Shown here: piece by piece, positions 1-64,000 of the stretch | Layout of the letters: each line of letters opens with the position of its first letter | How positions within the stretch are numbered: position 1 is the stretch's first letter | Assembly (NCBI GenBank): GCA_963766885.1 | Contig: CAVYBO010000002.1 | Coordinates: 22,014-86,013 of the forward strand | Direction of reading: 5' to 3' | DNA: 64,000 nucleotides | Source: an uncultured bacterium | Lineage (GTDB): Bacteria; Patescibacteriota; Minisyncoccia; Phycocordibacterales; CAIRYW01 | The notes under the pieces: generated by a model | The model's database searches: none | What the model saw: the letters and a program-made list of their open reading frames with translations, nothing else | Told to the model about the DNA's origin: nothing | Position numbers and translations under genes: made by a program

Positions 1-518
1 AAAACGTTTTCTGTGACAGTATCTCCCATTTCGTAGAGCACAATTTCACTAGGTTTTAGTTTTTTATTTGTCACTTCATAGGTATTTGATTTTGTTTCAA
101 TATGAACGCCAAAATTTTCTAGCGCATAAAAATGCGGAGTGACAGTGCGTTCGCCAAGTTTGCATCCGCCGGCGTAGGGAAGCGAGAATTTTTTGAATTG
201 GTGGACTAGCGGACCAATCATCATAATGACGCTTCGCGTGCGAGCCGCAGATTCTTTGTTTATTTTTTTGATATCAATTTTTGCGGGTTTTATAACTAAA
301 TCTTCGTTTTTCCAAACGACTGACATACCAATACTTTCAAGAGTTTCAATAATTCGAAAGACCTCTTCTATTTTCGGCATTTTTTTGAGAGTAGTGGTGC
401 CTTCGTTTAAAAGAGATGCGCACAAAAGAGAAACAGCTGCATTTTTGGACTTTTTTATTTCCACGGTGCCACTTAGTTTTCGTCCGCCTTCTATTTTGAA
501 ATTGAGAGTTTCCTTCAT
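1..518 (-). CDS. murA: UDP-N-acetylglucosamine 1-carboxyvinyltransferase MurA, N-terminal part (gene runs off window start)
   Basis: Manual minus-strand translation from ATG at 518: MKETLNFKIEGGRKLSGTVEIKKSKNAAVSLLCASLLNEG..., a typical MurA N-terminus; not in the ORF track because it is edge-truncated. Confidence 0.75.
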   Translation of the reverse strand, partial: MKETLNFKIEGGRKLSGTVEIKKSKNAAVSLLCASLLNEGTTTLKKMPKIEEVFRIIETLESIGMSVVWKNEDLVIKPAKIDIKKINKESAARTRSVIMMIGPLVHQFKKFSLPYAGGCKLGERTVTPHFYALENFGVHIETKSNTYEVTNKKLKPSEIVLYEMGDTVTENV

Positions 519-627
519 AGTTTTTGCATTTAATTTTGTTTGAAAAGTCTAGCACAAACAAAGGTGCTTGTGCATATTGGCCTTGAAGAGTAAAATTCAA
601 ACACTTAAACATAAAATTAACTGAGAA

Positions 628-1641
628 ATGCCATTTTTTACTAAAAAACTAGGGATTGATTTGGGCACGGCAAACACGCTTGTTTTTTTGCCGGGCAAGG
701 GAATCGTCCTAAACGAGCCTTCTGTTGTGGCTGTTTCTGATGATGAGAAAAAAATTCTTGCGGTCGGTATTGAGGCCAAAGAAATGATTGGTAAAACTCC
801 AGACAATATAATCGCTTACCGTCCGTTAAAGGATGGAGTAATCGCAGATTATCGTGTGACAGAAGCAATGCTCAGATACTATATAGGTAAAGCTTTGGGT
901 AAATGGAATATTTGGCGACCGGAAGTAATGATTTCTGTGCCAGCCGGAGTGACTTCCACAGAAAGGCGCGCTGTCATTGAAGCTGCTATCAAAAGCGGTG
1001 CCAAAAATGCTTTTGTGGTCAAAGAGCCGATTCTTGCGGCAATCGGCGCAGGAATTTCTATTTATGAACCGCGCGGACATATGATTGTGGATATCGGCGG
1101 AGGCACCACAGACGTAGCTGTGATTTCTTTGGGAGGAATTGTTTCTTCAACATCGGTTAAATGCGCAGGCAACAAATTAGATGGAGCAATTGTTGACTAC
1201 ATGAAAAAAAATTACAATCTTTTGATTGGAGAAAAAACTGCAGAAGACATCAAAATCACAATCGGATCAGCAGTGCCAGTTGAAGAAGAAATTTCAATGC
1301 AGGTGAAAGGCAGGGATTGCATCACAGGTCTTCCAAGATCAATTGAAGTCAAAACAAACGAAGTTGTGCGGGCAATCGGCAAGGAACTCCGCGATATGAT
1401 TCAAGCCATCAAGGATGTGCTTCAAGAAACTCCTCCGGAACTTGCTTCCGACATTATTGACAAGGGAATTACTTTGACAGGCGGTTCATCGCAACTGCGA
1501 AATCTTGCGGAATTAGTTTTTAGGAGAACGGGCGTCAAAGCCACAGTTGCAGAAAATCCTTTGTACTGCGTGGCTTTGGGTACGGGAATTGCGCTTGAGC
1601 ATTTGGATACATATAAAAAGACAATCATTGCAAAAAAGTAA
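628..1641 (+). CDS. MreB/Mbl-like actin homolog (second MreB paralog, outside the mreBCD operon)
   Basis: 337 aa; N-terminal GIDLGTANTLVF, DIGGGTTDVAVISLGGIV phosphate motifs; about 55% similar to the downstream mreB. Confidence 0.85.
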   Translation: MPFFTKKLGIDLGTANTLVFLPGKGIVLNEPSVVAVSDDEKKILAVGIEAKEMIGKTPDNIIAYRPLKDGVIADYRVTEAMLRYYIGKALGKWNIWRPEVMISVPAGVTSTERRAVIEAAIKSGAKNAFVVKEPILAAIGAGISIYEPRGHMIVDIGGGTTDVAVISLGGIVSSTSVKCAGNKLDGAIVDYMKKNYNLLIGEKTAEDIKITIGSAVPVEEEISMQVKGRDCITGLPRSIEVKTNEVVRAIGKELRDMIQAIKDVLQETPPELASDIIDKGITLTGGSSQLRNLAELVFRRTGVKATVAENPLYCVALGTGIALEHLDTYKKTIIAKK

Positions 1642-2308
1642 ACAAGAAATTAATAGCAAGGATTCTCTTGGTCTGGGACACGCTCTGTTTTTTGCCGGAG
1701 ATTTTAGAAAAGATGCAGATTTTGTAATTAAATATTTTTCTTCGGGGTTAGATTTTGGAATTTCTGGAAATCCTGATATTTTGACTTTTTATAATGAAAA
1801 GCTTTCTGTGGAAGCTGCGCGAGAGATTAGAAGTTATGCCAATATGCTTCCAGTTAAAGAAAAAGAAATTCATATTATTGTCGGTTTTGGCTCTGCAACT
1901 CTGGAAGCTCAAAACGCGCTGCTCAAAGCTGTGGAAGAGCCGGGAATTGCCACAAAGTTTTATGTTATTGCTCCATCAATCAAGTCTTTGATTCCAACTC
2001 TTCAATCCAGACTTATTGAAGTAGAAAACTCAAACGAAAAAGAAGAGATTTTTGAAAAAGAAGTTAAAAGGTTTTTTGCTTCTACAAGCGGAGGAAGAAT
2101 AAAGATTGTGGAAAAAATCGCCGAAGATTTGAAGAACGAAAAAATTTCAAAAAGTGATATTCATATTTTCCTCAAAAAAATCAAAAACGAAGCGCTAAAA
2201 GATTACAAAAAAAACACAGATTTGCTTTCAAGTATTGCGGTGGCTGAAAAGTATCTAGAAAGTTCCAGTTCTGTAAAACAGATTTTGTCGTTGCTCGCTT
2301 TGTGTTAA
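1547..2308 (+). CDS. holB: DNA polymerase III delta-prime subunit-like (HolB); true start probably downstream of mreB stop or non-canonical
   Basis: GHALFFAGD..., ATLEAQNALLKAVEEP, LIPTLQSRL motifs of clamp-loader delta'; the ORF-track start overlaps mreB by 95 nt and no in-frame ATG lies after 1641. Confidence 0.55.
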   Translation: MQKILCTAWLWVRELRLSIWIHIKRQSLQKSKQEINSKDSLGLGHALFFAGDFRKDADFVIKYFSSGLDFGISGNPDILTFYNEKLSVEAAREIRSYANMLPVKEKEIHIIVGFGSATLEAQNALLKAVEEPGIATKFYVIAPSIKSLIPTLQSRLIEVENSNEKEEIFEKEVKRFFASTSGGRIKIVEKIAEDLKNEKISKSDIHIFLKKIKNEALKDYKKNTDLLSSIAVAEKYLESSSSVKQILSLLALC

Positions 2309-2317
2309 AATAACTTT

Positions 2318-2866
2318 ATGCAAGATAATCAAAACCTGAAACAATCCATAAAAGGCATTGAAGAATGGCTGACCAAGGAATTTGGCGGTATTCGCACAGG
2401 CAGGGCAACGCCTTCAATTTTGGATAGTGTCAAAGTAGAAAGCTATGGAAGTATGATGAAAATTCACGAAGTTGCGTCTGTAGCTTCTGAAGATCCTCGA
2501 ACGCTACGAATTGCTCCTTGGGACGCTCAGAATATTAAGTCAATTGAAAAAGCAATAATTTCTTCAAATCTTGGGGTTTCTGTGGCAGTGGATGAAAAAG
2601 GTCTCAGGGTTTCATTTCCTCCGATGACTTCAGAATCCAGAACTCAGTTTTCCAAAATCGCAAAGCAGAAACTTGAGGAAGCCAAAATCAAACTTCGCGC
2701 GGAGAGGAACAAAATTATTGACCATATGGAGAAAAGAAAAAAGGAAGGAGAACTTAGCGAAGACACGATGACAAGACAAAAAAACGAAGTAGAGAAAATA
2801 ATCAAAGAAGCAACTGAGAGTTTTGAAAAACATTATCAGAAAAAGGAAGCGGAGATTTTAGGATAA
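2318..2866 (+). CDS. frr: ribosome recycling factor
   Basis: 182 aa; RIAPWDAQNIKSIEKAI..., RNKIIDHMEKRKKEGELSED pattern of RRF. Confidence 0.9.
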   Translation: MQDNQNLKQSIKGIEEWLTKEFGGIRTGRATPSILDSVKVESYGSMMKIHEVASVASEDPRTLRIAPWDAQNIKSIEKAIISSNLGVSVAVDEKGLRVSFPPMTSESRTQFSKIAKQKLEEAKIKLRAERNKIIDHMEKRKKEGELSEDTMTRQKNEVEKIIKEATESFEKHYQKKEAEILG

Positions 2867-2873
2867 AAATATA

Positions 2874-3962
2874 ATGGAAGTCATTATATTTCTTATAATA
2901 ATCACGGCGCTTGTTTTTGCCCACGAGTTGGGGCATTTTTTGATTGCAAAACTTTTCAAAATGAGAGTGGATGAATTTGCTATTGGATTTCCTCCAAGAC
3001 TTTTGTCTTTTAAAGCTGGCGGCACAGTTTATTCAATCAATTTGTTGCCGCTTGGAGGGTTTGTCAAAATTTTTGGCGAGAATCACGAAGATGTGGAAGA
3101 AAATACAGGTGATGGATTTTCTTCAAAGCCAAGATATGCGCAAGTGCTGGTTTTAATTGCCGGAATTGTTTTTAATATTTTGTTTGCTTGGGTTTTGTTT
3201 TCTACGGCATTGATTGTCGGTGCTCCGGCGCAGGCAGATTTAGGAAGCAAAGGCGCAGAGCTTATGATTTCTGATGTTTTGTCTGGGTCTCCGGCAGAAA
3301 TTGCAGGTATAAAATCAGGCGATGTTGTTAAATCCATAAATGTTTCAGGCTCTTCAAAAATTGTTTCCAATCCATCAACAGACGATATAAAAAATGTTTT
3401 ATCTGGCTCCAATGGTAAAGAAATTGATTTGGATATAGTCAGAAACGGCAAAGATTTGAATTTAAAAATTGAGCCGACCAAAACTCTTTCTGCGGAAAAA
3501 GGTAATTTTGCAATAGGGATTGAGATGATAGAAGTTTCTGTTAAAAAATTAGGATTTTTTCCTTCTATTGTTCAGGGAGGGCAGGCAACTATTAATACTG
3601 TAGAGACGACAACGGTGAGCATTTGGGGATTTTTGGCAGAGGCAATTCATGCCAAAGCAGATTTGAGCCAAGTTTCCGGACCTGTTGGAATTGTTTCAAT
3701 TGTTGGCAGTGCTGCTCAGTTTGGATTTGGTTATCTTTTATCTTTTTCCGCCGTCATTTCCATAAACCTTGCTGTAATAAACTTGATCCCGTTTCCGGCG
3801 CTTGATGGAGGGAGAATTTTTATTGTCATCATCGAAGCCATCCGAAGAAAATCAATCAACGCAAATATCACAAACATCATAAATATGGTTGGATTTTTCA
3901 TATTAATTGCATTTATGATTGTCATAACCTACTCCGATTTGAGCCGTATTTTCGGGTGGTAA
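2874..3962 (+). CDS. rseP: RseP-like site-2 protease (M50 zinc metalloprotease with PDZ domain)
   Basis: HELGHF HExxH motif in TM1, PDZ-like middle region, NLIPFPALDGG LDG motif, multi-TM. Confidence 0.8.
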   Translation: MEVIIFLIIITALVFAHELGHFLIAKLFKMRVDEFAIGFPPRLLSFKAGGTVYSINLLPLGGFVKIFGENHEDVEENTGDGFSSKPRYAQVLVLIAGIVFNILFAWVLFSTALIVGAPAQADLGSKGAELMISDVLSGSPAEIAGIKSGDVVKSINVSGSSKIVSNPSTDDIKNVLSGSNGKEIDLDIVRNGKDLNLKIEPTKTLSAEKGNFAIGIEMIEVSVKKLGFFPSIVQGGQATINTVETTTVSIWGFLAEAIHAKADLSQVSGPVGIVSIVGSAAQFGFGYLLSFSAVISINLAVINLIPFPALDGGRIFIVIIEAIRRKSINANITNIINMVGFFILIAFMIVITYSDLSRIFGW

Positions 3963-4035
3963 AAATCACACCTACACTGTAATTTGTGTCAATTTTGACC
4001 GGAGTTTTCTTTTAAAGTAGAATGTCCTGACAAAA

Positions 4036-5266
4036 ATGAGACAATCTAAGCTATTTTCAAAAACACGATTTGAAGCTCCAAAAGACGAGCAATCAAAAAA
4101 CGCCGAGCTTTTGATTCGCTCCGGTTTTATTCACAAAGATATGGCAGGTGTTTATTCTTTCTTGCCTTTAGGACTGAAAGGTTTTAGAAAACATTCGCAA
4201 AATTATCCGCGAGGAAATGAACGCAATCGGAGCGCTAGAGGTTTCCTTGTCTTCGCTTCAGAGCAAAGAACTTTGGGAAAAGACAAACAGATGGAGTGAT
4301 GACGTGGTGGATAATTGGTTTAAGACAACACTCAAAAACGGCACAGAGCTTGGACTTGCTTTTACTCACGAAGAAGCGCTGACAAATATAATGACGGAAT
4401 ATATAAAAAGTTACCGCGATTTGCCGGTTTATGCATATCAATTTCAGACAAAATTCAGAAATGAACTTCGCGCCAAAAGCGGAATTTTGCGAGCCAGGGA
4501 ATTTTTGATGAAGGATCTTTACTCTTTTGATACAGATAAAGAAAAACATGAAATATTTTATGAAAAAGCCAAAGAAGCATACAAAAGAATTTTTGAGCGG
4601 GTAGGCATCGGAGATTCAACTTATCTGACATTTGCTTCAGGAGGCACTTTTGCCAAATTTTCCCATGAATTCCAGACCCTAACTTCTGCGGGAGAAGACA
4701 TTATTTATGTCGATAAGAAGAAGAAAATCGCTATAAATCAGGAGGTTTTGGATGATGAAGTGCTTGATGAGCTTGGACTTGACAGGGTAGAGCTGGTGGA
4801 AGAAAAAGCGGTTGAAGTTGGCAATATTTTTTCTTTGGCGTATAAATACTCTGAGGCGCTTGATCTTAAGTATCTGGATCAAAAAGGCGAAGCTAGACCT
4901 GTATTTATGGGTAGTTATGGAATCGGCCTAGGCAGATTGATGGGCGCTGTGGCAGAGATTTTTGGCAAAGAAGAAAGCATGGTTTGGCCGGAGGAGTTAT
5001 CGCCATTCAAACTGCATTTGATTTGTCTTTCAATGGGTGATGAAGAAGTTTCAAAAGTAAGCGAAAAAATATATAAAGAGTTGATTGAAGCGGGAATGGA
5101 AGTGCTTTTTGACGATAGAGATTTGAGGGCAGGAGAAAAATTGGCAGATGCTGATTTGATAGGAATTCCGATAAGAATTATTTCAAGCAAAAAAACAATG
5201 GAGAAAAACACTTTTGAAATCAAAGATGCCAAAACAGAAGAGATTAATTATTTGGACTGCAAATGA
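4036..5266 (+). CDS. proS: prolyl-tRNA synthetase (archaeal/eukaryal-type class II) with an apparent +1 frameshift near 4177-4180
   Basis: N-term MRQSKLF...SFLPLGLK in frame 1 continues as KVLENIRKIIREEMNAIGALEV... in frame 2 (ORFs 4036..4299 and 4217..5266); one extra A in the run GAAAG restores a contiguous ProRS. Confidence 0.75.
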
Positions 5267-5292
5267 AATCATAAAAAAATACAGCAACAAAT

Positions 5293-6354
5293 ATGGCAAA
5301 ACTTAAAGACAGAATTTTTGGAAGATTTTCAAACGATATCGGTATAGATTTGGGTACAGCAAACACTCTGGTCTGGATGAAAGGCGAAGGAATTGTTGTT
5401 AACGAACCATCTGTGGTTGCTTTGAATCAAAAAACTGGCCAGGTTGTGGCAGTCGGGCAAGCGGCAAAGGATATGATAGGCAGGACTCCAGGGCACATTG
5501 TGGCTGTAAGGCCTGTTGTTGAAGGGGTGATTTCTGATTTTGAAGTATGTGAAGAAATGCTTAATTATTTGATAAATAAAGCCAGTGAGAAAAAGCCAAA
5601 GTGGCTTGGTCCAAGAGTGGTCATTGGAGTGCCATCCGGAATAACCAATGTTGAAAGAAGGGCCGTCAAAGATGCTGCCAAAAACGCTGGCGCAAGAGAA
5701 GTGTATATTATTGAAGAGCCGATGGCTGGAGCAATCGGCATCGGACTTCCTATAAAAGATCCACTCGGAAGCATGGTTATAGATATCGGCGGCGGCACCA
5801 CGGATGTGGCGGTTATTTCTTTGGGTGGACTTGTCCATTCGCGTAACATAAAAATTGCGGGCGATAAATTAAACAACGATATAATTTCTTATTTAAGAAA
5901 TGAGTTTAAAATTCTTATTGGAGAAAAAACAGCGGAGGATATAAAAATAAACGTTGGCAATGCTTCTAATATAGATTCTCCGATGGAAATTATGGTTCGT
6001 GGACGTGACCTTATTACAGGACTTCCTCGCGAGGTTGTGGTTACTGACAACGATGTCAAAGAAGCTATAGGTCTTTCTATAGACACCCTGATTGAATCAA
6101 TCAAAGAAGTGATCGAAATTACACCTCCAGAAGTGGTTTCCGATCTTATGTATAAAGGCATTTATGTGATCGGTGGCGGGGCGCTGCTACGCGGACTGAA
6201 AGAACTTCTTGAAGAAAGTCTTAAAATGCCGATACATGTTGCCGATGATCCGCTTACTGCTGTCGTCAGAGGCACGGGCGCAGTGCTTTCTGATATCGAT
6301 AGTTTTAAGGATGCTTTGATACAAAAGGAGGATGAAATGCCTTTCATTCAATAA
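5293..6354 (+). CDS. mreB: rod shape-determining protein MreB
   Basis: 353 aa; GIDLGTANTLVW, DIGGGTTDVAVISLGG; followed by mreC, mreD and PBP2. Confidence 0.9.
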   Translation: MAKLKDRIFGRFSNDIGIDLGTANTLVWMKGEGIVVNEPSVVALNQKTGQVVAVGQAAKDMIGRTPGHIVAVRPVVEGVISDFEVCEEMLNYLINKASEKKPKWLGPRVVIGVPSGITNVERRAVKDAAKNAGAREVYIIEEPMAGAIGIGLPIKDPLGSMVIDIGGGTTDVAVISLGGLVHSRNIKIAGDKLNNDIISYLRNEFKILIGEKTAEDIKINVGNASNIDSPMEIMVRGRDLITGLPREVVVTDNDVKEAIGLSIDTLIESIKEVIEITPPEVVSDLMYKGIYVIGGGALLRGLKELLEESLKMPIHVADDPLTAVVRGTGAVLSDIDSFKDALIQKEDEMPFIQ

Positions 6355-6357
6355 AAA

Positions 6358-7101
6358 ATGATGAAAAGAAATAACGAGAGCGGTTTGCTCAAATTTGCTG
6401 TTAAGATTTTTGTTTTGGGAATTATTGTGATAGCGCTGCTTTTTCCTTTTAGTGAATTGTTAAAAAAATGGTCGCTTGAAGGAAAGAATTTTACAAATAA
6501 TTTTCCGGGAATGTCTTTTTTTTACAGCAAAGCCTTTCTTTATAAGCAAAATCAGAATTTAGAGAATCAGGTGGCCGTTCTTCAAACACAGGTTTCCGAC
6601 AGGAAACTTTTAGAAGACAAACTCCAGGATTTTTCAAGTTTTGAAAAAGTTTCTGCTGGTTCATTGGCGGCTGAGGTTCTTACTACGCCAGGCAGTTCAA
6701 TTTATGATGTTCTTACGATTTCTGCAGGAAGCGATCAGTCTGTCAAACAGGGAGATATTATTTATTCTGGCAATACCAAAATCGGCTTTATATCAAAAGT
6801 ATTCAGCAATATTTCCGAAGCTACGCTTTTTTCTTCTCCAGGAGAAAAAATCAGTGCAACAATTTATCCTGAAGGCATAACTTTGGATATTGACGGTATT
6901 GGCGGAGGTCTTTTTGAGGCGCTTTTACCCAAGGGTCAGAATATAGATGTTGGAGATTTGGCAGTCGATTTGAAAAATAAACAAGTTATGGGCATAATAG
7001 AAAGCGTTTCTGCCGGAGGAAATAACTCGTTTAACAAACTTATAATAAGGACTCCCGTGAATCCTTTTGAATTAAAATGGGTATCAGTAGCGATAAAATA
7101 A
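6358..7101 (+). CDS. mreC: rod shape-determining protein MreC
   Basis: N-terminal TM, coiled-coil (LENQVAVLQTQVSDRKLLED) then beta-rich domain; position between mreB and mreD. Confidence 0.7.
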   Translation: MMKRNNESGLLKFAVKIFVLGIIVIALLFPFSELLKKWSLEGKNFTNNFPGMSFFYSKAFLYKQNQNLENQVAVLQTQVSDRKLLEDKLQDFSSFEKVSAGSLAAEVLTTPGSSIYDVLTISAGSDQSVKQGDIIYSGNTKIGFISKVFSNISEATLFSSPGEKISATIYPEGITLDIDGIGGGLFEALLPKGQNIDVGDLAVDLKNKQVMGIIESVSAGGNNSFNKLIIRTPVNPFELKWVSVAIK

Positions 7102-7349
7102 TTTGGAGCTTAAGCGCTTTTGTTGCGGCTATGCTGTCAGTATTTTTTTTGCCGTGGTATATTTCTATTTTTTTTCTTATAATTCTCATCTTATCAGGAT
7201 ATAACGCTATTTCAATAATAACAGCCGTTCTCTTGGATAATTTATACGGACAGGGATCAGTATTGCAAGAGCATTTGTTCTTCTTGGCGACGTTTATTTT
7301 CTTGCTTATTGTTTTTGTAGTAAAAAAAAATCTAAGGTGGTTAAATTAA
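7077..7349 (+). CDS. mreD: MreD-like small membrane protein
   Basis: 90 aa, three hydrophobic helices, overlaps the mreC end; position-based call. Confidence 0.45.
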   Translation: MGISSDKIIWSLSAFVAAMLSVFFLPWYISIFFLIILILSGYNAISIITAVLLDNLYGQGSVLQEHLFFLATFIFLLIVFVVKKNLRWLN

Positions 7350-9068
7350 ATGTTTGGCAGAAAAAGAACTAGAAAGAAAAAAAGCAACGGAAATATTGAT
7401 CCTGATGAAATATTCCTAGATTCATCCAATCTTCCTCAGTTTGATAAGCAGCAATTTGAGGGAAGAATTGAAAGGCCGATTGGAAAAAAAACTTTTTTTA
7501 TTTTAGGATTTTTTTTGGCCTTGATTTTTTTTGTTATTTCTATAAGAGCCTTTGATTTAGATGTGCTTAATTTTTCTTTTTACAGCCAAAAGAGCGCCAA
7601 TAATAGGCTCCGAAAGGACACGGTGTTTGCTTATCGCGGAGTTGTCACTGACAGAAACGGAGTTCCCCTGGCATGGAATGATCCGTCTTCAGGCGGACCG
7701 TTTCCTTTGAGAAAATATACAAGTGCCCCGGGATTTTCTCTACTTTTGGGATTTGTAAGATATCCGCGCAAAGATTCATCGGGCTTTTATTATGATAATG
7801 AAATTTCTGGACAAGACGGGATAGAGAAATATTTTGATAGTCAGCTTGCTGGACAAAACGGAGTCAAACTAACGGAAGTTGATTCTGCCGGCAAAACTGT
7901 TTCTCAAAGTGTTTTGAATCAGCCAAAAAATGGCGATAATATAAAGTTGTCTATTGATGCTGGGATTCAAGAACAACTTTTTAATTCCATCAAAAGCGCG
8001 GTTGATAAGGATGGTTTTTTAGGCGGAGCAGCGGTCATAATGGACGCAAAGACTGGGGAAGTTATCGCCATTACTTCATATCCTGAATATAGCTCGCAGG
8101 TTATGACTGATGCAACCGATACACCCCTGATAGATTCATATCTTAAAGAATCAGGAAATCCTTTTTTGAATATGGCGGTTTACGGACTTTTTGCTCCGGG
8201 CTCAACTATCAAGCCATATCTTGCTACCGCAGCTTTGAAAGAGGGTACGATTGATCCTTCCAAAAAGATTTTGAGTACCGGAGAACTTGTGGTTCCAAAT
8301 CCTTACGATCCATCAAAGCCAAATATTTTCAAAGACTGGAAAGTGAACGGCTGGACAAATATGGAGCAGGCTTTGGCTGTCTCTTCTGATGTGTATTTCT
8401 ATGAACTCGGAGGAGGATATAAAGATCAAGTTGGTTTGGGTATTTCAAGGATTGATGAATATTTAAATGATTATTTATTCGGAACACCCACTCAAGGATT
8501 TTTTGCAGGCCCAACAGGCAATATTTCAAGTCCGGAGTGGAAGGAAAAAAATTTTGATGGAGCAAGCTGGCTTTTGGGAGACACTTATCACACGGCGATA
8601 GGCCAATATGGCACAACTGTGACACCTCTTCAGCTTGCAAGGGCGCTGACTGGAATTGTTAATAATGGAACTATTCTTGAGCCTGTAATTTTGAAAGGAC
8701 AAGTTGGACAAAAAACAAATCTTCCGAATATTTCAGCTAGCGATTTTCAGGTGGTCAAAGACGGAATGAGGCTTGCTGTAACAAGCGGTACAGGAATTGC
8801 ATTAAATATACCAGGTGTGGAAGTTGCCGCTAAAACAGGAACAGCCCAGTTGGGATTGAATAACGAGTATGTTCATTCTTGGGTTGAAGGGTTTTTTCCA
8901 TACAACAATCCGAGGTATACTTTCGCCCTTATTCTTGAAAGTGGCCCAGATTCTTATCAGGTCAGCTCTATGAGAGCAATGAGCAATACTATAAGCTGGA
9001 TAGTCAAAAATGAGCCTAATTATTTAGGTAATTCTAGTACCACAACAGCCACTACAACCACTGTTTAA
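7350..9068 (+). CDS. mrdA: penicillin-binding protein 2 (elongasome transpeptidase)
   Basis: 572 aa; N-terminal TM, SxxK (GSTIKP), SxN (SSD), KTG (KTGTAQ) motifs; follows mreBCD. Confidence 0.85.
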   Translation: MFGRKRTRKKKSNGNIDPDEIFLDSSNLPQFDKQQFEGRIERPIGKKTFFILGFFLALIFFVISIRAFDLDVLNFSFYSQKSANNRLRKDTVFAYRGVVTDRNGVPLAWNDPSSGGPFPLRKYTSAPGFSLLLGFVRYPRKDSSGFYYDNEISGQDGIEKYFDSQLAGQNGVKLTEVDSAGKTVSQSVLNQPKNGDNIKLSIDAGIQEQLFNSIKSAVDKDGFLGGAAVIMDAKTGEVIAITSYPEYSSQVMTDATDTPLIDSYLKESGNPFLNMAVYGLFAPGSTIKPYLATAALKEGTIDPSKKILSTGELVVPNPYDPSKPNIFKDWKVNGWTNMEQALAVSSDVYFYELGGGYKDQVGLGISRIDEYLNDYLFGTPTQGFFAGPTGNISSPEWKEKNFDGASWLLGDTYHTAIGQYGTTVTPLQLARALTGIVNNGTILEPVILKGQVGQKTNLPNISASDFQVVKDGMRLAVTSGTGIALNIPGVEVAAKTGTAQLGLNNEYVHSWVEGFFPYNNPRYTFALILESGPDSYQVSSMRAMSNTISWIVKNEPNYLGNSSTTTATTTTV

Positions 9069-9158
9069 AGGAATTGACTTTTGTTATCCCAAATTGTATT
9101 ATTGAGGCGCGCGAAAAAGCGCATTTTTTAAAATCCTTTTTCAATTTAGCGCAAATTT

Positions 9159-9626
9159 ATGGCAGAAAAAAAAGAATATCTCACAAAAGAAAAACAAAAG
9201 GAACTAACAGACGAGCTTGATTACTTGAAAAAAACAAAAAGACGGGAAATCGCTGATAATTTGGAGTACGCAAAATCTATGGGAGATCTTTCCGAAAATG
9301 CGGAATACCAGGAGGCAAGAGAACAGCAAGCAGAAGTTGAAGAAAGAATTGAAAAGCTTGAGCAGATACTTTCTCATGCCGAAATTTTACCGGAACACCG
9401 TGGAAGTCTTGCTGGCGTGGGAGCCACAATTACCATTGAAAAGGTTTCTGATAAATCAGAAAAAACGTATCAAATTGTAGGTTCTGAAGAAGCCGATATT
9501 TCAAAAGGTAAAATTTCAAATGAATCTCCGCTTGGCAAAGCTCTTATCGGCAAGAAAAAAGGTGAAGTTTTTGAATTTTCCACACCAAGCGGCAAAGTCT
9601 CATATAAAGTTGTAGACGTTAAGTAA
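9159..9626 (+). CDS. greA: transcription elongation factor GreA
   Basis: 155 aa; coiled-coil N-term with GDLSENAEY motif, FKBP-like C-term. Confidence 0.9.
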   Translation: MAEKKEYLTKEKQKELTDELDYLKKTKRREIADNLEYAKSMGDLSENAEYQEAREQQAEVEERIEKLEQILSHAEILPEHRGSLAGVGATITIEKVSDKSEKTYQIVGSEEADISKGKISNESPLGKALIGKKKGEVFEFSTPSGKVSYKVVDVK

Positions 9627-9641
9627 TGTTATTATATTGCT

Positions 9642-11108
9642 ATGTCTTTGGAAGATATTAGAAATATCAGGCTGCAAAAGCTTGCTAAAATAAAAGCGGC
9701 TGGCATTGATCCGTATCCGGCAACTTCGGCGCGCACACATTCTATATTTGATGCGATATCAAATTTTGATACATTTGTAGCAAGTGAAGAAAAGGTTACT
9801 CTTGCTGGCAGAATAATGTCGCAGAGAATTCAAGGAGGCTTGGCCTTTTTGGATATTTTTGACGGTTCTGGAAAGTTTCAAGTTTTAATAAAAAAAGATG
9901 ATGCAGAAGATGAAGCTTTTGACTTTTTTGTGGAGGTTGCAGACATAGGAGACTTCGCAGAATTTTCGGGAACGCTTTTTAGTACAAAAACAAATCAAAA
10001 AACTTTAAAAGCAAAAAATTGGAGAATGCTTTCAAAGGCTCTTTTGCCGCTGCCTGAAAAATGGCACGGACTTCAAGATCCGGAAGAAAAACTACGTAAA
10101 AGATATTTAGATATGCTTTTTGATCCAGAAGCTCAGGATTTATTTAAAAAGAAAGCGGCCTTTTGGGAAGCGACAAGGAATTTTCTAAAAGACAGGGGAT
10201 TTTTGGAAGTGGAAACGCCAACATTAGAAGTGACAACTGGCGGAGCGGAAGCAAGACCATTCAAGACACATCACAATGCGCACGGACTTGATGTTTTTCT
10301 TCGTATTTCTGTCGGCGAGCTTTGGCAGAAGCGTTTGATGGCTGCAGGATTTCCAAAAACTTTTGAGATTGGAAGAATCTATAGAAATGAAGGATCAAGC
10401 GCGGACCATCTTCAGGAATTTACAAATATGGAATTTTATATGGCCTATGCTGGCTTCTTTGAGGGAATGATTTTGGTAAAAGAAATGTGTAGAGAAATTG
10501 CAGAAAAAGTTTTTGGAACTACAAAATTTTCTACACGCGGACATAATTTTGATTTGTCAGATGAATGGAAGGAGATAGATTATATTGAGGAAATCAAAAA
10601 ACAGACCGGAATAGACATAAATAAATCATCAGAAAAGGAAATAATAAAAAAACTTCAAGAACTGAAAGTGGAGTACGAAGGAGACAATCTCGAACGTCTA
10701 ACAGACTCATTGTGGAAATATTGCCGAAAAAATATTGCAGGCCCTGCATTTTTGGTGAATCATCCAAAGATGATTGCGCCTTTGGCCAAGTCAAATTATC
10801 AGTCAAATTCTGATCAGTCAGACACGGTACAAAGATTCCAGGTTATTCTTGCAGGAAGCGAAGTTGGAAACGGATATTCAGAGCTCAATGATCCAATCGA
10901 ACAAAGAAAACGATTTGATGAGCAACAAAATATGATTGAACACGGTGATGAAGAAGCGATGATGGCTGATTTTGAGTTTGTGGAGATGCTTGAATATGGA
11001 ATGCCGCCGACTTGCGGCTTCGGATTCGGTGAACGCCTTTTTGCTTTTCTTGTAGACAAACCTGTTCGCGACGTTGCAATGTTTCCATTGGTTCGGCCAA
11101 AAGAATAA
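9642..11108 (+). CDS. lysS: lysyl-tRNA synthetase (class II)
   Basis: 488 aa; OB-fold N-term, class II motifs (FRNEG..., GSEVGNGYSELNDP, GFGFGERL). Confidence 0.9.
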   Translation: MSLEDIRNIRLQKLAKIKAAGIDPYPATSARTHSIFDAISNFDTFVASEEKVTLAGRIMSQRIQGGLAFLDIFDGSGKFQVLIKKDDAEDEAFDFFVEVADIGDFAEFSGTLFSTKTNQKTLKAKNWRMLSKALLPLPEKWHGLQDPEEKLRKRYLDMLFDPEAQDLFKKKAAFWEATRNFLKDRGFLEVETPTLEVTTGGAEARPFKTHHNAHGLDVFLRISVGELWQKRLMAAGFPKTFEIGRIYRNEGSSADHLQEFTNMEFYMAYAGFFEGMILVKEMCREIAEKVFGTTKFSTRGHNFDLSDEWKEIDYIEEIKKQTGIDINKSSEKEIIKKLQELKVEYEGDNLERLTDSLWKYCRKNIAGPAFLVNHPKMIAPLAKSNYQSNSDQSDTVQRFQVILAGSEVGNGYSELNDPIEQRKRFDEQQNMIEHGDEEAMMADFEFVEMLEYGMPPTCGFGFGERLFAFLVDKPVRDVAMFPLVRPKE

Positions 11109-11126
11109 TTTTTATAAAAAGTTAAA

Positions 11127-11158
11127 CCGCGCAGAACGAATCTTGCGCGGTTATTTTT
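11127..11158 (+). terminator. intrinsic terminator after lysS
   Basis: ccgcgcaga-acgaa-tcttgcgcgg hairpin followed by ttattttt. Confidence 0.5.
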
Positions 11159-11203
11159 AGGGGATTGAACCCACGGCTTCTTTGCCGAGCGGAGATACCG
11201 CTA

Positions 11204-11764
11204 TTACAATTCCATGGCGGTGGCCATGAGGTATTGCATATTGCTGACCAGGTTTTCGTGGAACTTGAACCCGGGATCCTCAGGGTGAGTGAACGGACGT
11301 CCGGTTTGAAGACCTGACGGGAAGGTTTTACCTTCCGTTTCCATCCACTCCGCGAAGTCGGCGAGCTTGTCGAACCATTCCTCCGACATGGCGCCGGCGA
11401 ACTGGCCGAGTTCCTTGTTGGTGAGGGTGAACTCACAACCGAGAGCGACCGCCGCTTCCTGCCCGAAGAAGACTTCCCGCGGAAAGATGGCGTCCTGAAC
11501 ACCGCAGTAGCGGATGTCGTAGAACACCGGAGCGGCGCGAAAGGTTGTGAGTTCCCCCGCGTGCTCGATTTGCCCCAGAATGACGATCAAACTGGGGAAA
11601 GGGTTGGTGGAGTTGTAGTCGTAGTTTTCCGCGTCCGTGGGTTCCACGACGCGCCAGATTTGGCCGGACAGAATTTCCGCCGGCTTGGTTTGGTTCTGCG
11701 GCGGCATATCCAGCAAAGGATGGAGCGCCAGAGGAAGGATTTTTTTGAGGTCTGCGATTTTCAT
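11204..11764 (-). CDS. hypothetical protein encoded in a GC-rich (about 58%) patch; likely horizontally acquired
   Basis: 186-aa ORF MKIADLKKILPLALHP...; local GC far above the about 35% flanks, and the overlapping shadow ORFs in other frames are typical of GC-rich DNA; no recognisable family. Confidence 0.45.
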   Translation of the reverse strand: MKIADLKKILPLALHPLLDMPPQNQTKPAEILSGQIWRVVEPTDAENYDYNSTNPFPSLIVILGQIEHAGELTTFRAAPVFYDIRYCGVQDAIFPREVFFGQEAAVALGCEFTLTNKELGQFAGAMSEEWFDKLADFAEWMETEGKTFPSGLQTGRPFTHPEDPGFKFHENLVSNMQYLMATAMEL

Positions 11765-12023
11765 AAGTGAGTTGAGTGTGGTTGGAAGGACAATAATCCG
11801 CTTGGCAATGTGCTAGCAAGTCAATTACAGTCTTTCTTCCAAACTCAACTTATAGGTCAGCTTTCAAAGTTCTAATACTTCTATATAATAGCACTTTTTA
11901 TACAAAAAGTCAACATCAATAAAAAACATTGTAAATCCTATCTAAAATCAAATTCGTGAGGTTTTGGAAAGACCAAACCTTTTCTTTTTTATATGTGGAA
12001 AACTGTGGATTGCGCAAAACAAT

Positions 12024-12062
12024 AAGTGGTATAGAATGGTATGTAAGTGGTAAAAAGTGGTA
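12024..12062 (+). promoter_or_regulatory. MraZ-box-like direct repeats (4 x AAGTGGTA at about 10-bp spacing) upstream of mraZ
   Basis: aAGTGGTAtagaaTGGTAtgtAAGTGGTAaaAAGTGGTAag, about 35 nt upstream of the mraZ ATG; MraZ binds GTGG-type direct repeats in its own promoter. Confidence 0.5.
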
Positions 12063-12096
12063 AGTTTTTGGAGTTGAAGTTTGGTCGGAAAAAATC

Positions 12097-12531
12097 ATGT
12101 TAATAGGAGAATACAAACATTCAATAGACGAAAAAAACCGAATGTCGCTGCCAAGCAAATTCCGCAAGGAATTGGGCAAGAAAGTGGTGGCGACATACGG
12201 GCTTGAACAATGTTTGTTTGTCTACGAAATATCGGAATGGAACAGAATCGCTGAGGATATTTCAAAGCTTGGAATGTTAAAAAGCGATACGCGAGAATTT
12301 AACAGATTTATGTTTGGAGGAGCGGTAGAAATTGAGGTTGATGCGCTTGGCAGAATTTTGGTTCCAGAATATCTCAAAAAATATGCGGATCTCAAGGGAA
12401 ATGCCGTGGTCATCGGAGTTCACAAAAGGCTTGAAATCTGGAACGAGAAGAAGTGGGAGGAATACAAGAAAGCGATAGTTTCAAAAGCAGATGGATTAGC
12501 AGAAAAGCTTTCGGAAGCAGGTGCTTTCTAA
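12097..12531 (+). CDS. mraZ: transcriptional regulator MraZ
   Basis: 144 aa; MLIGEYKHSIDEKNRMSLPSKFR, duplicated SpoVT/AbrB-like halves. Confidence 0.9.
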   Translation: MLIGEYKHSIDEKNRMSLPSKFRKELGKKVVATYGLEQCLFVYEISEWNRIAEDISKLGMLKSDTREFNRFMFGGAVEIEVDALGRILVPEYLKKYADLKGNAVVIGVHKRLEIWNEKKWEEYKKAIVSKADGLAEKLSEAGAF

Positions 12532-13444
12532 AGAATTTCAGAGAGAAGTGAACGCACACAAGACAGTTCTTTTACAAGAAACAATTGAAGGTTTGAAGCC
12601 GAAGCTTGGCGGAGTTTATTTAGACGGCACCATAAACGGTGCTGGCGCTTCAGAGCAATTGGCAATCCAAATTGGCAAAGACGGGACAATCGTTGGAATG
12701 GATTTGGATCTTGATGCGCTTGAAAAGGGAAGTGAACGAGTCAAGAAAACAGGAGTCAAATTTTTCGGCATCAATGACAACTTTCGGAATCTGGACAAAG
12801 CTCTCGATTCTCTAGAAATAGAAAAAATTGATGGCGCGATGTTTGACCTTGGATTATCGAGCAACCAGCTTGATTTATCGGGCAGGGGATTCACTTTTCA
12901 AAAGGACGAACCGCTTCTAATGACCTTCAAATCTAATCCAACGGAAAAGGATTTGACTGCATATGACGTAGTGAATAAATTTGAGCAGAAAAATCTAGAA
13001 ACGATTATCAGATACTACGGCGGAGAAAATTTTGCAGGACGCATTGCTCGAGTTATATGCGAAGCAAGAATACAAAAACCGATTGAAACTACTTCTGAAC
13101 TAGCAGAATTGATTTATCAAGCAGTCCCAGCAATTTACAGAAGAGGCAAGATTCATCCAGCCACCAAAACTTTTCAGGCCATCCGAGTTGTGGTGAACGA
13201 CGAGATTGAATCTTTGAAGGAAGGTTTGGAAAAATCACTCGAAAGACTGAATTCTGGAGGAAGAGTTGTGGTGATAAGTTTTGAGAGTTTAACGGACGGA
13301 GTGGCCAAAAGATTTTTTAAAGAGAAAGCCAAAGATAAAAAGATTTTAATAATAACAAAGAAACCGATTGTTCCAACAGAAAGAGAAATTAGCGATAATC
13401 CACGATCAAGAAGTTCCAAATTAAGAATCGCGGAAAAGATTTAA
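12521..13444 (+). CDS. rsmH: 16S rRNA (cytosine1402-N4)-methyltransferase RsmH
   Basis: 307 aa; VLLQETIEGL...YLDGT.NGAG..., follows mraZ. Confidence 0.9.
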   Translation: MLSKEFQREVNAHKTVLLQETIEGLKPKLGGVYLDGTINGAGASEQLAIQIGKDGTIVGMDLDLDALEKGSERVKKTGVKFFGINDNFRNLDKALDSLEIEKIDGAMFDLGLSSNQLDLSGRGFTFQKDEPLLMTFKSNPTEKDLTAYDVVNKFEQKNLETIIRYYGGENFAGRIARVICEARIQKPIETTSELAELIYQAVPAIYRRGKIHPATKTFQAIRVVVNDEIESLKEGLEKSLERLNSGGRVVVISFESLTDGVAKRFFKEKAKDKKILIITKKPIVPTEREISDNPRSRSSKLRIAEKI

Positions 13445-13492
13445 GAGAAATTTAATAAAAAAATTTAAAAATTAACAAAATAAAAAAATACC

Positions 13493-13792
13493 ATGACAAG
13501 CATGCCATCTCAGTACAAATTCAAAAAAACTTTCTGGATGTTTTCCAGTGCGTCTTTTGGCATGATTGTTATTTATGTTTTTCTTGTATTTTTCACTGTT
13601 TCCCATACTCTTTCAAGGGAAAATAGTGAAAAATCAATTCAAAATATCCTTTCAAATATAAGCGAGAAAGAATCCACTTATATGAGCCTTGAGGCTTCTA
13701 TTACGCCAGATCTTGCCACAGCCAAAGGATTTGTAGATGCAAATAACACTATAGTCGTCAGGGCGGGAGCAACTTTGACTATGCGCAATTAA
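13493..13792 (+). CDS. ftsL: FtsL-like cell division membrane protein (by position)
   Basis: 99 aa, single TM, sits between rsmH and ftsI as in dcw clusters. Confidence 0.45.
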   Translation: MTSMPSQYKFKKTFWMFSSASFGMIVIYVFLVFFTVSHTLSRENSEKSIQNILSNISEKESTYMSLEASITPDLATAKGFVDANNTIVVRAGATLTMRN

Positions 13793-13799
13793 TTAAATA

Positions 13800-15497
13800 A
13801 TGAAATTTCTCAACCCAATCAGGCTAATATCGATTTTAATCATATTGGCGGGTTTTATCTTTGTCTTAAAACTTTACGACATACAAATTGTCAAACATAA
13901 TGAATATGTTCAAATCGCCAATAATCAGTACCAAAGACCGCAGGGATTTTTTGATAGAGGAACAATATATTTTGAGGATAAAGACGGCAATAAAATATCG
14001 GCGGCTACAGTAAAATCAGGATATATTCTTGCTATAAATCCAGAACTTATTGTTAATAAGCAAGATGCTTACAATAAACTATCATCGGTTGTAAGTGGTA
14101 TTGATAAGACGGATTTTTTAGACAAAGCCTCAGAGCAAGATACATATGAAGTAATTCAAAAGGAGGTTGATTCTGATACAGGAAAAAAAATACAAGCACT
14201 CAATATTTCAGGAGTAATTCTTGATAGTGACAACTGGAGATTTTACCCTGGAAATTCAACTGCTTCACAGGTGCTCGGCATCGTTGGCTATCAGGGCAAT
14301 GATTTGGCTGGAAGGTATGGTTTGGAAGAAGAATATAACTCTGTTTTGGAAAGGAATCAGAGCGACCTTTATACTAATTTTTTTGTTCAAATATTTTCAA
14401 ATATAAAATCAAGCGTGGACTCTGATAATTCAGAGGGAGATATTGTTACAACAATTGAGCCGAATGTTCAAGCTGCTCTTGAAAATACTCTTCAGAAAAT
14501 TCAAACAACATGGTCTTCCGAAGAAACAGGCGGCATTATAATGAATCCGCAAAACGGAGAAATAATCGCCATGGCTGCGTATCCCAATTTTAACCCCAAT
14601 GATTTCTCAGATGTCAGTTCTGTTGGTGTGTTTAAAAATCCATTAGTTGAAGATGTTAGAGAAATGGGCTCAATAATGAAAGTTGTAACTATGGCTTCTG
14701 GAATTGATGCTGGCCTTGTAACTGCCTCCACAACTTATGATGATGTTGGATATGTGAAAGCGGACGGCAGCACAATTTATAACTTTGACAAGCAAGGAAG
14801 GGGAGTGATTACGATGCAGACTGTACTTGATGATTCGCTCAACACAGGCGCATCGTTTGTAGAGCAAAAACTTGGCAACAAAAGATTTACGGACTATTTT
14901 TTTAAGTTTGGTCTTGGTGAAAAAACCAATATTGATTTGCCGGACGAAGCGCAAGACCTCGTTTCAAATCTTCAAAGCACTAGAGATATTGAGCATATTA
15001 CTGCTTCGTACGGACAGGGAATTGCCCTAACTCCAATTGCCACTGCCCGAGCCCTTGCTGCTGTGGCCAATGGCGGGTATTTGGTCCAGCCTCACGTTGT
15101 CAAAGAAGCCGATCCTATTGAAGGAATTCCTTATTATCCATTTGCCAGCTATAAGCCGGTACAAGTGATTTCAAAATCTGCTTCACAGAAAGTAACGGCA
15201 ATGCTTATAAACGTTGTTGATACAGCTCTGCTTGGGGGGGCAGGAAAGAATCCACACTATACTGTTGCTGCCAAAACTGGTACAGCTCAGATTCCTTCAC
15301 CAAGTGGAGGATATTATTCTGACAGGTATCTTCACTCTTTCATGGGTTATTTTCCTGCTACAAACCCTCAATTTTTAATTTTAATGTATACTGTTTACCC
15401 AAAAACGCAGTTATATGCAGCGTCAACCCTGGCACAGCCGTTTTTGGACTTGAGCCATTTTATTATAAATTATTACTCAATCCCGCCTGACAGATAA
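13800..15497 (+). CDS. ftsI: peptidoglycan D,D-transpeptidase FtsI (PBP3)
   Basis: 565 aa; N-term TM, SxxK (SIMKV), SxN (SLNTGA), KTG (KTGTAQ). Confidence 0.85.
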   Translation: MKFLNPIRLISILIILAGFIFVLKLYDIQIVKHNEYVQIANNQYQRPQGFFDRGTIYFEDKDGNKISAATVKSGYILAINPELIVNKQDAYNKLSSVVSGIDKTDFLDKASEQDTYEVIQKEVDSDTGKKIQALNISGVILDSDNWRFYPGNSTASQVLGIVGYQGNDLAGRYGLEEEYNSVLERNQSDLYTNFFVQIFSNIKSSVDSDNSEGDIVTTIEPNVQAALENTLQKIQTTWSSEETGGIIMNPQNGEIIAMAAYPNFNPNDFSDVSSVGVFKNPLVEDVREMGSIMKVVTMASGIDAGLVTASTTYDDVGYVKADGSTIYNFDKQGRGVITMQTVLDDSLNTGASFVEQKLGNKRFTDYFFKFGLGEKTNIDLPDEAQDLVSNLQSTRDIEHITASYGQGIALTPIATARALAAVANGGYLVQPHVVKEADPIEGIPYYPFASYKPVQVISKSASQKVTAMLINVVDTALLGGAGKNPHYTVAAKTGTAQIPSPSGGYYSDRYLHSFMGYFPATNPQFLILMYTVYPKTQLYAASTLAQPFLDLSHFIINYYSIPPDR

Positions 15498-15503
15498 TAC
15501 AAC

Positions 15504-16796
15504 ATGAAAAATTATTTAAAAAAAATCATTGTTTTTATTCTTACAATCGAGGCTAAGCTTGTCCTAAGGAAATACAAGCCTAAAATTATTGCTGTCACGG
15601 GAAGCGCCGGCAAGACATCCACCAAGGACGCTATTTATACCGCTATTTCTTCATCGCTTCATGTTCGCAAAAGCGCCAAAAGCTACAACAGCGATATAGG
15701 AATTCCTCTGACCATTCTTGGCCTTGAAAATCCTTGGAATAATTATAAAAAATGGCTAACAAATATTCTAAAAGGCGCCATTGTTGCTTTGAAGAAGCAA
15801 AAATATCCAGAATATCTTGTTCTTGAAATCGGCGCAGACAGGCCAGGAGAAATCAAGCGTCTTATGAAATGGATTCACCCCGATATCTCAGTGGTTACGC
15901 TTATAGGCAAAGTGCCAGTGCATGTTGAGTTTTACGATTCCGTTGAGAGTGTTATAAAAGAAAAAAGTGAAATTATAAAAAATCTCAAACCGGATGGTTT
16001 TGCGATTTTGAATGCTGACGATGAGGATGTGCGCGATATGAGGCATTTAACAGGCGCCAAAACGATAACATTCGGCATAAAGAATAAGGCAGATGTTTCT
16101 GTTGTTTTTCCGTCTATTATCTATGATGAATCCGGTGCGCCAATTGGCATGAGCGCCAAGATTGATGTTTCGGGATCGAGTTTTCCTATTATCATAAATG
16201 GTGCGCTTGGTATTCAGCAGATTTATCCTGTGGCCGCGGCTTTTGCTGTAGCTATGGTTAAGAATTTAAATCTTCTGGAAGTTGCCACAGCATTCAAAGA
16301 TCACGAAGTGCCAAAAGGCAGAGTCAAGATTATCAAAGGCATAAAAGATTCAACTATAATTGATGATACTTACAACGCTTCTCCGGCAGCTGTTGAAGAA
16401 GGTTTGAATATTTTAAGCGAAATAAAAACTCACGGCAAAAAAATCGCAATTCTGGGCGATATGCTTGAACTTGGCAGGCATTCATCTTCTGAACACAGAA
16501 GAATCGGCGAGATAGCAGGAAAAATTTGCAATGTTGTTATTGGCGTGGGTATCCGTTCGCGCGAGCTTGCCAATGCCGCGCAAGTGGCAGGAATTTCCAA
16601 GAGTGATGTTTATTTTGTTGATGATTCAATTCAGGCGGGGGAGACCGCGGCCAAGTTGATTGACACTGGAGACGTTGTTTACATCAAAGGCTCGCAAGGA
16701 ATGAGAATGGAAAAAACAGTAGAAAAAATAATGCAGGAAAAACACAAAAAAGAAGAACTTTTGGTGCGACAAGAAAAAGAATGGTTGGAGAGGTAA
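15504..16796 (+). CDS. murF: UDP-N-acetylmuramoyl-tripeptide--D-alanyl-D-alanine ligase MurF
   Basis: 430 aa; IAVTGSAGKTSTKD P-loop, NSDIGIPLTIL, DDTYNASP, GDMLELG motifs. Confidence 0.8.
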   Translation: MKNYLKKIIVFILTIEAKLVLRKYKPKIIAVTGSAGKTSTKDAIYTAISSSLHVRKSAKSYNSDIGIPLTILGLENPWNNYKKWLTNILKGAIVALKKQKYPEYLVLEIGADRPGEIKRLMKWIHPDISVVTLIGKVPVHVEFYDSVESVIKEKSEIIKNLKPDGFAILNADDEDVRDMRHLTGAKTITFGIKNKADVSVVFPSIIYDESGAPIGMSAKIDVSGSSFPIIINGALGIQQIYPVAAAFAVAMVKNLNLLEVATAFKDHEVPKGRVKIIKGIKDSTIIDDTYNASPAAVEEGLNILSEIKTHGKKIAILGDMLELGRHSSSEHRRIGEIAGKICNVVIGVGIRSRELANAAQVAGISKSDVYFVDDSIQAGETAAKLIDTGDVVYIKGSQGMRMEKTVEKIMQEKHKKEELLVRQEKEWLER

Positions 16797-16836
16797 TATA
16801 AGTATAAAAAATAGCAGAAAACGGGAAGTAATCTGC

Positions 16837-17436
16837 TTAACGTCTTCGGAAAACTAGAGCTATTACACCCAAGGCAACGAATACGCAGTACAAAATGCTT
16901 GGCTCAGGCACGCTCATCTGGAGTGCGGGCGTTTGAGTTTCTGCTCCCGCGCTGATTTGCTGTAGAGCCGAAGTGTCTTTTGTGCTTGCAACGCTAACGT
17001 AATCGATCGCCCAAGTGTAGCTACCGGTAACCGTCGGAACGACATCGTCGAGGTTGAAGACAAATTCACGACTGGTGCCCTCTGGAATTACATACCAGAA
17101 TGCATCATCTCCGCTGATTGGAGTGGGAGCAAGCATGTCCGGATCGATGTTTTCTTCAGTGTCCAATGTTGGACTTGCGGCGACGCCGTTGATTGTGAAT
17201 GTGAATCCATCGTCACCGAGCGGAACTGATGCTCTGCGGACGTACTCAGTTTGGGTATCCGCGGAGATATTGATATCGATTCCGAAGTAACCCAATTCCT
17301 CGTAGGTGCTAGAGTACTCTGGTTTTTGCACCTCGTAGGAGGCGCATTCCGTCCAGTTCACGCTTACTTGGGTTGCGTTTGCCGAAGTGATTCCTACCCA
17401 AGAGAGTAGGACCAGTAAAGAATATTTAAAGTTCAT
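16837..17436 (-). CDS. PEP-CTERM-type secreted protein (signal peptide plus C-terminal VPEP-TM-RRR sorting signal), GC-rich
   Basis: Start at MNFKYSLLVLLSWVGITSANA (the ORF track extends further upstream); C-terminus ...VPEPSILYCVFVALGVIALVFRRR; local GC about 50% versus about 35% genome. Confidence 0.6.
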   Translation of the reverse strand: MNFKYSLLVLLSWVGITSANATQVSVNWTECASYEVQKPEYSSTYEELGYFGIDINISADTQTEYVRRASVPLGDDGFTFTINGVAASPTLDTEENIDPDMLAPTPISGDDAFWYVIPEGTSREFVFNLDDVVPTVTGSYTWAIDYVSVASTKDTSALQQISAGAETQTPALQMSVPEPSILYCVFVALGVIALVFRRR

Positions 17437-17470
17437 AATCAGAAAAACACTAACATAAATACTTAATTTT

Positions 17471-18523
17471 GTAAAGATACACGTATAGGTCCAATAGCTT
17501 GGCACCACTTTGGTGGGTTAACATCAAAGGTATGCCATACACAACAAATAAGAATATGCCGAAGATTAGGCAACAAGCAGCTGATTTAGTCAGAAGAGGT
17601 TGGAGCAGAAGAAAGGTTGGTCGATATTTGGGATTTCACCATACAGCGATATCTGAATGGGTCAGAATTGCAAAGAAAATAGGGTATCATCCCATACTAA
17701 CAAGATCATCAAGACCGAAACATCATCCCCAACAATTGGATGAAAGAATCATTAGAAAAATCGTGGAGAAAAGATTAGAGCATGGTCGATATGCGGAAGC
17801 GGTACACAGGGAGCTTCAAAACGATGGTGTGAAAGTTTCTTTGTCATCAGTCAAAAGAACTCTCGACCGGAAGAGACTCATCAAAAAGAGAAGTCCGTAC
17901 AAACGATTCCATCCTCACCAAGATCGCCCATATCCCTTGAAATCAGGCGATTTGGTGCAAATTGATACTATTCATCGGATGGTTGATGGAAAGAAAAGAC
18001 TGTACGTGTTTGTGGTCATTGATGTATTTTCAAGATGGACATACGCAAAAGCATTTGAACGGATGAATGCAAGAACAAGTATTGATTTTGTCAGAGCAGC
18101 GCAAAGAGAATCGTCCTTCCATTTTGATATGTTGCAGTCAGACCATGGACCAGAGTTTGGTAAGTGGTTTGTCTCAAATATCAAAAAGAGCCACAGGTAT
18201 ACCAGAATTGGCAAACCCAATGACAATGCTCATATCGAAAGATTCAACAGGACTCTACAGGAAGAATGCCTGGACAAAGTTCCTAACGATATTCGAATTA
18301 TCAATTGTGCTTTGAAGAAATATTTGAGATATTACAATTTTGAGCGAGTGCACGGAGGAATCAATTATTCAATTCCCATGCAGGTGGTGTGAAGCTATTG
18401 ATTAGATTACGGTATTCAAAATCTTTCGTACCAAGTTAATTGAATGGCAAAGATTTGGAGAGATGCTTTCTAAACAAGATTAGACGCTTGCAATATTTCT
18501 ATACTTTTGTACCATATTAAACA
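17471..18523 (+). mobile_element. IS481-family insertion sequence (putative ends)
   Basis: Transposase ORF flanked by imperfect inverted ends beginning TGT (17471 tgtaaagatacacgtatagg versus reverse complement of 18498-18523 tgtttaatatggtacaaaagtataga); ends are approximate. Confidence 0.4.
17499..18392 (+). CDS. IS481-family (DDE/rve integrase core) transposase
   Basis: N-terminal HTH (GWSRRKVGRYLGFHHTAISEWV), DDE triad (QIDTI, SDHGPEF, NAHIERFNRTL); the track start is TTG, internal ATGs at 17532/17556 are more likely starts. Confidence 0.8.
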   Translation: MAPLWWVNIKGMPYTTNKNMPKIRQQAADLVRRGWSRRKVGRYLGFHHTAISEWVRIAKKIGYHPILTRSSRPKHHPQQLDERIIRKIVEKRLEHGRYAEAVHRELQNDGVKVSLSSVKRTLDRKRLIKKRSPYKRFHPHQDRPYPLKSGDLVQIDTIHRMVDGKKRLYVFVVIDVFSRWTYAKAFERMNARTSIDFVRAAQRESSFHFDMLQSDHGPEFGKWFVSNIKKSHRYTRIGKPNDNAHIERFNRTLQEECLDKVPNDIRIINCALKKYLRYYNFERVHGGINYSIPMQVV

Positions 18524-18539
18524 GAGAGTACATTTAGAC

Positions 18540-18860
18540 CGAAAGCCAAGGCGGCGCACGCCGTCGAATGACGAGAGCGTAAACAAACGCAGACCAATAG
18601 CTAATGGTGGCAAGTTGCCATAGAAACGGATGGGGGGACTTGTTCCCGCTTATCATGTACCGAAGCTTTGGACGACAAGCTCTGCAGCTGTGAGACGTAT
18701 TCTCACATGACGTGGAGTGATTACTCAGGGATACTTAGTGCATCAATAGGTAGTTACGTTGGGGATTTCCGTCTCCTAGAGGCGGTCGCGTGGTAGGTCT
18801 TTTGTTTCTTTCTCTTTGAACCCTCGACGTTTCGGCGTCGGGGGTTCTACTTTTTATATC
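18540..18860 (+). ncRNA. candidate structured ncRNA (GC-rich, ORF-free, ends in an intrinsic terminator); identity unresolved
   Basis: About 320 nt at about 52% GC with no credible ORF, many local hairpins, terminal ccctcgacg-tttcgg-cgtcggggg hairpin plus T-run at 18819-18855. Confidence 0.3.
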
Positions 18861-18873
18861 TGTTTCCAAGTCT

Positions 18874-18963
18874 ATAAAATATCCCATTAGGTTGCGCCAA
18901 AAAACTATTAAAAAATATGAATAAAAAAAGCTGTGACCCAAGTGGTCGCAAATTGGAACCGAG
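18874..18963. repeat. direct repeat copy A: tRNA-Glu downstream flank plus decayed tRNA 3'-half (att-like)
   Basis: aaaatatcccattaggttgcgccaaaaaactattaaaaaatatgaataaaaaaagctgtgaccc... aligns at about 75% with 19364-19455. Confidence 0.5.
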
Positions 18964-19045
18964 TCTTGGAGAATATAAAGGTTTTTCAGGAATTTGTATA
19001 AAAAATTCGCCCATTTCTGAGCGATGATACTTCTTGGTGTTTATA

Positions 19046-19300
19046 TCACCTTGTCCGATGTCTATAGTGCGTACTCCTGTAGGCTACTGTTACCACCCAG
19101 AGAACCAAAGCCGTGATCAACACAACGATGGGGATAGTGAGTACAGGATTAACCTTGAGGAAGTAACAGACGGTACATACCAGAGCCCAGATCACCAGGC
19201 CAAACGGCGTAGCGAACAAGATGAAACAACTGACACCTATGAAGAACCCAATGAGCACAAGTCTCATTGCTGCCTTGTAGGAAGGATTTTGAATGCTCAT
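19046..19300 (-). CDS. small hydrophobic protein (2 TM), GC-elevated, between the att-like repeats
   Basis: 84-aa ORF with two clear TM helices; it overlaps a + strand ORF of poorer composition. Confidence 0.3.
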   Translation of the reverse strand: MSIQNPSYKAAMRLVLIGFFIGVSCFILFATPFGLVIWALVCTVCYFLKVNPVLTIPIVVLITALVLWVVTVAYRSTHYRHRTR

Positions 19301-19363
19301 AAATTCTGACCAAATTTAATCATTATTTTAGGAAAAGTCAAATTATATAGATTGATTCCAATT

Positions 19364-19455
19364 TTATAAAAAATCCCATTAGGTTGCTTCAAAAAACCTT
19401 TGAAAAATATGGTTAGAAAAATCTATGACCCTACCGGGAATTGAACCCGGATTTA
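19364..19455. repeat. direct repeat copy B (abuts and overlaps the 3' half of tRNA-Glu)
   Basis: ttataaaaaatcccattaggttgcttcaaaaaacctttgaaaaatatggttagaaaaatctatgaccc followed by the intact tRNA. Confidence 0.5.
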
Positions 19456-19497
19456 AGCCTTGAGAAGGCTCCGTCCTAACCGTTAGACGATAGGGCC
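19426..19497 (-). tRNA. tRNA-Glu (anticodon CUC)
   Basis: Manual cloverleaf: acceptor GGCCCTA/TAGGGTC, D-stem GTCT/GGAC, anticodon stem GAGCC/GGCTT with loop TTCTCAA, T-arm CCGGG-TTCAATT-CCCGG, 72 nt, no encoded CCA. Confidence 0.85.
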
Positions 19498-19609
19498 AAG
19501 TCAAACAATTTTACACAAAATCAAAGAAAAATCTATTTTAGATGAAACTTTTTGGTATGTGATACGATATAAAAAAGAGGTCTTTTTATTAATTTAATTT
19601 TAAAAATAT

Positions 19610-20006
19610 ATGAATAATAACAAAGTTGTGCATTTTGAAATCGTGGCCGTGGATCCTCTGCGAGCCACTGATTTCTATACAAAGGTTTTTGGTTGGGAAA
19701 TTAAAAAGTGGGAAGAAGGAGAAATGGATTATTGGATGATTTAACACTACTCCGCAAAATACTCCAGGAGCAATCAACGGCGGTTTGCGAAAGGAAATGG
19801 GAACAGATCACAAAGAAATGACTAAATCTGTAAATGGCTTTGTGTCCATTGTGGCTGTGGATTCTATAGATGATATATTAGGAAAAATAGAAAAATTCGG
19901 CGGAAAAATTATGCAGCCAAAAATGAATGTTCCAAAAGTTGGCTGGCTTGCGTATTGTATGGACACAGAGGGAAATATGTTTGGGGTATTGCAGCCAGAG
20001 ATGTAG
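19610..20006 (+). pseudogene. glyoxalase/bleomycin-resistance (VOC) family protein interrupted by a 1-nt frameshift near 19739-19744
   Basis: N-half [31 protein letters not shown]...DYWMI* (frame 2) and C-half ...TTPQNTPGAINGGLRKEMG...VDSIDDILGKIEKFGGKI...GWLAYCMDTEGNMFGVLQ (frame 0); removing one T in gaTTTaac joins them. Confidence 0.55.
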
Positions 20007-20156
20007 TTATTTGTATATTTTTGGGAAACTATGAATTGAGGCGAGGATGTCTTTGGTTTTTTGGTATTGCTCGCCTAAATAAAAAGTCCAGAAGGGGATT
20101 ATAAAAATAAATAATATTGCCGCAATTAGTCTGGAATACCATGTGACCTTGTTCCA

Positions 20157-21308
20157 TTGGATTTTTCTCATAAAGAAATTATATCAAAGTTTCAAATAAT
20201 ATATACTATTGCTATGGCAATTTTTAGAAAGGAAGCTTTAAAGCATTTTTATGAAAAATACGAGCGGCATATTGGTTCGCTGACAATTATTATCGGATTC
20301 GTTTTTGATAATGTTGCCATCCGCCAGTCTGTAATTAACACCCAAACCCAAGTATTTTTGACTTATATTATTCTAGCGGGACTTTCAATTCTTATTTTGC
20401 ATTGGATAGAGGGTAAAGAGGGGAGAAAAGAAAATTACGCAACACTGCATTTTTGGATTTTTCTTTTGATGCAGTTTAGTATTGGAAGCTTGTTTAGCAT
20501 GTTCTTTGTTTTTTATTCTCGCGGTGTATCGATTGCAACTTCGTGGCCGTTTCTGCTTTTGCTTTTTGGAAATCTTGTCGGCAATGAATTATTTAAAAAG
20601 TATTATTCGCAATTAAGCTTGCAGGTTTCGCTTTATTTTATTGGTATTTTTTCTTTCTTTATTTATTTCATGCCGACAGTACTTCATGAAATGAGCGTAA
20701 GAGTTTTTATTTACAGCGGCATCACTAGTCTACTCACAGTTTTTGTTTTTATGCGTCTTCTGGAATTAATTTCAATCCAAAGAGTCAGGAAGTGGCGACC
20801 CAGGATTGCAATCGGTGTTTTGTTTGTATATTTGTTGATAAACGTTTTTTATTTTACAAACATCATTCCGCCTGTACCGCTTGTGATGAAAGAGGGTGGT
20901 GTCTATCATAATTTTTCTGTAAATAGCGAAGGGGATTATGTGGTTGAAGCGGAACAAAAATCATGGAGCAGTGTTTTTGATGAATATCCAATATATCATC
21001 GTGCTCCGAATGAAATAGTATATGTGGTTACCTCTGTTTTTGCTCCGGCACAATTGGATACAACTTTGATTCATGATTGGCAATATTTTGATCCTGTAAC
21101 AAAAAAGTGGCAGAGTGAAAGCAAAGTAAAAGTGCCTATTGTTGGCGGCCGGGAAGGCGGTTACAGATTTTATTCACTGAAACAAAGTATTACCTCTGGA
21201 AAATGGAGAGTGGATGTGGAGACAACTCAAGGACAAATTGTAGGACAAATAAAATTTGAAATTGTTGACAGCACTTCAACTCCGAGTTTGTCTAAAGTGG
21301 TGTATTAA
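20157..21308 (+). CDS. polytopic membrane protein with a C-terminal beta-rich extracytoplasmic domain (DUF2914-like?)
   Basis: 383 aa; about 8 TM helices then a 130-aa soluble domain (GKWRVDVETTQGQIVGQIKFEIV). Confidence 0.5.
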   Translation: MDFSHKEIISKFQIIYTIAMAIFRKEALKHFYEKYERHIGSLTIIIGFVFDNVAIRQSVINTQTQVFLTYIILAGLSILILHWIEGKEGRKENYATLHFWIFLLMQFSIGSLFSMFFVFYSRGVSIATSWPFLLLLFGNLVGNELFKKYYSQLSLQVSLYFIGIFSFFIYFMPTVLHEMSVRVFIYSGITSLLTVFVFMRLLELISIQRVRKWRPRIAIGVLFVYLLINVFYFTNIIPPVPLVMKEGGVYHNFSVNSEGDYVVEAEQKSWSSVFDEYPIYHRAPNEIVYVVTSVFAPAQLDTTLIHDWQYFDPVTKKWQSESKVKVPIVGGREGGYRFYSLKQSITSGKWRVDVETTQGQIVGQIKFEIVDSTSTPSLSKVVY

Positions 21309-21310
21309 AA

Positions 21311-21520
21311 TTAATGATAGTCCTGTTTATTATTCAATATGAAATAAGCTTGCTTTAATGCGTCTTCAAGTTCAATTGTTCCATTTGTAACATTTTCCTT
21401 CAATCTATTAAGTGTCGGAATTTCATGATCATTAAATCCTATAAGAGATATTTGTTGAGTAATCATTCCAATTTCTGCCAAAACCCCTTCTTTAGTTAGT
21501 TCTATTTTTATTTCTTCCAT
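21311..21520 (-). CDS. small hypothetical protein
   Basis: 69-aa ORF downstream of and co-oriented with the 21581-21925 ORF. Confidence 0.3.
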   Translation of the reverse strand: MEEIKIELTKEGVLAEIGMITQQISLIGFNDHEIPTLNRLKENVTNGTIELEDALKQAYFILNNKQDYH

Positions 21521-21580
21521 GATGTTAATTATATCAAATAAATTTTATAAAAAATTGAACCGTTGCTTTTCAACACGGTT

Positions 21581-21925
21581 CTAGTAATCATCCATATGGC
21601 CGGCAAGCCTAAAACTTCTTTGAAGCATAGCTTCGTGAGCGAGAGCGTAACCTCGTTGACGCGCTTTTTCGATCCTTGAGATTTCCTCCAAGAAATCCTT
21701 TTCATCTTGCATAACCTTACGTCTCTTTGAGATCTTGAATTGGGCGCGCCGATTCAGTTCCTTTGCAATGTCTCTAGCATTCACACCGTGTTCAGTGGCT
21801 ACCGTGTGTATTGCCAGTCTCATCTGGATTCCTTGATCGTTTACAAGGTCTCTGGCCAAGTTGGCAAGACTGCCTATTCTCGTGTTAATAAAGGGCATTG
21901 TTTTCTCCTGCCCATAATTATGCAA
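21581..21925 (-). CDS. hypothetical protein with a possible HTH
   Basis: 114 aa (likely start MPFINTR at 21898); HGVNARDIAKELNRRAQ helix-turn-helix-like segment. Confidence 0.35.
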   Translation of the reverse strand: MHNYGQEKTMPFINTRIGSLANLARDLVNDQGIQMRLAIHTVATEHGVNARDIAKELNRRAQFKISKRRKVMQDEKDFLEEISRIEKARQRGYALAHEAMLQRSFRLAGHMDDY

Positions 21926-21948
21926 TGAATATAGATTTTATTCAATAG

Positions 21949-22395
21949 CTAAAACATCCCATCCACGACGGCTTTGACATCTCCACCGTCCGCTTTGCCT
22001 TTGAGTTCTTTCATCAAGAGGCCGATAAGCATATTAGCTTTGGATTTGTCTGTAATCCCTAGCTCTGATTTTTTAGCTTCGGCGATTTTTTTGATTTCCT
22101 CAACACCCATCATTTGGGGAAGTAGAGGTTCAAGTATCGAAAGTTCCTTTTTTTCATTTTCTGCAAGCTCCAGGCGGCCGCCTTTTTGGAATTGTTCTAT
22201 TGAATCCTTGCGTTGTTTGGAAAGACGTCTAATAACAGCGATGCAATCTTCGTCTGGAAGCGTGTCTTGAGGAGTTTTGCCTTTGGCAACAAGTTCGTTG
22301 GTAAGCGCAGTGGAAATACCTCTGTAGACGTTTAAAGCGACTTCATCTCGAGCTTTCATAGATTCTTTAATTTTTTCTCTAATTTCATTTTGCAT
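21949..22395 (-). CDS. yqeY: GatB/YqeY domain protein
   Basis: 148 aa; MQNEIREKIKESMKARDEVALNVYRGISTAL typical YqeY. Confidence 0.8.
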   Translation of the reverse strand: MQNEIREKIKESMKARDEVALNVYRGISTALTNELVAKGKTPQDTLPDEDCIAVIRRLSKQRKDSIEQFQKGGRLELAENEKKELSILEPLLPQMMGVEEIKKIAEAKKSELGITDKSKANMLIGLLMKELKGKADGGDVKAVVDGMF

Positions 22396-22409
22396 ACTAT
22401 AATACTAAC

Positions 22410-23468
22410 ATGAATACAGAGACAATTTTAATCATTATTTTTGCGATAGCAATACTTGTTGTACAAATAATTTCTCTTGTTAAATCAGGTAAAAAACAAG
22501 AAATCAAAACTGATAATACGAGTATGAATTTGCTTTTAAATCAGATAAATGAGCTTTCACGAACAATGGATTCAAAGCTCGGCGCATCTGCCAAAGAAAT
22601 GAATGAATCTGTCAGGCATCAATTTAGCGAATCGCAAAAATTAATCCGTGATATTACAAACGAGCTTGCACAAGTCAAAGAAACTGGCAAACAGGTTGTG
22701 TCTTTTACAGACCAACTGCAAAGCTTGCAAGATATTTTAAAAAATCCAAAGCAGCGCGGAGTTTTGGGAGAATATTATTTAGAGACGCTCTTAAAAAATG
22801 TGTTGCCGCCAGGAAGCTTTCAGATGCAGTATGAATTCAAAGACGGCACGATTGTGGATGCTGTGGTTTTTGTCAGAGATAAAGTTATACCGATCGATTC
22901 AAAGTTTTCTTTGGAAAATTACAATCGTCTTGTGGAGGAAAGGGATCCAGAGCGAAAAAAGCAGCTTGAGAAGAATTTTGAAAACGATTTGAAAAACAGA
23001 ATCGTTGAGACCTCAAAATACATAAAGCCGAACGAAGAAACAATGGAGTTTGCTTTTATGTTTATTCCTCACGAGGCGATTTATTACGATCTTATTACAA
23101 ACAAAATTAACGCTCAAAGCGAAGATGCAGAAAATTTGATTCAGCGTGCGGCAGGGAAGTACAAGGTAATAATTGTTTCGCCAACTTCATTTTTGGCGTA
23201 TTTGCAGACAGTACTTCAAGGTCTTAAGGCTTTGAAAATTGAAGAATCAGCCAAAGAAATCCGCAAAAACGTAGAAACTTTGGAAAAGCATTTGAGCGGC
23301 TATGCTGAATATCACAACAAACTTGGCAATGCTTTGAGCACCACTGTGAATCATTTCACTACTTCAAGCAAGCAATTCAGAATGATTGATAAAGACTTGA
23401 TGAGAATTACTGGAATCGACTCTGAGGTTGATTTGATTGAAGTGGAAAAGCCGATGTTGGAGGAGTAA
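22410..23468 (+). CDS. rmuC: DNA recombination protein RmuC
   Basis: 352 aa; N-terminal TM plus coiled coil, C-terminal RmuC nuclease-like domain (QRGVLGEYYLETLL...). Confidence 0.8.
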   Translation: MNTETILIIIFAIAILVVQIISLVKSGKKQEIKTDNTSMNLLLNQINELSRTMDSKLGASAKEMNESVRHQFSESQKLIRDITNELAQVKETGKQVVSFTDQLQSLQDILKNPKQRGVLGEYYLETLLKNVLPPGSFQMQYEFKDGTIVDAVVFVRDKVIPIDSKFSLENYNRLVEERDPERKKQLEKNFENDLKNRIVETSKYIKPNEETMEFAFMFIPHEAIYYDLITNKINAQSEDAENLIQRAAGKYKVIIVSPTSFLAYLQTVLQGLKALKIEESAKEIRKNVETLEKHLSGYAEYHNKLGNALSTTVNHFTTSSKQFRMIDKDLMRITGIDSEVDLIEVEKPMLEE

Positions 23469-24080
23469 TTGCTTTTGAAATTTTGCTTTGTTAAGCTTGG
23501 CAAAGTTATGTTCAATAAAGCCATTATTATTCTTGAAGTAAAGCCGTTTCCGCCCAGAGCTCCAGCTGATTATGTTCCCCAAAGAACCTGGGAAGAGCTA
23601 CTTGAAATTGCTGCTCAGCACGGTGATTGGATTTCGATCCAAACGCATCGATGGTTTCGGGGCAGTTTCGATCTCATCTCGCGGGCGAGAAGTCTGACTG
23701 ACAAACCGATTTTGGCCAAAGGCTGGCACACCGACGATGAGGTGGAGCAACTGATTGAAATAGGAGCAACCAATGTTCTCGTGATCAACAGGATTCCGCA
23801 TACCAGATACAACAGTCAGTGCTTGATCGAGCCATATTACCGTGAAGAGTTCTTGAGGATTCCGCCGGAATTCAAAATGGTATGGAATTCCAGAGATCTC
23901 TTTGCTCTGGAAAATCAACTACCTCAAGGTGTGAAGGAAGATTTCTCAATCATCCGAGATCTGCGTCCAGATGTCTGGCTCTGCCAAGCGTCCAACATCA
24001 AGAAAGTGACAGATATCCATCCTGAGGCCAATGCGGCGCTGATTGGGACGAATCTCGAGGAATTTGTGGCTTCGCTTTGA
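23469..24080 (+). CDS. indole-3-glycerol-phosphate synthase (TrpC)-like TIM-barrel protein, N-terminally short, GC-rich; possibly a remnant
   Basis: IILEVKPFPP, PILAKGWHTDDEVEQLIEIGATNVLVI, WNSRDLFAL resemble TrpC motifs (IIAEVKKASP / PxLxKDFIxDxYQIxEAxxxGADxVLLI / GINNRDL); only 203 aa; GC about 50%. Confidence 0.4.
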   Translation: MLLKFCFVKLGKVMFNKAIIILEVKPFPPRAPADYVPQRTWEELLEIAAQHGDWISIQTHRWFRGSFDLISRARSLTDKPILAKGWHTDDEVEQLIEIGATNVLVINRIPHTRYNSQCLIEPYYREEFLRIPPEFKMVWNSRDLFALENQLPQGVKEDFSIIRDLRPDVWLCQASNIKKVTDIHPEANAALIGTNLEEFVASL

Positions 24081-24118
24081 GGGCAAAACCTGATGAAATC
24101 CATCGGGTATTTTATTAC

Positions 24119-24146
24119 TTGCAATTCTTTAAAAAATAGCTAATAT
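24119..24146 (+). promoter_or_regulatory. putative sigma70-type promoter for rplU (TTGCAA-16-TAATAT)
   Basis: -35 TTGCAA at 24119-24124, -10 TAATAT at 24141-24146, about 10 nt before the rplU ATG. Confidence 0.3.
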
Positions 24147-24156
24147 ATAGCCTACA

Positions 24157-24537
24157 ATGCCTACAAAAACAGCCAAACAGCCGAAAAAAGAAGCAAAAAC
24201 TAAGCAGGATTCAACTGTAAGTGAATTTGCTGTTATCGAGACTGGCGGCAAACAATACAAGGTTTCTCCTGGAGAAAGTATCAAAATTGAAATAATCAAA
24301 GGCGAGCACAAAGAAGGTGAAAAAATTACTTTTGACAAAGTGCTTTTGGTTGATGATGGATCCAATACAACAATCGGTATGCCATACATTGACGGAGCGA
24401 GCGTTGTTGGTGAAATCTCAAAGATCGGAAGACATCCTAAAGTAATTGTTATGAAATACAAAGCCAAGAGCAATCGTCTCAAAAAGAACGGACACAAACA
24501 GCCTTATTTTGAAGTAAAGATTCAGTCTATACAATAA
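24157..24537 (+). CDS. rplU: 50S ribosomal protein L21 (with a Lys-rich N-terminal extension)
   Basis: AVIETGGKQYKVSPGESIKIE...FDKVLLV...GHKQPYFEVKI. Confidence 0.85.
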   Translation: MPTKTAKQPKKEAKTKQDSTVSEFAVIETGGKQYKVSPGESIKIEIIKGEHKEGEKITFDKVLLVDDGSNTTIGMPYIDGASVVGEISKIGRHPKVIVMKYKAKSNRLKKNGHKQPYFEVKIQSIQ

Positions 24538-24540
24538 TAG

Positions 24541-24660
24541 TGCAAAATAAAAAATAGTTCTCTCAATAAGCACGGAATTTTTTCTGCTGAAAAAATTCCT
24601 CGCTTCCGGCGCCAGTCGCGCCTCCAGAGTCTTTTCTCGAGAACTATTTTTTATTTTGCA
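24541..24660. repeat. 22-bp perfect inverted repeat (24541-24562 / 24639-24660) enclosing nested hairpins between convergent rplU and recR
   Basis: tgcaaaataaaaaatagttctc ... gagaactattttttattttgca; inner 10-bp hairpin ggaatttttt-ctgctg-aaaaaattcc and ggcgc-cagtc-gcgcc; the right arm overlaps the last recR codons. Confidence 0.6.
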
Positions 24661-25246
24661 GTGCTGCTTTTATAGTTTCTTTATCCACGTATTCAATCTC
24701 CGTGCCTGTAGAAATTCCGCGGCCAAGTTCGGAAATTGGAATATTAAATTCCTTCAGTTCATTTTTTATATATTCAGCAGTGTTTTCTCCTTCAGTAGTA
24801 GCGCTGAGGCCCAAAATAATTTCTTTGATTTCTTCTGGCTTAGATTTTTTGATTCTGCTTTTCAGTTCGTTGATTCTAATTTTTCTCTCTGGATTCTTTT
24901 CTAAAATAGGGAGCAATCCGCCAAGGACAAAATACTTGCCTTTAAATACTCCGCTTTTTTCTATCATCTGAAAATCTGTATCTTTCCCGACAATCATTAT
25001 TAAGTTTTCTCTTTCATTATTTGAACAAATTTCGCAAACACCTGAAGAATTATTTTTTTTGACTAAATATCGGAAACAAAATTGGCATTGTGCCGAGTTT
25101 TGAATTAATTCTTTTAGAAGTATTGATAATTCTTCAGAGTATCCTTTTGGTTTTGATACTAGAAAATAAACAAAGCGTCTGGCTTGGCGAGGTCCAATGC
25201 CTGGGAATTCTTCAAATATTTTTACAAGTTTATCAAAAGCATCCAT
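24644..25246 (-). CDS. recR: recombination protein RecR
   Basis: 200 aa; C4 zinc finger (CQFC...CEIC), Toprim domain. Confidence 0.9.
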   Translation of the reverse strand: MDAFDKLVKIFEEFPGIGPRQARRFVYFLVSKPKGYSEELSILLKELIQNSAQCQFCFRYLVKKNNSSGVCEICSNNERENLIMIVGKDTDFQMIEKSGVFKGKYFVLGGLLPILEKNPERKIRINELKSRIKKSKPEEIKEIILGLSATTEGENTAEYIKNELKEFNIPISELGRGISTGTEIEYVDKETIKAALQNKK

Positions 25247-25260
25247 AACTGCTCTATATT

Positions 25261-26652
25261 TTAAAAGGCATCATCTTGCAAAAAGTCTCCGATATTTGAC
25301 CTGTCAACATTTAGGAAGGTTGTTCGCTCTTCATCAAAGAATAAATCAATGCTTCCAACAGGGCCGTTTCGGTGTTTGTCGATATGGATTTGAGCGATAT
25401 TTTTTTTGTCGGAATCTTCGCGATATTTGTCTTCGCGATGAATAAACATAACCACGTCAGCATCCTGTTCTATAGATCCAGAATCTCTAAGGTCAGAGAG
25501 TTTTGGCCGACCGCTGCCGCCACGTTGTTCTACAGCTCGGGATAACTGTGAAAGAGCTAAAACAGGAACTTCAAGTTCACGGGCCAAGTGTTTGAGAGAT
25601 CTAGAAATTTCAGTCACTTGTTGAACCAAGTTGTCGTTATTTTTGGTTGAAACTGGTGTCATGAGCTGAAGATAATCAACAATAATCAAACCCAGACCTT
25701 TTTCACGCTTCAGGCGCCTGCCGATTGAGCGCATCTTCAAAGAATTTATTCCTGGCTCATCGTCAATATAAATCGGTGCTTTGGAAAGTCTCTCAAGAGA
25801 ATTTCTAATATTGTCAAAATCTTTGTCCGCTGAAAGTTTGCCAGTGCGGAGTTTCCAAGCATTTACTTTTGAATCTGCGGCAAGCATTCTATCTACCAAT
25901 TGTCCGGAGCTCATTTCCAAAGAAAATATTCCAACAGGAATATTGTGATTAACCGCAGCTTGGCGGGCAATGTCTAGTGCCAAAGCGGTTTTACCCATCG
26001 AAGGACGGGCCGCAAGAATGACTAAGTCTGATTTCTGAAGTCCGGAAAGCATATTATCCAAATCTCTGAAACCAGTTGGAATTCCGCGTAATGCTCCGCC
26101 TGCGTTGTGCAGATTTTCAAGCCGCTCCCAAGCTTCACCAAGAGTATCTTTTATATCAATAAATTTTCTTGAACTTCCGGATGTTGCGATTTCAAAAACT
26201 TCCTTTTCGGCTTTATCAATAATCATTTCAATTTCTTCTTCGGAAGTGTAACCCATCAAGCTGATTTTTTCTGCGGCTTCAATTAATCTGCGAAGCAGAT
26301 ATTTCTGGCGCACAAGCTCGCCGTAATAGATTGCGTTTGCAGTGGACGGCACACTCTGGACCATTTCTGTTAGATAGCTTTTGCCGCCGACAGAGTGCAA
26401 AGTCTCTTTGCTTTCAAGTTTGGTTGAAAGGGAGAGTAAATCAATTGGTTCATTTTTGGAAAATAATTCTTGCATGGAGGCAAAAATCATTCTGTGTTTT
26501 TCTGAATAAAAAGAATCTTTGTTTACAATGTCCGCAATGTCATACATCACATCAGGACGAAGCATTATGGATCCAAGGAGTGCCATCTCGCTTTCAATAT
26601 GCTGCGGCGGAATTTTTAATGTCTCTCTTTTAATAGTTGTTTTGGTCGCCAT
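25261..26652 (-). CDS. dnaB: replicative DNA helicase DnaB
   Basis: 463 aa; Walker A ARPSMGKTALAL, DnaB N- and C-terminal domains. Confidence 0.9.
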   Translation of the reverse strand: MATKTTIKRETLKIPPQHIESEMALLGSIMLRPDVMYDIADIVNKDSFYSEKHRMIFASMQELFSKNEPIDLLSLSTKLESKETLHSVGGKSYLTEMVQSVPSTANAIYYGELVRQKYLLRRLIEAAEKISLMGYTSEEEIEMIIDKAEKEVFEIATSGSSRKFIDIKDTLGEAWERLENLHNAGGALRGIPTGFRDLDNMLSGLQKSDLVILAARPSMGKTALALDIARQAAVNHNIPVGIFSLEMSSGQLVDRMLAADSKVNAWKLRTGKLSADKDFDNIRNSLERLSKAPIYIDDEPGINSLKMRSIGRRLKREKGLGLIIVDYLQLMTPVSTKNNDNLVQQVTEISRSLKHLARELEVPVLALSQLSRAVEQRGGSGRPKLSDLRDSGSIEQDADVVMFIHREDKYREDSDKKNIAQIHIDKHRNGPVGSIDLFFDEERTTFLNVDRSNIGDFLQDDAF

Positions 26653-26727
26653 GTAAAACTATTCTATCAGTCTCAAAATAATAAAAAAGCTTGAAAAAGG
26701 GGAATAGGTGTGTGTAATGTGGGGAGA

Positions 26728-26790
26728 ACAAATTTTTATTAAAAACAGGCCACCATCGCCTCTGTGGGATGGTGGCCTTCTGTTGTTTTT
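26728..26790. terminator. bidirectional intrinsic terminator hairpin
   Basis: ggccaccatc-gcctctgtgg-gatggtggcc (10-bp stem) with T-runs on both strands. Confidence 0.5.
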
Positions 26791-27190
26791 GGTTCGGTTC
26801 GAGCCCTGGTTTTTGGTCGCCTTGTGGAAACCAATCAGCAGGGTAGTTCGCCGTGCTAAAGAACCTTTCTATCACTTCTCGCGTCTGTTTGGTGATTAGC
26901 CAACAACACGTGTGCGCAATTTGTTTATTCGGTTTGCGATTACCGCCGGATTCACGTCTGCGATTGCTCGCATTTGTTATTCTGACACTTGCCCTAACGC
27001 AAGTTCCTCTCAGCCGAGTGTGCTTTTACATTTATATCCCTGCCCGCGTCGGTTTATCCAGGCCTCCAGCCTCCCCGGAGGGTTTAAGAGTAAGAGCGGT
27101 TTTGGGCGGCAGCTGCCTGATTCCGATGTCAGACTCGGTCTATCAGATCTGCTTGGCTGCCGGGCCGATGGGATCACCCCATCATAATTA
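26790..27190 (-). ncRNA. candidate structured ncRNA: GC-rich (about 52%) ORF-free region bounded by a terminator; strand and identity unresolved
   Basis: No protein-like ORF (the ORFs here are Cys/Arg/Ser-rich shadows); GC-rich helices; weak similarity to RNase P CR-II/III and CR-V on the + strand and to the 4.5S motif GCAGCCAAGGCAGAU on the - strand; none conclusive. Confidence 0.3.
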
Positions 27191-27340
27191 ATCATTTTTT
27201 TGATGTAGGTGCCGAAGTATGCAAGTTTGCCTGCAGACACTAGCTAGTTTGCATATACTCCTCGACGGAAAATAAAATACTATATTTAATTATTTTGTCA
27301 ATAGTTATGAAAGTTTGAATCCAGTTTATAATTCTCGACT

Positions 27341-28024
27341 ATGAAGGCGGTTATATTTGCAGCAGGAAAGGGCACCAGAATGGGCGATTTGAGCCTGGAA
27401 ACCCCAAAACCGATGCTCAAGGTGTTGGGGAAGACTCTTTTGGAGCACAAACTTGATATGCTACCTGAATCAATTGACGAGGTGATCATTGTTATTGGAC
27501 ATTTGAAAAATATAGTCACAGATTTTTTGGGTGATTCTTATGGAAACAGAAAAATCACTTACGTCGTCCAAGAAGAACTTTTGGGCACAGCGCACTGCTT
27601 GTTTTTGTGCAAAGAGATTATGAAAAATGAGAAAAAATTTTTGGTAATGATGGGAGACGACATTTATTGTAGGGAAGATATGGAAGAGTGCTTAAAATAT
27701 GATTGGTCGATTCTGGTTCGAGAATCAGATTCTGTTTTGGACAAAGCCAAAGTTATTTTTGATTCAAAAGGACATATTACTGATATTCTTGAAAAATATA
27801 ATGTTGATGAAAAAGGATTTATCTGCGCCGGAATGTATTCTTTGACTCCAAAAATATTTGATTACAAAATGGTGCAGTTTGCCGGCGGAGAATACGGATT
27901 GCCTCAGACAATTCTTTCTGCAAGGAATGACGTTAATATCAAAGCTGTTCAATCGCGCTTTTGGCTTCAAATCACGGCCCCTGAAGATCTAAAAATGGCC
28001 GAGACTTTTCTTTCTATCGAGTAA
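27341..28024 (+). CDS. sugar-phosphate nucleotidyltransferase (NTP_transferase family)
   Basis: 227 aa; MKAVIFAAGKGTRMG...P(K)PML signature of G1P/M1P nucleotidyltransferases. Confidence 0.75.
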   Translation: MKAVIFAAGKGTRMGDLSLETPKPMLKVLGKTLLEHKLDMLPESIDEVIIVIGHLKNIVTDFLGDSYGNRKITYVVQEELLGTAHCLFLCKEIMKNEKKFLVMMGDDIYCREDMEECLKYDWSILVRESDSVLDKAKVIFDSKGHITDILEKYNVDEKGFICAGMYSLTPKIFDYKMVQFAGGEYGLPQTILSARNDVNIKAVQSRFWLQITAPEDLKMAETFLSIE

Positions 28025-29432
28025 TTTCTTGACCGTTTGGGGTGTCTTTGATTTCAAATCCAAGAGATTTTATTTTGTTTCTGATTTCATCTGACTTTTT
28101 AAAATCTTTATCTTCTTTGGCGAGTTTTCTTTCTTCAAGAAGATTCTTAATCTCTTCGGTGATTTCAATTTCTTGTTTTTTAGCAGACGCCAATCCAAGC
28201 CCAAGAACTTTATCAAATTCCAAAATTGTGGATTTTTTATCAGCATCAGAAATTTTAGAATCTTTTATCAAATCCCACATAATTGCAATTGCTTTTGGAG
28301 TTTCCAAGTCGTCATTTACAGCTTCAATAAATTTATCAAAATATTTTGTATTAATTTTTCCAACACTATTTATTTCCAAAACAAAATTCAAAAGTTTTTT
28401 GTATGCGTTTTGTGCAGCTTCTATTGCTTCCAATGAATAATCAACACGCGTGGAATATTTGGAAGTCAAAAGCCAGTAGCGGTAGGCTAGGGGACTGATA
28501 CCTTTTTCTTTGAGAGTTTGCAAAGTAATAAAATTTTCTCCGCTCTTGGCCATCTTGCTTTCTTTGTTGTCTTGCTTGATTGTCAGGTGGTTGCTATGAA
28601 TCCAGTAGTTTGCCAAAAGTTCGCCTGTTAGAGCCTCAGACTGGGCGATTTCGTTGTTGTGGTGCACTGGAATATGATCCACTCCGCCCGTGTGGATATC
28701 AAAGTGATTTCCCAAATATTCCATAGCCATTGCAGAACATTCGATATGCCAACCAGGGAAGCCTTTGCCTAAAGCTGAGTCAAAACCGATTCCGTTATTA
28801 TCGGCAAATTTCCAAAGTGCAAAGTCGCGTGGACTTTTTTTCTCACTATTTACTCCAATGCGAGATTCCATTTCTGAATCTGCGCCGCCAAGCATCCCAT
28901 AATCTGGAAGTTTTTTTGTATCAAAATAAATTCCATCAGAAGTTGGATAAGCAAATCCTTTTTTAACGAGCTCTGCTACAAAATCAGATTCTTCTTTGAT
29001 GTGCTCGCTTGCAACAACATATTTTTCTGGAGTGATAATATTTATCTCTTCAAAATCTTTTTGGAATGCTTTTGTATAAATTTCCGCAACTTCTTTTAAT
29101 CCATCAAGTGTGAATGGTTTGTTTTCACGCTTCAAAGCTTTGACCATTTTGTCTTCACCCTCGTCTGCGTCACTCGTCAAATGCCCGATGTCTGTAATGT
29201 TTATGATGTGCTCAACTTTGAGATTATTTATTTCCAAAACTCTTTTGATAGTGTCGGCAAAAACGTATGCGCGAAGGTTGCCAATATGAAGATAATTGTA
29301 GACAGTTGGCCCGCAAGTATACATTTTTGCAACACCATTTTTGATAGGTTTAAATTGCTCCTTTTTGCGGCCAAGAGTGTTAAAAAGATAAATTTTAGGC
29401 AGAGTTTTTTTCTTGTTTTTCTGAAAAAACAT
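28014..29432 (-). CDS. cysS: cysteinyl-tRNA synthetase
   Basis: 472 aa; HIGN (HIGH), KMAKSGENF (KMSKS), Cys-binding motifs. Confidence 0.9.
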   Translation of the reverse strand: MFFQKNKKKTLPKIYLFNTLGRKKEQFKPIKNGVAKMYTCGPTVYNYLHIGNLRAYVFADTIKRVLEINNLKVEHIINITDIGHLTSDADEGEDKMVKALKRENKPFTLDGLKEVAEIYTKAFQKDFEEINIITPEKYVVASEHIKEESDFVAELVKKGFAYPTSDGIYFDTKKLPDYGMLGGADSEMESRIGVNSEKKSPRDFALWKFADNNGIGFDSALGKGFPGWHIECSAMAMEYLGNHFDIHTGGVDHIPVHHNNEIAQSEALTGELLANYWIHSNHLTIKQDNKESKMAKSGENFITLQTLKEKGISPLAYRYWLLTSKYSTRVDYSLEAIEAAQNAYKKLLNFVLEINSVGKINTKYFDKFIEAVNDDLETPKAIAIMWDLIKDSKISDADKKSTILEFDKVLGLGLASAKKQEIEITEEIKNLLEERKLAKEDKDFKKSDEIRNKIKSLGFEIKDTPNGQEITR

Positions 29433-29545
29433 AGCTGTAATTATATCTTGTTTTTTGGCGTTTTGCCTGTAATATTGCTTTAGCTAATTCGGATGAATCG
29501 GCTACCGCGCACTATGCGCTTTCAGAAAAACCAAGAAACTGTTCT

Positions 29546-30262
29546 ATGAATAAAATTGACGAAAGGCTGATAATCGGTCTGGATGTCCCAACTGTGGGGA
29601 AAGCACTCCACATCATTGACCAACTGGGCGACACGCCTTGGGGGTACAAGATCGGACCTGAAATGGTGCTGACGCAAGAACTGGAAACTCTTACTCGCGC
29701 AATTAAAAACGTGCGAGCGCGGATTTTCCTGGATAACAAGTGGGCCAATACTCCTGATGTGACGGCGGCGTGCGTTAAGCGCGCCGGCGACTGGGGTTTT
29801 GACATGTGCAACATTATGCTCGATGGTACTGGGCCGGAGATGATTGAGAAGTCTGCCGAATCTGCCGCTTCTTATCCCGAGATGATGCTTCTTGGAGTCA
29901 CTGTGCTGACAACGCGTGATGATAACTCACTCAAGGCAACGGGGGTTTCTGATGGCCGCGAGGCACAAGTGATTCGGCTTGCGGGGCTTGCAAAGAACTC
30001 GGGCATTAATGTTCTTGTTGCAAGCTCAAACGAAATCGTTCCTCTGAGGGGGGAGAAGTTCGGCAATTTCTTCGGTCTTGTTGTACCGGGCACTCGTTCG
30101 GCTGGCGCAGATGCGAAGGATCAAAAGAACATTACTTTGCCTGCGGTGGCGCTTCAGCGTGGAGCAAATTGGCTTGTAATTGCAAGCCAGGTTGTAAAAG
30201 CCGAAAACCCCAAGCAGGCTTACGACGATCTTGTGGCTGAAATTCAAGAAGCCTGTCTCTAA
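29546..30262 (+). CDS. pyrF: orotidine-5'-phosphate decarboxylase, GC-rich
   Basis: 238 aa; LIIGLDVP..., KIGPEM, DNKWANTP motifs of OMP decarboxylase; GC about 52%. Confidence 0.75.
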   Translation: MNKIDERLIIGLDVPTVGKALHIIDQLGDTPWGYKIGPEMVLTQELETLTRAIKNVRARIFLDNKWANTPDVTAACVKRAGDWGFDMCNIMLDGTGPEMIEKSAESAASYPEMMLLGVTVLTTRDDNSLKATGVSDGREAQVIRLAGLAKNSGINVLVASSNEIVPLRGEKFGNFFGLVVPGTRSAGADAKDQKNITLPAVALQRGANWLVIASQVVKAENPKQAYDDLVAEIQEACL

Positions 30263-30280
30263 ATTTCGTACAGCTTTTAA

Positions 30281-30310
30281 GCACCCAAACCTGGGTGCAA
30301 TTTTTATTTT
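30281..30310 (+). terminator. intrinsic terminator after pyrF
   Basis: gcacccaaacctgggtgc hairpin plus aatttttatttt. Confidence 0.6.
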
Positions 30311-30336
30311 ACATATTTTAAATTTGTGTTAGTTTA

Positions 30337-31035
30337 ATGGCAGGGAATAAGAGGGCAGAACATTTCAGAAAACAATCAAAAGAAGAAATCCTAATGCACA
30401 ATAATCAGAAAGGGTGGATTGAAAATTTCACCCAAATGGGCGCTTTTTGGCGTCATGACGGAAATCCGAAGCGGCCTCACGCGCTTCTTACAAAAGGCGG
30501 TCACAGCAACGGCTTCTTCAATGGCAATGTTGTTGTGGAGAATCCGGTCTGTCTGGATTCTGTGGCTTACGACATCACAAGGAAATGTGACTCATCCGTG
30601 GTCATCGATCGCGTTGTTGGTCCCGCAATGGGCGCCATCAAACTTGCTCATGATCTGGGCAGGAACCTGAAGGCCCTCGGCGGCTTTATGGTCAAAAAAG
30701 TCAGCGACGACAAAGGGGTTCTCTGGGTGCCGGATCGATTTCATCCGCTTCCTGCGGAGCGAATCGCGCCTTGCGAAGATACAATTACTACCGGCGGAAG
30801 CATTCTGGGGATGATTGAAGCCCTCGAAAGATTGGGGGCCGAAGTGCTTCCTTTCATCTTCGCCATTGTCAATCGCTCCGGTTTGACCGAAGTTAATGGC
30901 CGCGAGATCATCGCGCTCATCAACTGCCCGATGGACAACTGGAAGCCAGACGAATATCCGCTCTGCGCCGAAGGTTCACAGGCCATCCGGCCTAAGGAAG
31001 ACGACAACTGGTCGCTTCTGACCGCAGAGTACTAG
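30337..31035 (+). CDS. pyrE: type I phosphoribosyltransferase, probably orotate phosphoribosyltransferase (PyrE), GC-rich
   Basis: PRPP-binding motif LWVPDRF...CEDTITTGGSI; adjacent to pyrF; GC about 52%. Confidence 0.55.
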   Translation: MAGNKRAEHFRKQSKEEILMHNNQKGWIENFTQMGAFWRHDGNPKRPHALLTKGGHSNGFFNGNVVVENPVCLDSVAYDITRKCDSSVVIDRVVGPAMGAIKLAHDLGRNLKALGGFMVKKVSDDKGVLWVPDRFHPLPAERIAPCEDTITTGGSILGMIEALERLGAEVLPFIFAIVNRSGLTEVNGREIIALINCPMDNWKPDEYPLCAEGSQAIRPKEDDNWSLLTAEY

Positions 31036-31053
31036 TACCTTGTACAAGCAAAA

Positions 31054-31084
31054 GAGACGTTTCAAACCGTCTCAATTTTTTTAT
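31054..31084 (+). terminator. intrinsic terminator after pyrE
   Basis: gagacgtttcaaaccgtctc hairpin plus aatttttttat. Confidence 0.6.
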
Positions 31085-31138
31085 AATATTTTTTTATTTT
31101 CTTGCTCAAAATCGCTATATTTGAGATAATAGCAATCT

Positions 31139-32383
31139 ATGAATTACAAACTTTGGGGCAAAAGAGTCGGTATCGGCGTTGTATCTGTTTTCCTTTTAAC
31201 CACAGCTTTTTTTGCAGGACTTTACACTGATGCACAACTTACTAGTAACGTTTCAACCGGAACGCCATCTTCTGTAATCAATCAAACTGTTGGGCAACCT
31301 TCAACTGCGGATTTCACTACATTTTGGAAAGTTTGGCAGCTTCTTGATCAAAATTTTGTTTATACCGGCACTTCAACTGCCACAACAACTTCCCAAGACA
31401 GGGAGTACGGGGCCATTCAAGGAATGGTGGCATCGCTTGGCGATCCGTATACTGAATTTTTCCCTCCCGAAGAAAATAAAGATTTCCAAACTGAACTTTC
31501 CGGAAGTGTCAGCGGAGTAGGAGTTGAAGTGGGTATTAAAAATAATTTAATCACTGTCATTGCTCCTGTAAAAGGTTCTCCTGCTGATTTGGCTGGAGTA
31601 AAGGCCGGAGATGAAATTGTTGGAGTAAACAGTAAAGATGTTACATCACTGAGCGCTGATGATGTTGTTAATCTGATTCGCGGTCCTGCAGGCACGCAAG
31701 TTTCTATAACTGTAAGCAGGAATGGCAGCGATGTTACATTGAATATGACAAGAGAGGAGATAACTGTTCCATCAGTAGAAACACAAAAAATCAGCAACGG
31801 CATCCTTCTTATCACCGTAAACGAATTTGATGTCGATGTGGCAGATCAGTTTAGAGATGCTTTGCGAGAATTTGTTTCCGGAGGGTATGACAAGATGATT
31901 ATTGATGTCCGAGACAATCCCGGCGGCTATCTTGACGGAGCGGTGGATATGGCAAGCTGGTTTGTACCGATTGCCAAAACTATTGTTACTGAAGATTTCG
32001 GCAATAGCTCCGGCAAGCAGCCGATTGTTCACAGAAGCTATGGCTACGGACCTATTGTTTCAAATGGAAACGTTGTGGTGCTTGTAAACGGCGGCAGCGC
32101 TTCTGCTTCAGAAATTTTTGCCGCAGCTCTTCAGGAATATGGAATTGCAAAGCTTGTCGGCGAGCAGACTTTTGGCAAAGGATCAGTGCAAGAATTGATC
32201 CCAGTTACAAGTGATACATCTCTAAAGGTTACAATTGCTCGCTGGCTTACCCCAACAGGAGAATCAATATCGGAAAAAGGTCTTACACCTGATTTTGTGA
32301 TACCTTTTACAGAAGCAGAAGCTGCATCAGGAACAGATCCGCAGCTTCAAAAAGCTGAAGATATATTAAACGGAAGTAATTAA
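31139..32383 (+). CDS. ctpA: carboxyl-terminal processing protease (S41) with PDZ domain
   Basis: 414 aa; signal/TM, PDZ (GSPADLAGVKAGDEIVGVN), S41 core VVLVNGGSASASEIFAAALQ...GKGSVQ. Confidence 0.85.
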   Translation: MNYKLWGKRVGIGVVSVFLLTTAFFAGLYTDAQLTSNVSTGTPSSVINQTVGQPSTADFTTFWKVWQLLDQNFVYTGTSTATTTSQDREYGAIQGMVASLGDPYTEFFPPEENKDFQTELSGSVSGVGVEVGIKNNLITVIAPVKGSPADLAGVKAGDEIVGVNSKDVTSLSADDVVNLIRGPAGTQVSITVSRNGSDVTLNMTREEITVPSVETQKISNGILLITVNEFDVDVADQFRDALREFVSGGYDKMIIDVRDNPGGYLDGAVDMASWFVPIAKTIVTEDFGNSSGKQPIVHRSYGYGPIVSNGNVVVLVNGGSASASEIFAAALQEYGIAKLVGEQTFGKGSVQELIPVTSDTSLKVTIARWLTPTGESISEKGLTPDFVIPFTEAEAASGTDPQLQKAEDILNGSN

Positions 32384-32404
32384 CAGAAAATAATAAAAAC
32401 CAAA

Positions 32405-32848
32405 ATGAAGGTCATACTACTCAAAGACATACCAAAGCTCGGCAGGAAATTTGAAATCAAAGATGTGGCAGAAGGCTATGCTCTTAATTCTCTTATCCCA
32501 AAAGGCGAGGTCAAAAATGCTACACCAAACGCGCTTAAGGAATTAGAGACAATGAGGAAACAGCAGGAAACCGAACTCAAGATTCAAGAAGAACTTCTGG
32601 CCAAAAACTTGGATGAAGTAGACGGCAAGACTGTGGAAATTTCACTTCAGGCCAACAAACAAGGACATCTTTTTGCGGGACTCCACACGGAAGAAATTTC
32701 TCAGTTTATCAAAAAATCAACTCACGCGGATATACTGCCGGCATTTATCCATTTGGAAAAACCGATTAAGGAAACTGGAGATCACAAAATAGAAATCAAA
32801 GCTGGCGGCAAAACCGCCACTCTCACGCTTTCAATAAGCGGAAAGTAA
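32405..32848 (+). CDS. rplI: 50S ribosomal protein L9
   Basis: MKVILLKDIPKLGRKFEIKDVAEGYALNSLIPKG. Confidence 0.85.
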   Translation: MKVILLKDIPKLGRKFEIKDVAEGYALNSLIPKGEVKNATPNALKELETMRKQQETELKIQEELLAKNLDEVDGKTVEISLQANKQGHLFAGLHTEEISQFIKKSTHADILPAFIHLEKPIKETGDHKIEIKAGGKTATLTLSISGK

Positions 32849-32850
32849 AT

Positions 32851-33123
32851 TTAAGCGACGCTGACCATTTTGCGGACAGAGAATGTACCGTCAAAATTCT
32901 TCTTTCTTTTTTGAGAGAATGCCACAATTCCTGCTTTAAGAGCAAATAATGTGTGATCCTTGCCCATTCCGATGTTCTTTCCAGCAAGGACTGTTGTGCC
33001 CCTTTGGCGAACAATAATACTACCTGCTTTTGCTGTTTGGCCAGCAAAGAGCTTAATACCAAGGTATTTTGGGTTTGAATCTGTCAGGTTTTTGGCTGTT
33101 CCGCCGGCTTTTTTATGTGCCAT
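32851..33123 (-). CDS. rpmA: 50S ribosomal protein L27
   Basis: [29 protein letters not shown]...[10 protein letters not shown]. Confidence 0.9.
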
Positions 33124-33158
33124 AGTGTTTTTCTGCTACAATATTATTAATTGAAGAT

Positions 33159-33584
33159 ATGCGAGAGATTATAAAAGATCGGAGCCAAAAAATCAAGTCC
33201 ACTGTTTCGAATTTTTTGGCTACCCATAAAGACAGTCTTGAACAGGTATTCCTGTCGGCTATTGTCGTGTTTGTAGCCTTATCGTCATTTGAGCTCGGCC
33301 GGTTTTCTATAAAAGGTTCTTTAGGTAATGATGGAAGTCCTGCTACTGCGAAGGTAAGTCAGACAGCTGGGGTCGGGAATTACTCCAAAAGTACTTATAC
33401 TTCCTCAAATTCCAAACCCGCTACCGGATCACTTTTTGTTGCTTCCAAGAATGGCACTAAGTATTTTTTAACTTCTTGCTCTGGAGCTTCAAGGATTTCT
33501 TCCAAAAACAAGATATATTTCAATAGCGAAGCAGAAGCTAAAAGCAAAGGTTACTCCCGGGCTGGAAACTGCAGTTTTAACTAG
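33159..33584 (+). CDS. membrane-anchored hypothetical protein with a C-terminal Cys motif
   Basis: 141 aa; N-terminal TM; C-terminal KYFLTSCSGASRISSKNKIYFNSEAEAKSKGYSRAGNC resembles a small metal-binding module. Confidence 0.35.
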   Translation: MREIIKDRSQKIKSTVSNFLATHKDSLEQVFLSAIVVFVALSSFELGRFSIKGSLGNDGSPATAKVSQTAGVGNYSKSTYTSSNSKPATGSLFVASKNGTKYFLTSCSGASRISSKNKIYFNSEAEAKSKGYSRAGNCSFN

Positions 33585-33946
33585 TAATATTATGCAATAT
33601 ATATGCGTACGTTGTCAAATAGATATGTCAAAAATATGGCCTACAATAAGACTATATTTATCCACAGGCTTCAGTTTTTTTTCATTTTGTCATTGACTTT
33701 TCGGTTTAAATTTGATAGGATTGTAGATGACCAGTTAAGTGCTGGTCTTTTAATTTATTACGACTAGCGAGAGATGTCGCGAAAAAGCAGAATGTTTTTT
33801 CATGACAGCCGAGCGACGTCGTAGTAATGAAATTTTGTGCAACTATGTAGATTCCCCGCAAGGGGAATTCGGCTAAAGAGATAAGGACACATAGATTACA
33901 AACTAGGAAAAGGCTTATTATAGAAATCATAGCAGGGCTCAGTCTC

Positions 33947-34432
33947 TTGGCCTCAGGGCTCAAGCCTCAGACTGACGCCACAAACACGACAGCAAGCGTT
34001 GCACCTTCACAAATAGAAGTATCAATCTCAAATCAAACAACCGAAACAGCCAGTTCAACAGCGGCTTCATCATCTCCTGTAATGGAAGAAGATGAAGATC
34101 CTCTGCCGTCCAATAACGTCCAGGCTGAAGTGAACGAATACTTTAAAGATATTCCAGTGATGCAAGACATTGCATACTGCGAAAGTCGCGACAGACAGTT
34201 TGATGAACAGGGCTCAGTCTTTAGAGGAAAAGTAAATCACGATGATGTTGGTGTGATGCAAATCAATACCGATTATCATTTGGATAAAGCCGAAGCAATG
34301 GGTATAGACATATTTACGACAGAAGGAAATATGACATACGCCAGAGAATTGTTTGAAAAAGAGGGTACAGAGCCTTGGGATTCATCTTCTAAGTGTTGGA
34401 TACCAAGATCAAATCTTGTTGCAATGAAGTAA
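33947..34432 (+). CDS. lysozyme-like / lytic transglycosylase-like protein (TTG start, no signal peptide, S/T-rich N-terminus)
   Basis: IAYCESRDRQFDEQ...GVMQINTDYH matches the catalytic E-S ... G(L/V)MQ(I) signature of SLT/lysozyme-like folds. Confidence 0.45.
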   Translation: MASGLKPQTDATNTTASVAPSQIEVSISNQTTETASSTAASSSPVMEEDEDPLPSNNVQAEVNEYFKDIPVMQDIAYCESRDRQFDEQGSVFRGKVNHDDVGVMQINTDYHLDKAEAMGIDIFTTEGNMTYARELFEKEGTEPWDSSSKCWIPRSNLVAMK

Positions 34433-34451
34433 TATTAGAGAGAAATAATCA

Positions 34452-34490
34452 AATGACAAAACCCCGCCTTTCGGCGGGGTTTTGTCATTT
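34452..34490 (+). terminator. strong intrinsic terminator
   Basis: aatgacaaaaccccgcc-tttc-ggcggggttttgtcatt (17-bp stem) then T-rich. Confidence 0.7.
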
Positions 34491-34643
34491 GACAGAGTTA
34501 CGAAGCATTGAGCTGAAACAGGCTGTTTTAAGTAATTTAATTAGGGGAGTGCAGTTTTATATTTAAGGCTAAAGGCTCAATTATAATCACGTCGCACAAT
34601 ATATCTTTGGTAAAGTTAGATGAAATTAGCCAAAGCAACGAGT

Positions 34644-34892
34644 TTATTTACTTGTCACACTGATGCCTGCGGCCGTTGTACTTGATGTTTTGGTATCTCC
34701 GATAACGGTTGATCTGGAGGCTGTCTCCTTTTCTGTCATTTTAATTCCTTTTGATAAAGCCATATTTGCTGTAATAACTGATTGGCTGTAAATTTCAGAA
34801 AGTGTGCTTATTTTTCTATTTGCTTCAAAACCTGTCCATACTCCTATTGCGAATATTAATAAAATCGCTAGCAGTGAATTTATCTTGTTCAT
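34644..34892 (-). CDS. small secreted/membrane hypothetical protein
   Basis: 82 aa with N-terminal signal/TM (MNKINSLLAILLIFAIGVWTG). Confidence 0.35.
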   Translation of the reverse strand: MNKINSLLAILLIFAIGVWTGFEANRKISTLSEIYSQSVITANMALSKGIKMTEKETASRSTVIGDTKTSSTTAAGISVTSK

Positions 34893-34946
34893 AATTTTTC
34901 TTGAAATAATGCTTTTAATTTAGTGATTTTTCACGACGATGAAATT

Positions 34947-35192
34947 TTATTTTGTTTTTAACGTATTCAAATATTGCTGCGCTTTTGGTAAAAAGGATTG
35001 GATGTAGCCTATACATAGCATAATCACTTGCCACAAAAGCGAAAATATTTGTTTGACTATACTCCAGAGTTCCTGAACAACCTGGCTATGGATAATGTCG
35101 TTAAAACTGATATTAAAGCCGTATTTAAGGATAACTAGCGCAATGATGATTAAAATGATCAGCTGGATTATTCCTTTTTGTTTATTATGCAT
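34947..35192 (-). CDS. small membrane hypothetical protein
   Basis: 81 aa, two hydrophobic helices. Confidence 0.3.
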   Translation of the reverse strand: MHNKQKGIIQLIILIIIALVILKYGFNISFNDIIHSQVVQELWSIVKQIFSLLWQVIMLCIGYIQSFLPKAQQYLNTLKTK

Positions 35193-35217
35193 AAAAGTTT
35201 CCCATTAATTATACAGG

Positions 35218-36585
35218 CTATTTAATCAAATCAATAGCCAGTTTTACACGGTTTAAGGTTTCTTGTTTACCAAAGAATTCACTCAAGACAAAAGGATCTG
35301 GAGATTTTTCTTTGCCGGATAGGGCATATCTGTAAGCCCAAAGCACGATTCCCCTACCAGCCTCTGTTGCAAAATCCCAAACCGAAGATTTTATTTTTTC
35401 TACGCTAAAATCATTTTCATCAATACCAGAAATAATTTCTAAAGTTTTTTCTAAATATTTTTTTACATCAGATAAATTAGCTACTGAGCCTTTACGGAGT
35501 TTTTCTGGACAGAGTAAGTTGTCCTTATCAATTAAAGGCTTTTTAAAATAAAAATCCAACTCCCCTGTTTCATATAATTTATTTATATCTCCAAATTTAT
35601 CTATCCGTTCTTTTATTATCGGCACAAGTTTCGAAATATTTGGATTATTTTTCAATTCTTCAGGAAGCCGGAATTTTAGTTGTTTCATAATTTCATTATC
35701 ACTAAGTCTTTTTATATATTCTCGATTTAACCAATTTAATTTTTTAATATTGAATATAGCCCCACTTTTTTGCACTCTTGATAGATCAAAAGTTTCGATC
35801 AATTCATTTATACTCCAAATCTCCTTGTCTGTGCCGGGATTCCATCCAATGAGCGGCAGGCAGTTTATAACGGCATCAGCTAGATATCCGTCATCACGAC
35901 AATTTTTAATTGAAATTGCTCCGTTTCTTTTTGATAACTTTGACTTGTCTGGTGAAAGAACAAGTGGCACATGAGCGTATATTGGGGTAGGTGCGCTTAT
36001 GGCTTCTTGAATCAAAATATGCCGAGGTGTATTTGAAATATGATCTTCCCCTCTTATTATGTGTGTAATACCCATATCAAAATCGTCCACAACCACAGCC
36101 AGGTGAAATACAGGCTCCTCAATACTTCTGGCGATTATAAAGTCGCCAAGATCGCTTGTGTCCATTTCGATTGTACCTCTAATCAAATCTTCAAAACTTA
36201 TTTTTTTGTTTGGATTCTTGAATCTTATAACACTGTCTCTTTGCCCTGGTTCTTTCGGGATTTCTTTTGATACATAAGCTTTATTTTCAGCAATCAGTTT
36301 TTTGATAATTTCCTGATGTCTTTTTAAGTTTTGGCTTTGATAGACAATATTGTTAAAATTATCAGGAATAATTTTCATCCACTCCAAGCTCTCTATAATA
36401 TCTTTTGCGTATTCATCTTTGGAGCGGGCTTTGTCCGTATCTTCAATACGAAGCAAAAATTCTCCGCCACTTTGTCTAGCTATAAGATAGCAAAAAAGGG
36501 CTGTTCTGTAATTTCCAAGATGCAGAAATCCTGTTGGACTTGGTGCGAATCTGGTAATAACTTTTTCTGTATTACTGTCGCTCAT
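35218..36585 (-). CDS. gltX: glutamyl-tRNA synthetase
   Basis: 455 aa; HLGN (HIGH), KLSKRNGA (KMSKS). Confidence 0.9.
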   Translation of the reverse strand: MSDSNTEKVITRFAPSPTGFLHLGNYRTALFCYLIARQSGGEFLLRIEDTDKARSKDEYAKDIIESLEWMKIIPDNFNNIVYQSQNLKRHQEIIKKLIAENKAYVSKEIPKEPGQRDSVIRFKNPNKKISFEDLIRGTIEMDTSDLGDFIIARSIEEPVFHLAVVVDDFDMGITHIIRGEDHISNTPRHILIQEAISAPTPIYAHVPLVLSPDKSKLSKRNGAISIKNCRDDGYLADAVINCLPLIGWNPGTDKEIWSINELIETFDLSRVQKSGAIFNIKKLNWLNREYIKRLSDNEIMKQLKFRLPEELKNNPNISKLVPIIKERIDKFGDINKLYETGELDFYFKKPLIDKDNLLCPEKLRKGSVANLSDVKKYLEKTLEIISGIDENDFSVEKIKSSVWDFATEAGRGIVLWAYRYALSGKEKSPDPFVLSEFFGKQETLNRVKLAIDLIK

Positions 36586-37702
36586 GTTTTAGGGCGGTAT
36601 TAATAATTTGCTCTGCAATAACATAAGCCGCATCTGTCTTAGCAAAGGCAAGCGCTGCTTCGCGCATTTTTTTTAACTTTTCTGGATTGGATATAATTTT
36701 TTTGATCTGATCTGTTAATATTTCTGGCGTCAGGTTGTTTTCTTCAATTACCAAAGCTGCTCCTGAGCGGGCATAGTTGTAAGAATTTTTTCGTTGGTGG
36801 TCACCGTTTGAATCTGTTATGGGAATAATAATTGATGGCACTCCCCACGCCGCTATTTCAAAAATCATTGACCCGCCTCGCGATATTACTAAATCGGCAA
36901 TTCCTGCAGACATTCTCTCTGCCAAGGAGTTCATATAATCAAAAGGATGATATCTTTTTTCCAAGGGATTATTTTGCAATATTACAGAGGCTGTGTTTTT
37001 AATATCTTCAAAATTCGCTTTCCCTGTTTGATGGATGATTTGGTAATCATTAAGAAGTTGTGGCAGACATTCTAAAATTTCATCGTTGATTCGTTTAGAC
37101 CCGATTGAGCCGCCAAAAATCAGGATAACTGGGACATTAGATTCAAGGTTCAGATATTCTGTTGCCCCGTCTCTGATGGGGTTGAGTATTTCTTGCCTTA
37201 TAGGATTTCCTGTCCACGCAATTTTTGATTTTTCAAAAAATTCTCCTGCCTCTGGAAATGATAAAGCGATTTTCTTAGCAAATTTGGCAGCATACAGATT
37301 AGCCCTGCCTGGTATTGAATCGCTTTCGTGAACGATTATTGGTATGCCAAGAATTTTTCCAGCTGCCACAACAGGTAAGCTCATCAATCCTCCTTTGCTG
37401 AAAATAACATCCGGATATATTGAATATACTTTAAAAAAAGTTGATATAAATCCGAACGCAGTTTTGATTATGTCAAAGACGTTTTGTATTGAGAAATACC
37501 TTCTAATTTTACCAGCGCTGATTTTTTCAAATTCAATTTCATCATTAAAAAGTAGTGCCCTATCATACGGATCCGACGCAAGATAAAAAAGCTTTGGCTG
37601 TATGATCTTTCTCTTTATAGCTGTGTCTCTGACCGCCTCGGCAACCGCAATGATTGGATAAAAATGTCCGCCGCTTCCACCGCCGCAAAATATTATTTTC
37701 AT
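36572..37702 (-). CDS. murG: UDP-GlcNAc:undecaprenyl-PP-MurNAc-pentapeptide GlcNAc transferase MurG
   Basis: 376 aa; MKIIFCGGGSGGHFYP glycine loop, GT28 family. Confidence 0.85.
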   Translation of the reverse strand: MKIIFCGGGSGGHFYPIIAVAEAVRDTAIKRKIIQPKLFYLASDPYDRALLFNDEIEFEKISAGKIRRYFSIQNVFDIIKTAFGFISTFFKVYSIYPDVIFSKGGLMSLPVVAAGKILGIPIIVHESDSIPGRANLYAAKFAKKIALSFPEAGEFFEKSKIAWTGNPIRQEILNPIRDGATEYLNLESNVPVILIFGGSIGSKRINDEILECLPQLLNDYQIIHQTGKANFEDIKNTASVILQNNPLEKRYHPFDYMNSLAERMSAGIADLVISRGGSMIFEIAAWGVPSIIIPITDSNGDHQRKNSYNYARSGAALVIEENNLTPEILTDQIKKIISNPEKLKKMREAALAFAKTDAAYVIAEQIINTALKHERQ

Positions 37703-38796
37703 CTTGTTTTTTTATTTCTAGAAATATTTAAGATAATTCCTGACTCGGCAAGGCCTGTTAAAAGCGCCGTCCCTCCCTGGCTTATAAAAAGCAGAGGTGT
37801 TCCAGAAAGAGGAATAATTCCGAGCATTGAAGCTATATTTGAAAATGATCCCGACACAATAAGTATAACAATACCAACAGCAAGCAGTCTACCGAACATA
37901 TCTGCGCTGTTGGAGGCTATTTTTAATCCACTTAAGGAAAAGGTTACAAAAAGTAAGACTATAGTGACGCTTCCAAGGAAGCCAAATTCTTCACTCGCAA
38001 CCGCATAAATTGAGTCACTGAAAGGTTCCGGAAGAAATCCGAACTTTTGGGTGCTTTGACCAAAACCTTTTCCAAATATACCCCCAGAACCAATTGCTAT
38101 TAAAGATTGCTGGATTTGATAGCTTGAAGTCTGTGATTGCTCGGATGGGTGGAGATAGGTCATTATTCTGGCGCGTACATAAGGTCTTGTGGCAACGATG
38201 CCCCCCACAGTCAAAAGGGCAACCAAAAATAATAAGGCCACATGTTTCATTTTTGCTCCTGCCACAATAAAAATTGCCAAGCCTGCCGCAGCAGTAATAA
38301 AAAAAGTATCATTATCCGGTTCAAGTAAAAGCAATACCGCTACAATCACTGTAATTATAAGGTACGGTTTCAGACCATATTTTAAGGTACTGGCTTTCTC
38401 CCTTCCTTTGGAAAAAAAGGCAGATAGATACATAACATAACTAATTTTAAGAAGTTCGCTTGGTTGGAAACTCCAGTTTCCGAAACCAATCCATCGGGAA
38501 GCGTTATTCCTAGATATTCCTATGTGCGGAACCAATACTAAGCCGCACAGAATTACTGAAATTGTAAAAAAATAAAACGCAAGTTTTTTCCAAAGTTTGT
38601 ATGGGATATAAGAGGCTATGAAAAACGCAATCATACCCAAAACAAAACCCAGAACAATTTGATTTAAAGTTATTGAAACGAATGCAGATTCGCTTTTGGC
38701 GAGAATTCCAAGCGATGCTGATGAAAATATCAGAATACCGGCAACACTTAAGGCAATAACCGTAATCAAAAAGACTTTTTGTGATGTGGTTTTCAT
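37699..38796 (-). CDS. ftsW: SEDS-family peptidoglycan polymerase FtsW
   Basis: 365 aa, 10 TM; between mraY and murG. Confidence 0.8.
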   Translation of the reverse strand: MKTTSQKVFLITVIALSVAGILIFSSASLGILAKSESAFVSITLNQIVLGFVLGMIAFFIASYIPYKLWKKLAFYFFTISVILCGLVLVPHIGISRNNASRWIGFGNWSFQPSELLKISYVMYLSAFFSKGREKASTLKYGLKPYLIITVIVAVLLLLEPDNDTFFITAAAGLAIFIVAGAKMKHVALLFLVALLTVGGIVATRPYVRARIMTYLHPSEQSQTSSYQIQQSLIAIGSGGIFGKGFGQSTQKFGFLPEPFSDSIYAVASEEFGFLGSVTIVLLFVTFSLSGLKIASNSADMFGRLLAVGIVILIVSGSFSNIASMLGIIPLSGTPLLFISQGGTALLTGLAESGIILNISRNKKTR

Positions 38797-39872
38797 TATA
38801 ATTTACTTGCAATGATTGCTAAACAGAATCCTAAGACCCCAAAAATAATTGATATTATCCAATATCTCATTGTCACTTTGTATGCAGGCCAGCCTTGAGC
38901 TTCAAAATGATGATGAAGCGGCGCAACTAAAAAAACTTTCTTATGAAAACACTTCTTAGAAAACATTTGAATAATATCTGACATAGAAGTAATGACTAGC
39001 GGTAGAGCAATGAACGGAAGCACAATAAGTCCGTAGCCATTTGGAACTTTATCTGTCATAAAAGCGACTACTGTGAGAGTCATTGTTAGGGCCATAGTGC
39101 CTGTTTCAGACATATAAAACCTGGCGGGTGGAATGTTAAACCACAGAAATGCCAAAATTCCTCCGACTACCACGCTGCAAAATGCCGCAAGATCAATCTG
39201 GCTGTGGACAAACGCCAGGGCGCCATAAACTGAAAAAGAAACTGCAAACACACCTCCGGCCAAACCATCGATACCATCAATCACTCCGCCAGAATATATA
39301 AAAAGCATTATCAGTGCAAACACAGGAACAATCCAGGGGCCAATATAAATTTGATGTATTAAAGGAACTTCTATTGATACGACTCCTAATTTTATGTAAA
39401 ACCAAAATCCGCAAAGTAACCCAACCAGGCAAACAACAAGAAGTCTTTTTCTAAGCGATAATCCGCCTTTGATACTTCCTTTTCCAGCAATTTCCAAAAT
39501 GTCGTCAATCATTCCAATAATTGCTCCTATAAAAAGTGTTGCTAGTGGAATCCAAGTTTGGTTTCTGCTTATAAAGTCAAGACGCTCGGCGCTTCCCGGA
39601 ACAATTTTTGCTATTGTCCAAAATGCCAAAGCCACTATTATGGCGCTTGCCCAAATGACAATTCCTCCCAATCGAGGAGTGCTTACTTCCCTGTCTTTAT
39701 GAAGTCCGTTAAAAAGTGTAGTTTCTTGGCCAAAAGCGTCAATTTTACCACTCTTTTTTTTCCAAGCTTTGTATTTATATAAATAGTATGTCAGTACTGG
39801 AGAAATAACAATTCCGACAAAAAATGATCCAGCAAGGGGCAAGAAAACTTTTAATGCATCGCCTAGTATCAT
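38796..39872 (-). CDS. mraY: phospho-N-acetylmuramoyl-pentapeptide transferase MraY
   Basis: 358 aa; IDGIDGLAGG, polyprenyl-phosphate GlcNAc-1-P transferase motifs. Confidence 0.85.
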   Translation of the reverse strand: MILGDALKVFLPLAGSFFVGIVISPVLTYYLYKYKAWKKKSGKIDAFGQETTLFNGLHKDREVSTPRLGGIVIWASAIIVALAFWTIAKIVPGSAERLDFISRNQTWIPLATLFIGAIIGMIDDILEIAGKGSIKGGLSLRKRLLVVCLVGLLCGFWFYIKLGVVSIEVPLIHQIYIGPWIVPVFALIMLFIYSGGVIDGIDGLAGGVFAVSFSVYGALAFVHSQIDLAAFCSVVVGGILAFLWFNIPPARFYMSETGTMALTMTLTVVAFMTDKVPNGYGLIVLPFIALPLVITSMSDIIQMFSKKCFHKKVFLVAPLHHHFEAQGWPAYKVTMRYWIISIIFGVLGFCLAIIASKL

Positions 39873-40438
39873 TGTTTTATAGCATCCAAATTTTCTTGTA
39901 ATATTTCTGCAGCAAAATTTTCAGCTTTTGTTCTGAGCGTATCAAATTCAGGAAGCTCTTTCTCGTTTTTTATACCTAAAAATGAAAACAACTCAAATGT
40001 TGGCTGATATAAATTTACTCGGGCATCTTTTGGATCTTCAACTTTTTCTATCAAGCCCCTGGCCTCCAAGTGTCTGACAATAAACTGCGAATTCACTCCA
40101 CGGATGTAATCTATCTCACTTCTTCGAACAGGAGATTTGTACAAAATAATAGTTAGGGTTTCCAGAGCGGCTTTCGATAGCTCCTTTGAAAGCTCTTCCT
40201 TTTGGAGTTTTTCTATTATTTCTGATGCATCAGGAGAAGTCCTTAATTCAACTTTATTTGCATTTCTTATCAAGACAACCCCAAAAGTAAGCCTTTTTTC
40301 TATGCTCTGCATAGATTGCTCTACTTCTGTCTCATTGCAGCCGGCCATTAGAGCAAGTTTTTCTATAGAAACCGGCTCGTTTTTCCAAAACAAAATAGCT
40401 TCAATGGTTTTCTCAAGATTTTCCGAAGTAGTGTCCAT
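39869..40438 (-). CDS. scpB: segregation and condensation protein B
   Basis: IEAILFWKNEPVSIEKLA, winged-helix repeats. Confidence 0.8.
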   Translation of the reverse strand: MDTTSENLEKTIEAILFWKNEPVSIEKLALMAGCNETEVEQSMQSIEKRLTFGVVLIRNANKVELRTSPDASEIIEKLQKEELSKELSKAALETLTIILYKSPVRRSEIDYIRGVNSQFIVRHLEARGLIEKVEDPKDARVNLYQPTFELFSFLGIKNEKELPEFDTLRTKAENFAAEILQENLDAIKQ

Positions 40439-40493
40439 TTAGCTATTTTAGCCTTTTTTGGCCTAAATTTCAAAGGAAATCTTACCTAGATTG

Positions 40494-41231
40494 TTAGTTA
40501 TATTGCGGAATATCTACCTTAGAATTTTGAATTTCGATATTTCCAAAAGTTGAGTCTTGTTTAACATCCAATATCCCCTGTTTGAAAAGCTCAAGCATCG
40601 CCAAAAAACCCACTATGGTTTCAATTTTTTGCTCCCTGCTTGCCGCTTTGCCTCCCGAAAAATCTTTGAAGCTCATTTTAAGAGTTTTCTGAATTCTTTC
40701 TGTTAGGCGTTCAATCATTTCCTCAATTGAAATGATTTTTTTAATCATCACTTTTGGCTCCATTGTTTTGACTGGAATTCTTCCGACAACATCTTTCATA
40801 GACGCGTACAGGGACTCTATTGTAATTTTTTGATGAGGAGAAAATATTACGTTCGAGTCCTTTCTAAAGATTTTTTCAAAAAGGATTTTTCTCCCGTAAG
40901 ATTTTTTTATCGTTTCTCCAAGTTCTTTTATTTTTTGATAAATTTTAAGTCTATCTTCCAAATCTGCAATGTTTTGCTCTTCTTCATCAGAGAGTGTTAA
41001 TCCTGGCAAAAGCGAGCGGGATTTGATAAGAAGCAGTGTGGAAGCTATAACAATAAATTCTGCTCTGTCCCCTATTGCGTTTTCATTTATTAATTTTATA
41101 TACTCTAAATAACCATCAGTAATTTTGGCGAGCGAAATTTCATTTATTAAAAGTTTTCTTTTTTCAATAAGCGAAAGAAGTAAATCGAGTGGTCCTTCGA
41201 ACACTTCTGTTTTGATTTTGAACTCTGGCAT
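40494..41231 (-). CDS. scpA: segregation and condensation protein A
   Basis: FEGPLDLLLSLIEKRKL kleisin N-term. Confidence 0.8.
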   Translation of the reverse strand: MPEFKIKTEVFEGPLDLLLSLIEKRKLLINEISLAKITDGYLEYIKLINENAIGDRAEFIVIASTLLLIKSRSLLPGLTLSDEEEQNIADLEDRLKIYQKIKELGETIKKSYGRKILFEKIFRKDSNVIFSPHQKITIESLYASMKDVVGRIPVKTMEPKVMIKKIISIEEMIERLTERIQKTLKMSFKDFSGGKAASREQKIETIVGFLAMLELFKQGILDVKQDSTFGNIEIQNSKVDIPQYN

Positions 41232-42559
41232 TATGAAGATAGTAGACTATCGATTCTATTAAGATCGCGAGGAAAATCGGTAGCCTCTCTAATATTTGGT
41301 AGATTAAGCATCCTTGCTGTTAATCTTTCAAGGCCTGTTGAGCACCCTCCATGCGGGGGTAAACCATATTTAAATGCCTGGAGATAGAACGAAAACTTTT
41401 TCTCATCCAATCCCCTTTCTTTCATTCTGGCAATTAGTTCTTCATACTTATGAATACGCTGACTACCGCTATTTATTTCTAAGCCCCTGAATAATAAGTC
41501 AAAACTTTTTGAATATATCGGATCAGTTTCATCGGCATAAGTATAAAATGCTCTTTTTTTTGTTGGGTAATGCGTAATAAATACAAAATCAGATTTTTTT
41601 TTTTTAAGCGCCCATTCGCAGATTTGTCGCTCATCTTCCGGTGACATGTCGGTGGTATCTTCAATTTTTCTATTGAATTCCCTTTCAATAATTTCTTGCG
41701 CCTCCGAAAGTTTTAAAATTGGAAATTTTTCTCCTATTGACGGTAAATTTGTGTTGAATCTAGAAAACATATCTTTATGTTTTATTTCAACTACCTTCAC
41801 AACATTACGAATTACTTCTTCCAAAACTGCCATAATATCCAAGTGGTCTTTAATAAAACCCATTTCAAAATCCATTTGAGTCAATTCGCTTAAATGTCTT
41901 GGGGTTGCATGTTTTTCAGCACGGAAGATTTTTGCTACAGTAAAAACTTTTTCAAAAGGGCCAACCATAATCTGTTTGTAAAGCTGAGGGCTTGTAGCAA
42001 GATAGGCGGTTTGATCGTAAAAATAGTTTACCTTAAATGCCGATGCTCCACCTTCCGCATCTCCACCGACTAATGCTGGTGCTTGGAATTCAGTAAAACC
42101 ATTTTTTTGTAAAGATTCTCTATATGTTTGAACTAGTGTTGCCTGTAGGTTAAAAACATCTCGGGCTTTGTTTGAACGTAGTGTGAGTGGAAGATAATCA
42201 AGATAAGTATCAAGATTCACTTCAGTATTTTTTTCAAACGGCAGTTCTTTTGCTTCGGATAAAACATTTATTTTCAAAATTTCAAGTTCGATATCACCAT
42301 TTTGTTTTTCAGCTTGAATATTTTTTTCTGGCCTTTGATTTACTTTACCTGTTATTTCAACTACCCATTCTGGTCGGAGCACTTTTGCAGTTTCCATTGC
42401 ATCACTTTTTGGCAATACAACGCCTTGGACATATCCGGACATATCGCGAAAATCAAAAAAAACCATTTTGCCCTGGTCTCGCCGTACGTCAACCCATCCT
42501 TTGATCAAGACTTCTTTTCCTACGTGATTTTTTAAATCTTTTATGTATGTCCTTTCCAT
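41231..42559 (-). CDS. aspS: class IIb aspartyl-tRNA synthetase (archaeal/eukaryal-type, likely non-discriminating; AsnRS not excluded)
   Basis: 442 aa; OB-fold N-term, SPQLYKQ, FRAE...RHLSELTQMDFEM, GGCSTGLERL. Confidence 0.75.
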   Translation of the reverse strand: MERTYIKDLKNHVGKEVLIKGWVDVRRDQGKMVFFDFRDMSGYVQGVVLPKSDAMETAKVLRPEWVVEITGKVNQRPEKNIQAEKQNGDIELEILKINVLSEAKELPFEKNTEVNLDTYLDYLPLTLRSNKARDVFNLQATLVQTYRESLQKNGFTEFQAPALVGGDAEGGASAFKVNYFYDQTAYLATSPQLYKQIMVGPFEKVFTVAKIFRAEKHATPRHLSELTQMDFEMGFIKDHLDIMAVLEEVIRNVVKVVEIKHKDMFSRFNTNLPSIGEKFPILKLSEAQEIIEREFNRKIEDTTDMSPEDERQICEWALKKKKSDFVFITHYPTKKRAFYTYADETDPIYSKSFDLLFRGLEINSGSQRIHKYEELIARMKERGLDEKKFSFYLQAFKYGLPPHGGCSTGLERLTARMLNLPNIREATDFPRDLNRIDSLLSS

Positions 42560-42560
42560 A

Positions 42561-43505
42561 TTAATTGACGCCTATTTTTATCTTTACATCTTCCAGTTTT
42601 GCCTTGGAAATTTTTCCTGCCTCGATTCTGCCTTTTTCCAAAACTTCTTTGACAAGCTTTTCATCTTTTTCTATTTCAGCTCTTCTCTTTCTCATCGGTG
42701 AAAAATAATTTATTATGTCCTCGGCCAGAATGTCTTTGAGCTCCTTGTATCTGCCTTTTTTGTCGGTATAAATTTTCTGCAACTCAGATTCGCTTCGAAA
42801 AAGCTTATGTATATTATAGACAATTTGGGGAGTCTCTGCCGATGAATCAGTAACGATAGACATCACTTTGGATCTGATTTCTTCATCCGCGTCAAAGATT
42901 CCAATATGATTATTGTAGCTTTTGCTCATTTTTCTACCATCAATCCCTGGCACGTTGCCCACACTTTCTAAAATCTTTTCTGTTGGCAGTTTAAAAGTTT
43001 CTCCGTACGCGCTGTTAAACTTTTGAGCAATATCCCTTGTATATTCCACATGCTGTTTTTGGTCGGCACCCACTGGAACAATATCTGGATCATAAAGCAA
43101 AATATCAGACGCCATAAGTACAGGATAATTGAATGTGCCGACATTTACTTCTCGGCCTTTTGCTTCAGCGTCTTTGTATGCGTGAGCGCGCATCAAAAAA
43201 GGCACACTGACCAATGTATCAAAAATCCAAGTTAATTCGGTGTGTTCTGAGATATCTGACTGCTTAAAAATTATTGTTCTTTTTGGATCAAGTCCTACCG
43301 CTAAATAATCAATGATTATTTCCCTAGTAAACTTGCGCATTTCATCTGCATTGCGGATTGTGTTTAATGCGTGATAATCAACCACTAACGCAAATACTTC
43401 GTGATCTTTCTGCATATCCACAAGCTGCTTCATCATGCCGAAGTAATTCCCTATATGAGGGCTTCCTGTCGGTTTGATTCCTGATAGAAGGCGTTTTTTG
43501 GGCAT
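42561..43505 (-). CDS. trpS: tryptophanyl-tRNA synthetase
   Basis: 314 aa; PHIGNYFG (HIGH), KMSKS. Confidence 0.9.
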   Translation of the reverse strand: MPKKRLLSGIKPTGSPHIGNYFGMMKQLVDMQKDHEVFALVVDYHALNTIRNADEMRKFTREIIIDYLAVGLDPKRTIIFKQSDISEHTELTWIFDTLVSVPFLMRAHAYKDAEAKGREVNVGTFNYPVLMASDILLYDPDIVPVGADQKQHVEYTRDIAQKFNSAYGETFKLPTEKILESVGNVPGIDGRKMSKSYNNHIGIFDADEEIRSKVMSIVTDSSAETPQIVYNIHKLFRSESELQKIYTDKKGRYKELKDILAEDIINYFSPMRKRRAEIEKDEKLVKEVLEKGRIEAGKISKAKLEDVKIKIGVN

Positions 43506-43572
43506 ATTAATTTAATATGAAGATAATAGCAAAAAGAATCAAAATTTAACAATCGGCGCAAAAATTCTAAAT

Positions 43573-44268
43573 TTACATACTTAAGGCGGGTTCGCTGCTC
43601 TGAATTACATTTTCCGGAATTGTAAAGACAACCATACTTATAAGTATTCCAATAAAAACAAGCGTCATTCCGATGATGATATTTATCTGATTGTTAGAAA
43701 ACCCAAAAAGCGCCGCTATGCCGTCCAAGATTCCGTTTGCACAAAGCATGTACATTCGTTTTTTTAATGGGATTTCTTTTAGGAGGTGGGCCACTCTTCC
43801 AAAAAGCCACGCCCAGTACATTCCATACACAAATCCTGAGCCCGAAAGCAACACAGACGTCACAGGATTGAAATTCCAAATTACTCCAACCGTATGCACT
43901 ATCGGGTTTGCCAGGTTTGCAATCTGAAAGCCTACGGCTATTATAGCGATGATAAATGTTAGCATGTCAAAAAAAAGCAAATGTTTTTTGAAAAACTTAT
44001 CTGTTACCAATATTTGGACTCGAAAGCACGAGACTATGATTCCAAAGACACTTATATTTGAAAGCACATTCCCCCATGCCGCTACGCGCAAACCCATTCC
44101 AGAGAGAATTGGAACTGAATCAAAAAAACACATAAAAAAAGTAAACAAGAAAATAGTACTGTAGTAAAAAATAAAATCGTTATCGTTCTTTTTGTGCAAA
44201 TGCAAAAAAAATAAAAACATATAGAAAGAAACCAGACTGCAAAAGAAATAAATGTAAACCGATATCAT
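43573..44268 (-). CDS. polytopic membrane hypothetical protein
   Basis: 231 aa, about 7 TM helices. Confidence 0.4.
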   Translation of the reverse strand: MISVYIYFFCSLVSFYMFLFFLHLHKKNDNDFIFYYSTIFLFTFFMCFFDSVPILSGMGLRVAAWGNVLSNISVFGIIVSCFRVQILVTDKFFKKHLLFFDMLTFIIAIIAVGFQIANLANPIVHTVGVIWNFNPVTSVLLSGSGFVYGMYWAWLFGRVAHLLKEIPLKKRMYMLCANGILDGIAALFGFSNNQINIIIGMTLVFIGILISMVVFTIPENVIQSSEPALSM

Positions 44269-44278
44269 TACTTTTAAA

Positions 44279-45952
44279 TTATAAGCTTTTTGCGAAATCT
44301 TTCACAGTGCCTCCGACCTTTGGGTTATTGTCTTTGAGACAGAGCTCAATTATAAAGGTTGATCCTTTGCCTGCTCCTTCGGATTCTGCCCATATTTTTC
44401 CTCCAGGATGCGCTTCTATTATGTTTTTGGCCACAAAAAGACCAAGTCCAGTACCCATTATGTTGGTTTTTGACGCATCAGGTGCGCGTGAGAATTTTTC
44501 AAAAAGCTTTGGCATCACTTCCTTAGGGATGCCTATACCAGTATCTTGAACATAAATTCTGCATTTCAGGCCATCAATTTTTTCTAAGTGGATGGTAAGA
44601 CCGCCGTTTTTAGTATACTTGGTTGAATTGTCTATAAGATTTGAAATAACTTCCTTTATTTTTCCTTTATCAGCATTTACTAAAAAAGTGTCTGTAGGAA
44701 TTTTGTAATCAAGGGTAAGTCCTGCAAATTTGACGTTTGGAGCAAGTTCTTTGACTACATCATTAACTAGATCCTTCAAATCAAAATCTTGAAAATCGTA
44801 TCGCATCCTTCCCTGCTCGATTCTTGAAACATTCAAATAATCTCCGACAATAATAACAAGTGATTGCGTCGAATCGAACATAATTCTTACAGCTTCTTTG
44901 ATGCCGTCGCTTGCGGGGCCATAATCACCTTCCAGTATGAGTGAAGCGTATCCTTTAATAGCCGCAAGAGGGCCTCGTAGTTGGTGTGTTGCGAATGATA
45001 TAAATTCAGTTTTTTGCTGGTCTAGCTCTTTGAGGCGGTTATTTGCTGATTCAAGATCTCTTGCTAGCAGCTCTATCTTCTCTCTCGTTTGAACCTCTTT
45101 GAGCACTGTTTTAACAAGCAGAATGCTTATGATAAGAATAAGAATAAAAACACTGATTCTTAGAATTATTTCTTCTATTGATGTTGAGTACAAAATTTCA
45201 AGAAAGGAAACAATTGATAGAGTAAATGTAAGCAATGCAGTTCCTGTAACTTTTATATTGAATAATTTGTATCGGATAATCGTAAAAGAAGTAAAAGCTA
45301 TAAAAGGGAAAATAAATAACGCACCGAAAGGAATCAAAGAATTCATATCAAAAAGAGATGGTAAAAGAAAATTAAAAGTTCCAAGAAGAAAAAAAGTTAT
45401 AAGCAGCCCAATAAATATTACAGTAAACTGTTTCTTTTCCTCCTTCTCAGCTTTTTTGGTTTTTTTATACAGAATGTAAAAAGCGGCAACAATATTAAAA
45501 ACAGTAACTATTAGGAATAATAATATCGCAGGACCCTTTGATACGGTGGAAACTTCTCCCGGAGACGCCAGAAATGTTATCTTATCGAAAACAAGAGGAG
45601 TTAGCGTCAGTAGCGAAGTTATTATCACAAGAGGGAAAAGGATAAATTTGAATTTTTTTGAAAAAGTTTTTTCTTCATCTGGAAAAACATACATTAATTC
45701 CAAAAGAGAAAATGCGTGCCATGTAGCAAAAAATATAACCAAACGAAGGCTTAGTAGAATATAAAAAGGCGTAGTGAATTTATAGTTTAGATAATTTACA
45801 ATACCCCAGCAAATTGATATGACTGAAAAAAATACGAATGAGCGATTAGTGATGCTTTTTGGATTACTGAAAAAAACAGTAAAGCCAAGAATTGCGATAC
45901 CAGCTATCGTAATTCCTACCGAAAACAAATCTAGGTTTGATAGTATGTCCAT
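44279..45952 (-). CDS. sensor histidine kinase with about 8-TM N-terminal domain (no cognate response regulator adjacent)
   Basis: HisKA H-box ATHQLRGPL, HATPase N/G boxes (LIDNSTKYT, DTGIGI, GTGLGL). Confidence 0.8.
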   Translation of the reverse strand: MDILSNLDLFSVGITIAGIAILGFTVFFSNPKSITNRSFVFFSVISICWGIVNYLNYKFTTPFYILLSLRLVIFFATWHAFSLLELMYVFPDEEKTFSKKFKFILFPLVIITSLLTLTPLVFDKITFLASPGEVSTVSKGPAILLFLIVTVFNIVAAFYILYKKTKKAEKEEKKQFTVIFIGLLITFFLLGTFNFLLPSLFDMNSLIPFGALFIFPFIAFTSFTIIRYKLFNIKVTGTALLTFTLSIVSFLEILYSTSIEEIILRISVFILILIISILLVKTVLKEVQTREKIELLARDLESANNRLKELDQQKTEFISFATHQLRGPLAAIKGYASLILEGDYGPASDGIKEAVRIMFDSTQSLVIIVGDYLNVSRIEQGRMRYDFQDFDLKDLVNDVVKELAPNVKFAGLTLDYKIPTDTFLVNADKGKIKEVISNLIDNSTKYTKNGGLTIHLEKIDGLKCRIYVQDTGIGIPKEVMPKLFEKFSRAPDASKTNIMGTGLGLFVAKNIIEAHPGGKIWAESEGAGKGSTFIIELCLKDNNPKVGGTVKDFAKSL

Positions 45953-45955
45953 AAA

Positions 45956-47014
45956 CTACTGTAAATAAATTATTTTAGGCTCTAGCCTAAGTGCTCGTGA
46001 TGACGGTTCGTCGCTGAATCCTAATCTGAATAATGCTGGCACAGCCTTATTCTTAACGCCAAATGTTTGCAAGATACTTTCGTAAGCGTCTTTAATTATT
46101 TTTTGATGTTCCGTAGAAAATATTTTCTCGTTACCTTCGTGGATGTTTTTTACTAGGTAAAGCACACCTGTGCAAGGATGGACGCTGATTCCCATTTTTG
46201 TAGCGTTGAGCCACACTTGCTCCATCGCTCTCCCGGCGTTCACGAAATCTTTATCTGATGAACCACTCATACTAATAATTGCTAAAGCGCCTGAAGCAGA
46301 ATATTTTTCAGCATTTTCTTTGACTATTGTATGAGATATCTTTGCAAGACGGTTCAGTAAAGTCAGAATAGTCCAGTTTCTTAATAATTTTACACCTTTT
46401 AATTGATGTGGTAAAAATTCAAGCGTTTTTATATAAAACCCGCCGGCTTTTTTTTGGTCTTCACTATTCCACAAAATATGATCATAAAAGAATTGATGAA
46501 GTTCTTTGTTTTCAAATATTATCTGTTCATTCACGGCTAGGGCTGCGCCCAATGTTTTCATTCTTTCTTGATCGTCTATTATATTGAGTTCCCCGAACCC
46601 GCTATCTTTTGCGACATTCACCAATATATTTTTTTGCTCATCAGAAAGCTTTTGATTTGCATGACTTTTTCTGTTGGTGCAGCGCGCTCCAAGATATTCA
46701 TATAGTGGATCTTTACCAGCCTCAGATTTTTTAAGCGTAATGATAGAAACAAGATTCGGCTCTTCCTTTTTTGGAAAAATATCAACATCTATGCTGTAGC
46801 CATAATTAGCGGCACTGATTAGAATGTTTTCAATGACTGCGCCGTGGGATACATAAGAACCTTTCTGCTTGAAGTTGTATATGGACTTGTCTGACTCTGG
46901 AATATTATAGATACTTATCTTATTTCCTGTCACCACAAATTTCCAAGGCTGGCAGTTCTCTCCCGAAGGAGCAAGTGTGCCATCATAAATTATGTGTTCA
47001 ATATCCTGTTGCAT
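45956..47014 (-). CDS. tandem nitroreductase-like (SagB/Acg-type) FMN oxidoreductase-fold protein
   Basis: 352 aa; APSGENCQPWKF N-terminal nitroreductase signature; two nitroreductase-like halves; start overlaps the stop of the upstream E1-like gene. Confidence 0.6.
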   Translation of the reverse strand: MQQDIEHIIYDGTLAPSGENCQPWKFVVTGNKISIYNIPESDKSIYNFKQKGSYVSHGAVIENILISAANYGYSIDVDIFPKKEEPNLVSIITLKKSEAGKDPLYEYLGARCTNRKSHANQKLSDEQKNILVNVAKDSGFGELNIIDDQERMKTLGAALAVNEQIIFENKELHQFFYDHILWNSEDQKKAGGFYIKTLEFLPHQLKGVKLLRNWTILTLLNRLAKISHTIVKENAEKYSASGALAIISMSGSSDKDFVNAGRAMEQVWLNATKMGISVHPCTGVLYLVKNIHEGNEKIFSTEHQKIIKDAYESILQTFGVKNKAVPALFRLGFSDEPSSRALRLEPKIIYLQ

Positions 47015-48189
47015 TACAAATTAAAAATCTTTTTAAAGGATTCTGATATTTTTTCTCGTTTGAGGGTTTCCTCTGGGCTGGCATAGCTCGGTATTAGTTT
47101 TTCATCAAGTGAAATAAGCGAGCGGTTCATTTCGAGTTCCTGGCCGTTTAAGATTTTGCGTACGCAATAAGCTACGGCTGCGCCGTTTATCATAGCTGCT
47201 CCGCCAAGCTGTGGCCAGGAAACTATTGTTTTCCCCATTTCAAGCAAAGATTGCTGCATTTTCTCTGTCACGTTTTCCGGCCCAACGTGTTTGGTGATCA
47301 TTCTGCCAATGCCGAATTTATCGAGTTTTGACAGCATTTCGTAAGACACTTCGCCCATTCGGCCGTGGAAAAACGGAGTATTTGGATCAAGATCGTATCG
47401 TTCCACATCAACCACGGCGTTATCTCCGTTATCTGCTGCCATGACCACTGGAAGCCTGTTTTTTTTTGCCTGTTCTCTTATAAGATATTTGACGGCAAGA
47501 TTGTCCAATTCGTCAATAACAATATCCAATCCCTCAAAAAATCTTTCAATGTTTTCTTTATTTAGCCCTTCTGGAAATAATTCTATTTCCGCATACGGAT
47601 TGATCTCATAGATTCTTTTTGCTGCCATTTCAACTTTAAGCATTCCTAAATTGTCTACGCCCATAAGTATTCTGTTTGTATTGGAAAGAGCCAAACGATC
47701 TAAATCCGCAAGTTTCAGATGCTTTGCTCCGCCTTGAAGAACAATGGCAAAAGCGACACTTGACCCAACGCTTAACCCGCCAATGCCTACTGTCGAATTG
47801 TAGAATTTGTCCTGTTCCTTTTCGCTTATTAAATTTTTGTTTCTTGCTGTTCGAACTTTGTAGAAATCCTCTTCTGGCAGAATATGCGCTAATGTTGAGC
47901 TCCAAGGAAAGTAAACCCAGTGGCCTTGCTGCCAAATCGGCTTCTCGCTTTGCAGTCTCTGATAGTATTTTTCAAATTCATCTTTAAAATCTGGACTATA
48001 AACCCTGCCTGGATTTTTCACGCCGTACAATTCAAGCTCTTGTTCTTTGTAATCATCCGAAATATGTTTGATGTCTTCTTTGTCAAACATCTCTTCAAGT
48101 TTTTTTTGGTCATCAATCTTTGACAAATCAAAAAAGAAAGGTTTGATCTGGCAGGCTGCTTGGTTCGTTAAATGTTTTTCTATACTCAT
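47014..48189 (-). CDS. E1-like ThiF/MoeB-family adenylyltransferase with a about 130-aa N-terminal extension
   Basis: VGIGGLSVGSSVAFAIVLQGGAKHLKLADLDRLALSNTNR Rossmann/ThiF motif; no CxxC zinc motifs. Confidence 0.65.
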   Translation of the reverse strand: MSIEKHLTNQAACQIKPFFFDLSKIDDQKKLEEMFDKEDIKHISDDYKEQELELYGVKNPGRVYSPDFKDEFEKYYQRLQSEKPIWQQGHWVYFPWSSTLAHILPEEDFYKVRTARNKNLISEKEQDKFYNSTVGIGGLSVGSSVAFAIVLQGGAKHLKLADLDRLALSNTNRILMGVDNLGMLKVEMAAKRIYEINPYAEIELFPEGLNKENIERFFEGLDIVIDELDNLAVKYLIREQAKKNRLPVVMAADNGDNAVVDVERYDLDPNTPFFHGRMGEVSYEMLSKLDKFGIGRMITKHVGPENVTEKMQQSLLEMGKTIVSWPQLGGAAMINGAAVAYCVRKILNGQELEMNRSLISLDEKLIPSYASPEETLKREKISESFKKIFNL

Positions 48190-48191
48190 AT

Positions 48192-49283
48192 TTATTTTGA
48201 TTGAAAATCTGAAATTGTTTTAACTACTTTATTATAATCTTTTTTGGACGGTATGTTTATCCTGATACAATCTTTAAAAAGACCGTTACTATGAGGATAG
48301 GCCGAGACGTCATTAACTAAAATTCCTTTTAAATTTAGGTATTTAATGAATTTTTTCTGGTTTTTTATTTTAGCGATAATGAAATTAGTATCGGTCTTAT
48401 AGCAGAAAATGTTTTCCTCTTTAAGAAAAGCTACGAATTTTGCTTTCCTAGTCAAAGTAGATGCGAGTTCTTTTTTGAAATGACCGGCATTTTTAAGCGC
48501 TACAATACCAGCATACACAGCAAAATGATTCACAGCCCACGGCAGACGCAGTTTTAAAAGTTCTTTGATTACGGACGGATGAGCTATGACATAGCCAAGC
48601 CGAAGACCAGCCAAGCCGAAAGATTTGGAAAATGTTCTCAAAATAATTAAGTTGCTATATTTTGAAATCAAATCAACAGCTGTTATGCCGCTAAATTCCA
48701 TATATGCCTCGTCGATAATTACAGGAATTTTATATTCGTAGCATTTTTTAACAAGTGCCGTCATTTGATTATGCGGAATCGATGATCCCAAAGGATTGTT
48801 GGGGTTGCACAAAAGCAACCCTTTTGTTTTTGAGGTGATAGCACTCAGGGTTTTTTCAAAAGGAAAAACGAATAAGTCGTTGTTTGTTGTGTACGCAATA
48901 ATCTCTGATTCTGCCCCGATAAGCTTTAAAATCGAAAAATATACAAAAAAAGTCGGTGATGGAGCCACAACATGATCACCTTCGTTAAAAAATAAATTAA
49001 GGAGCATTTGAATGGCGTGATCAGAGCCGCTGGTGATAGATATGTTTTCTTTTTTTATCTGTGAATATTTTGCAAGAGCAGAGTTGAGCTCTTCGTACTC
49101 GGGATAAGCGGTAACAGTGAAGGCATCGAATTTTTTAAGCGCGGAAAGAATGGTTTTTGTCAAAGAGCCGTAACCTTCGTTTAAATCAAGCCGAATAAAT
49201 GATTTTCTTCCAGTGGGAGGCTTCCAGGATGAAGAATCTGTGACGTGCTTTCTAATTAGCCTTTCGAGGTCTTGTTTTTGCAT
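48192..49283 (-). CDS. class I/II PLP-dependent aminotransferase (HisC-like)
   Basis: NPNNPLG, IIDEAY, FSKSFGLAGLRLGY (PLP Lys). Confidence 0.75.
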   Translation of the reverse strand: MQKQDLERLIRKHVTDSSSWKPPTGRKSFIRLDLNEGYGSLTKTILSALKKFDAFTVTAYPEYEELNSALAKYSQIKKENISITSGSDHAIQMLLNLFFNEGDHVVAPSPTFFVYFSILKLIGAESEIIAYTTNNDLFVFPFEKTLSAITSKTKGLLLCNPNNPLGSSIPHNQMTALVKKCYEYKIPVIIDEAYMEFSGITAVDLISKYSNLIILRTFSKSFGLAGLRLGYVIAHPSVIKELLKLRLPWAVNHFAVYAGIVALKNAGHFKKELASTLTRKAKFVAFLKEENIFCYKTDTNFIIAKIKNQKKFIKYLNLKGILVNDVSAYPHSNGLFKDCIRINIPSKKDYNKVVKTISDFQSK

Positions 49284-50834
49284 CTAATTATTTTTGACCC
49301 ATTTTTGTTTTATGCCAGTCTGAAAATGGGTCGGATGTCCGTGCGGCCAGAAAATAATATGAGGCTCAACTTTGCCTGGCATCATATTTGCATTGTTCTT
49401 GTGTTCTGCGCTTTTTTCTATCAAACTCGCTGAAACCAGTTTTCTAACTTCCTGGCTTAGCCAATCAGACTCTGTTATTCCTGGTTTTAGTTCGATATTT
49501 AATTCAAGATACTCATCCTGTTTTTTATCATTTTTCGTGTACATTGTGAATTTGCCTGTTATATATTTTTCGAGGCCGTGATTTTGAAGTCCTGCTTTGA
49601 CATATTCTGGATATATAATAGCTCCATAGAGTTTTACAGACAGATCTGTTCGTTCATATATATAAACGAAAGGCAGTTCAGAAACAGTGTCTTTGATACC
49701 AGCTTTTTCGATTTCTTCCCAAATATCGATTTTCTCTTCTTTGAACATTTGTTCGATATCCTTGAAGTCGTAAACACCTCCATTATCGCCGATTTCGTAG
49801 CGTACAAGCGGAAGCACGTTGTTGCCGCTGCAATAAATCTTTCGGTTTACGCTTTCAAAGTTAATGAACTGAGGTATATATTGGCATAATGTTGGTATGC
49901 GAGTTGCTTCAGTAAAGATCTTCCTATACAACTTTTTATTTTTAAGGGCTAGGCGGCGAATAAGTATACTAATAGGAGTTTCTTCAGCCATTGTGCCCAA
50001 GTCGGCAGAGCCGTATATATTTATTGTATCTCTGTATGGATCTTTCATACCAGTTTTTCTCATAATATAGTCCCGGAATTCTTCAGAAAACGATTCTGCT
50101 GCGAATACCATTTTTAAATTAAAATTCTTCCAATTAATACCGTTTTCTTTTCCTTCATCAATGACATCCTTCATAAACGGCGGATAACCGCACAAAATAA
50201 CCTGATCATATTTAGGGCCGATGTTTTTTAAAGATTCAAAAATTTCTTTTTTGTTAACCCCAGGAGTCAAAATTGTCATTGGGTATCCTCTGCCGGAAAT
50301 TGATTTGAATGCTTGGTATGTAATAACCCCTCCGATCCATACGCCCATGCCAAAACAGACTAAAACAAGAGTTGATTTTTTGGGGTCAATTTTCGCGTTT
50401 CGGAAAAACATTTGGTGGTATATAGATGATTGAGCATCCAGAAGTCCATTTCTTGGAAAATAAAATGGCCTGCCGGTTGAACCAGACGTCGAAGTTAATA
50501 CTAGAGATTGTTCGGTTAATGATCCTGGCATGCAAAGTTTCTCCCAAGGATAGCTTCGGAGATAATTATCTTTGTTTACAGGAGGGATATTCTCAAACTC
50601 TTCAAGAGTTTTTATCTTATTTTGGTTGATTTGGGCTTTCTTTAAAAAATCTTTATAAGCCTTCACATTGTCAGCGCATATATGAAAAAGTTCAAGCAAA
50701 TTTTTCGTTCTTTCTTTTTTCCAAAAATCGCTTTTTTTGCTATAAATATAATCTAATCGCTTTCCAGCAATTTGTTTAGGGAGCTTGCTTTCTCTCTCAA
50801 ACAGTTCCGCAATATTTTGTTTCTCCTTGGCCAT
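49284..50834 (-). CDS. PaaK/F390-synthetase-like adenylate-forming enzyme (ANL superfamily)
   Basis: 516 aa; LTSTSGSTGRPF AMP-binding P-loop-like motif, YGSADLG. Confidence 0.6.
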   Translation of the reverse strand: MAKEKQNIAELFERESKLPKQIAGKRLDYIYSKKSDFWKKERTKNLLELFHICADNVKAYKDFLKKAQINQNKIKTLEEFENIPPVNKDNYLRSYPWEKLCMPGSLTEQSLVLTSTSGSTGRPFYFPRNGLLDAQSSIYHQMFFRNAKIDPKKSTLVLVCFGMGVWIGGVITYQAFKSISGRGYPMTILTPGVNKKEIFESLKNIGPKYDQVILCGYPPFMKDVIDEGKENGINWKNFNLKMVFAAESFSEEFRDYIMRKTGMKDPYRDTINIYGSADLGTMAEETPISILIRRLALKNKKLYRKIFTEATRIPTLCQYIPQFINFESVNRKIYCSGNNVLPLVRYEIGDNGGVYDFKDIEQMFKEEKIDIWEEIEKAGIKDTVSELPFVYIYERTDLSVKLYGAIIYPEYVKAGLQNHGLEKYITGKFTMYTKNDKKQDEYLELNIELKPGITESDWLSQEVRKLVSASLIEKSAEHKNNANMMPGKVEPHIIFWPHGHPTHFQTGIKQKWVKNN

Positions 50835-50896
50835 AATGAATTACTAATTACTTGACTGAAATATAATTATATCACACCAGAAAACATTTTTTGGCT

Positions 50897-51286
50897 CTAA
50901 ATTTTTATTATTTTTTGCATTTCCTCGAGTTCCGATTCTGTTGTTATTTTGCCTCCCTTGGGATTTTTTAATTCTTTGTCATTGTTTATTGGAACCAAAT
51001 GTATGTGTGCGTGTGGGACAGCAAAACCCTCAACGATCAGCCCAATTCTTTTGGCCCCAGTCACCTTTTGTAATTTTGGAGCGATTTTTTTAGCAGTCAA
51101 AAATAATTCTTGGTACCCATCATCAGAAATATCAAAGACATTATCAATGTGATTTTTTGGAATAAGAAGCGTGTGCCCAGGATTTATTGGATGAATATCA
51201 AGGAAAGCCAGGTGAGTTTCATCTTCCCAAACTTTGTGACTTGGTAATTCTTCTTTTACAATTTTACAAAAAATGCAATCATCCAT
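50897..51286 (-). CDS. HIT-family (Hint-like) nucleotide hydrolase
   Basis: 129 aa; CIFCKI..., HAHIHLVP histidine triad. Confidence 0.85.
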   Translation of the reverse strand: MDDCIFCKIVKEELPSHKVWEDETHLAFLDIHPINPGHTLLIPKNHIDNVFDISDDGYQELFLTAKKIAPKLQKVTGAKRIGLIVEGFAVPHAHIHLVPINNDKELKNPKGGKITTESELEEMQKIIKI

Positions 51287-51300
51287 TACATTATTATAGC

Positions 51301-53091
51301 TTAATTATTTTCTTTGGAGTCGTCAGCAAACTGTATGTTATAAAGTTTTTTGTAAGTTGGGCTTTTTTCTAAAAGCTCCTCGTGCTTGCCTGTGGCTTCA
51401 ATCTGACTGTCTTTAAAGACAACAATCATATCAGCATGCAGCACCGTAGAGAGTCTGTGAGCAATAATAATTGAAGTTCGGTCTTTAATTAGAGCATCTG
51501 TAGCTTTGCTAATTAATTTTTCGCTCTCACTGTCCAAATGGCTTGTAGCTTCGTCCAAAATAAGGATCCTTGGATCGCGAAGTACGGCCCGCGCAATGCC
51601 AACTCTTTGGCGCTCGCCGCCAGAAAGCTTGATACCTCGCTCGCCCACAACTGTGTCGTAACCATTTTCTAGCTTTTGGATAAAGCCATCGGCAAGTGCA
51701 GTTTTGGCGGCGTTTTCGATTTCCATTTGATTTGTATTTTCTCTACCGTAGGCTATATTTTCGGAAACAGTTCTTGAAAACAAATCTACTTCTTGCGGCA
51801 CCACAGCCATTTGTTCACGTAAACTTTTTTGCGTTACGTCGCGGATATCTTTTTCATCAATAATAATTTGTCCTTTTTGCGGATCGTATGATCGCATTAG
51901 CATATTTATAAATGTTGTTTTGCCGCTGCCCGATCTTCCAACCAAAGCTACGGTTTTTCCAGCCGGAATTACAAGATTTATACTTTTGAGTGCCCAATCC
52001 TTATTTTCATTATTTACTCCGTGATATGAAAAAGAAACGTTTTTAAATTCAATTTGCTTTTGAAGATACGGAAGGATTTCAGCCTCAGCTTTATCCGTAA
52101 CATGAACCTCTTCATCCAAAACGGCAAATAATCTTTCTACTCGGGTGGCATTGCGCCGCATTCTTGGAAAAATTATCGAAAGCTGGGAGAGCGGCTGATA
52201 TGCCATATTTTGAAGCGTAATAAAAAGCACAAATTGTCCGATTGAGGCTTGTCCAACAAGGACAAACCAGGAGCTCAAAATAAGCACAATCACTCTGCCA
52301 GCTGTTGCAATGGCTGTTTGGGTGTTTTCTACCACTCCCCACAGCCTCTCGGCGCTATACTGAATTTCTCGTGCTTTAGCCATAAGAACATGTTCGTTCT
52401 CCGTTTCGGTTTCTTCCTGGGAGAATTTTTTGACAGTCAGCACATTTCCAGCAACGTCGTAGAGCTCTTTTGAAATCATTTCAAAAACATCGTTTGACTC
52501 CTGTTCGATTTTGTAAATTTTGTCGGAAATTCTTTTGGTGCTCAAAAAATAAATTGGAAAAGGAATAAGCACAGCAATTGCAATCCAAACATTTTCATAC
52601 GTTAATGCGACGAATGTGCCGATGAAAATTATTAAAGACGGCAAAAGCATCTGGCCGATTATGTCATAGAGAATTGAGTAGGCGGAGGTCGCACCCCTTT
52701 CAATTCGTCCGATAATTTGTCCACTTGAAGATTGATGATGGAATAAAGCATGAAGATCAAGATATTTTTCAAATGTTTCATTTCGTAATCGATCTTCTGT
52801 TTTTGTCACTAGTTTGAATAGGTGATAATTGTAGCTTGATTGAAAAATACTAGAAACAAGCGTTGCAAACAAAATTCCAATTGCAGCATAAACTAAGGTT
52901 AACCAAGGTACAGCGCCACCGATTTTTAAATAATTAGTCATCGCATCAATCAAGTCTTTTGAAATAAAAGGAACTACAAGGCTTGCTCCTTGAGATACGG
53001 TAATAAGAAAAATCAAAAAGATAACGGTCTTTTTGCGATCTTTAAGCAATGACAATATTCTTCTTATTGTTCCCTGCGGTTTCTGATCCAT
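51301..53091 (-). CDS. ABC exporter, fused permease/ATPase (MsbA-like)
   Basis: 596 aa; 6 TM, Walker A GRSGSGKTT, signature LSGGERQRVGIARA, Walker B ILILDEATS. Confidence 0.85.
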   Translation of the reverse strand: MDQKPQGTIRRILSLLKDRKKTVIFLIFLITVSQGASLVVPFISKDLIDAMTNYLKIGGAVPWLTLVYAAIGILFATLVSSIFQSSYNYHLFKLVTKTEDRLRNETFEKYLDLHALFHHQSSSGQIIGRIERGATSAYSILYDIIGQMLLPSLIIFIGTFVALTYENVWIAIAVLIPFPIYFLSTKRISDKIYKIEQESNDVFEMISKELYDVAGNVLTVKKFSQEETETENEHVLMAKAREIQYSAERLWGVVENTQTAIATAGRVIVLILSSWFVLVGQASIGQFVLFITLQNMAYQPLSQLSIIFPRMRRNATRVERLFAVLDEEVHVTDKAEAEILPYLQKQIEFKNVSFSYHGVNNENKDWALKSINLVIPAGKTVALVGRSGSGKTTFINMLMRSYDPQKGQIIIDEKDIRDVTQKSLREQMAVVPQEVDLFSRTVSENIAYGRENTNQMEIENAAKTALADGFIQKLENGYDTVVGERGIKLSGGERQRVGIARAVLRDPRILILDEATSHLDSESEKLISKATDALIKDRTSIIIAHRLSTVLHADMIVVFKDSQIEATGKHEELLEKSPTYKKLYNIQFADDSKENN

Positions 53092-53102
53092 ATTTTGATG
53101 GT

Positions 53103-54176
53103 TTATAATCCTTCCTTTTTTAATTCTTCAATTTGTTTTCTGCTTTCCTGAGAGAGTTTCTTAGGAATACTGATTTTGATCTTTAAGAACAAATCTCCCC
53201 TCTGATGTGTCCCAACAGGGACACCCTTTCCTTTTATACGAAGCATCTCGCCAAAGTTGATTCCTTCCGGAATTTTTACTTTCAGGCTGCCGTCTAATAT
53301 TTCTATGTTATATTCGGCGCCCAGAAGTGCATCAGAAAGCTTTACATCCAAGTCCATAATCAAGTTTGACCCTTCCTTGAATATTTTAGGATGCTTTCTG
53401 ACGTGAATTTTGACATATAAGTCTCCGGAAATTCCTCCGGCTTCTGCTTCACCAAAGCCTGTCAGTTTAATCATCTCTCCATTTTCAATACCGGCTGGAA
53501 TTTGAATTTCAATTTCCCGCTGTTCGTTTACCACACCTTTGCCTTTGCAGACTTTGCATTTTTCTTTGGGAATTTTTCCCTTACCAAAACAGGTATCGCA
53601 AACTTTTGTGGTGCTTAGTGTTCCGAGAATTGATCGACGATTTTCTCTGATCGTTCCTTTCCCTGCGCATGTTGGGCAAGTAATAAATTCGCTTCCAGGT
53701 TCTCCACCGCCTCCCTTGCAATGATTGCAGATTGAAGTTTTGTCCAAAGATATTTTTTTTTCAACACCAAAAATTGATTCTTTGAAGTCAAGTTCAATGT
53801 CAATTGAAATATCTCTACCACGTCGCTGTCTTGCTCTTCCTCCGCCGCCAAATATATCGCCAAAAATATCTCCCAAATCAAACGACATTCCTTCACTAAA
53901 GTTACCAAAGTTGTTGAAATCAAATCCTTCAAATCCTGCACCCCCTTGTCCTTGAAACCCAGTACCATCGAAAGTTTTACCATACGTGTCGTATTCGGAG
54001 CGTTTTTTATCATCTGAAAGTACAGAATAAGCTTCACTTATTTCCTTAAATTTAGCTTCGTTTCCACCGCCTTTGTCTGGATGATATTTGTGCGCTAATT
54101 TTCGGAAAGACTTTTTAATATCTTCTTTGGAAGCGTTTTTTTCTATTTCTAATGTTTTGTAATAATCCTTACCCAT
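53103..54176 (-). CDS. dnaJ: chaperone DnaJ
   Basis: J domain HPD motif (YHPDK), G/F region, four CxxCxGxG zinc repeats. Confidence 0.9.
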   Translation of the reverse strand: MGKDYYKTLEIEKNASKEDIKKSFRKLAHKYHPDKGGGNEAKFKEISEAYSVLSDDKKRSEYDTYGKTFDGTGFQGQGGAGFEGFDFNNFGNFSEGMSFDLGDIFGDIFGGGGRARQRRGRDISIDIELDFKESIFGVEKKISLDKTSICNHCKGGGGEPGSEFITCPTCAGKGTIRENRRSILGTLSTTKVCDTCFGKGKIPKEKCKVCKGKGVVNEQREIEIQIPAGIENGEMIKLTGFGEAEAGGISGDLYVKIHVRKHPKIFKEGSNLIMDLDVKLSDALLGAEYNIEILDGSLKVKIPEGINFGEMLRIKGKGVPVGTHQRGDLFLKIKISIPKKLSQESRKQIEELKKEGL

Positions 54177-54185
54177 TTCTCACTT

Positions 54186-56063
54186 TTATTTATTTTCTTC
54201 TTTAAACTCGGCATCCTTTGGGGGTTCTTGGTTCGGGTTCGCTCCACTTTCTGGCGGTGTCGTCTGTTTGCTCATTGCTTCGCCAATTTTTGAAAGCTCA
54301 TTAGACAAAGCAGAAGCGGCGGATTTTATCGCTTCGACATCATCATTTTCTTTTGCTTTTGCAAGCGCAGTTTTCTTTTCTTCAACGCTTGTTTTGAGAT
54401 CGGGAGTAATTTTGTCGCCAAAGTCCTTTAAGCTTTTTTCAGCGGTGTAAATCATCTGATCAGCAAGATTTCTTTCTTCAGCCAGAGACTTGATTTTTTC
54501 GTCAGCTGCTGCGTTTGCCTCCGCATCTTTTTTCATTTTTTCGATTTCATCCTTTGAAAGCCCTGAAGAGGCTTCAATTCTTATTGACTGTTCTTTACCA
54601 GTAGCTTTTTCTTTGGCTTTAACAGCAAGAATTCCGTTTGCATCAATATCGAATGTAACTTCAACTTGTGGAATTCCTCTTGGTGCTGGTGCGATGCCAT
54701 CAAGAATAAATCTTCCAAGTGATTTATTGTCTTTTGCCAGTGCTCTTTCGCCTTGAACAATATGAATGTCCACAGATGTTTGGTTGTCTGCTGCTGTTGA
54801 GAATGTTTGGGATTTAGATGTTGGAATTGTTGTGTTTTTATCAATCAATTTTGTCCCCACTCCGCCAAGAGTTTCAATTCCCAAAGAAAGCGGAATAACA
54901 TCCAAAAGTAAAATATCTTTGACATCCCCGCCTAAAATCCCTCCTTGAATTGCTGCTCCTGCGGCTACAACCTCATCCGGGTTTACGCTCATATTAGGCT
55001 CTTTGCCAAAAAAGTCTTTAACAGCTTTTTGAAGTGCCGGCATTCTTGTCTGTCCTCCAACAAGAATGACTTCATTAATTTCTCCGACTTTAAATGGTGA
55101 GGCTTCCATCGCTCGCTTTGTAATTTCCATCGCTCGTCCTACAAATTCTCCCGCTAATTCTTCAAGCTTTGCGCGATTCATTTTGATCAGCAAGTGTCTC
55201 GGGCCAGAAGCATCTGATGTCAAGAATGGAATATTTATTTCTGTTTCTGCCGCTGCTGAAAGTTCGATTTTTGCCTTTTCAGCTGCCTCATCAAGTCGCT
55301 GCAAAGCAAGCGCGTCACTGCGAACGTCAATTCCAGACTCCTTTTTGAATTCATCCGCAAGGAAATTTATAATTTTTTGATCAATATCTTTGCCTCCAAG
55401 GTGAGCGTCTCCGTCTGTGGATTTGACTTCAATTACATCATCTCCAACCTCAAGAATAGAAACGTCAAAAGTTCCACCTCCAAAGTCAAAGACCGCAATC
55501 TTTTCATCTTTCTTTTTGTTTAATCCGTATGCAAGAGCTGCAGCTGTAGGTTCGTTGATGATTCTTTTGACATCTAATCCCGCAATTTTTCCAGCATCTT
55601 TTGTTGCCTGTCTTTGTGAGTCATTGAAATATGCAGGCACAGTTATGACTGCTTCTGTGATTTTTTCTCCCAATTTTGCTTCGGCATCCGCCTTAAGTTT
55701 TTGTAGAATCATCGCAGAAATTTCTTCTGGGCGATACCATTTGTCAGCCATTTTTACTTCAATTCCGCCGTTTGCTGATTTCTGGATTTCAAAAGGCACT
55801 GACGCTTTGTCTTTCTGCACCCCCGGTTCGTCGAAAGTATGACCTATGAATCGCTTGATCTGATAAATTGTGTTTTTTGGATTTGTAACGCCCTGCCTTT
55901 TTGCCAAAAGGCCGACAAGCTTTTCTCCTGTTTTTGATTCTGCAACAATCGATGGAGTTGTTCTTGCACCTTCTGCGTTTTCAAGAATTTTTGGGCTCCC
56001 CCCTTCCATCACCGCTACGGCTGAGTTTGTTGTTCCTAAGTCGATTCCTATAATTTTTGCCAT
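54186..56063 (-). CDS. dnaK: chaperone DnaK (Hsp70)
   Basis: 625 aa; [22 protein letters not shown]. Confidence 0.95.
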
Positions 56064-56220
56064 AATTTTTGTTTAATTAAGTTTAATAAAGCCTAAGTAA
56101 ATAAAATTATCCAAAAGTTTTTATGGTACGGACATAATTTCTGCTGAAATTTGTCCTCGTTCTCGCGCCGTCGCGCTCCGAAAGCCCAAAAAACATTTGA
56201 TAATTTTATTTTCTGAACGA

Positions 56221-56523
56221 TTATAAATTAGGTCCTCTTGGAATAGAAAGATTAAAATACAAAATTGAATTATATGGAGAAGGAATAAATTTTGAATTTA
56301 TTTTTTGATTGGCTGGTTCGATGTATTTTTTTTCAGTATTTGCTCCAGCAATTGCAAGAGTGTTTGATTCTATCGGTAAAGCAGTTTCAATAGCTGTTGA
56401 GGAAATGACTTTAGCTTTTACCCTACCATCCTCCAAATACACAAGAAAAAGGACGCGGAATTGAATTCCTTGAGGCGAGGTAATGATTTTTTCAACAAAT
56501 TTTGACTGAGAAATTGTTAACAT
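56221..56523 (-). CDS. hypothetical protein between grpE and dnaK
   Basis: 100-aa ORF, no recognisable motif. Confidence 0.3.
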   Translation of the reverse strand: MLTISQSKFVEKIITSPQGIQFRVLFLVYLEDGRVKAKVISSTAIETALPIESNTLAIAGANTEKKYIEPANQKINSKFIPSPYNSILYFNLSIPRGPNL

Positions 56524-56543
56524 ATGATGATTTTAGCATAACT

Positions 56544-57110
56544 TTACTCTTTTTTATACTCTCCAACTTTTACCTTGGGTGCTCGAAGTTCTTTTCCATT
56601 TAATGAATATCCTTTTTGTATAACATTTGTAATTATTTGGTCCATATCTTTTTCTTCAACTACCACATATTCAATCGCTTCATCGCGCATCGGATCAAAT
56701 TTTTCGCCGACAGGATTTATTTCTTTGAGGCCGTCCTGTTCAAGAGTTTGTTTGAAGTGATTGTAGATGTATTCCACGCCAATTCTCCAGTTTTTATCCA
56801 CTTTCTCCCAAGCTTCTTTGTTGCTCATTGCCATATCAAAACTTTCTAGAACAGGAATCAAACCATCAATCAGTCTTTCGCTGGCGTATTTTATAATTTC
56901 CTTTCTTTCAACTTCATCTCTTTTGCGCGCATTAATAAAATCCGCTTTGTCTCTTTGCCAGTTTGTCAGGTAGTCCATCTTTTCAGACTCGAGGAGTTTG
57001 ATTTTTTCTTTTAGTTCCTTTATCTTGTCTTTTTCGTTATCAGAAAAATCAACGTCGTCTGAAGTATCATCAGTTTCCTCAATTTCTATTTCTTCTTTAT
57101 CTTTGTTCAT
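56544..57110 (-). CDS. grpE: nucleotide exchange factor GrpE
   Basis: 188 aa; acidic N-term, coiled coil, GrpE C-terminal domain. Confidence 0.85.
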   Translation of the reverse strand: MNKDKEEIEIEETDDTSDDVDFSDNEKDKIKELKEKIKLLESEKMDYLTNWQRDKADFINARKRDEVERKEIIKYASERLIDGLIPVLESFDMAMSNKEAWEKVDKNWRIGVEYIYNHFKQTLEQDGLKEINPVGEKFDPMRDEAIEYVVVEEKDMDQIITNVIQKGYSLNGKELRAPKVKVGEYKKE

Positions 57111-57160
57111 AGTAAAAGCATTGTAAAAGATTTAGCCAATATTGCAAGAAAAATTGAATT

Positions 57161-57598
57161 TTAATTTGATGTTATAATTTTTTTTCCTTGCGGTGTTGTC
57201 CAATCGGTAAATCTCCACCAATTAGGTGTAAATTTAAAGAATACAAACTTAGGATCTTTTGACTTTTCTTTTTTCTCTGGAAATTTTCCAAGATAAACGG
57301 AATCAAAGGTATCTTTTTCATCGTTTTTCAAAAGTTCTACAATTCCATCAAGTTGGAGGGTTTTCATATTATTTTCGTCAGAGCCTATCACAAAAGAAGC
57401 TCTGGCTTTTTCTCTGCCAAACAAAGCTTCTGCTTTACGATATTCACGATATGTTTCAAAGTAAAATACAAAAGGATTTTCTGTATGAGCAAAATGAACT
57501 GTTGCGGCATGTGGAGAACCATCAAGCATTTCCACTGCTATAACTCCAACACGCTGTGTTTTAACATACTTTAGTACCTCATCTGGTGTCTTAATCAT
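57161..57598 (-). CDS. pyridoxamine 5'-phosphate oxidase-like FMN-binding split-barrel protein
   Basis: 145 aa; VGVIAVEMLDGSPHAATVHFA... PNPOx-like pattern. Confidence 0.55.
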   Translation of the reverse strand: MIKTPDEVLKYVKTQRVGVIAVEMLDGSPHAATVHFAHTENPFVFYFETYREYRKAEALFGREKARASFVIGSDENNMKTLQLDGIVELLKNDEKDTFDSVYLGKFPEKKEKSKDPKFVFFKFTPNWWRFTDWTTPQGKKIITSN

Positions 57599-57641
57599 TA
57601 ATTAATTATAACAAAAATCCCTCTTTCGAGGGATTTGGAGA

Positions 57642-58061
57642 TTAACGTTTACTCCACTGAGGAGCCTTGCGGGCTTTTTTGAGACCGAATTTACGTCGTT
57701 CTTTTGCGCGAGCGTCTCGGCGAAGCATCCCCTCTTTCTTTAGAGTTCCTCTTACGTTTGGAGTTTCTTTAACCAAGGCTCTGGCGATACCAAGCATCAC
57801 AGCTTCTGCTTGAGAATTCATTCCTCCGCCAGAAACCTGCACAGATACAGAGATTTTGCTTTCAAGTTTTTTGATAGGACTTTCAACACTGTGCTGATGC
57901 TCTTTGACAGGAAAATATTCAGCAAGCGGTCTGTTGTTGATTATAATTCCGCCTTTTTCCTTGGAAATGCGGACTCTTGCGATTGAAGTTTTTCTTCTTC
58001 CAACAGCTTCAATGTAAGTCCCTTTTTCGCCATGAGTTTTTGTTGTAATTTTTGTAGGCAT
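57642..58061 (-). CDS. rpsI: 30S ribosomal protein S9
   Basis: C-terminal RRDARAKERRKFGLKKARKAPQWSKR. Confidence 0.9.
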   Translation of the reverse strand: MPTKITTKTHGEKGTYIEAVGRRKTSIARVRISKEKGGIIINNRPLAEYFPVKEHQHSVESPIKKLESKISVSVQVSGGGMNSQAEAVMLGIARALVKETPNVRGTLKKEGMLRRDARAKERRKFGLKKARKAPQWSKR

Positions 58062-58073
58062 ATTTTTTCCCTT

Positions 58074-58418
58074 TTAATCCTGGATTTTTAAATTCTTAAT
58101 CATTAGTGAACGCAATTTGTTTTTTGGGAGCATTCCATAAACGGCTTTTTTCAAGACTTCAGATACGCCTTTATTAGTTTTTACAGTTTCCAAAGTTTCG
58201 ACTTTAAGTCCTCCAGGATAGCCAGAATACCTTTTGTATGTTTTTTCTTTAGACTTTTTTTCTGTTATAGAAAGTTTTGAAGCATTTTCAATTGATACGG
58301 AAACCACAGAAACCTTATTTCTTGCAAAATCTGATTTTGCCTTTCCCATCAAAAGTGCCGCGGCTTCGCTTGCCACCCTGCCTATCTTTTTATTTGTTGC
58401 GTCTATTGTGTATTTCAT
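58074..58418 (-). CDS. rplM: 50S ribosomal protein L13
   Basis: 114 aa L13 pattern (GRVASEAA, VYGMLPKNKL). Confidence 0.9.
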   Translation of the reverse strand: MKYTIDATNKKIGRVASEAAALLMGKAKSDFARNKVSVVSVSIENASKLSITEKKSKEKTYKRYSGYPGGLKVETLETVKTNKGVSEVLKKAVYGMLPKNKLRSLMIKNLKIQD

Positions 58419-58435
58419 CAGTTTAGTTCTACTTG

Positions 58436-58792
58436 TTATAGTCCTACAAATTCAATTTTCGCCATTGGGGCTGCATCCCCCATTCTTTTTGGAAGTTTGA
58501 TAATTCTGGTATAGCCGCCCTTTCTTTCTGATAGCTTCATTGCGATTTCTTCTGTTAATTTTTTAACGACAATTTTATTTGAAAAATTTGATTCAAGGAC
58601 TTTCTTTGAAGCAATGTCATTTTTGATTGCTTTTGTAACCATCTTTTCTATGAAAGGTCTAAGCGCCTTTGCCTTCGGTTCTGTTGTTTTGATTGATTTC
58701 TGGTCAATTAAGGCAACTGCCAGGCTTTTGAATAAAGCATTCCTGACATTTCTTTTCCTATTGAATTTTTTGTTTTTACTACCGTGTCTCAT
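58436..58792 (-). CDS. rplQ: 50S ribosomal protein L17
   Basis: MRHGSKNKKFNRKRNVRNALFKSL. Confidence 0.9.
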   Translation of the reverse strand: MRHGSKNKKFNRKRNVRNALFKSLAVALIDQKSIKTTEPKAKALRPFIEKMVTKAIKNDIASKKVLESNFSNKIVVKKLTEEIAMKLSERKGGYTRIIKLPKRMGDAAPMAKIEFVGL

Positions 58793-58796
58793 TTTA

Positions 58797-59741
58797 TTAT
58801 TTTAAATCCATACCGAGTCCTTTTAAAATAGTTTTTATTTCTTTTATTCCTTTTGTGCCTAACCCGTCAATTTCTGATAAATCCTTTTCTTTTTTTCTGG
58901 CCAAGCCGCCCACGGTTCGAATGTTTGCTCCGATTAATGCATTTATTGTTCTCTGCGACATATCTGCAGACTCAATTCTTGTTTTCATTATTTCATCCAT
59001 TTCTTCCTTATTAACTGATTTTTCTTCAGGTTTTGTTTCTTCTTCTTTTTCTTCAACAAATCCGACAATAGCCTTCAATTGTTCGATCATAATTCGGATT
59101 GAATTCTCAAGGGCCTCTTTTGGAGAGATTGTTCCATCTGTTTCAATAAAAATTCTGAGTTTATTAAAGTCGGTGCGATTACCAACTCGCATGTTTTCCA
59201 CATCATATCCTACTCTTCTAATAGGGCTAAATATTGCATCCATAGCGATTGTTCCGATATCAACTCTTTCCTTTTGGACTGCTTCTTTTGGAAGGTACCC
59301 GAGGCCTTTTTCAACTCTGATTTCAATGTCAAGATCAGTTCCTTTTTCGGTGATTTCAGCAATGTGCAGGTCGCCATTTATGATTTCAATCTGTCCTGGA
59401 ATTTTGATATCGGAAGCTTTGATTTTTTTCTCACCGGAAACTTTAAGGGTCAAGCTTTGGGGTTCATCAGTGAGCATTTTCATTCTTAATTTTTTAAGAT
59501 TCAGAATTATTGTTATTACATCCTCCTTAACACCCTTGATGGTTGAAAATTCATGATTAACTCCTTTGATCTTAATTGAAGTTATTGCCGCTCCCTCGAT
59601 TGATGAAATGATAATTCTTCGAAGTGAGTTGCCTAAAGTATGTCCGTATCCCGGATATAGACCGTCAATTTCATAGGTACCAGAAATAGCATCTTCCTTG
59701 ATGATTTTTGGTTTTGATGGGATTAGGATTTTTGTGTTCAT
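58797..59741 (-). CDS. rpoA: DNA-directed RNA polymerase subunit alpha
   Basis: 314 aa; GHTLGNSLRRI, alpha NTD and CTD. Confidence 0.9.
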   Translation of the reverse strand: MNTKILIPSKPKIIKEDAISGTYEIDGLYPGYGHTLGNSLRRIIISSIEGAAITSIKIKGVNHEFSTIKGVKEDVITIILNLKKLRMKMLTDEPQSLTLKVSGEKKIKASDIKIPGQIEIINGDLHIAEITEKGTDLDIEIRVEKGLGYLPKEAVQKERVDIGTIAMDAIFSPIRRVGYDVENMRVGNRTDFNKLRIFIETDGTISPKEALENSIRIMIEQLKAIVGFVEEKEEETKPEEKSVNKEEMDEIMKTRIESADMSQRTINALIGANIRTVGGLARKKEKDLSEIDGLGTKGIKEIKTILKGLGMDLK

Positions 59742-59801
59742 ATTTTTATATTTTAGACGAATTTATAAAGTGTTAATAAAATTAATCAAATAAGAATTAA
59801 A

Positions 59802-60401
59802 CTATCTTCTGTAATATTCAAATACGGCTGACAAATCGTAAAATTCCTGGACAGGATCATAATGCGGAATACCATCCACAGAAACTCGTTTGCTTTTTCC
59901 GTCAATCTTGAGCCACGGTTGTTTAGCGGTTTCCTTAATTCTTTCTTCAATATTTATAAATGTGGATTTTTCAGAGCTCTCTTTTCTTATTGAAATAACA
60001 TCACCTGTTGAAACCCTAAAAGATGGAATGTTTACTTTTTTGTTATTAACTTTGATGTGTCCGTGAGACACAAACTGTCTTGCCTGTTGTCTTGTAGAAG
60101 CAAGTCCTGATCTATAAACTGTGTTATCCAACCTAGACTCTAAGGCTTCGTATAAACTCTGATTTTGGTCCTTGCCTTTTTTTAAAACATTTTTGACATA
60201 ATTTTTGAACTGCTTGTCGCTTATACCGTATGTAAATCTTACTTTTTGTTTTTCAATAAGCTGCGCTCCATATCCGCTTCTTGGTCTTGAAAACTTAACT
60301 ATCCTTCTTTCTGCACGCGCTTGGTATTTTGGAGTTTGAGTTTTATCAAACACTCCGGCTCCAAGTCTTCTTGCTATTTTGTATTTTGGTCCAATTTTCA
60401 T
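59802..60401 (-). CDS. rpsD: 30S ribosomal protein S4
   Basis: 199 aa S4 pattern, S4 RNA-binding domain. Confidence 0.9.
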   Translation of the reverse strand: MKIGPKYKIARRLGAGVFDKTQTPKYQARAERRIVKFSRPRSGYGAQLIEKQKVRFTYGISDKQFKNYVKNVLKKGKDQNQSLYEALESRLDNTVYRSGLASTRQQARQFVSHGHIKVNNKKVNIPSFRVSTGDVISIRKESSEKSTFINIEERIKETAKQPWLKIDGKSKRVSVDGIPHYDPVQEFYDLSAVFEYYRR

Positions 60402-60418
60402 ATATTTTTATACTCGCT

Positions 60419-60850
60419 TTATACTCTTCGGGGTTTAGCCGGTCTTGGTCCGTTATGAGGCACAGGTGTCATGTCTTTGATGGCAGAAATTTCAAAGGGG
60501 CCTTTTGATATAAAGCCCCTGATTGATGATTCTCTTCCAGATCCTACTCCTTTGACAACAACTGTTACCTGCTTCATTCCCATTGCCTGCGCCTTTTCGC
60601 CGATAACTTCTCCAACTTTTGCCGCTGCAAACGGTGTACCTTTCTTTGCTCCTTTAAATCCCATATTTCCGCTTGTGCCCCAAGCTAGGGTGTTCCCTTT
60701 TCCGTCAGACAGGGTAAGAATAGTGTTGTTGTATGTCGATTGAATATTTAAAATGCCAATATCAGCTCGTTTTTTAGATAAAGCAGAAGAAGGCTGTTTT
60801 GAGCCGTCCTTTGAATTTGATTCGTTTTTTACAATTCGTTTTTTGCCCAT
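60419..60850 (-). CDS. rpsK: 30S ribosomal protein S11
   Basis: 143 aa S11 pattern (GTPFAAAKV). Confidence 0.9.
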   Translation of the reverse strand: MGKKRIVKNESNSKDGSKQPSSALSKKRADIGILNIQSTYNNTILTLSDGKGNTLAWGTSGNMGFKGAKKGTPFAAAKVGEVIGEKAQAMGMKQVTVVVKGVGSGRESSIRGFISKGPFEISAIKDMTPVPHNGPRPAKPRRV

Positions 60851-60871
60851 ATTAAATTTATTTCTACTATT

Positions 60872-61249
60872 TTACTTTTTATCAGCCTTTTTTCTGCCGC
60901 TACCCATGGTTTTCTTTGGTCCTTTGAGCGTTCTAGCGTTTGTTTTAGTACGCTGACCTCTGACAGGCAGTCTTCTTGTGTGTCTTACACCTCTGTAACA
61001 TTTGATTTCTTTCAAGCGTTTTATATTTCCGGAAACCTCTCTGCGAAGATCACCTTCAAGTTTGTATAATTCAACAGCTTTTCGGACTTTGTTTTCCTCG
61101 TCAGTGGTTATTTCTCCTGGTTTTTTTGAATGTTCAATGCCAGAGCTTGAAAGTATTGCTTGGGCTCTCGGTCTTCCAATGCCGTATATAGCTGTAAGAG
61201 CGATGTCAATTCTTTTATTATCTGGTATTGTTATGCCTAAAATTCTCAT
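60872..61249 (-). CDS. rpsM: 30S ribosomal protein S13
   Basis: MRILGITIPDNKRIDIALTAIYGIG. Confidence 0.9.
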   Translation of the reverse strand: MRILGITIPDNKRIDIALTAIYGIGRPRAQAILSSSGIEHSKKPGEITTDEENKVRKAVELYKLEGDLRREVSGNIKRLKEIKCYRGVRHTRRLPVRGQRTKTNARTLKGPKKTMGSGRKKADKK

Positions 61250-61272
61250 TTTGTTATTTATTTACCATGTTT

Positions 61273-61389
61273 TTACCCTTGTCTTTGGTTATGCCTTTTG
61301 TCTGCTTTGCACACGACTCTTACAACACCGTTTCTTCTAACGACGATGCATTTCGGGCACATTTTTTTTACAGATGCTTTGACTTTCAT
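61273..61389 (-). CDS. rpmJ: 50S ribosomal protein L36
   Basis: Manual translation [38 protein letters not shown] (38 aa); not in the ORF track because shorter than 60 aa. Confidence 0.85.
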
Positions 61390-61447
61390 AAAAATAAAAA
61401 GTAAGCACAAATATACCAGAATAGCCTTTTAAAGTCAAAGGTTTTTG

Positions 61448-61660
61448 CTAGTATCTTCGCACTATCCTTGCTTTGCCGCCATATGGATCCATAACAAGAT
61501 CTACCTTGTCCCCAATCAACACCTTGATCCTATTAAGCCTCATTTTGCCGGCAAGATACGCTAAGATTATTTCTCCTCCCTCAAGCTCGACTCTGAAAAG
61601 CGTGTCAGGTAGTGCCTCTACGACAGTCCCTGGTGTAATCTCTTTGTCTTTATTGCTCAT
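61448..61660 (-). CDS. infA: translation initiation factor IF-1
   Basis: 70 aa; S1-like OB fold, GKMRLNRIKVLIGDKV. Confidence 0.9.
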   Translation of the reverse strand: MSNKDKEITPGTVVEALPDTLFRVELEGGEIILAYLAGKMRLNRIKVLIGDKVDLVMDPYGGKARIVRRY

Positions 61661-61706
61661 GAAATGGATTAAAACATTCTACACCAATTTTGATTATAGG
61701 GCAAAT

Positions 61707-62978
61707 CTATTTTATATTAATACTTATTTTACTGCTGTCATCTGGGATTTTAAGTTTCCAAATCGGTGTCAAGTTGATGCGCACAGTATCAACTCCAGGA
61801 ATATTTTGCACTGCTTGAAGCGCATCTTCTTTAGATTTACCCAAGGCGGCTTTTAAAACATCTGCTGGATTTATCGCGGCATCAATAGTCAAGCTGCCAT
61901 TCAAATCCATTGTAAGAGTGCTTGAGGCTTCGTTGTAAGATATTGTCTTTAGGTTTGAACTTAAAACTTTTACATCAGAATTTGAGAAAGGGTCATTTTG
62001 CGTTTCAGAAGATATGCTTTCAAAAATACTTTTAGCGTCCAAAGCGTAGGCTGTGATTGTTCCAGACATCTCTAAGTTTAGGCCGTCGGTGCTGGTGGCG
62101 GAAGTGCTGGTTGAAAAGTTTATTTGGTATGCTCCGTCGGGAATAACAAATTTTCCAGGAAGTTGTTTTGAAATTTTACTGGTCAAATCCGTTGCAATTT
62201 TGTTTTCAAGATTGGTTGATGCTGAATTCATTGAATCTGAGTCAACAACCGGCACAGTTCCGATTTCTCCTCCGGCAAGCGGCGTTTTGGATCTTGCGTA
62301 AATCTCAGTGTATTTGGATGTTCCCTTGAACGCCACAACATTCAGATCTATCAGTCCTTCATTATATTTGCTTCCCGGCTGATCTGCTGTTACGGCTGCT
62401 GTAATGCTTCCTGGAATGGTTTTTCCTCCGCTTATTGTTCTTGCCGGAACTGTTACTTCTGAATTTAATCTGAATATCAAGCCGTCAGAATCTGAATTCT
62501 CAAATCGAGTTGTTTTGATTAGTGTTTGCGATGAACTAGTGTTGTTATAAATAACAATTTGCCCTGAAGCGCTGGTTGAAACTTCTTTTTGGCTGGTTCC
62601 GGGAATAAATGTGCCGTTTTGTTCTGATAAAGTTACTACGGAATATCCGATTTCTCCTGTGCCGGGATTTTGTTTTGCTGTAATATTTTGCGGAACATCA
62701 AAAGTTACCTGCTTTGTTCCGACATCAATTGACGCATTGCCAAATACAGCAGTAACAACAAAAAATAAAACAATGACAGCAATTGTGGCTATTATCCAAA
62801 TGGACTTTATATGCTTTTTAGGATTATCCGGAAATTCTCTGTCGTTTTCAAATTTTTTTATAGGAATTTCGATGTCCTCACTTTTTGGTTTGCGAGGCTC
62901 AATGCGCGGTGGTATCGGAATGTTTCTAATTGTTCGGAGCTCTTTTTTTGGGACTATGTCTCTAATTTCTTTTTTCAT
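61707..62978 (-). CDS. membrane-anchored hypothetical protein with S/T-rich extracytoplasmic domain
   Basis: 423 aa; about 60-aa basic cytoplasmic N-term, one TM, S/T/N-rich beta-type ectodomain. Confidence 0.45.
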   Translation of the reverse strand: MKKEIRDIVPKKELRTIRNIPIPPRIEPRKPKSEDIEIPIKKFENDREFPDNPKKHIKSIWIIATIAVIVLFFVVTAVFGNASIDVGTKQVTFDVPQNITAKQNPGTGEIGYSVVTLSEQNGTFIPGTSQKEVSTSASGQIVIYNNTSSSQTLIKTTRFENSDSDGLIFRLNSEVTVPARTISGGKTIPGSITAAVTADQPGSKYNEGLIDLNVVAFKGTSKYTEIYARSKTPLAGGEIGTVPVVDSDSMNSASTNLENKIATDLTSKISKQLPGKFVIPDGAYQINFSTSTSATSTDGLNLEMSGTITAYALDAKSIFESISSETQNDPFSNSDVKVLSSNLKTISYNEASSTLTMDLNGSLTIDAAINPADVLKAALGKSKEDALQAVQNIPGVDTVRINLTPIWKLKIPDDSSKISINIK

Positions 62979-64000
62979 TTCAAAATGTTACCCATATTAT
63001 AAACCCAAAAATCGTTTTTGATAAATACCTGAACAAAGTCTTTGGTGCCATTTCTGTTGATATAAGGATCATTCAAAATTCCAAGCCAAATCTTCTGTTC
63101 TTCTGCTGGCGCAATAACTGCCACCGAATCAATATTTCTTGAAGTTTCCTTTAAGCATTCAAAAAAGCCGTCTTTAATGATTTTTACAACAAATGACTTA
63201 GCCTGATCTAATATTTTTTCAATTTCCTGCTTTTTGCTTTCTTCCAAATGTCCTTCTAAGAACATTTTTATCATTGATTCCGCAGAATTGGAATCCTTTA
63301 TTTTGTTATTTTCCAAAAGAGTTCGCAGAAAGTAGTTTTTTCCAACTGGCGCGGATAACGATTTAATGACAGTTCTCTTTTCGATTAGGCAAATATCGGT
63401 GATTTCATCCTCAGGAATTAAAAGTATAAATTGCTCAGCAGAAATTTTGTCTGCAATGGTCTGCGCGCAAAGCGTAGGCAACGTGGTAAAAGTATTTGGC
63501 AAGAAAAAGAAACTTTCCAATTCCTTTTTGATTTTTGAAATAAATATAGGATCAACCAGATTGAATATTGCTTCGGCGGATATCACAGAGGCCTTTTTGC
63601 CAGAAAGAGCTTTGATTTTGTAGCCATTGGCTTTGATCCAAATCAGCTGCTTTTCGATAACTTGGAGGTTTGGGTTAAGTTTGGAGTTTTCTTTTTCAAG
63701 CTCGGCTATTATTTCTGAGTCGTTAATGAATGAAGATTTGTTTTTCTTGATTCTTATTTCAATATTTGAAGATGTGTACCAAGCAGCTCCGATAACAAAC
63801 ACTATTTTTTCAGGGTGAAAATTATTTTGGTTACAAGCAGAAGAAATCTCAGGTAATAATTTTCGGAGCGTTTTGAAAAATTCTTTTTCTAATTCCTTCG
63901 AATTCGGCTCACTGATAAAATCAAAATCTTTCTCTGTATAAAAAATAAGTTTTGGTTCACGACGCGCTCGGACATCCAAAACAGCGGCCTTGATATGCCC
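62975..64000 (-). CDS. hypothetical protein (N-terminus probably beyond window end)
   Basis: 334+ aa ORF; the reading frame stays open to 64000. Confidence 0.35.
   Translation of the reverse strand, partial: GHIKAAVLDVRARREPKLIFYTEKDFDFISEPNSKELEKEFFKTLRKLLPEISSACNQNNFHPEKIVFVIGAAWYTSSNIEIRIKKNKSSFINDSEIIAELEKENSKLNPNLQVIEKQLIWIKANGYKIKALSGKKASVISAEAIFNLVDPIFISKIKKELESFFFLPNTFTTLPTLCAQTIADKISAEQFILLIPEDEITDICLIEKRTVIKSLSAPVGKNYFLRTLLENNKIKDSNSAESMIKMFLEGHLEESKKQEIEKILDQAKSFVVKIIKDGFFECLKETSRNIDSVAVIAPAEEQKIWLGILNDPYINRNGTKDFVQVFIKNDFWVYNMGNILK

Follow-up and report, generated by a model that had tools for sequence, protein, structure and literature searches.

A two-gene cassette with a variant OMP decarboxylase and a Patescibacteria-type phosphoribosyltransferase: an old insertion in a Paceibacteria genome

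How does a tiny-genome bacterium of the Paceibacteria (CPR) come to carry a GC-rich pair of genes for the final two steps of UMP synthesis, and what would the pair do there? De novo nucleotide synthesis is absent from about 93% of Patescibacteria genomes (bioRxiv 10.64898/2026.06.21.733656), in keeping with the premise of a sequence-only reading of this locus that reduced-genome bacteria commonly lack de novo pyrimidine synthesis. That reading took the pair for an acquired module converting orotate to UMP. A literature search on orotate, OPRTase or orotidine in Patescibacteria or CPR returned nothing specific except one 2026 preprint. The window analysed here is a stretch of 64,000 nucleotides of the 596-kb contig CAVYBO010000002.1, within which no homologues of pyrB, pyrC or pyrD were found, so that the pair is, as claimed, isolated from other pyr genes.

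Both genes lie on the forward strand. A variant pyrF of the OMP decarboxylase (OMPDC) family (29546–30262, 238 aa) is followed by an orotate phosphoribosyltransferase-like gene of Patescibacteria type (30394–31035, 213 aa), and the two stand, where they had been placed before, between cysS on the reverse strand (28014–29432, GC 0.362, host-like in composition), which forms the left insertion boundary, and ctpA on the forward strand (31139–32383, GC 0.430), which encodes a C-terminal processing protease with an S41 peptidase and a PDZ domain and forms the right boundary. The mechanical ORF of the phosphoribosyltransferase (PRTase) extends from 30337 to 31035; its true start is ATG 30394, because every homologue begins at Met20 of the listed ORF, and the opening 57 nt are an AT-rich, non-coding leader. 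The earlier observation of a terminator after each gene was borne out, with an intrinsic-terminator-like hairpin and T-run 19 nt past both stop codons, namely GCACCCAAACCTGGGTGC then AATTTTTATT after pyrF (30281–30308, forward strand) and GAGACGTTTCAAACCGTCTC then AATTTTTTTA after the PRTase gene (31054–31083, forward strand); the sites as detected span 30281–30298 and 31054–31073. Hairpins with AATTTTTAT also lie 3′ of the orthologous pyrF gene at two other loci, L002 and L087. Since sites of this kind were not above shuffle expectation region-wide (8 found versus 6.9 expected), it is the placement of the terminators, not their number, that carries weight. The spacer between the two genes (30263–30393) is 32% GC as a whole, and its AT-rich part forming the spacer and leader of the PRTase gene (30309–30393, forward strand) includes TGTGTTAGTTT at 30325–30335, which also occurs 5′ of the PRTase gene in L002 and 5′ of pyrF in L087 and may be a promoter element. 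Similarly, ctpA keeps its own promoter-like TTTGAGATAAT at filled and empty sites alike. Each gene would in this arrangement be a separate transcription unit served by host-type, AT-rich signals. Searched against Rfam, the cassette and its leader regions gave no RNA element, pyrimidine-responsive or otherwise, and the window's lists of ORFs and tRNAs show neither an integrase gene nor a tRNA next to the pair.

Membership of the first gene product in the OMPDC family is supported by both sequence and structure. It matches Pfam OMPdecase PF00215 (E 1.4e-31, 110.5 bits, cut-off 27), TIGR01740 pyrF (104.7 bits, above the cut-off of 92.3) and OMPDC sequences in the PDB, and misses the stricter equivalog model NF001273 (160.8 versus a cut-off of 193). 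The AF2 model (pLDDT 92.8, pTM 0.90) is an OMPDC-type (beta/alpha)8 barrel for which the best Foldseek matches are all OMPDCs (TM 0.88–0.89, rmsd 1.8–1.9 Å), and the top 50 PDB structure matches are chains aligning to OMPDCs. Classical bacterial PyrF proteins, such as those of E. coli (1EIX), V. cholerae (3LDV) and K. pneumoniae (8CSO), share this TIM-barrel fold and are 27–31% identical to the window protein, while identity to the Patescibacteria-type OMPdecase is 25–27%. The window protein belongs to a variant clade of four known sequences (39–56% identity, at least 70 invariant positions, ORF intact in four lineages). This clade was monophyletic in 100 of 100 bootstraps, as was the canonical PyrF clade of Patescibacteria, and the two were sisters in 0 of 100; distances from the variant clade are 1.0–1.1 to classical PyrF and 1.6–1.8 to the Patescibacteria type. 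The decarboxylase thus probably descends from a classical, non-Patescibacteria PyrF.

The second gene has a different affinity. Its product is a type-I PRTase whose best model, TIGR01367 pyrE_Therm, scores 82.6 bits against a cut-off of 150.25, with scores under the other thresholds too (TIGR00336, 36.1 versus 106.8; Pfam Pribosyltran, 25.9 versus 26.3), and whose PRPP loop, C-E-D-T-I-T-T-G-G-S, aligns with the OPRTase loops of H. pylori and M. tuberculosis. More than 100 Patescibacteria proteins, annotated as ‘phosphoribosyltransferase family protein’ or ‘hypothetical’, share 44–53% identity with it over 88–95% of its length, and it carries HDG, RPH, LLT, GxHS, GP..GA, ED..T.G.S, NRS and PLC together with the Patescibacteria-specific N-terminal motif WxHDGNPKRPHALLT; the first Cys of CPLC, nearly invariant in the family, is Tyr. 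That the protein shares all invariant columns of alignment A4 is weak evidence, because these columns were computed with the window PRTase included. The base used is presumably orotate, to judge from the genomic context of the family. For example, one MAG (L009) has the same PRTase family in a pyrB-pyrC-pyrD-PRT-pyrF operon, and an OMPdecase gene lies directly 3′ of the family in at least seven Patescibacteria loci (L003, L005, L008, L009, L012, L013 and L103). The PRTase-profile scan of genome contigs covered at least 7–9 Patescibacteria loci and at least about 70 Thermus-type pyrE loci, which served to compare gene order and supplied the PyrB, PyrC and PyrD queries. Patescibacteria repeatedly have a PRTase and OMP decarboxylase pair unaccompanied by other pyr genes.

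Such Patescibacteria pairs (L003 from Wolfebacteria, L005, L008, L012 and L103, as well as the pair within the full operon of L009) resemble the window pair in their PRTase family (42–53% identity), in the adjacency of the two functions, usually with no nearby pyr genes, and in coding sequences that are GC-enriched relative to their low-GC hosts. In the window, however, the order is reversed, with the decarboxylase first, the decarboxylase is of another type, and each gene has its own terminator, in contrast to the tight spacing of 12–36 nt in L003, L005 and L103. The window order is instead that of the pyrF-pyrE operons with a Thermus/Helicobacter-type PyrE (TIGR01367; H. pylori HP1257, PDB 4PAW) found in Clostridia, Elusimicrobia, Acidobacteria and others, and pyrF-then-pyrE was seen in at least about 24 non-Patescibacteria loci among the matches listed. 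The PRTase of the window is distantly related to this type (E 1.7e-12 against 4PAW, 27–34% identity to those loci), whereas the PRTase in the same slot of L002, which is non-orthologous to it (24% identity), is nearer Thermus-type PyrE (median 78.6 bits versus 59.3). The partner PRTases of L002 and L087 are very divergent, which could mean that their base is not orotate. That the 281-aa neighbour at L087 might not be a PRTase was considered and rejected; a PRPP-like loop and a Pribosyltran match, albeit a weak one (E 0.0056), led us to retain it as a divergent PRTase. By sequence affinity the window pair is a chimera of a Patescibacteria-type PRTase and a non-Patescibacteria decarboxylase, and with a non-orthologous PRTase in the L002 slot the proposal of one imported module did not hold; foreignness to the host group was found for the decarboxylase but not for its partner.

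The flanking genes place the insertion. Two outgroup genomes with intact synteny have no pair at this position, the gene order being recR-dnaB-cysS|ctpA-L9-L27...gltX in L092 and dnaB-cysS-corA|ctpA in L095. In contrast, L002, the genome most closely related to the window, keeps this synteny and carries a PRTase and decarboxylase pair at the identical spot, so that the site is polymorphic for presence and absence, filled in the window and L002 and empty in L092 and L095. CysS is 61% identical between the window and L002 and 43–51% identical between the window and the two empty-site genomes. The decarboxylases of the window and L002 are 52% identical, inside the 52–73% range of the flanking proteins, and their fourfold-degenerate sites are 16% identical against 25% expected by composition, i.e. 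randomised and saturated. These data support acquisition, as an insertion with respect to the collinear relatives, and one that is old; a recent date was not upheld. Entry of the cassette between cysS and ctpA would go back to an ancestor shared by the window genome and L002. The decarboxylase probably came accompanied by a pyrE of Thermus type, arranged pyrF-then-pyrE as is still seen in L002, and the pyrE slot of the window lineage may later have been refilled by a gene of Patescibacteria type, presumably in that order of replacements. Elsewhere the cassette occurs in an unrelated context (groEL|lemA in L087) and a canonical pair lies inside the spc ribosomal operon (L103), showing that in Patescibacteria the final two UMP steps circulate as a small cassette in unrelated sites. 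No variant-clade member turned up in scans of JGI metagenome contigs and IMG/VR viral contigs, which therefore lend no support to a phage vector or to a reservoir of high GC. Foreign DNA does enter the host genome, since the window also carries further GC-rich orphan genes and an integrase of IS type. Homology among the remaining GC-rich orphan ORFs at the three loci (window, L002 and L087) would have pointed to a shared mobile element, but they are mutually non-homologous and none matches PHROGs.

The composition of the pair, described earlier as about 52% GC in a low-GC setting, bears on two other accounts of its history. GC is 0.515 for the decarboxylase and 0.531 for the PRTase (51.5% and 53.1%) against a mean of 0.387 (38.7%; sd 0.041, n = 67 other ORFs; z = 3.1 and 3.5), and GC3 values of 0.52 and 0.60 (mean 0.346) rank the two genes 3rd and 2nd among 69 ORFs. 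The simplest form of the sequence-only reading is that a complete pyrF-pyrE operon was recently received from a donor with about 52% GC and has yet to ameliorate; this would explain these z-scores and would suit a window that contains an integrase and GC-rich orphans. It is nevertheless contradicted by the results and is highly improbable: the syntenic L002 copy has randomised fourfold sites, the origins of the two genes differ, the cassette's internal spacers have a host-like GC of 27–39%, the nearest relatives in the large protein collection searched reach only 52% (PyrF) and 53% (PRTase) identity, and the metagenome and viral contigs scanned lack the clade. GC3 stays at 0.52–0.60 despite the randomised synonymous sites between the two syntenic copies, and coding-sequence GC enrichment of the same kind was present in all low-GC Patescibacteria loci examined. 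High GC is a recurrent trait of both gene families in low-GC Patescibacteria and dates no transfer; the pair is GC-rich, as had been noted, and it provides genome analysis with a clear example of high GC in an AT-rich genome without recent transfer. Under native vertical inheritance, the GC would instead follow from enzymes rich in Gly, Ala, Arg and Pro, and the empty sites would be deletions. These residues do make up 28% of the pair’s two proteins versus 21% in other ORFs, the host class, as deduced from DnaK neighbours, typically has this PRTase family (PRTase matches carry the names Liptonbacteria, Wolfebacteria and Taylorbacteria; DnaK matches carry Paceibacterota and Taylorbacteria), and spacers and terminators are host-like. 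However, GC3 and fourfold sites are raised as well (0.44–0.52 versus 0.31–0.38 in flanking orthologues), both collinear outgroup genomes lack the pair, no bootstrap tree joined the decarboxylase to the PyrF clade of Patescibacteria, and the contexts elsewhere are unrelated, which leaves descent within the lineage a poor candidate beside an old insertion.

The active site of the decarboxylase is altered. In E. coli PyrF numbering, the features shared with the classical enzyme are D22, K44, D71, K73, Q201, R192 of PGIR and the motif TVLTS. The four clade members have eight unusual residues in common and keep D13, K35, D63, K65 and Q193, a sign that the variant is under constraint; the invariant D13 and K35 correspond to E. 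coli D22 and K44, the catalytic and ribose residues of the first subunit, and Q193 to the gripper Gln (yeast Q215, E. coli Q201). Conservation was assessed against 253 canonical sequences. The window motif D63-N-K65-W-A-N68-T69-P-D71-V72 (codons 29732–29761, forward strand) lacks a complete DxKxxD, the third position being Asn in 4/4 members, compared with Asp in 250/253 and Glu in 3/253 canonical sequences. Similarly, the 2′-OH Thr position (yeast T100′, E. coli T80′) is Val72 in 4/4 members, where 90% of canonical sequences have Thr, and the gripper Arg (E. coli R222, yeast R235), present in 99%, is Ser214 in the window (codon 30185–30187, forward strand) and Ser or Thr in 4/4 members. Where classical PyrF has DxKxxD-I-P-N-T and a gripper G-R-P, the variant has DxKWxN-T-P-D-V and A-S-Q, with an Arg after the retained VLT[ST] motif. 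This Arg124 (codon 29915–29917, forward strand) is invariant in the clade, is found in 0/253 canonical sequences and adjoins the pyrimidine-umbrella Ser/Thr, while Asp71, three residues past N68, occupies a position that is Asn in 82% of canonical sequences. In place of R203, the second gripper Arg of E. coli, the window protein has Asn195, and it keeps R184 of PGTR; the second phosphate Arg, that of PGIR, is replaced by Lys in P0003 and by Thr in P0241. DxKxxD (yeast D91, K93 and D96′) has been reported in OMPDC from all organisms, and in the yeast enzyme D96′A has undetectable activity, R235A costs 5.6 kcal/mol, and T100′A, at a residue that contacts the ribose 2′-OH from the second subunit, costs about 2.5 kcal/mol (PMC12874384). 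The name pyrF given to the gene stood at the level of family, and because three residues that are 90–99% conserved in canonical sequences are absent, OMP decarboxylation is a presumed activity and not an assured one.

The most likely function of this two-gene terminal-pyrimidine cassette is salvage of orotate to UMP, to which we give about an even chance. The PRTase would join scavenged orotate to PRPP to form OMP, which the OMPDC-family enzyme would then decarboxylate to UMP, so that a cell without the upstream pathway would gain a second route to pyrimidine nucleotides, and organisms otherwise reliant on host nucleotides or RNA would have a way to use orotate. Counting against this reading are the Asn, Ser and Val at the equivalents of yeast D96′, R235 and T100′, the Asn at the R203 equivalent in the window protein, a PRTase that falls below all curated pyrE cut-offs and has lost the first Cys of CPLC, and the strong divergence of the partner PRTases in L002 and L087. 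We take the active-site changes (Asp to Asn in DxKxxD, an Asp gained at +3, Thr to Val, gripper Arg to Ser and the new Arg124) as a probable relocation of charge around the same substrate. The same changes could alternatively mark a neofunctionalised pair, in which the variant decarboxylates or binds another nucleotide, built by the PRTase from another carboxylated base, or recognises the ribose 2′ position and the phosphate differently. All of them fall at second-subunit residues that touch the ribose 2′-OH and the Lys-Asp network (E. coli D76′, I77′, T80′) and at the gripper (R222, P223), and the invariant Arg beside the pyrimidine umbrella, the substituted phosphate Arg and partner PRTases that are radically unlike across three genomes would all fit a new ligand. 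We nonetheless consider it unlikely, as the PRTase beside it in the window is unremarkable within the PyrE family of Patescibacteria, D13, K35, D63, K65, Q193 and VLT[ST] are retained, the +3 Asp and Arg124 fit relocated charge around the same ligand, and no alternative substrate candidate is known. A decaying or dead pseudo-enzyme, with the PRTase alone of consequence, would account for the loss of the essential Asp and the gripper Arg, and in the window copy additionally of the R203 equivalent, but it is quite improbable for an ORF kept intact in four lineages at 39–56% identity with the same substitutions and at least 70 invariant positions, with a confident AF2 model and with its own terminator and leader in three genomes.

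Beyond orotate salvage, it is conceivable, though we hold this only tentatively, that the clade represents a new subgroup of the OMPDC superfamily, which would decarboxylate OMP through a relocated Asp and a rebuilt phosphate and ribose site, as the first natural exception to DxKxxD, or act on another substrate, and that the roughly 52% GC of both genes in genomes of 35–43% GC is held by selection or by constant cassette turnover and does not reflect recency. For enzymology, in which OMP decarboxylase serves as a benchmark for catalytic proficiency, the clade is a natural experiment on rebuilding the active site of that enzyme. Engineered OMPDC variants (yeast D96′A, T100′A and R235A; M. thermautotrophicus D75N, PDB 2ZZ4, for which a literature search found no variant data) are altered at the same positions as the clade. 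These are single laboratory mutations with large losses of activity, whereas the clade combines natural changes at these positions with the candidate compensators D71 and R124.

The window (38.5% GC) encodes two MreB paralogues, PBP2, Mur ligases, MraZ, many aminoacyl-tRNA synthetases and ribosomal proteins, the gene content of a small Patescibacteria genome, and its DnaK has Candidatus Paceibacterota and Taylorbacteria as best named relatives (80–83% identity). Between cysS and ctpA (an S41/PDZ protease) lie a gene of the OMP-decarboxylase family, here termed the variant pyrF (29546–30262; PF00215, E 1.4e-31; TIGR01740, 104.7 bits, cut-off 92.3), and a type-I phosphoribosyltransferase (PRTase) gene whose best model is the Thermus-type pyrE TIGR01367 (82.6 bits, cut-off 150). 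The PRTase ORF as called spans 30337–31035; all homologues start at its Met20, and the gene is therefore 30394–31035, preceded by an AT-rich leader (30337–30393). The longest-ORF start, ATG 30337, has no homologue support and overlaps a putative promoter motif, and by this comparison the annotated 232-aa protein is probably 19 residues too long. Hairpin and T-run sites occur exactly 19 nt past the stop codon of each gene. GC is 0.515 in pyrF and 0.531 in the PRTase gene versus 0.387 ± 0.041 in the other 67 ORFs, while GC3 is 0.52 and 0.60 versus a mean of 0.346. Family matches, GC and hairpins thus agree with the sequence-only reading, which had correctly described a GC-rich pair with separate terminators between cysS and ctpA. 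Its interpretation, an apparently acquired orotate-to-UMP module, is upheld as to insertion, which was old, but the pair is chimeric and its decarboxylase belongs to a rare clade that breaks the DxKxxD motif.

A comparison locus from another genome, L002 (GCA_029288615.1), matches the window in gene order (recR-dnaB-NTP transferase-cysS-(corA)-pyrF-PRTase-ctpA-L9-L27), with flanking proteins 52–73% and PyrF 52% identical. Two more distant loci, L092 (recR-dnaB-cysS|ctpA-L9-L27...gltX) and L095 (dnaB-cysS-corA|ctpA), are collinear without the pair; CysS identity is 61% for window versus L002 and falls to 43–51% against L092 and L095. A promoter-like TTTGAGATAAT of ctpA is conserved at filled and empty sites alike. 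Acquisition is supported because L092 and L095 are collinear but empty while the window and L002 are filled, and the simplest history has the pair entering the divergent cysS|ctpA spacer once, in the ancestor shared by the window genome and L002. That event was not recent: where the two pyrF copies encode identical amino acids, their 4-fold degenerate sites match in 16% of cases, versus 25% predicted from composition alone.

The two members of the pair differ in origin. The window PRTase has >600 relatives, the closest 44–53% identical, and named close relatives fall in Liptonbacteria, Wolfebacteria, Taylorbacteria and Parcubacteria/Paceibacterota. In a MAG labelled Saccharibacteria (L009 4896–9391, 52% GC), one of the Patescibacteria minority with the de novo pathway, this family forms part of a complete pyrB (OTCace)-pyrC (amidohydrolase)-pyrD (DHO_dh)-PRTase-OMPdecase operon, and among the matches listed an OMPdecase gene immediately follows the Patescibacteria-type PRTase in L003, L005, L008, L009, L012, L013 and L103. 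Given this operon and the adjoining OMPdecase genes, we regard the family as the probable Patescibacteria form of PyrE, despite its failing curated pyrE thresholds. The only close relatives of the window decarboxylase are P0002 (52% identity), P0003 (41%) and P0241; the next-best matches are classical PyrF from Verrucomicrobiota, Alphaproteobacteria and Bacteroidota (35–41%), and identity to the OMPdecases that partner the Patescibacteria PRTase is only 25–27%. In neighbour-joining bootstraps, the four-member variant clade and the Patescibacteria canonical clade were each monophyletic in 100/100 replicates and were sisters in 0/100. The idea that the pair was imported as one module was therefore not borne out.

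The partners of the variant pyrF also differ: the PRTase beside it in L002 shares just 24% identity with that of the window and is nearer to Thermus-type PyrE (median 78.6 versus 59.3 bits), and in L087 the groEL–lemA interval contains the variant pyrF and, after it, a third, very divergent PRTase. Outside Patescibacteria, genomes with a Thermus-type pyrE usually have the order pyrF-then-pyrE (about 24 loci among the matches listed), whereas the Patescibacteria-type PRTase precedes the decarboxylase in the seven loci named. We infer that a foreign pyrF-pyrE cassette would have been inserted first, and that its pyrE would later have been replaced in the window lineage by a Patescibacteria-type gene. 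The present pair is an old insertion and a chimera of Patescibacteria-type pyrE and foreign-type pyrF. In L103 (5162–7423; GCA_040384245.1, a Patescibacteria genome of 58% GC) the spc ribosomal-protein operon carries the PRTase-then-OMPdecase pair between its L5 and S14 genes, with a Peptidase_C39-like gene preceding the pair.

The variant clade was compared with 253 canonical OMPDC sequences, using positions that we take to correspond to E. coli D76, I77, N79, T80, R222 and P223. All four members carry Asn at D76 (Asp or Glu in 100% of canonical sequences), Thr at I77 (Ile, 100%), Asp at N79 (Asn, 82%) and Val at T80 (Thr, 90%), with Ser or Thr at R222 (Arg, 99%) and Gln or Ala at P223 (canonically Pro). 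Canonical Patescibacteria OMPDCs retain D, I, T and R at these positions. Trp66, Cys88 and Arg124 (window numbering) are common to all four, Arg124 occurring in 0/253 canonical sequences, while D13, K35, D63, K65, Q193 and the VLT[ST] motif are retained. Three residues with 90–99% conservation among canonical sequences are thus missing from the window enzyme, and this loss is conserved and co-ordinated across the clade. The clade is also very rare: among 1.84 billion representative proteins, a profile search returned only two of its representatives (413 and 262 bits) before scores dropped to ≤198 bits, and neither JGI metagenome contigs nor IMG/VR yielded a member.

The DxKxxD motif, broken in this clade, has been reported in OMPDC of all organisms (2025 review, PMC12874384). 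In the yeast enzyme D96' and T100' are supplied by the second subunit and bind the ribose hydroxyls together with D37, D96'A has no detectable activity, and R235A costs 5.6 kcal/mol (PMC12874384). An AF2 model of the window decarboxylase is confident (pLDDT 92.8), aligns structurally with E. coli and Klebsiella OMPDC (TM 0.88–0.89), and places residue 71 within the initial turn of the helix starting at P70. Two explanations may be considered: the carboxylate may have been relocated from residue 68 to 71 and the positive charge from 214 to 124, or the enzyme may have changed substrate. Relocation is favoured because the window partner is an ordinary PyrE-family protein.

The deviant composition is not specific to the window. 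In the four hosts of the clade, variant pyrF has GC of 0.515, 0.542, 0.529 and 0.529 in surrounding DNA of 0.38, 0.43, 0.35 and 0.35, respectively; its PRTase partners have 0.52–0.53, and spacers inside and around the cassette 0.27–0.39. Host-style hairpins with AATTTTTAT follow each gene in the window, L002 and L087, and a motif TGTGTTAGTTT lies upstream of cassette genes (window 30325–30335; L002 about 7705–7715; L087 about 3606–3616); these may be lineage-typical terminator and promoter signals. PRTase and OMPdecase genes were GC-enriched (0.43–0.58; hosts 0.35–0.43) in 11/11 low-GC Patescibacteria loci (host <0.45: the window, L002, L003, L005, L011, L012, L013, L087, L088, L102 and L104), with GC3 of 0.47–0.70 except in L003; the anomaly is family-wide. 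Synonymous sites are randomised between the window and L002 copies, yet 4-fold GC remains 0.44–0.52 (flanking orthologues 0.31–0.38), so high GC cannot be the fading donor signature of a single ancient transfer. The pair is GC-rich as the sequence-only reading held, but that richness gives no date for a transfer. Synonymous composition may be maintained by selection or a biased process, or the genes may turn over through repeated replacement from a shared ~52% GC pool. The window and L002 PRTases are non-orthologous and insertion sites vary, including the spc operon in L103, which shows that replacement and insertion of these genes do occur.

No PyrB, PyrC or PyrD homologue was found in the 64-kb window by blastp with pyr-operon ORFs from about 70 loci, so within it the pair is isolated as had been proposed; the remaining genes are housekeeping. 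The premise that reduced genomes commonly lack de novo pyrimidine synthesis is in line with a 2026 preprint (bioRxiv 10.64898/2026.06.21.733656), which reports de novo nucleotide synthesis to be absent from 93% of Patescibacteria genomes and the few biosynthetic genes, OMP decarboxylase among the markers, to be phylogenetically scattered. From this gene content, conversion of scavenged orotate to UMP would be the most economical reading, although we consider it evenly balanced between right and wrong. The pair is ordinary as a pathway; what is unusual is the enzyme's active site and the persistently deviant composition.

Several other features of the window stand out. A 186-aa ORF (11204–11764, minus strand) between a class-II aaRS gene (9642–11108) and mraZ (12097–12531) has the most deviant composition (GC 0.565, GC3 0.73) and no Pfam, NCBIfam or PHROG match; it, too, is probably foreign. 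The gene for a 223-aa protein whose C-terminus is PEP-CTERM-like (16837–17508, minus strand; GC 0.476, GC3 0.50) is overlapped by an IS-type transposase or integrase gene (17499–18392, plus strand; rve, rve_3 and HTH domains). An orphan TIM-barrel gene flanked by rmuC and the L21 gene (23469–24080, plus strand; GC3 0.50) encodes a short protein (about 190 aa) that resembles indole-3-glycerol-phosphate synthase: it matches T. maritima IGPS (1J5T) at E 8.5e-7 and scores under the Pfam IGPS cut-off. The syntenic region of L002 lacks a homologue. The 690-bp spacer between divergent dnaB and NTP-transferase genes (26653–27340; GC up to 53%) corresponds to about 215 bp in L002; Rfam yielded no match for it at E ≤ 1, and its folding z-scores were only −1.2 on either strand. 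Finally, two full-length MreB/Mbl paralogues (628–1641 and 5293–6354, both plus strand) lie ≤5 kb apart in this very small genome.

Follow-up and report, generated by a model that had tools for sequence, protein, structure and literature searches.

Six closely packed minus-strand genes in a patescibacterial genome, read from sequence alone as an uncharacterised small-molecule or peptide modification system, raise the question of whether they belong together and, if so, which chemistry they would carry out. Coordinates refer to the window, i.e. the whole 64,000-nucleotide stretch of DNA that was analysed. The six ORFs are all present at the positions first proposed, and are listed here with a seventh gene that the sequence-only reading had left outside:

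44279-45952, minus strand, 7TM sensor histidine kinase (Pfam)
45956-47014, minus strand, nitroreductase-like (NR-like) flavin-dependent oxidase, 352 aa (ORF list)
47014-48189, minus strand, ThiF/E1-like cyclase, 391 aa (ORF list)
48192-49283, minus strand, HisC-like class I/II PLP aminotransferase, 363 aa (ORF list)
49284-50834, minus strand, PaaK-like adenylate-forming ligase, 516 aa (ORF list)
50897-51286, minus strand, HIT (Hint-type) protein, 129 aa (Pfam HIT, 7e-20)
51301-53091, minus strand, MsbA-like ABC half-transporter, 596 aa (ABC_membrane 23-300, ABC_tran 368-517)

Locus layout

The small gaps between the six genes were confirmed (14, 62, 0, 2 and -1 nt along the minus strand), as was the base shared by the ThiF stop and the NR start (...TTG TAATG CAA..., 1-nt overlap). 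DnaK-DnaJ lie upstream with equally tight spacing (gaps 9 and 11), the histidine kinase, a membrane protein and TrpRS follow downstream (gaps 3, 10 and 67), and a single co-oriented minus-strand run spans the window from ~35.2 to 64 kb. The tight co-orientation of the six genes is uninformative, because these ~29 kb of the same strand are equally packed, and promoter and terminator scans found no delimited transcription unit around them. Since neither spacing nor these scans set limits, the six-gene boundary is arbitrary, and a system can be defined here only by comparison of loci. This packing, in which spacing proves nothing, is also what favours the view that there is no system at all, only a polycistron of unrelated genes whose E1-like member has a housekeeping MoeB/ThiF sulfur-carrier role; the evidence given below makes this view very improbable.

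Domain assignment of the cyclase and the oxidase

The HMM searches upheld the domain calls made for the ThiF, nitroreductase, aminotransferase, HIT and ABC proteins. The ThiF-like protein (Pfam ThiF PF00899, 7e-26) matched the NCBIfam model NF005901, "Rv1355c family protein", with an E-value of 1.9e-99 and 333.9 bits over model positions 5-349 of 722, and the NR-like protein matched the remainder of the same model (E 1.7e-59, 201.8 bits, positions 375-713 of 722); the whole-family cutoff is 476 bits, to be read against window halves scoring 333.9 + 201.8. MoeB/ThiF models reached 50-79 bits (cutoffs 150-650) against 334 bits for Rv1355c, which argues against the housekeeping role; the first suggestion of a small-molecule system is retained. 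The NR-like protein comprises two Nitroreductase stretches and an Acg family match (NF047509, 1.9e-34), its best PDB match by sequence being Acg 2YMV. Residues 14-365 of the ThiF-like protein share 35-51% identity with ThiF::NR fusions of ~700-780 aa that pass the NF005901 cutoff and with which the window cyclase and oxidase are collinear; ThiF::NR is also fused, within the same gene context, in two of the Patescibacteria loci described below (L082 and L084). The existence of fusions of the two core genes again counts against an unrelated polycistron, and the proposal that E1-like and nitroreductase-like proteins form a functional pair holds, each matching one half of the Rv1355c/TrzS family proteins.

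This family is characterised biochemically as oxazolone synthases whose substrates are N-acyl amino acids (PMC12856293, PMC10404671), and oxazolone synthetase chemistry is experimentally established (PMC12856293, PMC10404671, bioRxiv 10.1101/2020.06.11.147165; review PMC12596934). By homology, the window cyclase is the predicted equivalent of the N-terminal half of TrzS/OxzB and of TyzB, and the oxidase, a putative C-alpha/C-beta desaturase, is proposed to be that of the C-terminal half of TrzS/OxzB and of TyzC. Three observations count against this assignment or the reading built on it: identity of the window pair to fusions of the characterised type is only ~35-40%, the known oxazolone enzymes use O2, a caveat for the host of the window, and the ThiF-like protein is conserved at 53-81% identity among Patescibacteria loci (median 66%), exceeding DnaJ and TrpRS of the same loci, which is unusual for a secondary-metabolite enzyme. 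The FMN-site residues tested in TrzS, R540 and Q651, could not be placed in the window oxidase, in which one candidate position is Gln, and this too counts against the assignment. The motifs GxGxxG, LADxD...SNxNR and DELDN are invariant in the cyclase. Homologues of the small proteins that accompany non-CPR fusions were sought in the window and in the 80 loci compared, and none turned up, which was counted in favour of the reading preferred here.

The high conservation of the cyclase would also suit an enzyme acting on a macromolecule, either a modified tRNA base or a protein or peptide C-terminus, with neighbours making or attaching the modifying group. Its nearest solved sequence is the cyclodehydratase TcdA (CsdL; tRNA t6A -> ct6A dehydratase), which likewise performs E1-like carboxylate adenylation for intramolecular ring closure, and its confidently modelled N-terminal alpha/beta domain (residues 13-115) has no assigned role. 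TcdA differs, however, in its tRNA substrate and in having no oxidase partner, and it aligns over the Rossmann core only (residues 129-256), whereas homology to the small-molecule-acting Rv1355c/TrzS family is full-length, N-terminal domain included. An oxidase partner that is obligatory, and amino-acid enzymes and a ligase that vary together, are in keeping with the assembly of a small molecule, and gaps of 62 nt or less could not accommodate a small ORF or a gene for a carrier protein, so that we regard a macromolecular substrate as improbable.

A RiPP-type system had been evoked in two forms, TOMM-like (E1-like docking protein plus SagB) and microcin-C-like (MccB, HIT immunity, ABC export), on a domain composition (E1-like, nitroreductase fold, HIT, ABC) whose resemblance is superficial only. 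Neither form is borne out: NCBIfam searches at E<=0.01 gave no SagB, ocin_ThiF_like or MccB match, the Rv1355c/TrzS halves being found instead, and MccB ranked 26th or lower among structural matches. The cluster has no free-standing small ORF (largest intergenic gap 62 nt), the ABC protein lacks a peptidase domain (Pfam), and neither HIT nor ABC is a conserved partner. Such a system thus appears highly unlikely.

Gene neighbourhood comparison

Gene neighbourhoods were compared over 80 Patescibacteria loci with limited fetched flanks, and denominators vary (e.g. 70, 71 or 47 loci). The block conserved in this set consists of the PaaK-like ligase, the ThiF-like cyclase, the oxidase and then the 7TM histidine kinase. 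The ligase lies on the same strand upstream of ThiF in 67 of 70 loci (adjacent in 61). The oxidase is downstream of ThiF in 55/71 loci and elsewhere within the locus in others; its absence from the fetched flank in roughly one locus in four counts against the reading preferred here. Outer flanks are mostly unrelated between loci and the internal gene order is shuffled, and a block kept in this way is not what a polycistron of unrelated genes predicts.

Homologues of HIT (2/80 loci) and of the ABC exporter (4/80, with varying position and strand) are rarely near the module; HIT is probably an ordinary neighbour outside the system, and membership of the ABC half-transporter is not supported. The operon first proposed therefore stands in part: the ligase and the aminotransferase belong with the pair, HIT and ABC probably do not, and the strongly conserved 7TM kinase had been omitted. 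The real unit would comprise five genes (ligase, aminotransferase, cyclase, oxidase and 7TM kinase; window 44279-50834, minus strand), and the explanation of which it forms part has, in our estimate, slightly better than an even chance of being correct.

Ligase and variable deaminating slot

The PaaK-like ligase has no Pfam match and weak PaaK/FlxY NCBIfam matches (PaaK 1e-10). Its AF2 model (pLDDT 83.7) has a PaaK fold, with PaaK1/2 and BT_0428 (E ~3e-20) as top PDB folds, followed by the amide/ester ligase ClxA, and the adenylation motifs TSGSTGxP, YGSA, YxIGD and ERxD and the C-terminal Lys are invariant in 22 homologues. It belongs to a distinct PaaK-type family, and we propose that it activates a carboxylic acid derived from an amino acid and so gives rise to the N-acyl amino acid.

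The aminotransferase (Pfam Aminotran_1_2 PF00155, 8e-52) matches hisC TIGR01141 at 2e-75 and 254 bits, below the 276.55 cutoff, and in 8 of the 80 loci a member of its family sits beside the ligase or the ThiF gene. An enzyme that takes the alpha-amino group off an amino acid often precedes the ligase. Elsewhere this variable slot holds an ELFV dehydrogenase (ScyB-like, Trp-dehydrogenase-like), an aromatic ammonia-lyase (FlxA-like) or a class IV (branched-chain) aminotransferase, and the occurrence of four different amino-acid-deaminating families beside the ligase was counted as support for the module. Best NCBIfam matches of these upstream enzymes (FlxA 2.6e-186, ScyB 1.3e-85) are all below family cutoffs. 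The ammonia-lyases carry Ser-His at a putative selectivity-switch position, which we take to be the HAL-type switch. Two ligase subfamilies were distinguished, one with an ammonia-lyase neighbour in 13/15 members and the other in 0/52, the latter carrying aminotransferase or dehydrogenase (2-oxo-acid-forming) partners; such a split would follow from the ligase taking as its substrate what the adjacent enzyme makes. The aminotransferase would accordingly supply the ligase with a 2-oxo acid made from an (aromatic) amino acid.

The oxazolone/azlactone core could also be kept with the ligase acting as an aryl-acid CoA ligase alongside an unlinked acyltransferase, the kinase being a mere neighbour and the product antimicrobial, stress-protective or membrane-associated. 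The best structural matches of the ligase model, PaaK1/2 and BT_0428, are CoA ligases, all published oxazolone pathways use acyl-CoA acyltransferases, and the papers on them assign oxazolones no settled physiological role and mention antimicrobial N-acyl tyrosine derivatives (PMC12856293, PMC10404671). Against this, no candidate acyltransferase, in particular none of the OxzA/TyzA type (FeeM/AHL-synthase-like), is conserved near the module in the 80 loci, and the kinase stays with the module despite varying flanks, an analogous link existing in a second phylum; we consider this variant unlikely, though to be kept in view.

Sensor kinase

The kinase contains HisKA_7TM, HisKA and HATPase_c domains, the N-terminal 7TM being its sole sensory module (Pfam). 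It follows the oxidase on the same strand in 43 of the 47 loci with room (adjacent in 28, with one intervening gene in 10); in L082 and L084 it comes after the fused synthase. Response regulators of the receiver-only type lie in the vicinity in 20 loci; none was found within the window. In Bacteroidota, a ThiF::NR fusion lies directly upstream of a 7TMR-DISM kinase and a hybrid kinase (four examples, one syntenic lineage), the 7TM domain there having no detectable homology to the window type (hhalign probability 9%). Part of the adjacency may be due to gene order inherited within a single phylum. The kinase is proposed to be tied to the module, sensing its product or controlling its production.

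Comparison with known systems

The closest known system is TrzAS (Rv1356c-Rv1355c, Mycobacterium tuberculosis/M. smegmatis, N-acyl tryptazolone; PMC12856293), which likewise combines a ThiF-like ATP-dependent cyclase with an Acg-like flavin-dependent oxidase. Each window protein matches one half of the Rv1355c model, the two together end to end, and both loci have signalling genes close by, for c-di-GMP turnover in M. tuberculosis and for a histidine kinase in the window. TrzS is, however, one fused polypeptide, as opposed to two genes with a 1-nt overlap at ~35-40% identity, and TrzA, an acyl-CoA:Trp N-acyltransferase, is absent from the window, where a PaaK-type ligase and an aminotransferase take its position. 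TyzACB (M. tuberculosis Rv2336-Rv2338c, N-acyl tyrazolone; PMC10404671) resembles the window in its operon with separate cyclase (TyzB) and oxidase (TyzC) genes, but relies on a FeeM-like acyltransferase, TyzA, using fatty acyl-CoA, and is not accompanied by a ligase, a deaminating enzyme or a kinase; by NCBIfam, the window proteins fall in the Rv1355c branch. OxzAB of Pseudoalteromonas rubra shares the ThiF + nitroreductase catalytic pair and has N-acyl aromatic amino acids as substrates, but in this proteobacterial system the two domains are fused in one enzyme and the N-acyltransferase OxzA is encoded directly upstream; its authors discuss a signalling role on the grounds that the products are labile in water (bioRxiv 10.1101/2020.06.11.147165; review PMC12596934).

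For the ligase, the benzoxazole enzymes NatL2/BomJ and ClxA are also PaaK-fold adenylating enzymes, in which the acyl-adenylate reacts with an O or N nucleophile and not with CoA (PMC7204872, PMC9400959, PMC12519233); they differ in their aminohydroxybenzoate substrates, in having no ThiF/oxidase partner and in sharing ~15% identity. FlxA/FlxY (flexirubin tyrosine ammonia-lyase and ligase) and ScyB (scytonemin Trp dehydrogenase) recall the related loci in deaminating an aromatic amino acid before the acid is activated or condensed, although the window slot holds an aminotransferase and match scores in related loci stay below family cutoffs.

Proposed pathway

The explanation that we favour, by a little, from the homologies above is a variant oxazolone pathway: a putative split oxazolone-synthetase module, linked to a kinase, in which the N-acyl amino acid would be made by a ligase and not by an acyltransferase. 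The aminotransferase would convert an amino acid to an arylpyruvate or other 2-oxo acid, and the ligase would turn the acid into an acyl-AMP, which the amine of another amino acid would intercept with no CoA involved, as happens with the PaaK-type ligases NatL2 and ClxA. By homology, the ThiF-like enzyme would then adenylate the carboxylate of the N-acyl amino acid so that a 5(4H)-oxazolone ring is closed through the amide oxygen, and the FMN oxidase would desaturate C-alpha/C-beta to give a conjugated 4-ylidene-oxazolone. In the simplest view, the kinase would sense this lipophilic, labile product, as in a synthase-receptor pair, or control its production.

The claim that no such pathway had been described holds for the present gene combination, which was not found in the searched literature, but not for the core chemistry, which has already been described (2021-2025). 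Its presence in tiny-genome Patescibacteria suggests an undescribed small-molecule pathway, possibly a signalling one, whose chemistry and signalling role we infer.

Gene arrangement

The six minus-strand ORFs that the sequence-only reading had joined into one system (45956-53091) were recovered with exactly the same coordinates, and the domain labels attached to them were upheld by Pfam and NCBIfam. Together with the kinase gene that follows, they are arranged as below:

51301-53091 (-), ABC exporter
50897-51286 (-), HIT protein
49284-50834 (-), PaaK-like ligase
48192-49283 (-), HisC-like aminotransferase
47014-48189 (-), ThiF-like cyclase
45956-47014 (-), nitroreductase-fold oxidase
44279-45952 (-), 7TM histidine kinase

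Gaps between the six genes along the minus strand are 14, 62, 0 and 2 nt; at the fifth junction, the stop codon of the ThiF-like gene and the start codon of the nitroreductase-like gene share one nucleotide, read in the sequence as TTG TAATG CAA. Tight spacing had also been taken as evidence for an operon, and was rejected as such because identical spacing spans about 29 kb: gaps of 3-67 nt also join DnaK-DnaJ (upstream) and the histidine kinase, a membrane protein and TrpRS (downstream), and the stretch from about 35.2 to 64 kb is a single co-oriented minus-strand run. Promoter-like and terminator-like sites were scanned for and occurred at chance level when compared with shuffled expectation, with no useful excess.

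The relatives of this locus belong to Nomura-, Taylor-, Kaiser-, Adlerbacteria and similar lineages, and the genome is of Parcubacteria type. GC skew changes from positive (up to about 34 kb) to negative (beyond about 36 kb), with a cumulative maximum near 32-36 kb, and the genes switch strand at the same place (plus up to 34432, minus from 35218); the convergent arrangement at 33600-35200 resembles a replication terminus. Rfam gave a single match over the 64 kb, tRNA-Glu(CTC) at 19425-19498 (-), which is also the only tRNA gene. The membrane protein directly after the histidine kinase (43573-44268 (-), 231 aa, multi-pass, 10-nt gap) matches no Pfam or NCBIfam model, and none of the other 80 loci has an equivalent of it.

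Identity of the cyclase and oxidase

The cyclase and the oxidase match successive parts of a single NCBIfam model, NF005901 "Rv1355c family protein" (722 positions): the ThiF-like protein is aligned to model positions 5-349 (E 1.9e-99, 333.9 bits), thus to the cyclase domain of the family including its N-terminal extension, and the nitroreductase-like protein to positions 375-713 (E 1.7e-59, 201.8 bits). For the latter there is a further match to the Acg family (FMN oxidoreductases; 1.9e-34), and Acg (2YMV) is its best PDB sequence match; the closest solved sequence to the ThiF part is the cyclodehydratase TcdA. An exhaustive search of 1.84 billion representatives returned 971 relatives of the ThiF-like protein at E<1e-30, which come as stand-alone (about 360-400 aa) or fused (about 700-780 aa) proteins and share 35-51% identity with it over residues 14-365. 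Several of the fused forms pass the curated Rv1355c cutoff, and the window proteins, once concatenated, align collinearly with the fusions.

The reactions catalysed by this family are established. TrzS, the fused ThiF::oxidase protein Rv1355c of mycobacteria, converts N-acyl-tryptophan to N-acyl tryptazolone by ATP-dependent cyclisation and O2-dependent desaturation (PMC12856293); TyzB and TyzC catalyse the same reactions as separate proteins (PMC10404671), and OxzB, a fusion from Pseudoalteromonas rubra, is the founding member (bioRxiv 10.1101/2020.06.11.147165; review PMC12596934). Given the two halves of NF005901, the collinearity with the fusions and this chemistry, the window pair is a split oxazolone synthetase homologue.

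The ThiF adenylation motifs (GIGGLSVG, LADLD...SNTNR, IDELDN) are intact, being invariant in 14 homologues, where D226, E227, D229 and N230 of the last motif are likewise unchanged, and conserved in the fusions. Cyclisation by TrzS is abolished by D217A, a residue whose window counterpart was assigned by motif position, without direct alignment to the M. smegmatis protein. In the oxidase, N20, Q22 and W24 (APS..N.QPW motif) and the G-R of NAGRAMEQ are among the positions that are invariant across eight aligned fused homologues. R540 and Q651 are FMN-site residues shown to matter in TrzS; one candidate FMN-site equivalent, R536 of the fused homologue P0317, is Gln in the window oxidase, in an alignment that does not contain M. 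smegmatis TrzS itself. Confidence in the structural model of the ThiF-like protein is only moderate overall (pLDDT 72) and good for the N-terminal domain. The top structural neighbour of this model is AclA of Tenacibaculum discolor (PDB 9egb, "in complex with substrate", released 2025), for which no paper was found in the literature searched.

The sequence-only reading had likened the genes to thiazole/oxazole (TOMM) maturases and to microcin C-type clusters. Neither SagB (TIGR03605) nor ocin_ThiF_like (TIGR03693) is among the NCBIfam matches at E<=0.01, MccB gives no model match and ranks 26th or lower among fold matches, and an ORF search of the cluster found no small precursor ORF that fits its gaps, so that both analogies were set aside. 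A housekeeping MoeB/ThiF role in sulfur-carrier activation, with genes never co-localised elsewhere, was the other explanation considered; the ThiF and MoeB models, among the matches listed, score about 47-77 bits vs cutoffs of 152-647, there is no small ubiquitin-like gene (ThiS/MoaD partner) in the cluster, and a block of these genes is kept across loci.

Conservation of the gene neighbourhood

Neighbourhoods were compared across 80 Patescibacteria loci from species-representative genomes, which were scored with the window proteins and by de novo clustering of all ORFs.

Occurrence of the window genes in the comparison loci
Gene; position; loci
PaaK-like ligase; upstream of ThiF-like gene, same strand; 67 of 70 loci with room, adjacent in 61
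Oxidase; downstream of ThiF-like gene, upstream of ligase in several others; 55 of 71 loci, adjacent in 40 (in some loci it falls outside the fetched flank)
HisKA_7TM histidine kinase; after oxidase; 43 of 47 loci, adjacent in 28, one intervening gene in 10
HisC-like aminotransferase; near ThiF-like gene; 8 of 80 loci
ABC exporter; near ThiF-like gene, position and strand variable; 4 of 80 loci
HIT; near ThiF-like gene; 2 of 80 loci

A block of ligase, cyclase, oxidase and kinase thus recurs, and the genes beyond it are mostly unrelated from locus to locus. The pairing of the E1-like and nitroreductase-like proteins with a ligase and an aminotransferase, as proposed from the sequence alone, stands; the membership of HIT and the ABC exporter, and with it a further part of the microcin C analogy, does not. 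Coupling of cyclase and oxidase is seen at three levels, as the 1-nt TAATG overlap in the window, as adjacency or looser clustering in the other loci, and as gene fusion in two Patescibacteria loci that share the context of the split version, L082 (GrpE-DnaK-DnaJ-x-lyase-ligase-fusion-7TM kinase) and L084 (lyase-ligase-fusion-methyltransferase-kinase).

Median identity across loci is 66% for the cyclase (range 53-81% across several Patescibacteria lineages), 55% for DnaJ, 52% for TrpRS, 51% for the ligase and 38% for the oxidase. For the cyclase this is a surprisingly high value, and it keeps a macromolecular substrate or partner of the enzyme among the possible readings.

HIT lies directly upstream of the module in the window (50897-51286) and in one other locus (L063, 6818-7120), and the ThiF-like proteins of these two are 61% identical and not close relatives. 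Proofreading by HIT on acyl-adenylates is conceivable and weakly suggested by a count slightly above a crude chance expectation of about 0.2 in 80 loci. An alanine racemase gene closely precedes the ThiF-like gene or the ligase in four loci (L042, 729-2222; L043; L044; L062), followed in all of them except L044 by a small RNHCP zinc-ribbon gene; this racemase beside the module is a possible sign that the pathway of some lineages is supplied with D-amino acids.

The ligase and its deaminating partners

Oxazolone pathways carry an N-acyltransferase (OxzA, TyzA, TrzA) where the PaaK-type ligase holds position here. No conserved family of such FeeM/AHL-synthase-like N-acyltransferases was found by ORF clustering of the 80 loci, and the small partner proteins of fused ThiF::oxidase homologues outside Patescibacteria, taken as queries for six-frame phmmer/hmmsearch, had no relative in the window or in any of the 80 loci; these queries were no-Pfam proteins and not authentic OxzA/TyzA sequences.

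The ligase (516 aa) has no Pfam match and weak matches to PaaK and FlxY; it is not PaaK by the equivalog model (TIGR02155, 41 bits, cutoff 646). Its AlphaFold model (pLDDT 83.7) shows a PaaK fold, with PaaK1/PaaK2 and BT_0428 as best structural matches (E ~3e-20) and ClxA next, and all its adenylation core motifs are invariant. Because fold and motifs are of PaaK type and the score is below the cutoff, the protein is assigned, from sequence and predicted structure, to the PaaK branch of adenylate-forming enzymes and not to PaaK. In two PaaK-type enzymes, NatL2 (PMC7204872) and the amide/ester ligase ClxA (PMC12519233), the acyl-adenylate is taken up by an O or N nucleophile instead of CoA.

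The gene next to the ligase is of four kinds: a HisC-like aminotransferase, as in the window; a Glu/Leu/Phe/Val-type dehydrogenase (19 loci), closest to the tryptophan dehydrogenase ScyB (1.3e-85); an aromatic amino-acid ammonia-lyase (14 loci), closest to the flexirubin tyrosine ammonia-lyase FlxA (2.6e-186); and a class IV branched-chain aminotransferase (4 loci). As annotated, each of the four would deaminate an amino acid at its alpha carbon, with a carboxylic acid as product. Divided at about 42% identity, the ligases form two groups: a lyase adjoins 13 of the 15 members of the first and none of the 52 members of the second, which includes the window ligase and all aminotransferase and dehydrogenase partners. 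Such co-variation is what is expected if the ligase uses the product of its neighbour, which would be an enoic acid in one group and a 2-oxo acid in the other.

The ammonia-lyases of the module (L010, 6943-8496, and 13 other loci) have T-S-G at the MIO-forming triad and not the usual A-S-G. They carry Ser-His (or Gly-His) at one site, which we take to be the HAL/TAL/PAL selectivity switch, yet score best against tyrosine ammonia-lyase FlxA.

Proposed pathway and associated kinase

The comparison shows that the core pair is homologous to oxazolone synthetase, that its catalytic motifs are intact, that the genes cluster across loci, that fusions occur and that ligase and deaminase co-vary. Beyond this, a pathway may be proposed that would consist of a deaminase, a PaaK-type amide ligase, the ThiF-like cyclase and a flavin oxidase, and that would be independent of CoA. 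The aminotransferase would turn an amino acid, probably one with an aromatic or heteroaromatic side chain, into the corresponding 2-oxo acid, which the ligase would adenylate and join to the amino group of another amino acid. The resulting N-acyl amino acid would be adenylated by the ThiF-like enzyme, with ring closure to an oxazolone, into which the FMN oxidase would introduce an exocyclic double bond.

A protein of about 305 aa with no Pfam match adjoins the kinase gene in 13 loci (among them L002, 17464-18375, and L003, 5363-6286), mostly in the oxidase-kinase interval. It was considered as an acyltransferase and rejected, being SAM-methyltransferase-like instead (GAGG motif, weak Methyltransf matches), and probably provides a tailoring step; a UbiE-type methyltransferase occupies the same place in L084 (5378-6136).

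The sensor of the kinase is a 7TM domain alone, as would suit a lipophilic ligand. In 20 loci the kinase has receiver-only response regulators nearby; no response regulator or other accessory gene was found in the window. Oxazolone papers note a resemblance to acyl-homoserine lactones, lability in water, and c-di-GMP genes adjoining trzAS; the compounds are also labile in acid (PMC12856293).

Four Bacteroidota loci (L085, 6001-12142; L089; L090; L091; Algoriphagus and relatives), which form one syntenic lineage, show a common layout of fused Rv1355c-family ThiF::oxidase, a no-Pfam protein of about 235 aa, a 7TMR-DISM kinase and a hybrid response-regulator/kinase, with a divergent receiver-only regulator upstream of the fusion. 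Homology of the HisKA_7TM and 7TMR-DISM domains was rejected (hhalign probability 9%), and the kinase links in the two phyla are treated as analogous and not inherited because the two domains are not detectably homologous.

A speculative reading, to which we give a rather low probability, is that Patescibacteria carry a widespread self-contained signalling circuit, in which the CoA-independent pathway would make a labile conjugated oxazolone derived from amino acids and the adjacent 7TM kinase would be its receptor, either by binding or by covalent acylation by the electrophile.

Biological significance

The core enzymology, that of oxazolone synthetase, is already known; what had been observed from the sequence alone is confirmed, and its interpretation is partly supported. 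Concerning the Patescibacteria/CPR arrangement (a PaaK-type ligase for the acyltransferase, an interchangeable deaminating enzyme and a conserved 7TM kinase), nothing relevant was found in the literature searched. No Pfam model exists for the PaaK-type ligase family, whose members are candidates for the CoA-independent synthesis of N-acyl amino acids.

The discovery of oxazolone synthetases dates only from 2021, and the physiological role of oxazolones is called unresolved in the discussion of PMC12856293. The same catalytic pair is now found in ultra-small, biosynthetically poor Patescibacteria with a different substrate route and a link to a membrane sensor kinase, which offers a testable idea for the purpose of oxazolones, a signal with a cognate receptor, and points to a small-molecule trait that symbionts with reduced genomes evidently have to retain. 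If real, the signalling circuit would give these episymbionts their first autoinducer-like or host-sensing system, and its kinase would be the first receptor assigned to any oxazolone.

Follow-up and report, generated by a model that had tools for sequence, protein, structure and literature searches.

The E1-like gene of this study could be assigned by its sequence to the Rv1355c/TrzS family as the cyclase half of a split ThiF-FDO enzyme; its adenylation site is intact, and an FDO partner is encoded next to it. It lies in a 64,000-nucleotide stretch of DNA, which as a whole is referred to here as the window. We estimate a probability of roughly 0.6 that, by analogy with characterised enzymes, its product would be the subunit that cyclises a ligase-made N-acyl amino acid in a split oxazolone synthetase of the ThiF-FDO type. 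The missing zinc site and the N-terminal module of the protein are, as judged from family comparison, hallmarks of a known family, and the cassette which surrounds the gene in Patescibacteria is a new pathway variant around a known kind of enzyme. A literature search found no description of an oxazolone cassette in Patescibacteria.

Analysis of the window revealed six genes arranged head to tail, with gaps of at most 10 nt or overlaps, in the order ligase, aminotransferase, E1 cyclase, oxidase, kinase, and membrane protein (Table 1). The stop codon of the E1 cyclase overlaps the start of the oxidase gene in the sequence TAATG.

Table 1. Genes of the packed run and the N-terminal module of the E1 protein, in window coordinates.
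Feature	Position	Strand	Remarks
PaaK-like ANL adenylate-forming ligase, 516 aa	49284–50834	-	No Pfam family; weak PaaK and FlxY matches
HisC-like class I/II aminotransferase, 363 aa	48192–49283	-	Pfam Aminotran_1_2, 8e-52; variable accessory gene
E1/ThiF-like ATP-dependent cyclase (predicted), 391 aa	47014–48189	-	TyzB-like; corresponds to the N-terminal half of TrzS/Rv1355c
N-terminal module of the E1 cyclase, residues 1–107	47869–48189	-	Predicted beta-alpha-beta-alpha-alpha-beta-beta; family-specific
Flavin-dependent oxidase, Acg-type double nitroreductase fold, 352 aa	45956–47014	-	Corresponds to the C-terminal half of TrzS; TyzC-like
Sensor histidine kinase, N-terminal 7TM, 557 aa	44279–45952	-	Pfam HisKA_7TM, HisKA, HATPase_c; 3 nt after the oxidase gene
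Multi-pass membrane protein, 231 aa	43573–44268	-	Last gene of the packed run

The E1 ORF is genuine, and its product contains only two cysteines, C13 and C342, and no CxxC, which bears out the claim of an earlier sequence-only reading that this E1-like protein carries no zinc-binding CxxC motif. The aromatic-rich motif to which that reading had drawn attention, PIWQQGHWVYFPWSSTLAHILPEEDFY, was located at residues 84–110. An N-terminal extension of about 130 residues had also been proposed; the extension is present, but its length is approximately 107 residues, since the protein aligns with TcdA from residue 108 onwards and the start of the E1 core is marked by the conserved RTARN helix at residues 113–117. 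The Pfam ThiF domain covered residues 117–252 only (7e-26). The ATP-binding motifs could be identified as GIGGLSVG (135–142), D162/D164, SNTNR (169–173), K185, and DELDN (226–230), and the adenylation residues among them (the G-loop 135–142, D162/D164, N170/N172/R173, K185, and D226/D229) were invariant across 77 homologous sequences. D226/D229 appear to be equivalent to D217 of TrzS.

The family assignment was obtained with the NCBIfam model NF005901, ‘Rv1355c family’. The E1 cyclase matched the first half of this model (1.9e-99, 333.9 bits; residues 9–376 aligned to positions 5–349 of 722), while the oxidase matched positions 375–713 (1.7e-59, 201.8 bits). When the two proteins were fused in silico, residues 9–736 gave one continuous match to model positions 5–713 with 541.9 bits, which exceeds the curated equivalog cut-off of 476 bits. 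The oxidase can thus be regarded as the other half of one enzyme with the E1 cyclase, and the N-terminal extension, which the match spans, as part of the Rv1355c family model. The divergent E1-like subfamily that the sequence-only reading had suggested does lack the zinc site and carry the extension, but it is already known as Rv1355c/TrzS. An explanation of the two overlapping genes as a frameshifted fusion gene was rejected; the start/stop-overlap split is kept in dozens of genomes, and the fused forms are separate lineages.

An exhaustive HMMER search with the E1 cyclase returned 971 representative clusters at E <1e-30. The relatives consisted of stand-alone proteins of 350–400 aa and fused proteins of 720–780 aa, the E1 cyclase having approximately 35–40% identity to the fused forms, and most of the alignments started near query residue 14–17. 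None of 120 close homologues contained a CxxC, and a single CxxC was seen in only 2 of 150 representatives clustered at 50% identity; the absence of the motif is therefore a property of the family and not a matter of chance.

AlphaFold2 prediction of the whole E1 cyclase gave a pLDDT of 89 and a pTM of 0.88, with residues 20–110 at approximately 97. The N-terminal module modelled alone reached a pLDDT of 93.6 with the same order of strands and helices as listed in Table 1. The region is kept in both split and fused forms of the enzyme, which share the motifs D..Y..QL.EL...RNP and G.WVYYPW...LVH.L. A Foldseek search with the full E1 model retrieved AclA (9egb), ThiF, Uba4, SUMO E1, PaaA, TcdA, and MccB, of which only approximately 260 core columns were aligned, and no structural relative of the N-terminal module was found in the PDB despite its high-confidence prediction. 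The sequence-only reading had considered this region as a possible docking module for a substrate or of the peptide-clamp kind. MccB and PaaA, which modify RiPPs, do resemble the present protein in combining an E1 core with an N-terminal accessory domain; however, their domain is an RRE ‘peptide clamp’, while the module described here showed no likeness to the PqqD-like winged helix of RREs or to the MccB clamp, and no precursor peptide gene was present. Because the fold is not RRE-like and the Foldseek alignments cover the E1 core only, the peptide-clamp idea is left unsupported. The module may instead serve in docking of the oxidase or the ligase, as a lid over the acyl group, or in dimerisation. 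Ring closure as such probably does not require the module, since TyzB, with 318 aa, is too short to hold it.

The best structural match to the E1 core was PDB 9egb/9egc, released in 2025 as ‘AclA from Tenacibaculum discolor in complex with substrate’. No paper describing the 9egb ‘AclA’ was found in a literature search, and its substrate might be informative for the chemistry of the E1 cyclase. The closest sequence relative of the E1 core in the PDB was TcdA (4e-13).

Among the partner genes, the oxidase was assigned to the Acg family of FMN oxidoreductases (1.9e-34), with Acg itself (PDB 2ymv) as the best solved match. The ligase has kept all ANL motifs in invariant form, namely SGSTGRP (117–123), YG (274–275), R345/D350/G352, R395/D397, and the C-terminal K509. 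The aminotransferase scored 253.8 bits against the hisC model, under the cut-off of 276.55. The 231-aa membrane protein had no Pfam or NCBIfam match and no homologue in the other loci, and is not conserved with the cassette; its candidacy as a paralogue of the kinase was rejected, as it shows no similarity to the kinase. A Pfam scan revealed no FeeM/OxzA/TyzA/TrzA-type acyltransferase (FeeM/GNAT) in the operon or among 28 ORFs of 180–400 aa in the 64-kb window of the approximately 0.6-Mb genome.

A scan of the operon for promoters and terminators gave counts not above the shuffled expectation. The only sizeable gap in the gene run is the 62 nt upstream of the ligase, and this gap holds an extended -10-like element, TGATATAAT, at 50866–50874 on the minus strand, 31 nt before the ligase start codon. 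Directly upstream on the same strand lie a HIT-family hydrolase (50897–51286) and an ABC exporter with fused TMD-NBD (51301–53091), neither of which is consistently linked to the cassette in other genomes. Elsewhere in the window, an rve-type integrase ORF of an IS element (17499–18392) abuts a small ORF with a PEP-CTERM motif (16837–17508), and these two are unusual for an otherwise housekeeping stretch of a reduced genome. Two full-length MreB paralogues (628–1641 and 5293–6354) occur within 6 kb, the second of them followed by MreC.

More than 80 genomes of Patescibacteria, among them Nomura-, Taylor-, Kaiser-, Lipton-, Uhr-, and Doudnabacteria, contained homologues of the E1 cyclase with 53–81% identity. 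In 68 of the 74 loci with enough flanking sequence, the ligase gene immediately preceded the E1 gene. The oxidase was adjacent downstream in 48 of 72 and elsewhere in the locus in approximately 11 more; approximately one third of the loci had no adjacent oxidase. Of 62 close loci, 43 had a histidine kinase with at least 29% BLASTP identity to the 7TM kinase of the window after the cassette. A kinase was likewise located downstream in all four distant loci, where a fused ThiF-FDO gene lies beside the same upstream gene of approximately 500 aa.

The accessory gene beside the ligase was variable. In 8 loci it encoded a HisC-like aminotransferase, and in approximately 19 an ELFV dehydrogenase with the tryptophan dehydrogenase ScyB as its closest match. 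In a further 14 loci its product was a TAL-like aromatic ammonia-lyase, most similar to FlxA, a tyrosine ammonia-lyase. Two types of ligase could be distinguished, of which type 2, approximately 30% identical to type 1, also matches the flexirubin acid ligase FlxY. All 14 lyase loci carried type 2, and type 1 was found in the dehydrogenase and aminotransferase loci. Since all three accessory enzymes also form aryl acids from aromatic amino acids, this covariation suggests that the ligase acts on an aryl acid.

The whole cassette, including the kinase, was also found around fused ThiF-FDO genes with 39–47% identity. One fused gene with 51% identity was accompanied by lyase and ligase but followed by a methyltransferase, and its short contig contained no kinase. 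One fused relative with 38% identity had a FeeM/Autoind_synth acyltransferase as neighbour, while a similarly distant one (38–39% identity) had the dehydrogenase and the ligase. Ligase and acyltransferase thus appear to be alternative occupants of one functional slot, and the acyltransferase in the same position in sister clades suggests that the role of the ligase is equivalent to that of an N-acyl amino acid synthase. Some genomes run two paralogous systems, as seen from the tandem cassettes on one contig (L042:4852–13260), where lyase, type 2 ligase, and E1 are followed by a second cassette of type 1 ligase and E1 that is truncated by the contig end. In distant cassettes (L086:5378–6136, L087:4164–4895, and L090:10283–11197), the ThiF(-FDO) gene is followed by a UbiE-like SAM methyltransferase or by an alpha/beta hydrolase, the latter, where present, between the fused enzyme and the kinase. 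These genes may code for tailoring or ring-opening steps; stieleriacine clusters likewise have a methyltransferase.

Comparison of the cassette members revealed an unequal degree of conservation. The median identity over the same loci (L002–L085) was 66% for the E1 cyclase, compared to 56% for DnaJ and 54% for TrpRS, and it was far higher than that of its partners (oxidase, 39%; kinase, 41%; ligase, 53%). Conservation above that of housekeeping genes is odd for a dispensable enzyme of secondary metabolism and could reflect a different, more central substrate. The E1 sequences were not partitioned by ligase type (63% identity between types against 62–64% within), which suggests that the E1 cyclase recognises an invariant part of the substrate or is under additional constraints.

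Oxazolone synthetases were discovered between 2021 and 2025, and a signalling role has been suggested for them. Rv1355c was characterised in 2025 as TrzS, which converts N-acyl-Trp to N-acyl tryptazolone by ATP-dependent cyclisation followed by O2-dependent desaturation, and in which a D217A substitution in the adenylation motif abolished the cyclisation (PMC12856293). The present enzyme resembles TrzS in the full-length HMM match including the N-terminal module, the lack of CxxC, the adenylation motifs, and the Acg-type oxidase partner. It differs in being encoded by two overlapping genes instead of one fusion, at the low identity to fused forms given above, in having a PaaK-like ligase upstream in place of the TrzA acyltransferase, and in its patescibacterial host, TrzS belonging to a mycolic-acid actinobacterium. 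A naturally split pair is known from M. tuberculosis, where TyzB and TyzC (Rv2338c/Rv2337c) act with TyzA in the tyrazolone pathway (Grigg et al. 2023, PMC10404671). [quoted passage not shown] OxzB of Pseudoalteromonas rubra, a fused oxazolone synthetase with OxzA as partner (de Rond et al., bioRxiv 10.1101/2020.06.11.147165), would likewise offer an analogy, as its ThiF and nitroreductase domains form such a pair and use an N-acylated aromatic amino acid as substrate; unlike the present system, it is fused and depends on OxzA, a FeeM-like N-acyltransferase using decanoyl-CoA. TyzB and OxzB fall into an SSN subcluster other than that of TrzS. In all characterised oxazolone pathways the substrate is supplied by a FeeM-like N-acyl amino acid synthase using acyl-CoA, and homologous ThiF and nitroreductase pairs also accompany N-acyl dehydrotyrosine pathways. 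TcdA/CsdL, the tRNA ct6A dehydratase, is also without zinc cysteines and closes an oxazolone ring through an adenylate; however, it lacks both the N-terminal module and an oxidase partner, and it acts on tRNA.

Under the favoured oxazolone-synthetase reading, the pathway would begin with an accessory aminotransferase, dehydrogenase, or ammonia-lyase that converts an aromatic amino acid to an aryl acid. The PaaK-like ligase would activate this acid and join it to an amino acid, replacing the acyl-CoA-dependent FeeM-type acyltransferase. By analogy with TrzS, OxzB, and TyzB, the E1 cyclase would use ATP to adenylate the free carboxylate of the N-acylated, probably aromatic, amino acid. Attack of the amide oxygen on the acyl-adenylate would then yield the 5(4H)-oxazolone ring and AMP, a step for which a zinc site and a catalytic cysteine would not be needed. 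The translationally coupled flavin oxidase would desaturate the C-alpha–C-beta bond. The product would be an arylidene-oxazolone or, should the ring open, an N-acyl dehydro-amino acid, and it may be sensed or regulated by the kinase. The substrate, the amide-forming role of the ligase, and the product of the cassette are inferred, and the output of the ligase could be a CoA thioester instead of an amide. Patescibacteria are often anaerobic, and an O2-dependent oxidase would be unexpected there, which counts against the oxazolone-synthetase reading, as do the loci that have no oxidase beside the E1 gene and the strong conservation of the cyclase.

Other readings of the E1 gene were weighed against the same evidence. 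The generic ThiF fold, the ATP motifs, and weak matches to ThiF and MoeB models would agree with a canonical enzyme of the MoeB/ThiF type that activates a sulfur carrier or a ubiquitin-like protein, but this is effectively refuted: the scores were 57–79 bits against cut-offs of 152–450, there is no zinc tetrathiolate, the sole near-conserved cysteine, C342, lies outside the crossover-loop region, and the partner is a flavin oxidase. Nor does the operon contain a beta-grasp ORF, or a small ORF or gap in which such a partner could be encoded. It is also improbable, to a lesser degree, that adenylation and cyclisation take place on a macromolecule. This could be a tRNA nucleoside as in TcdA, or a peptide or protein modified at its C-terminus, and the N-terminal module would then serve for docking. 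TcdA is the best PDB sequence match and shares the lack of zinc cysteines, and both the conservation of the E1 cyclase above its housekeeping neighbours and its indifference to ligase type would fit such a substrate. However, the TcdA equivalog model NF011696 gave 50.3 bits against a cut-off of 304, while the Rv1355c model matched over the full length. The fold of the module resembles neither an RRE nor a clamp, the operon gaps are too short to accommodate a precursor gene, and the ligase, oxidase, and amino-acid deaminating genes would be left unexplained.

A further reading, which we consider unlikely though less so than a macromolecular substrate, keeps a small molecule but changes its nature: the E1 cyclase and oxidase would act on another ligase-made compound, for example an aryl-acyl one that is closed to a lactone, lactam, or other heterocycle, or take part in catabolism or salvage of aromatic amino acids. 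The upstream enzymes are indeed unlike those of every characterised oxazolone pathway, no FeeM-type acyltransferase occurs among the window ORFs scanned, and the identity to fused forms of the characterised type is low. This is opposed by the joined E1 and oxidase sequence, which scores above the curated equivalog cut-off for the TrzS family, and by the N-acyl amino acid synthase occupying the same position in sister clades, and an oxazolone synthetase fed by a ligase is the reading that we retain.

The genomes of Patescibacteria are minimal, and hardly any specialised metabolism has been recognised in them. The current labels ‘molybdopterin/thiamine biosynthesis adenylyltransferase’ and ‘phenylacetate-CoA ligase’ are misleading for the E1 and ligase genes. 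The clade would extend ThiF-like small-molecule chemistry past the single validated example in a 2025 review. With its conserved cyclase, its presumably CoA-independent ligase, its deaminating enzymes, and its usual 7TM kinase, it is also useful for asking what purpose oxazolones serve. A speculative and rather doubtful proposal, by analogy with CqsA/CqsS, is that the cassette of deaminase, ANL ligase, ThiF cyclase, oxidase, and 7TM kinase could form a self-contained synthase-receptor module. If this were true, the signal (or chromophore) of Paceibacteria would be an aryl-acyl oxazolone or a dehydro-amino acid, made without acyl-CoA and sensed by the adjacent 7TM kinase. The strong conservation of the cyclase would then be explained, and no small-molecule signalling system would have been defined before this one in the Candidate Phyla Radiation.
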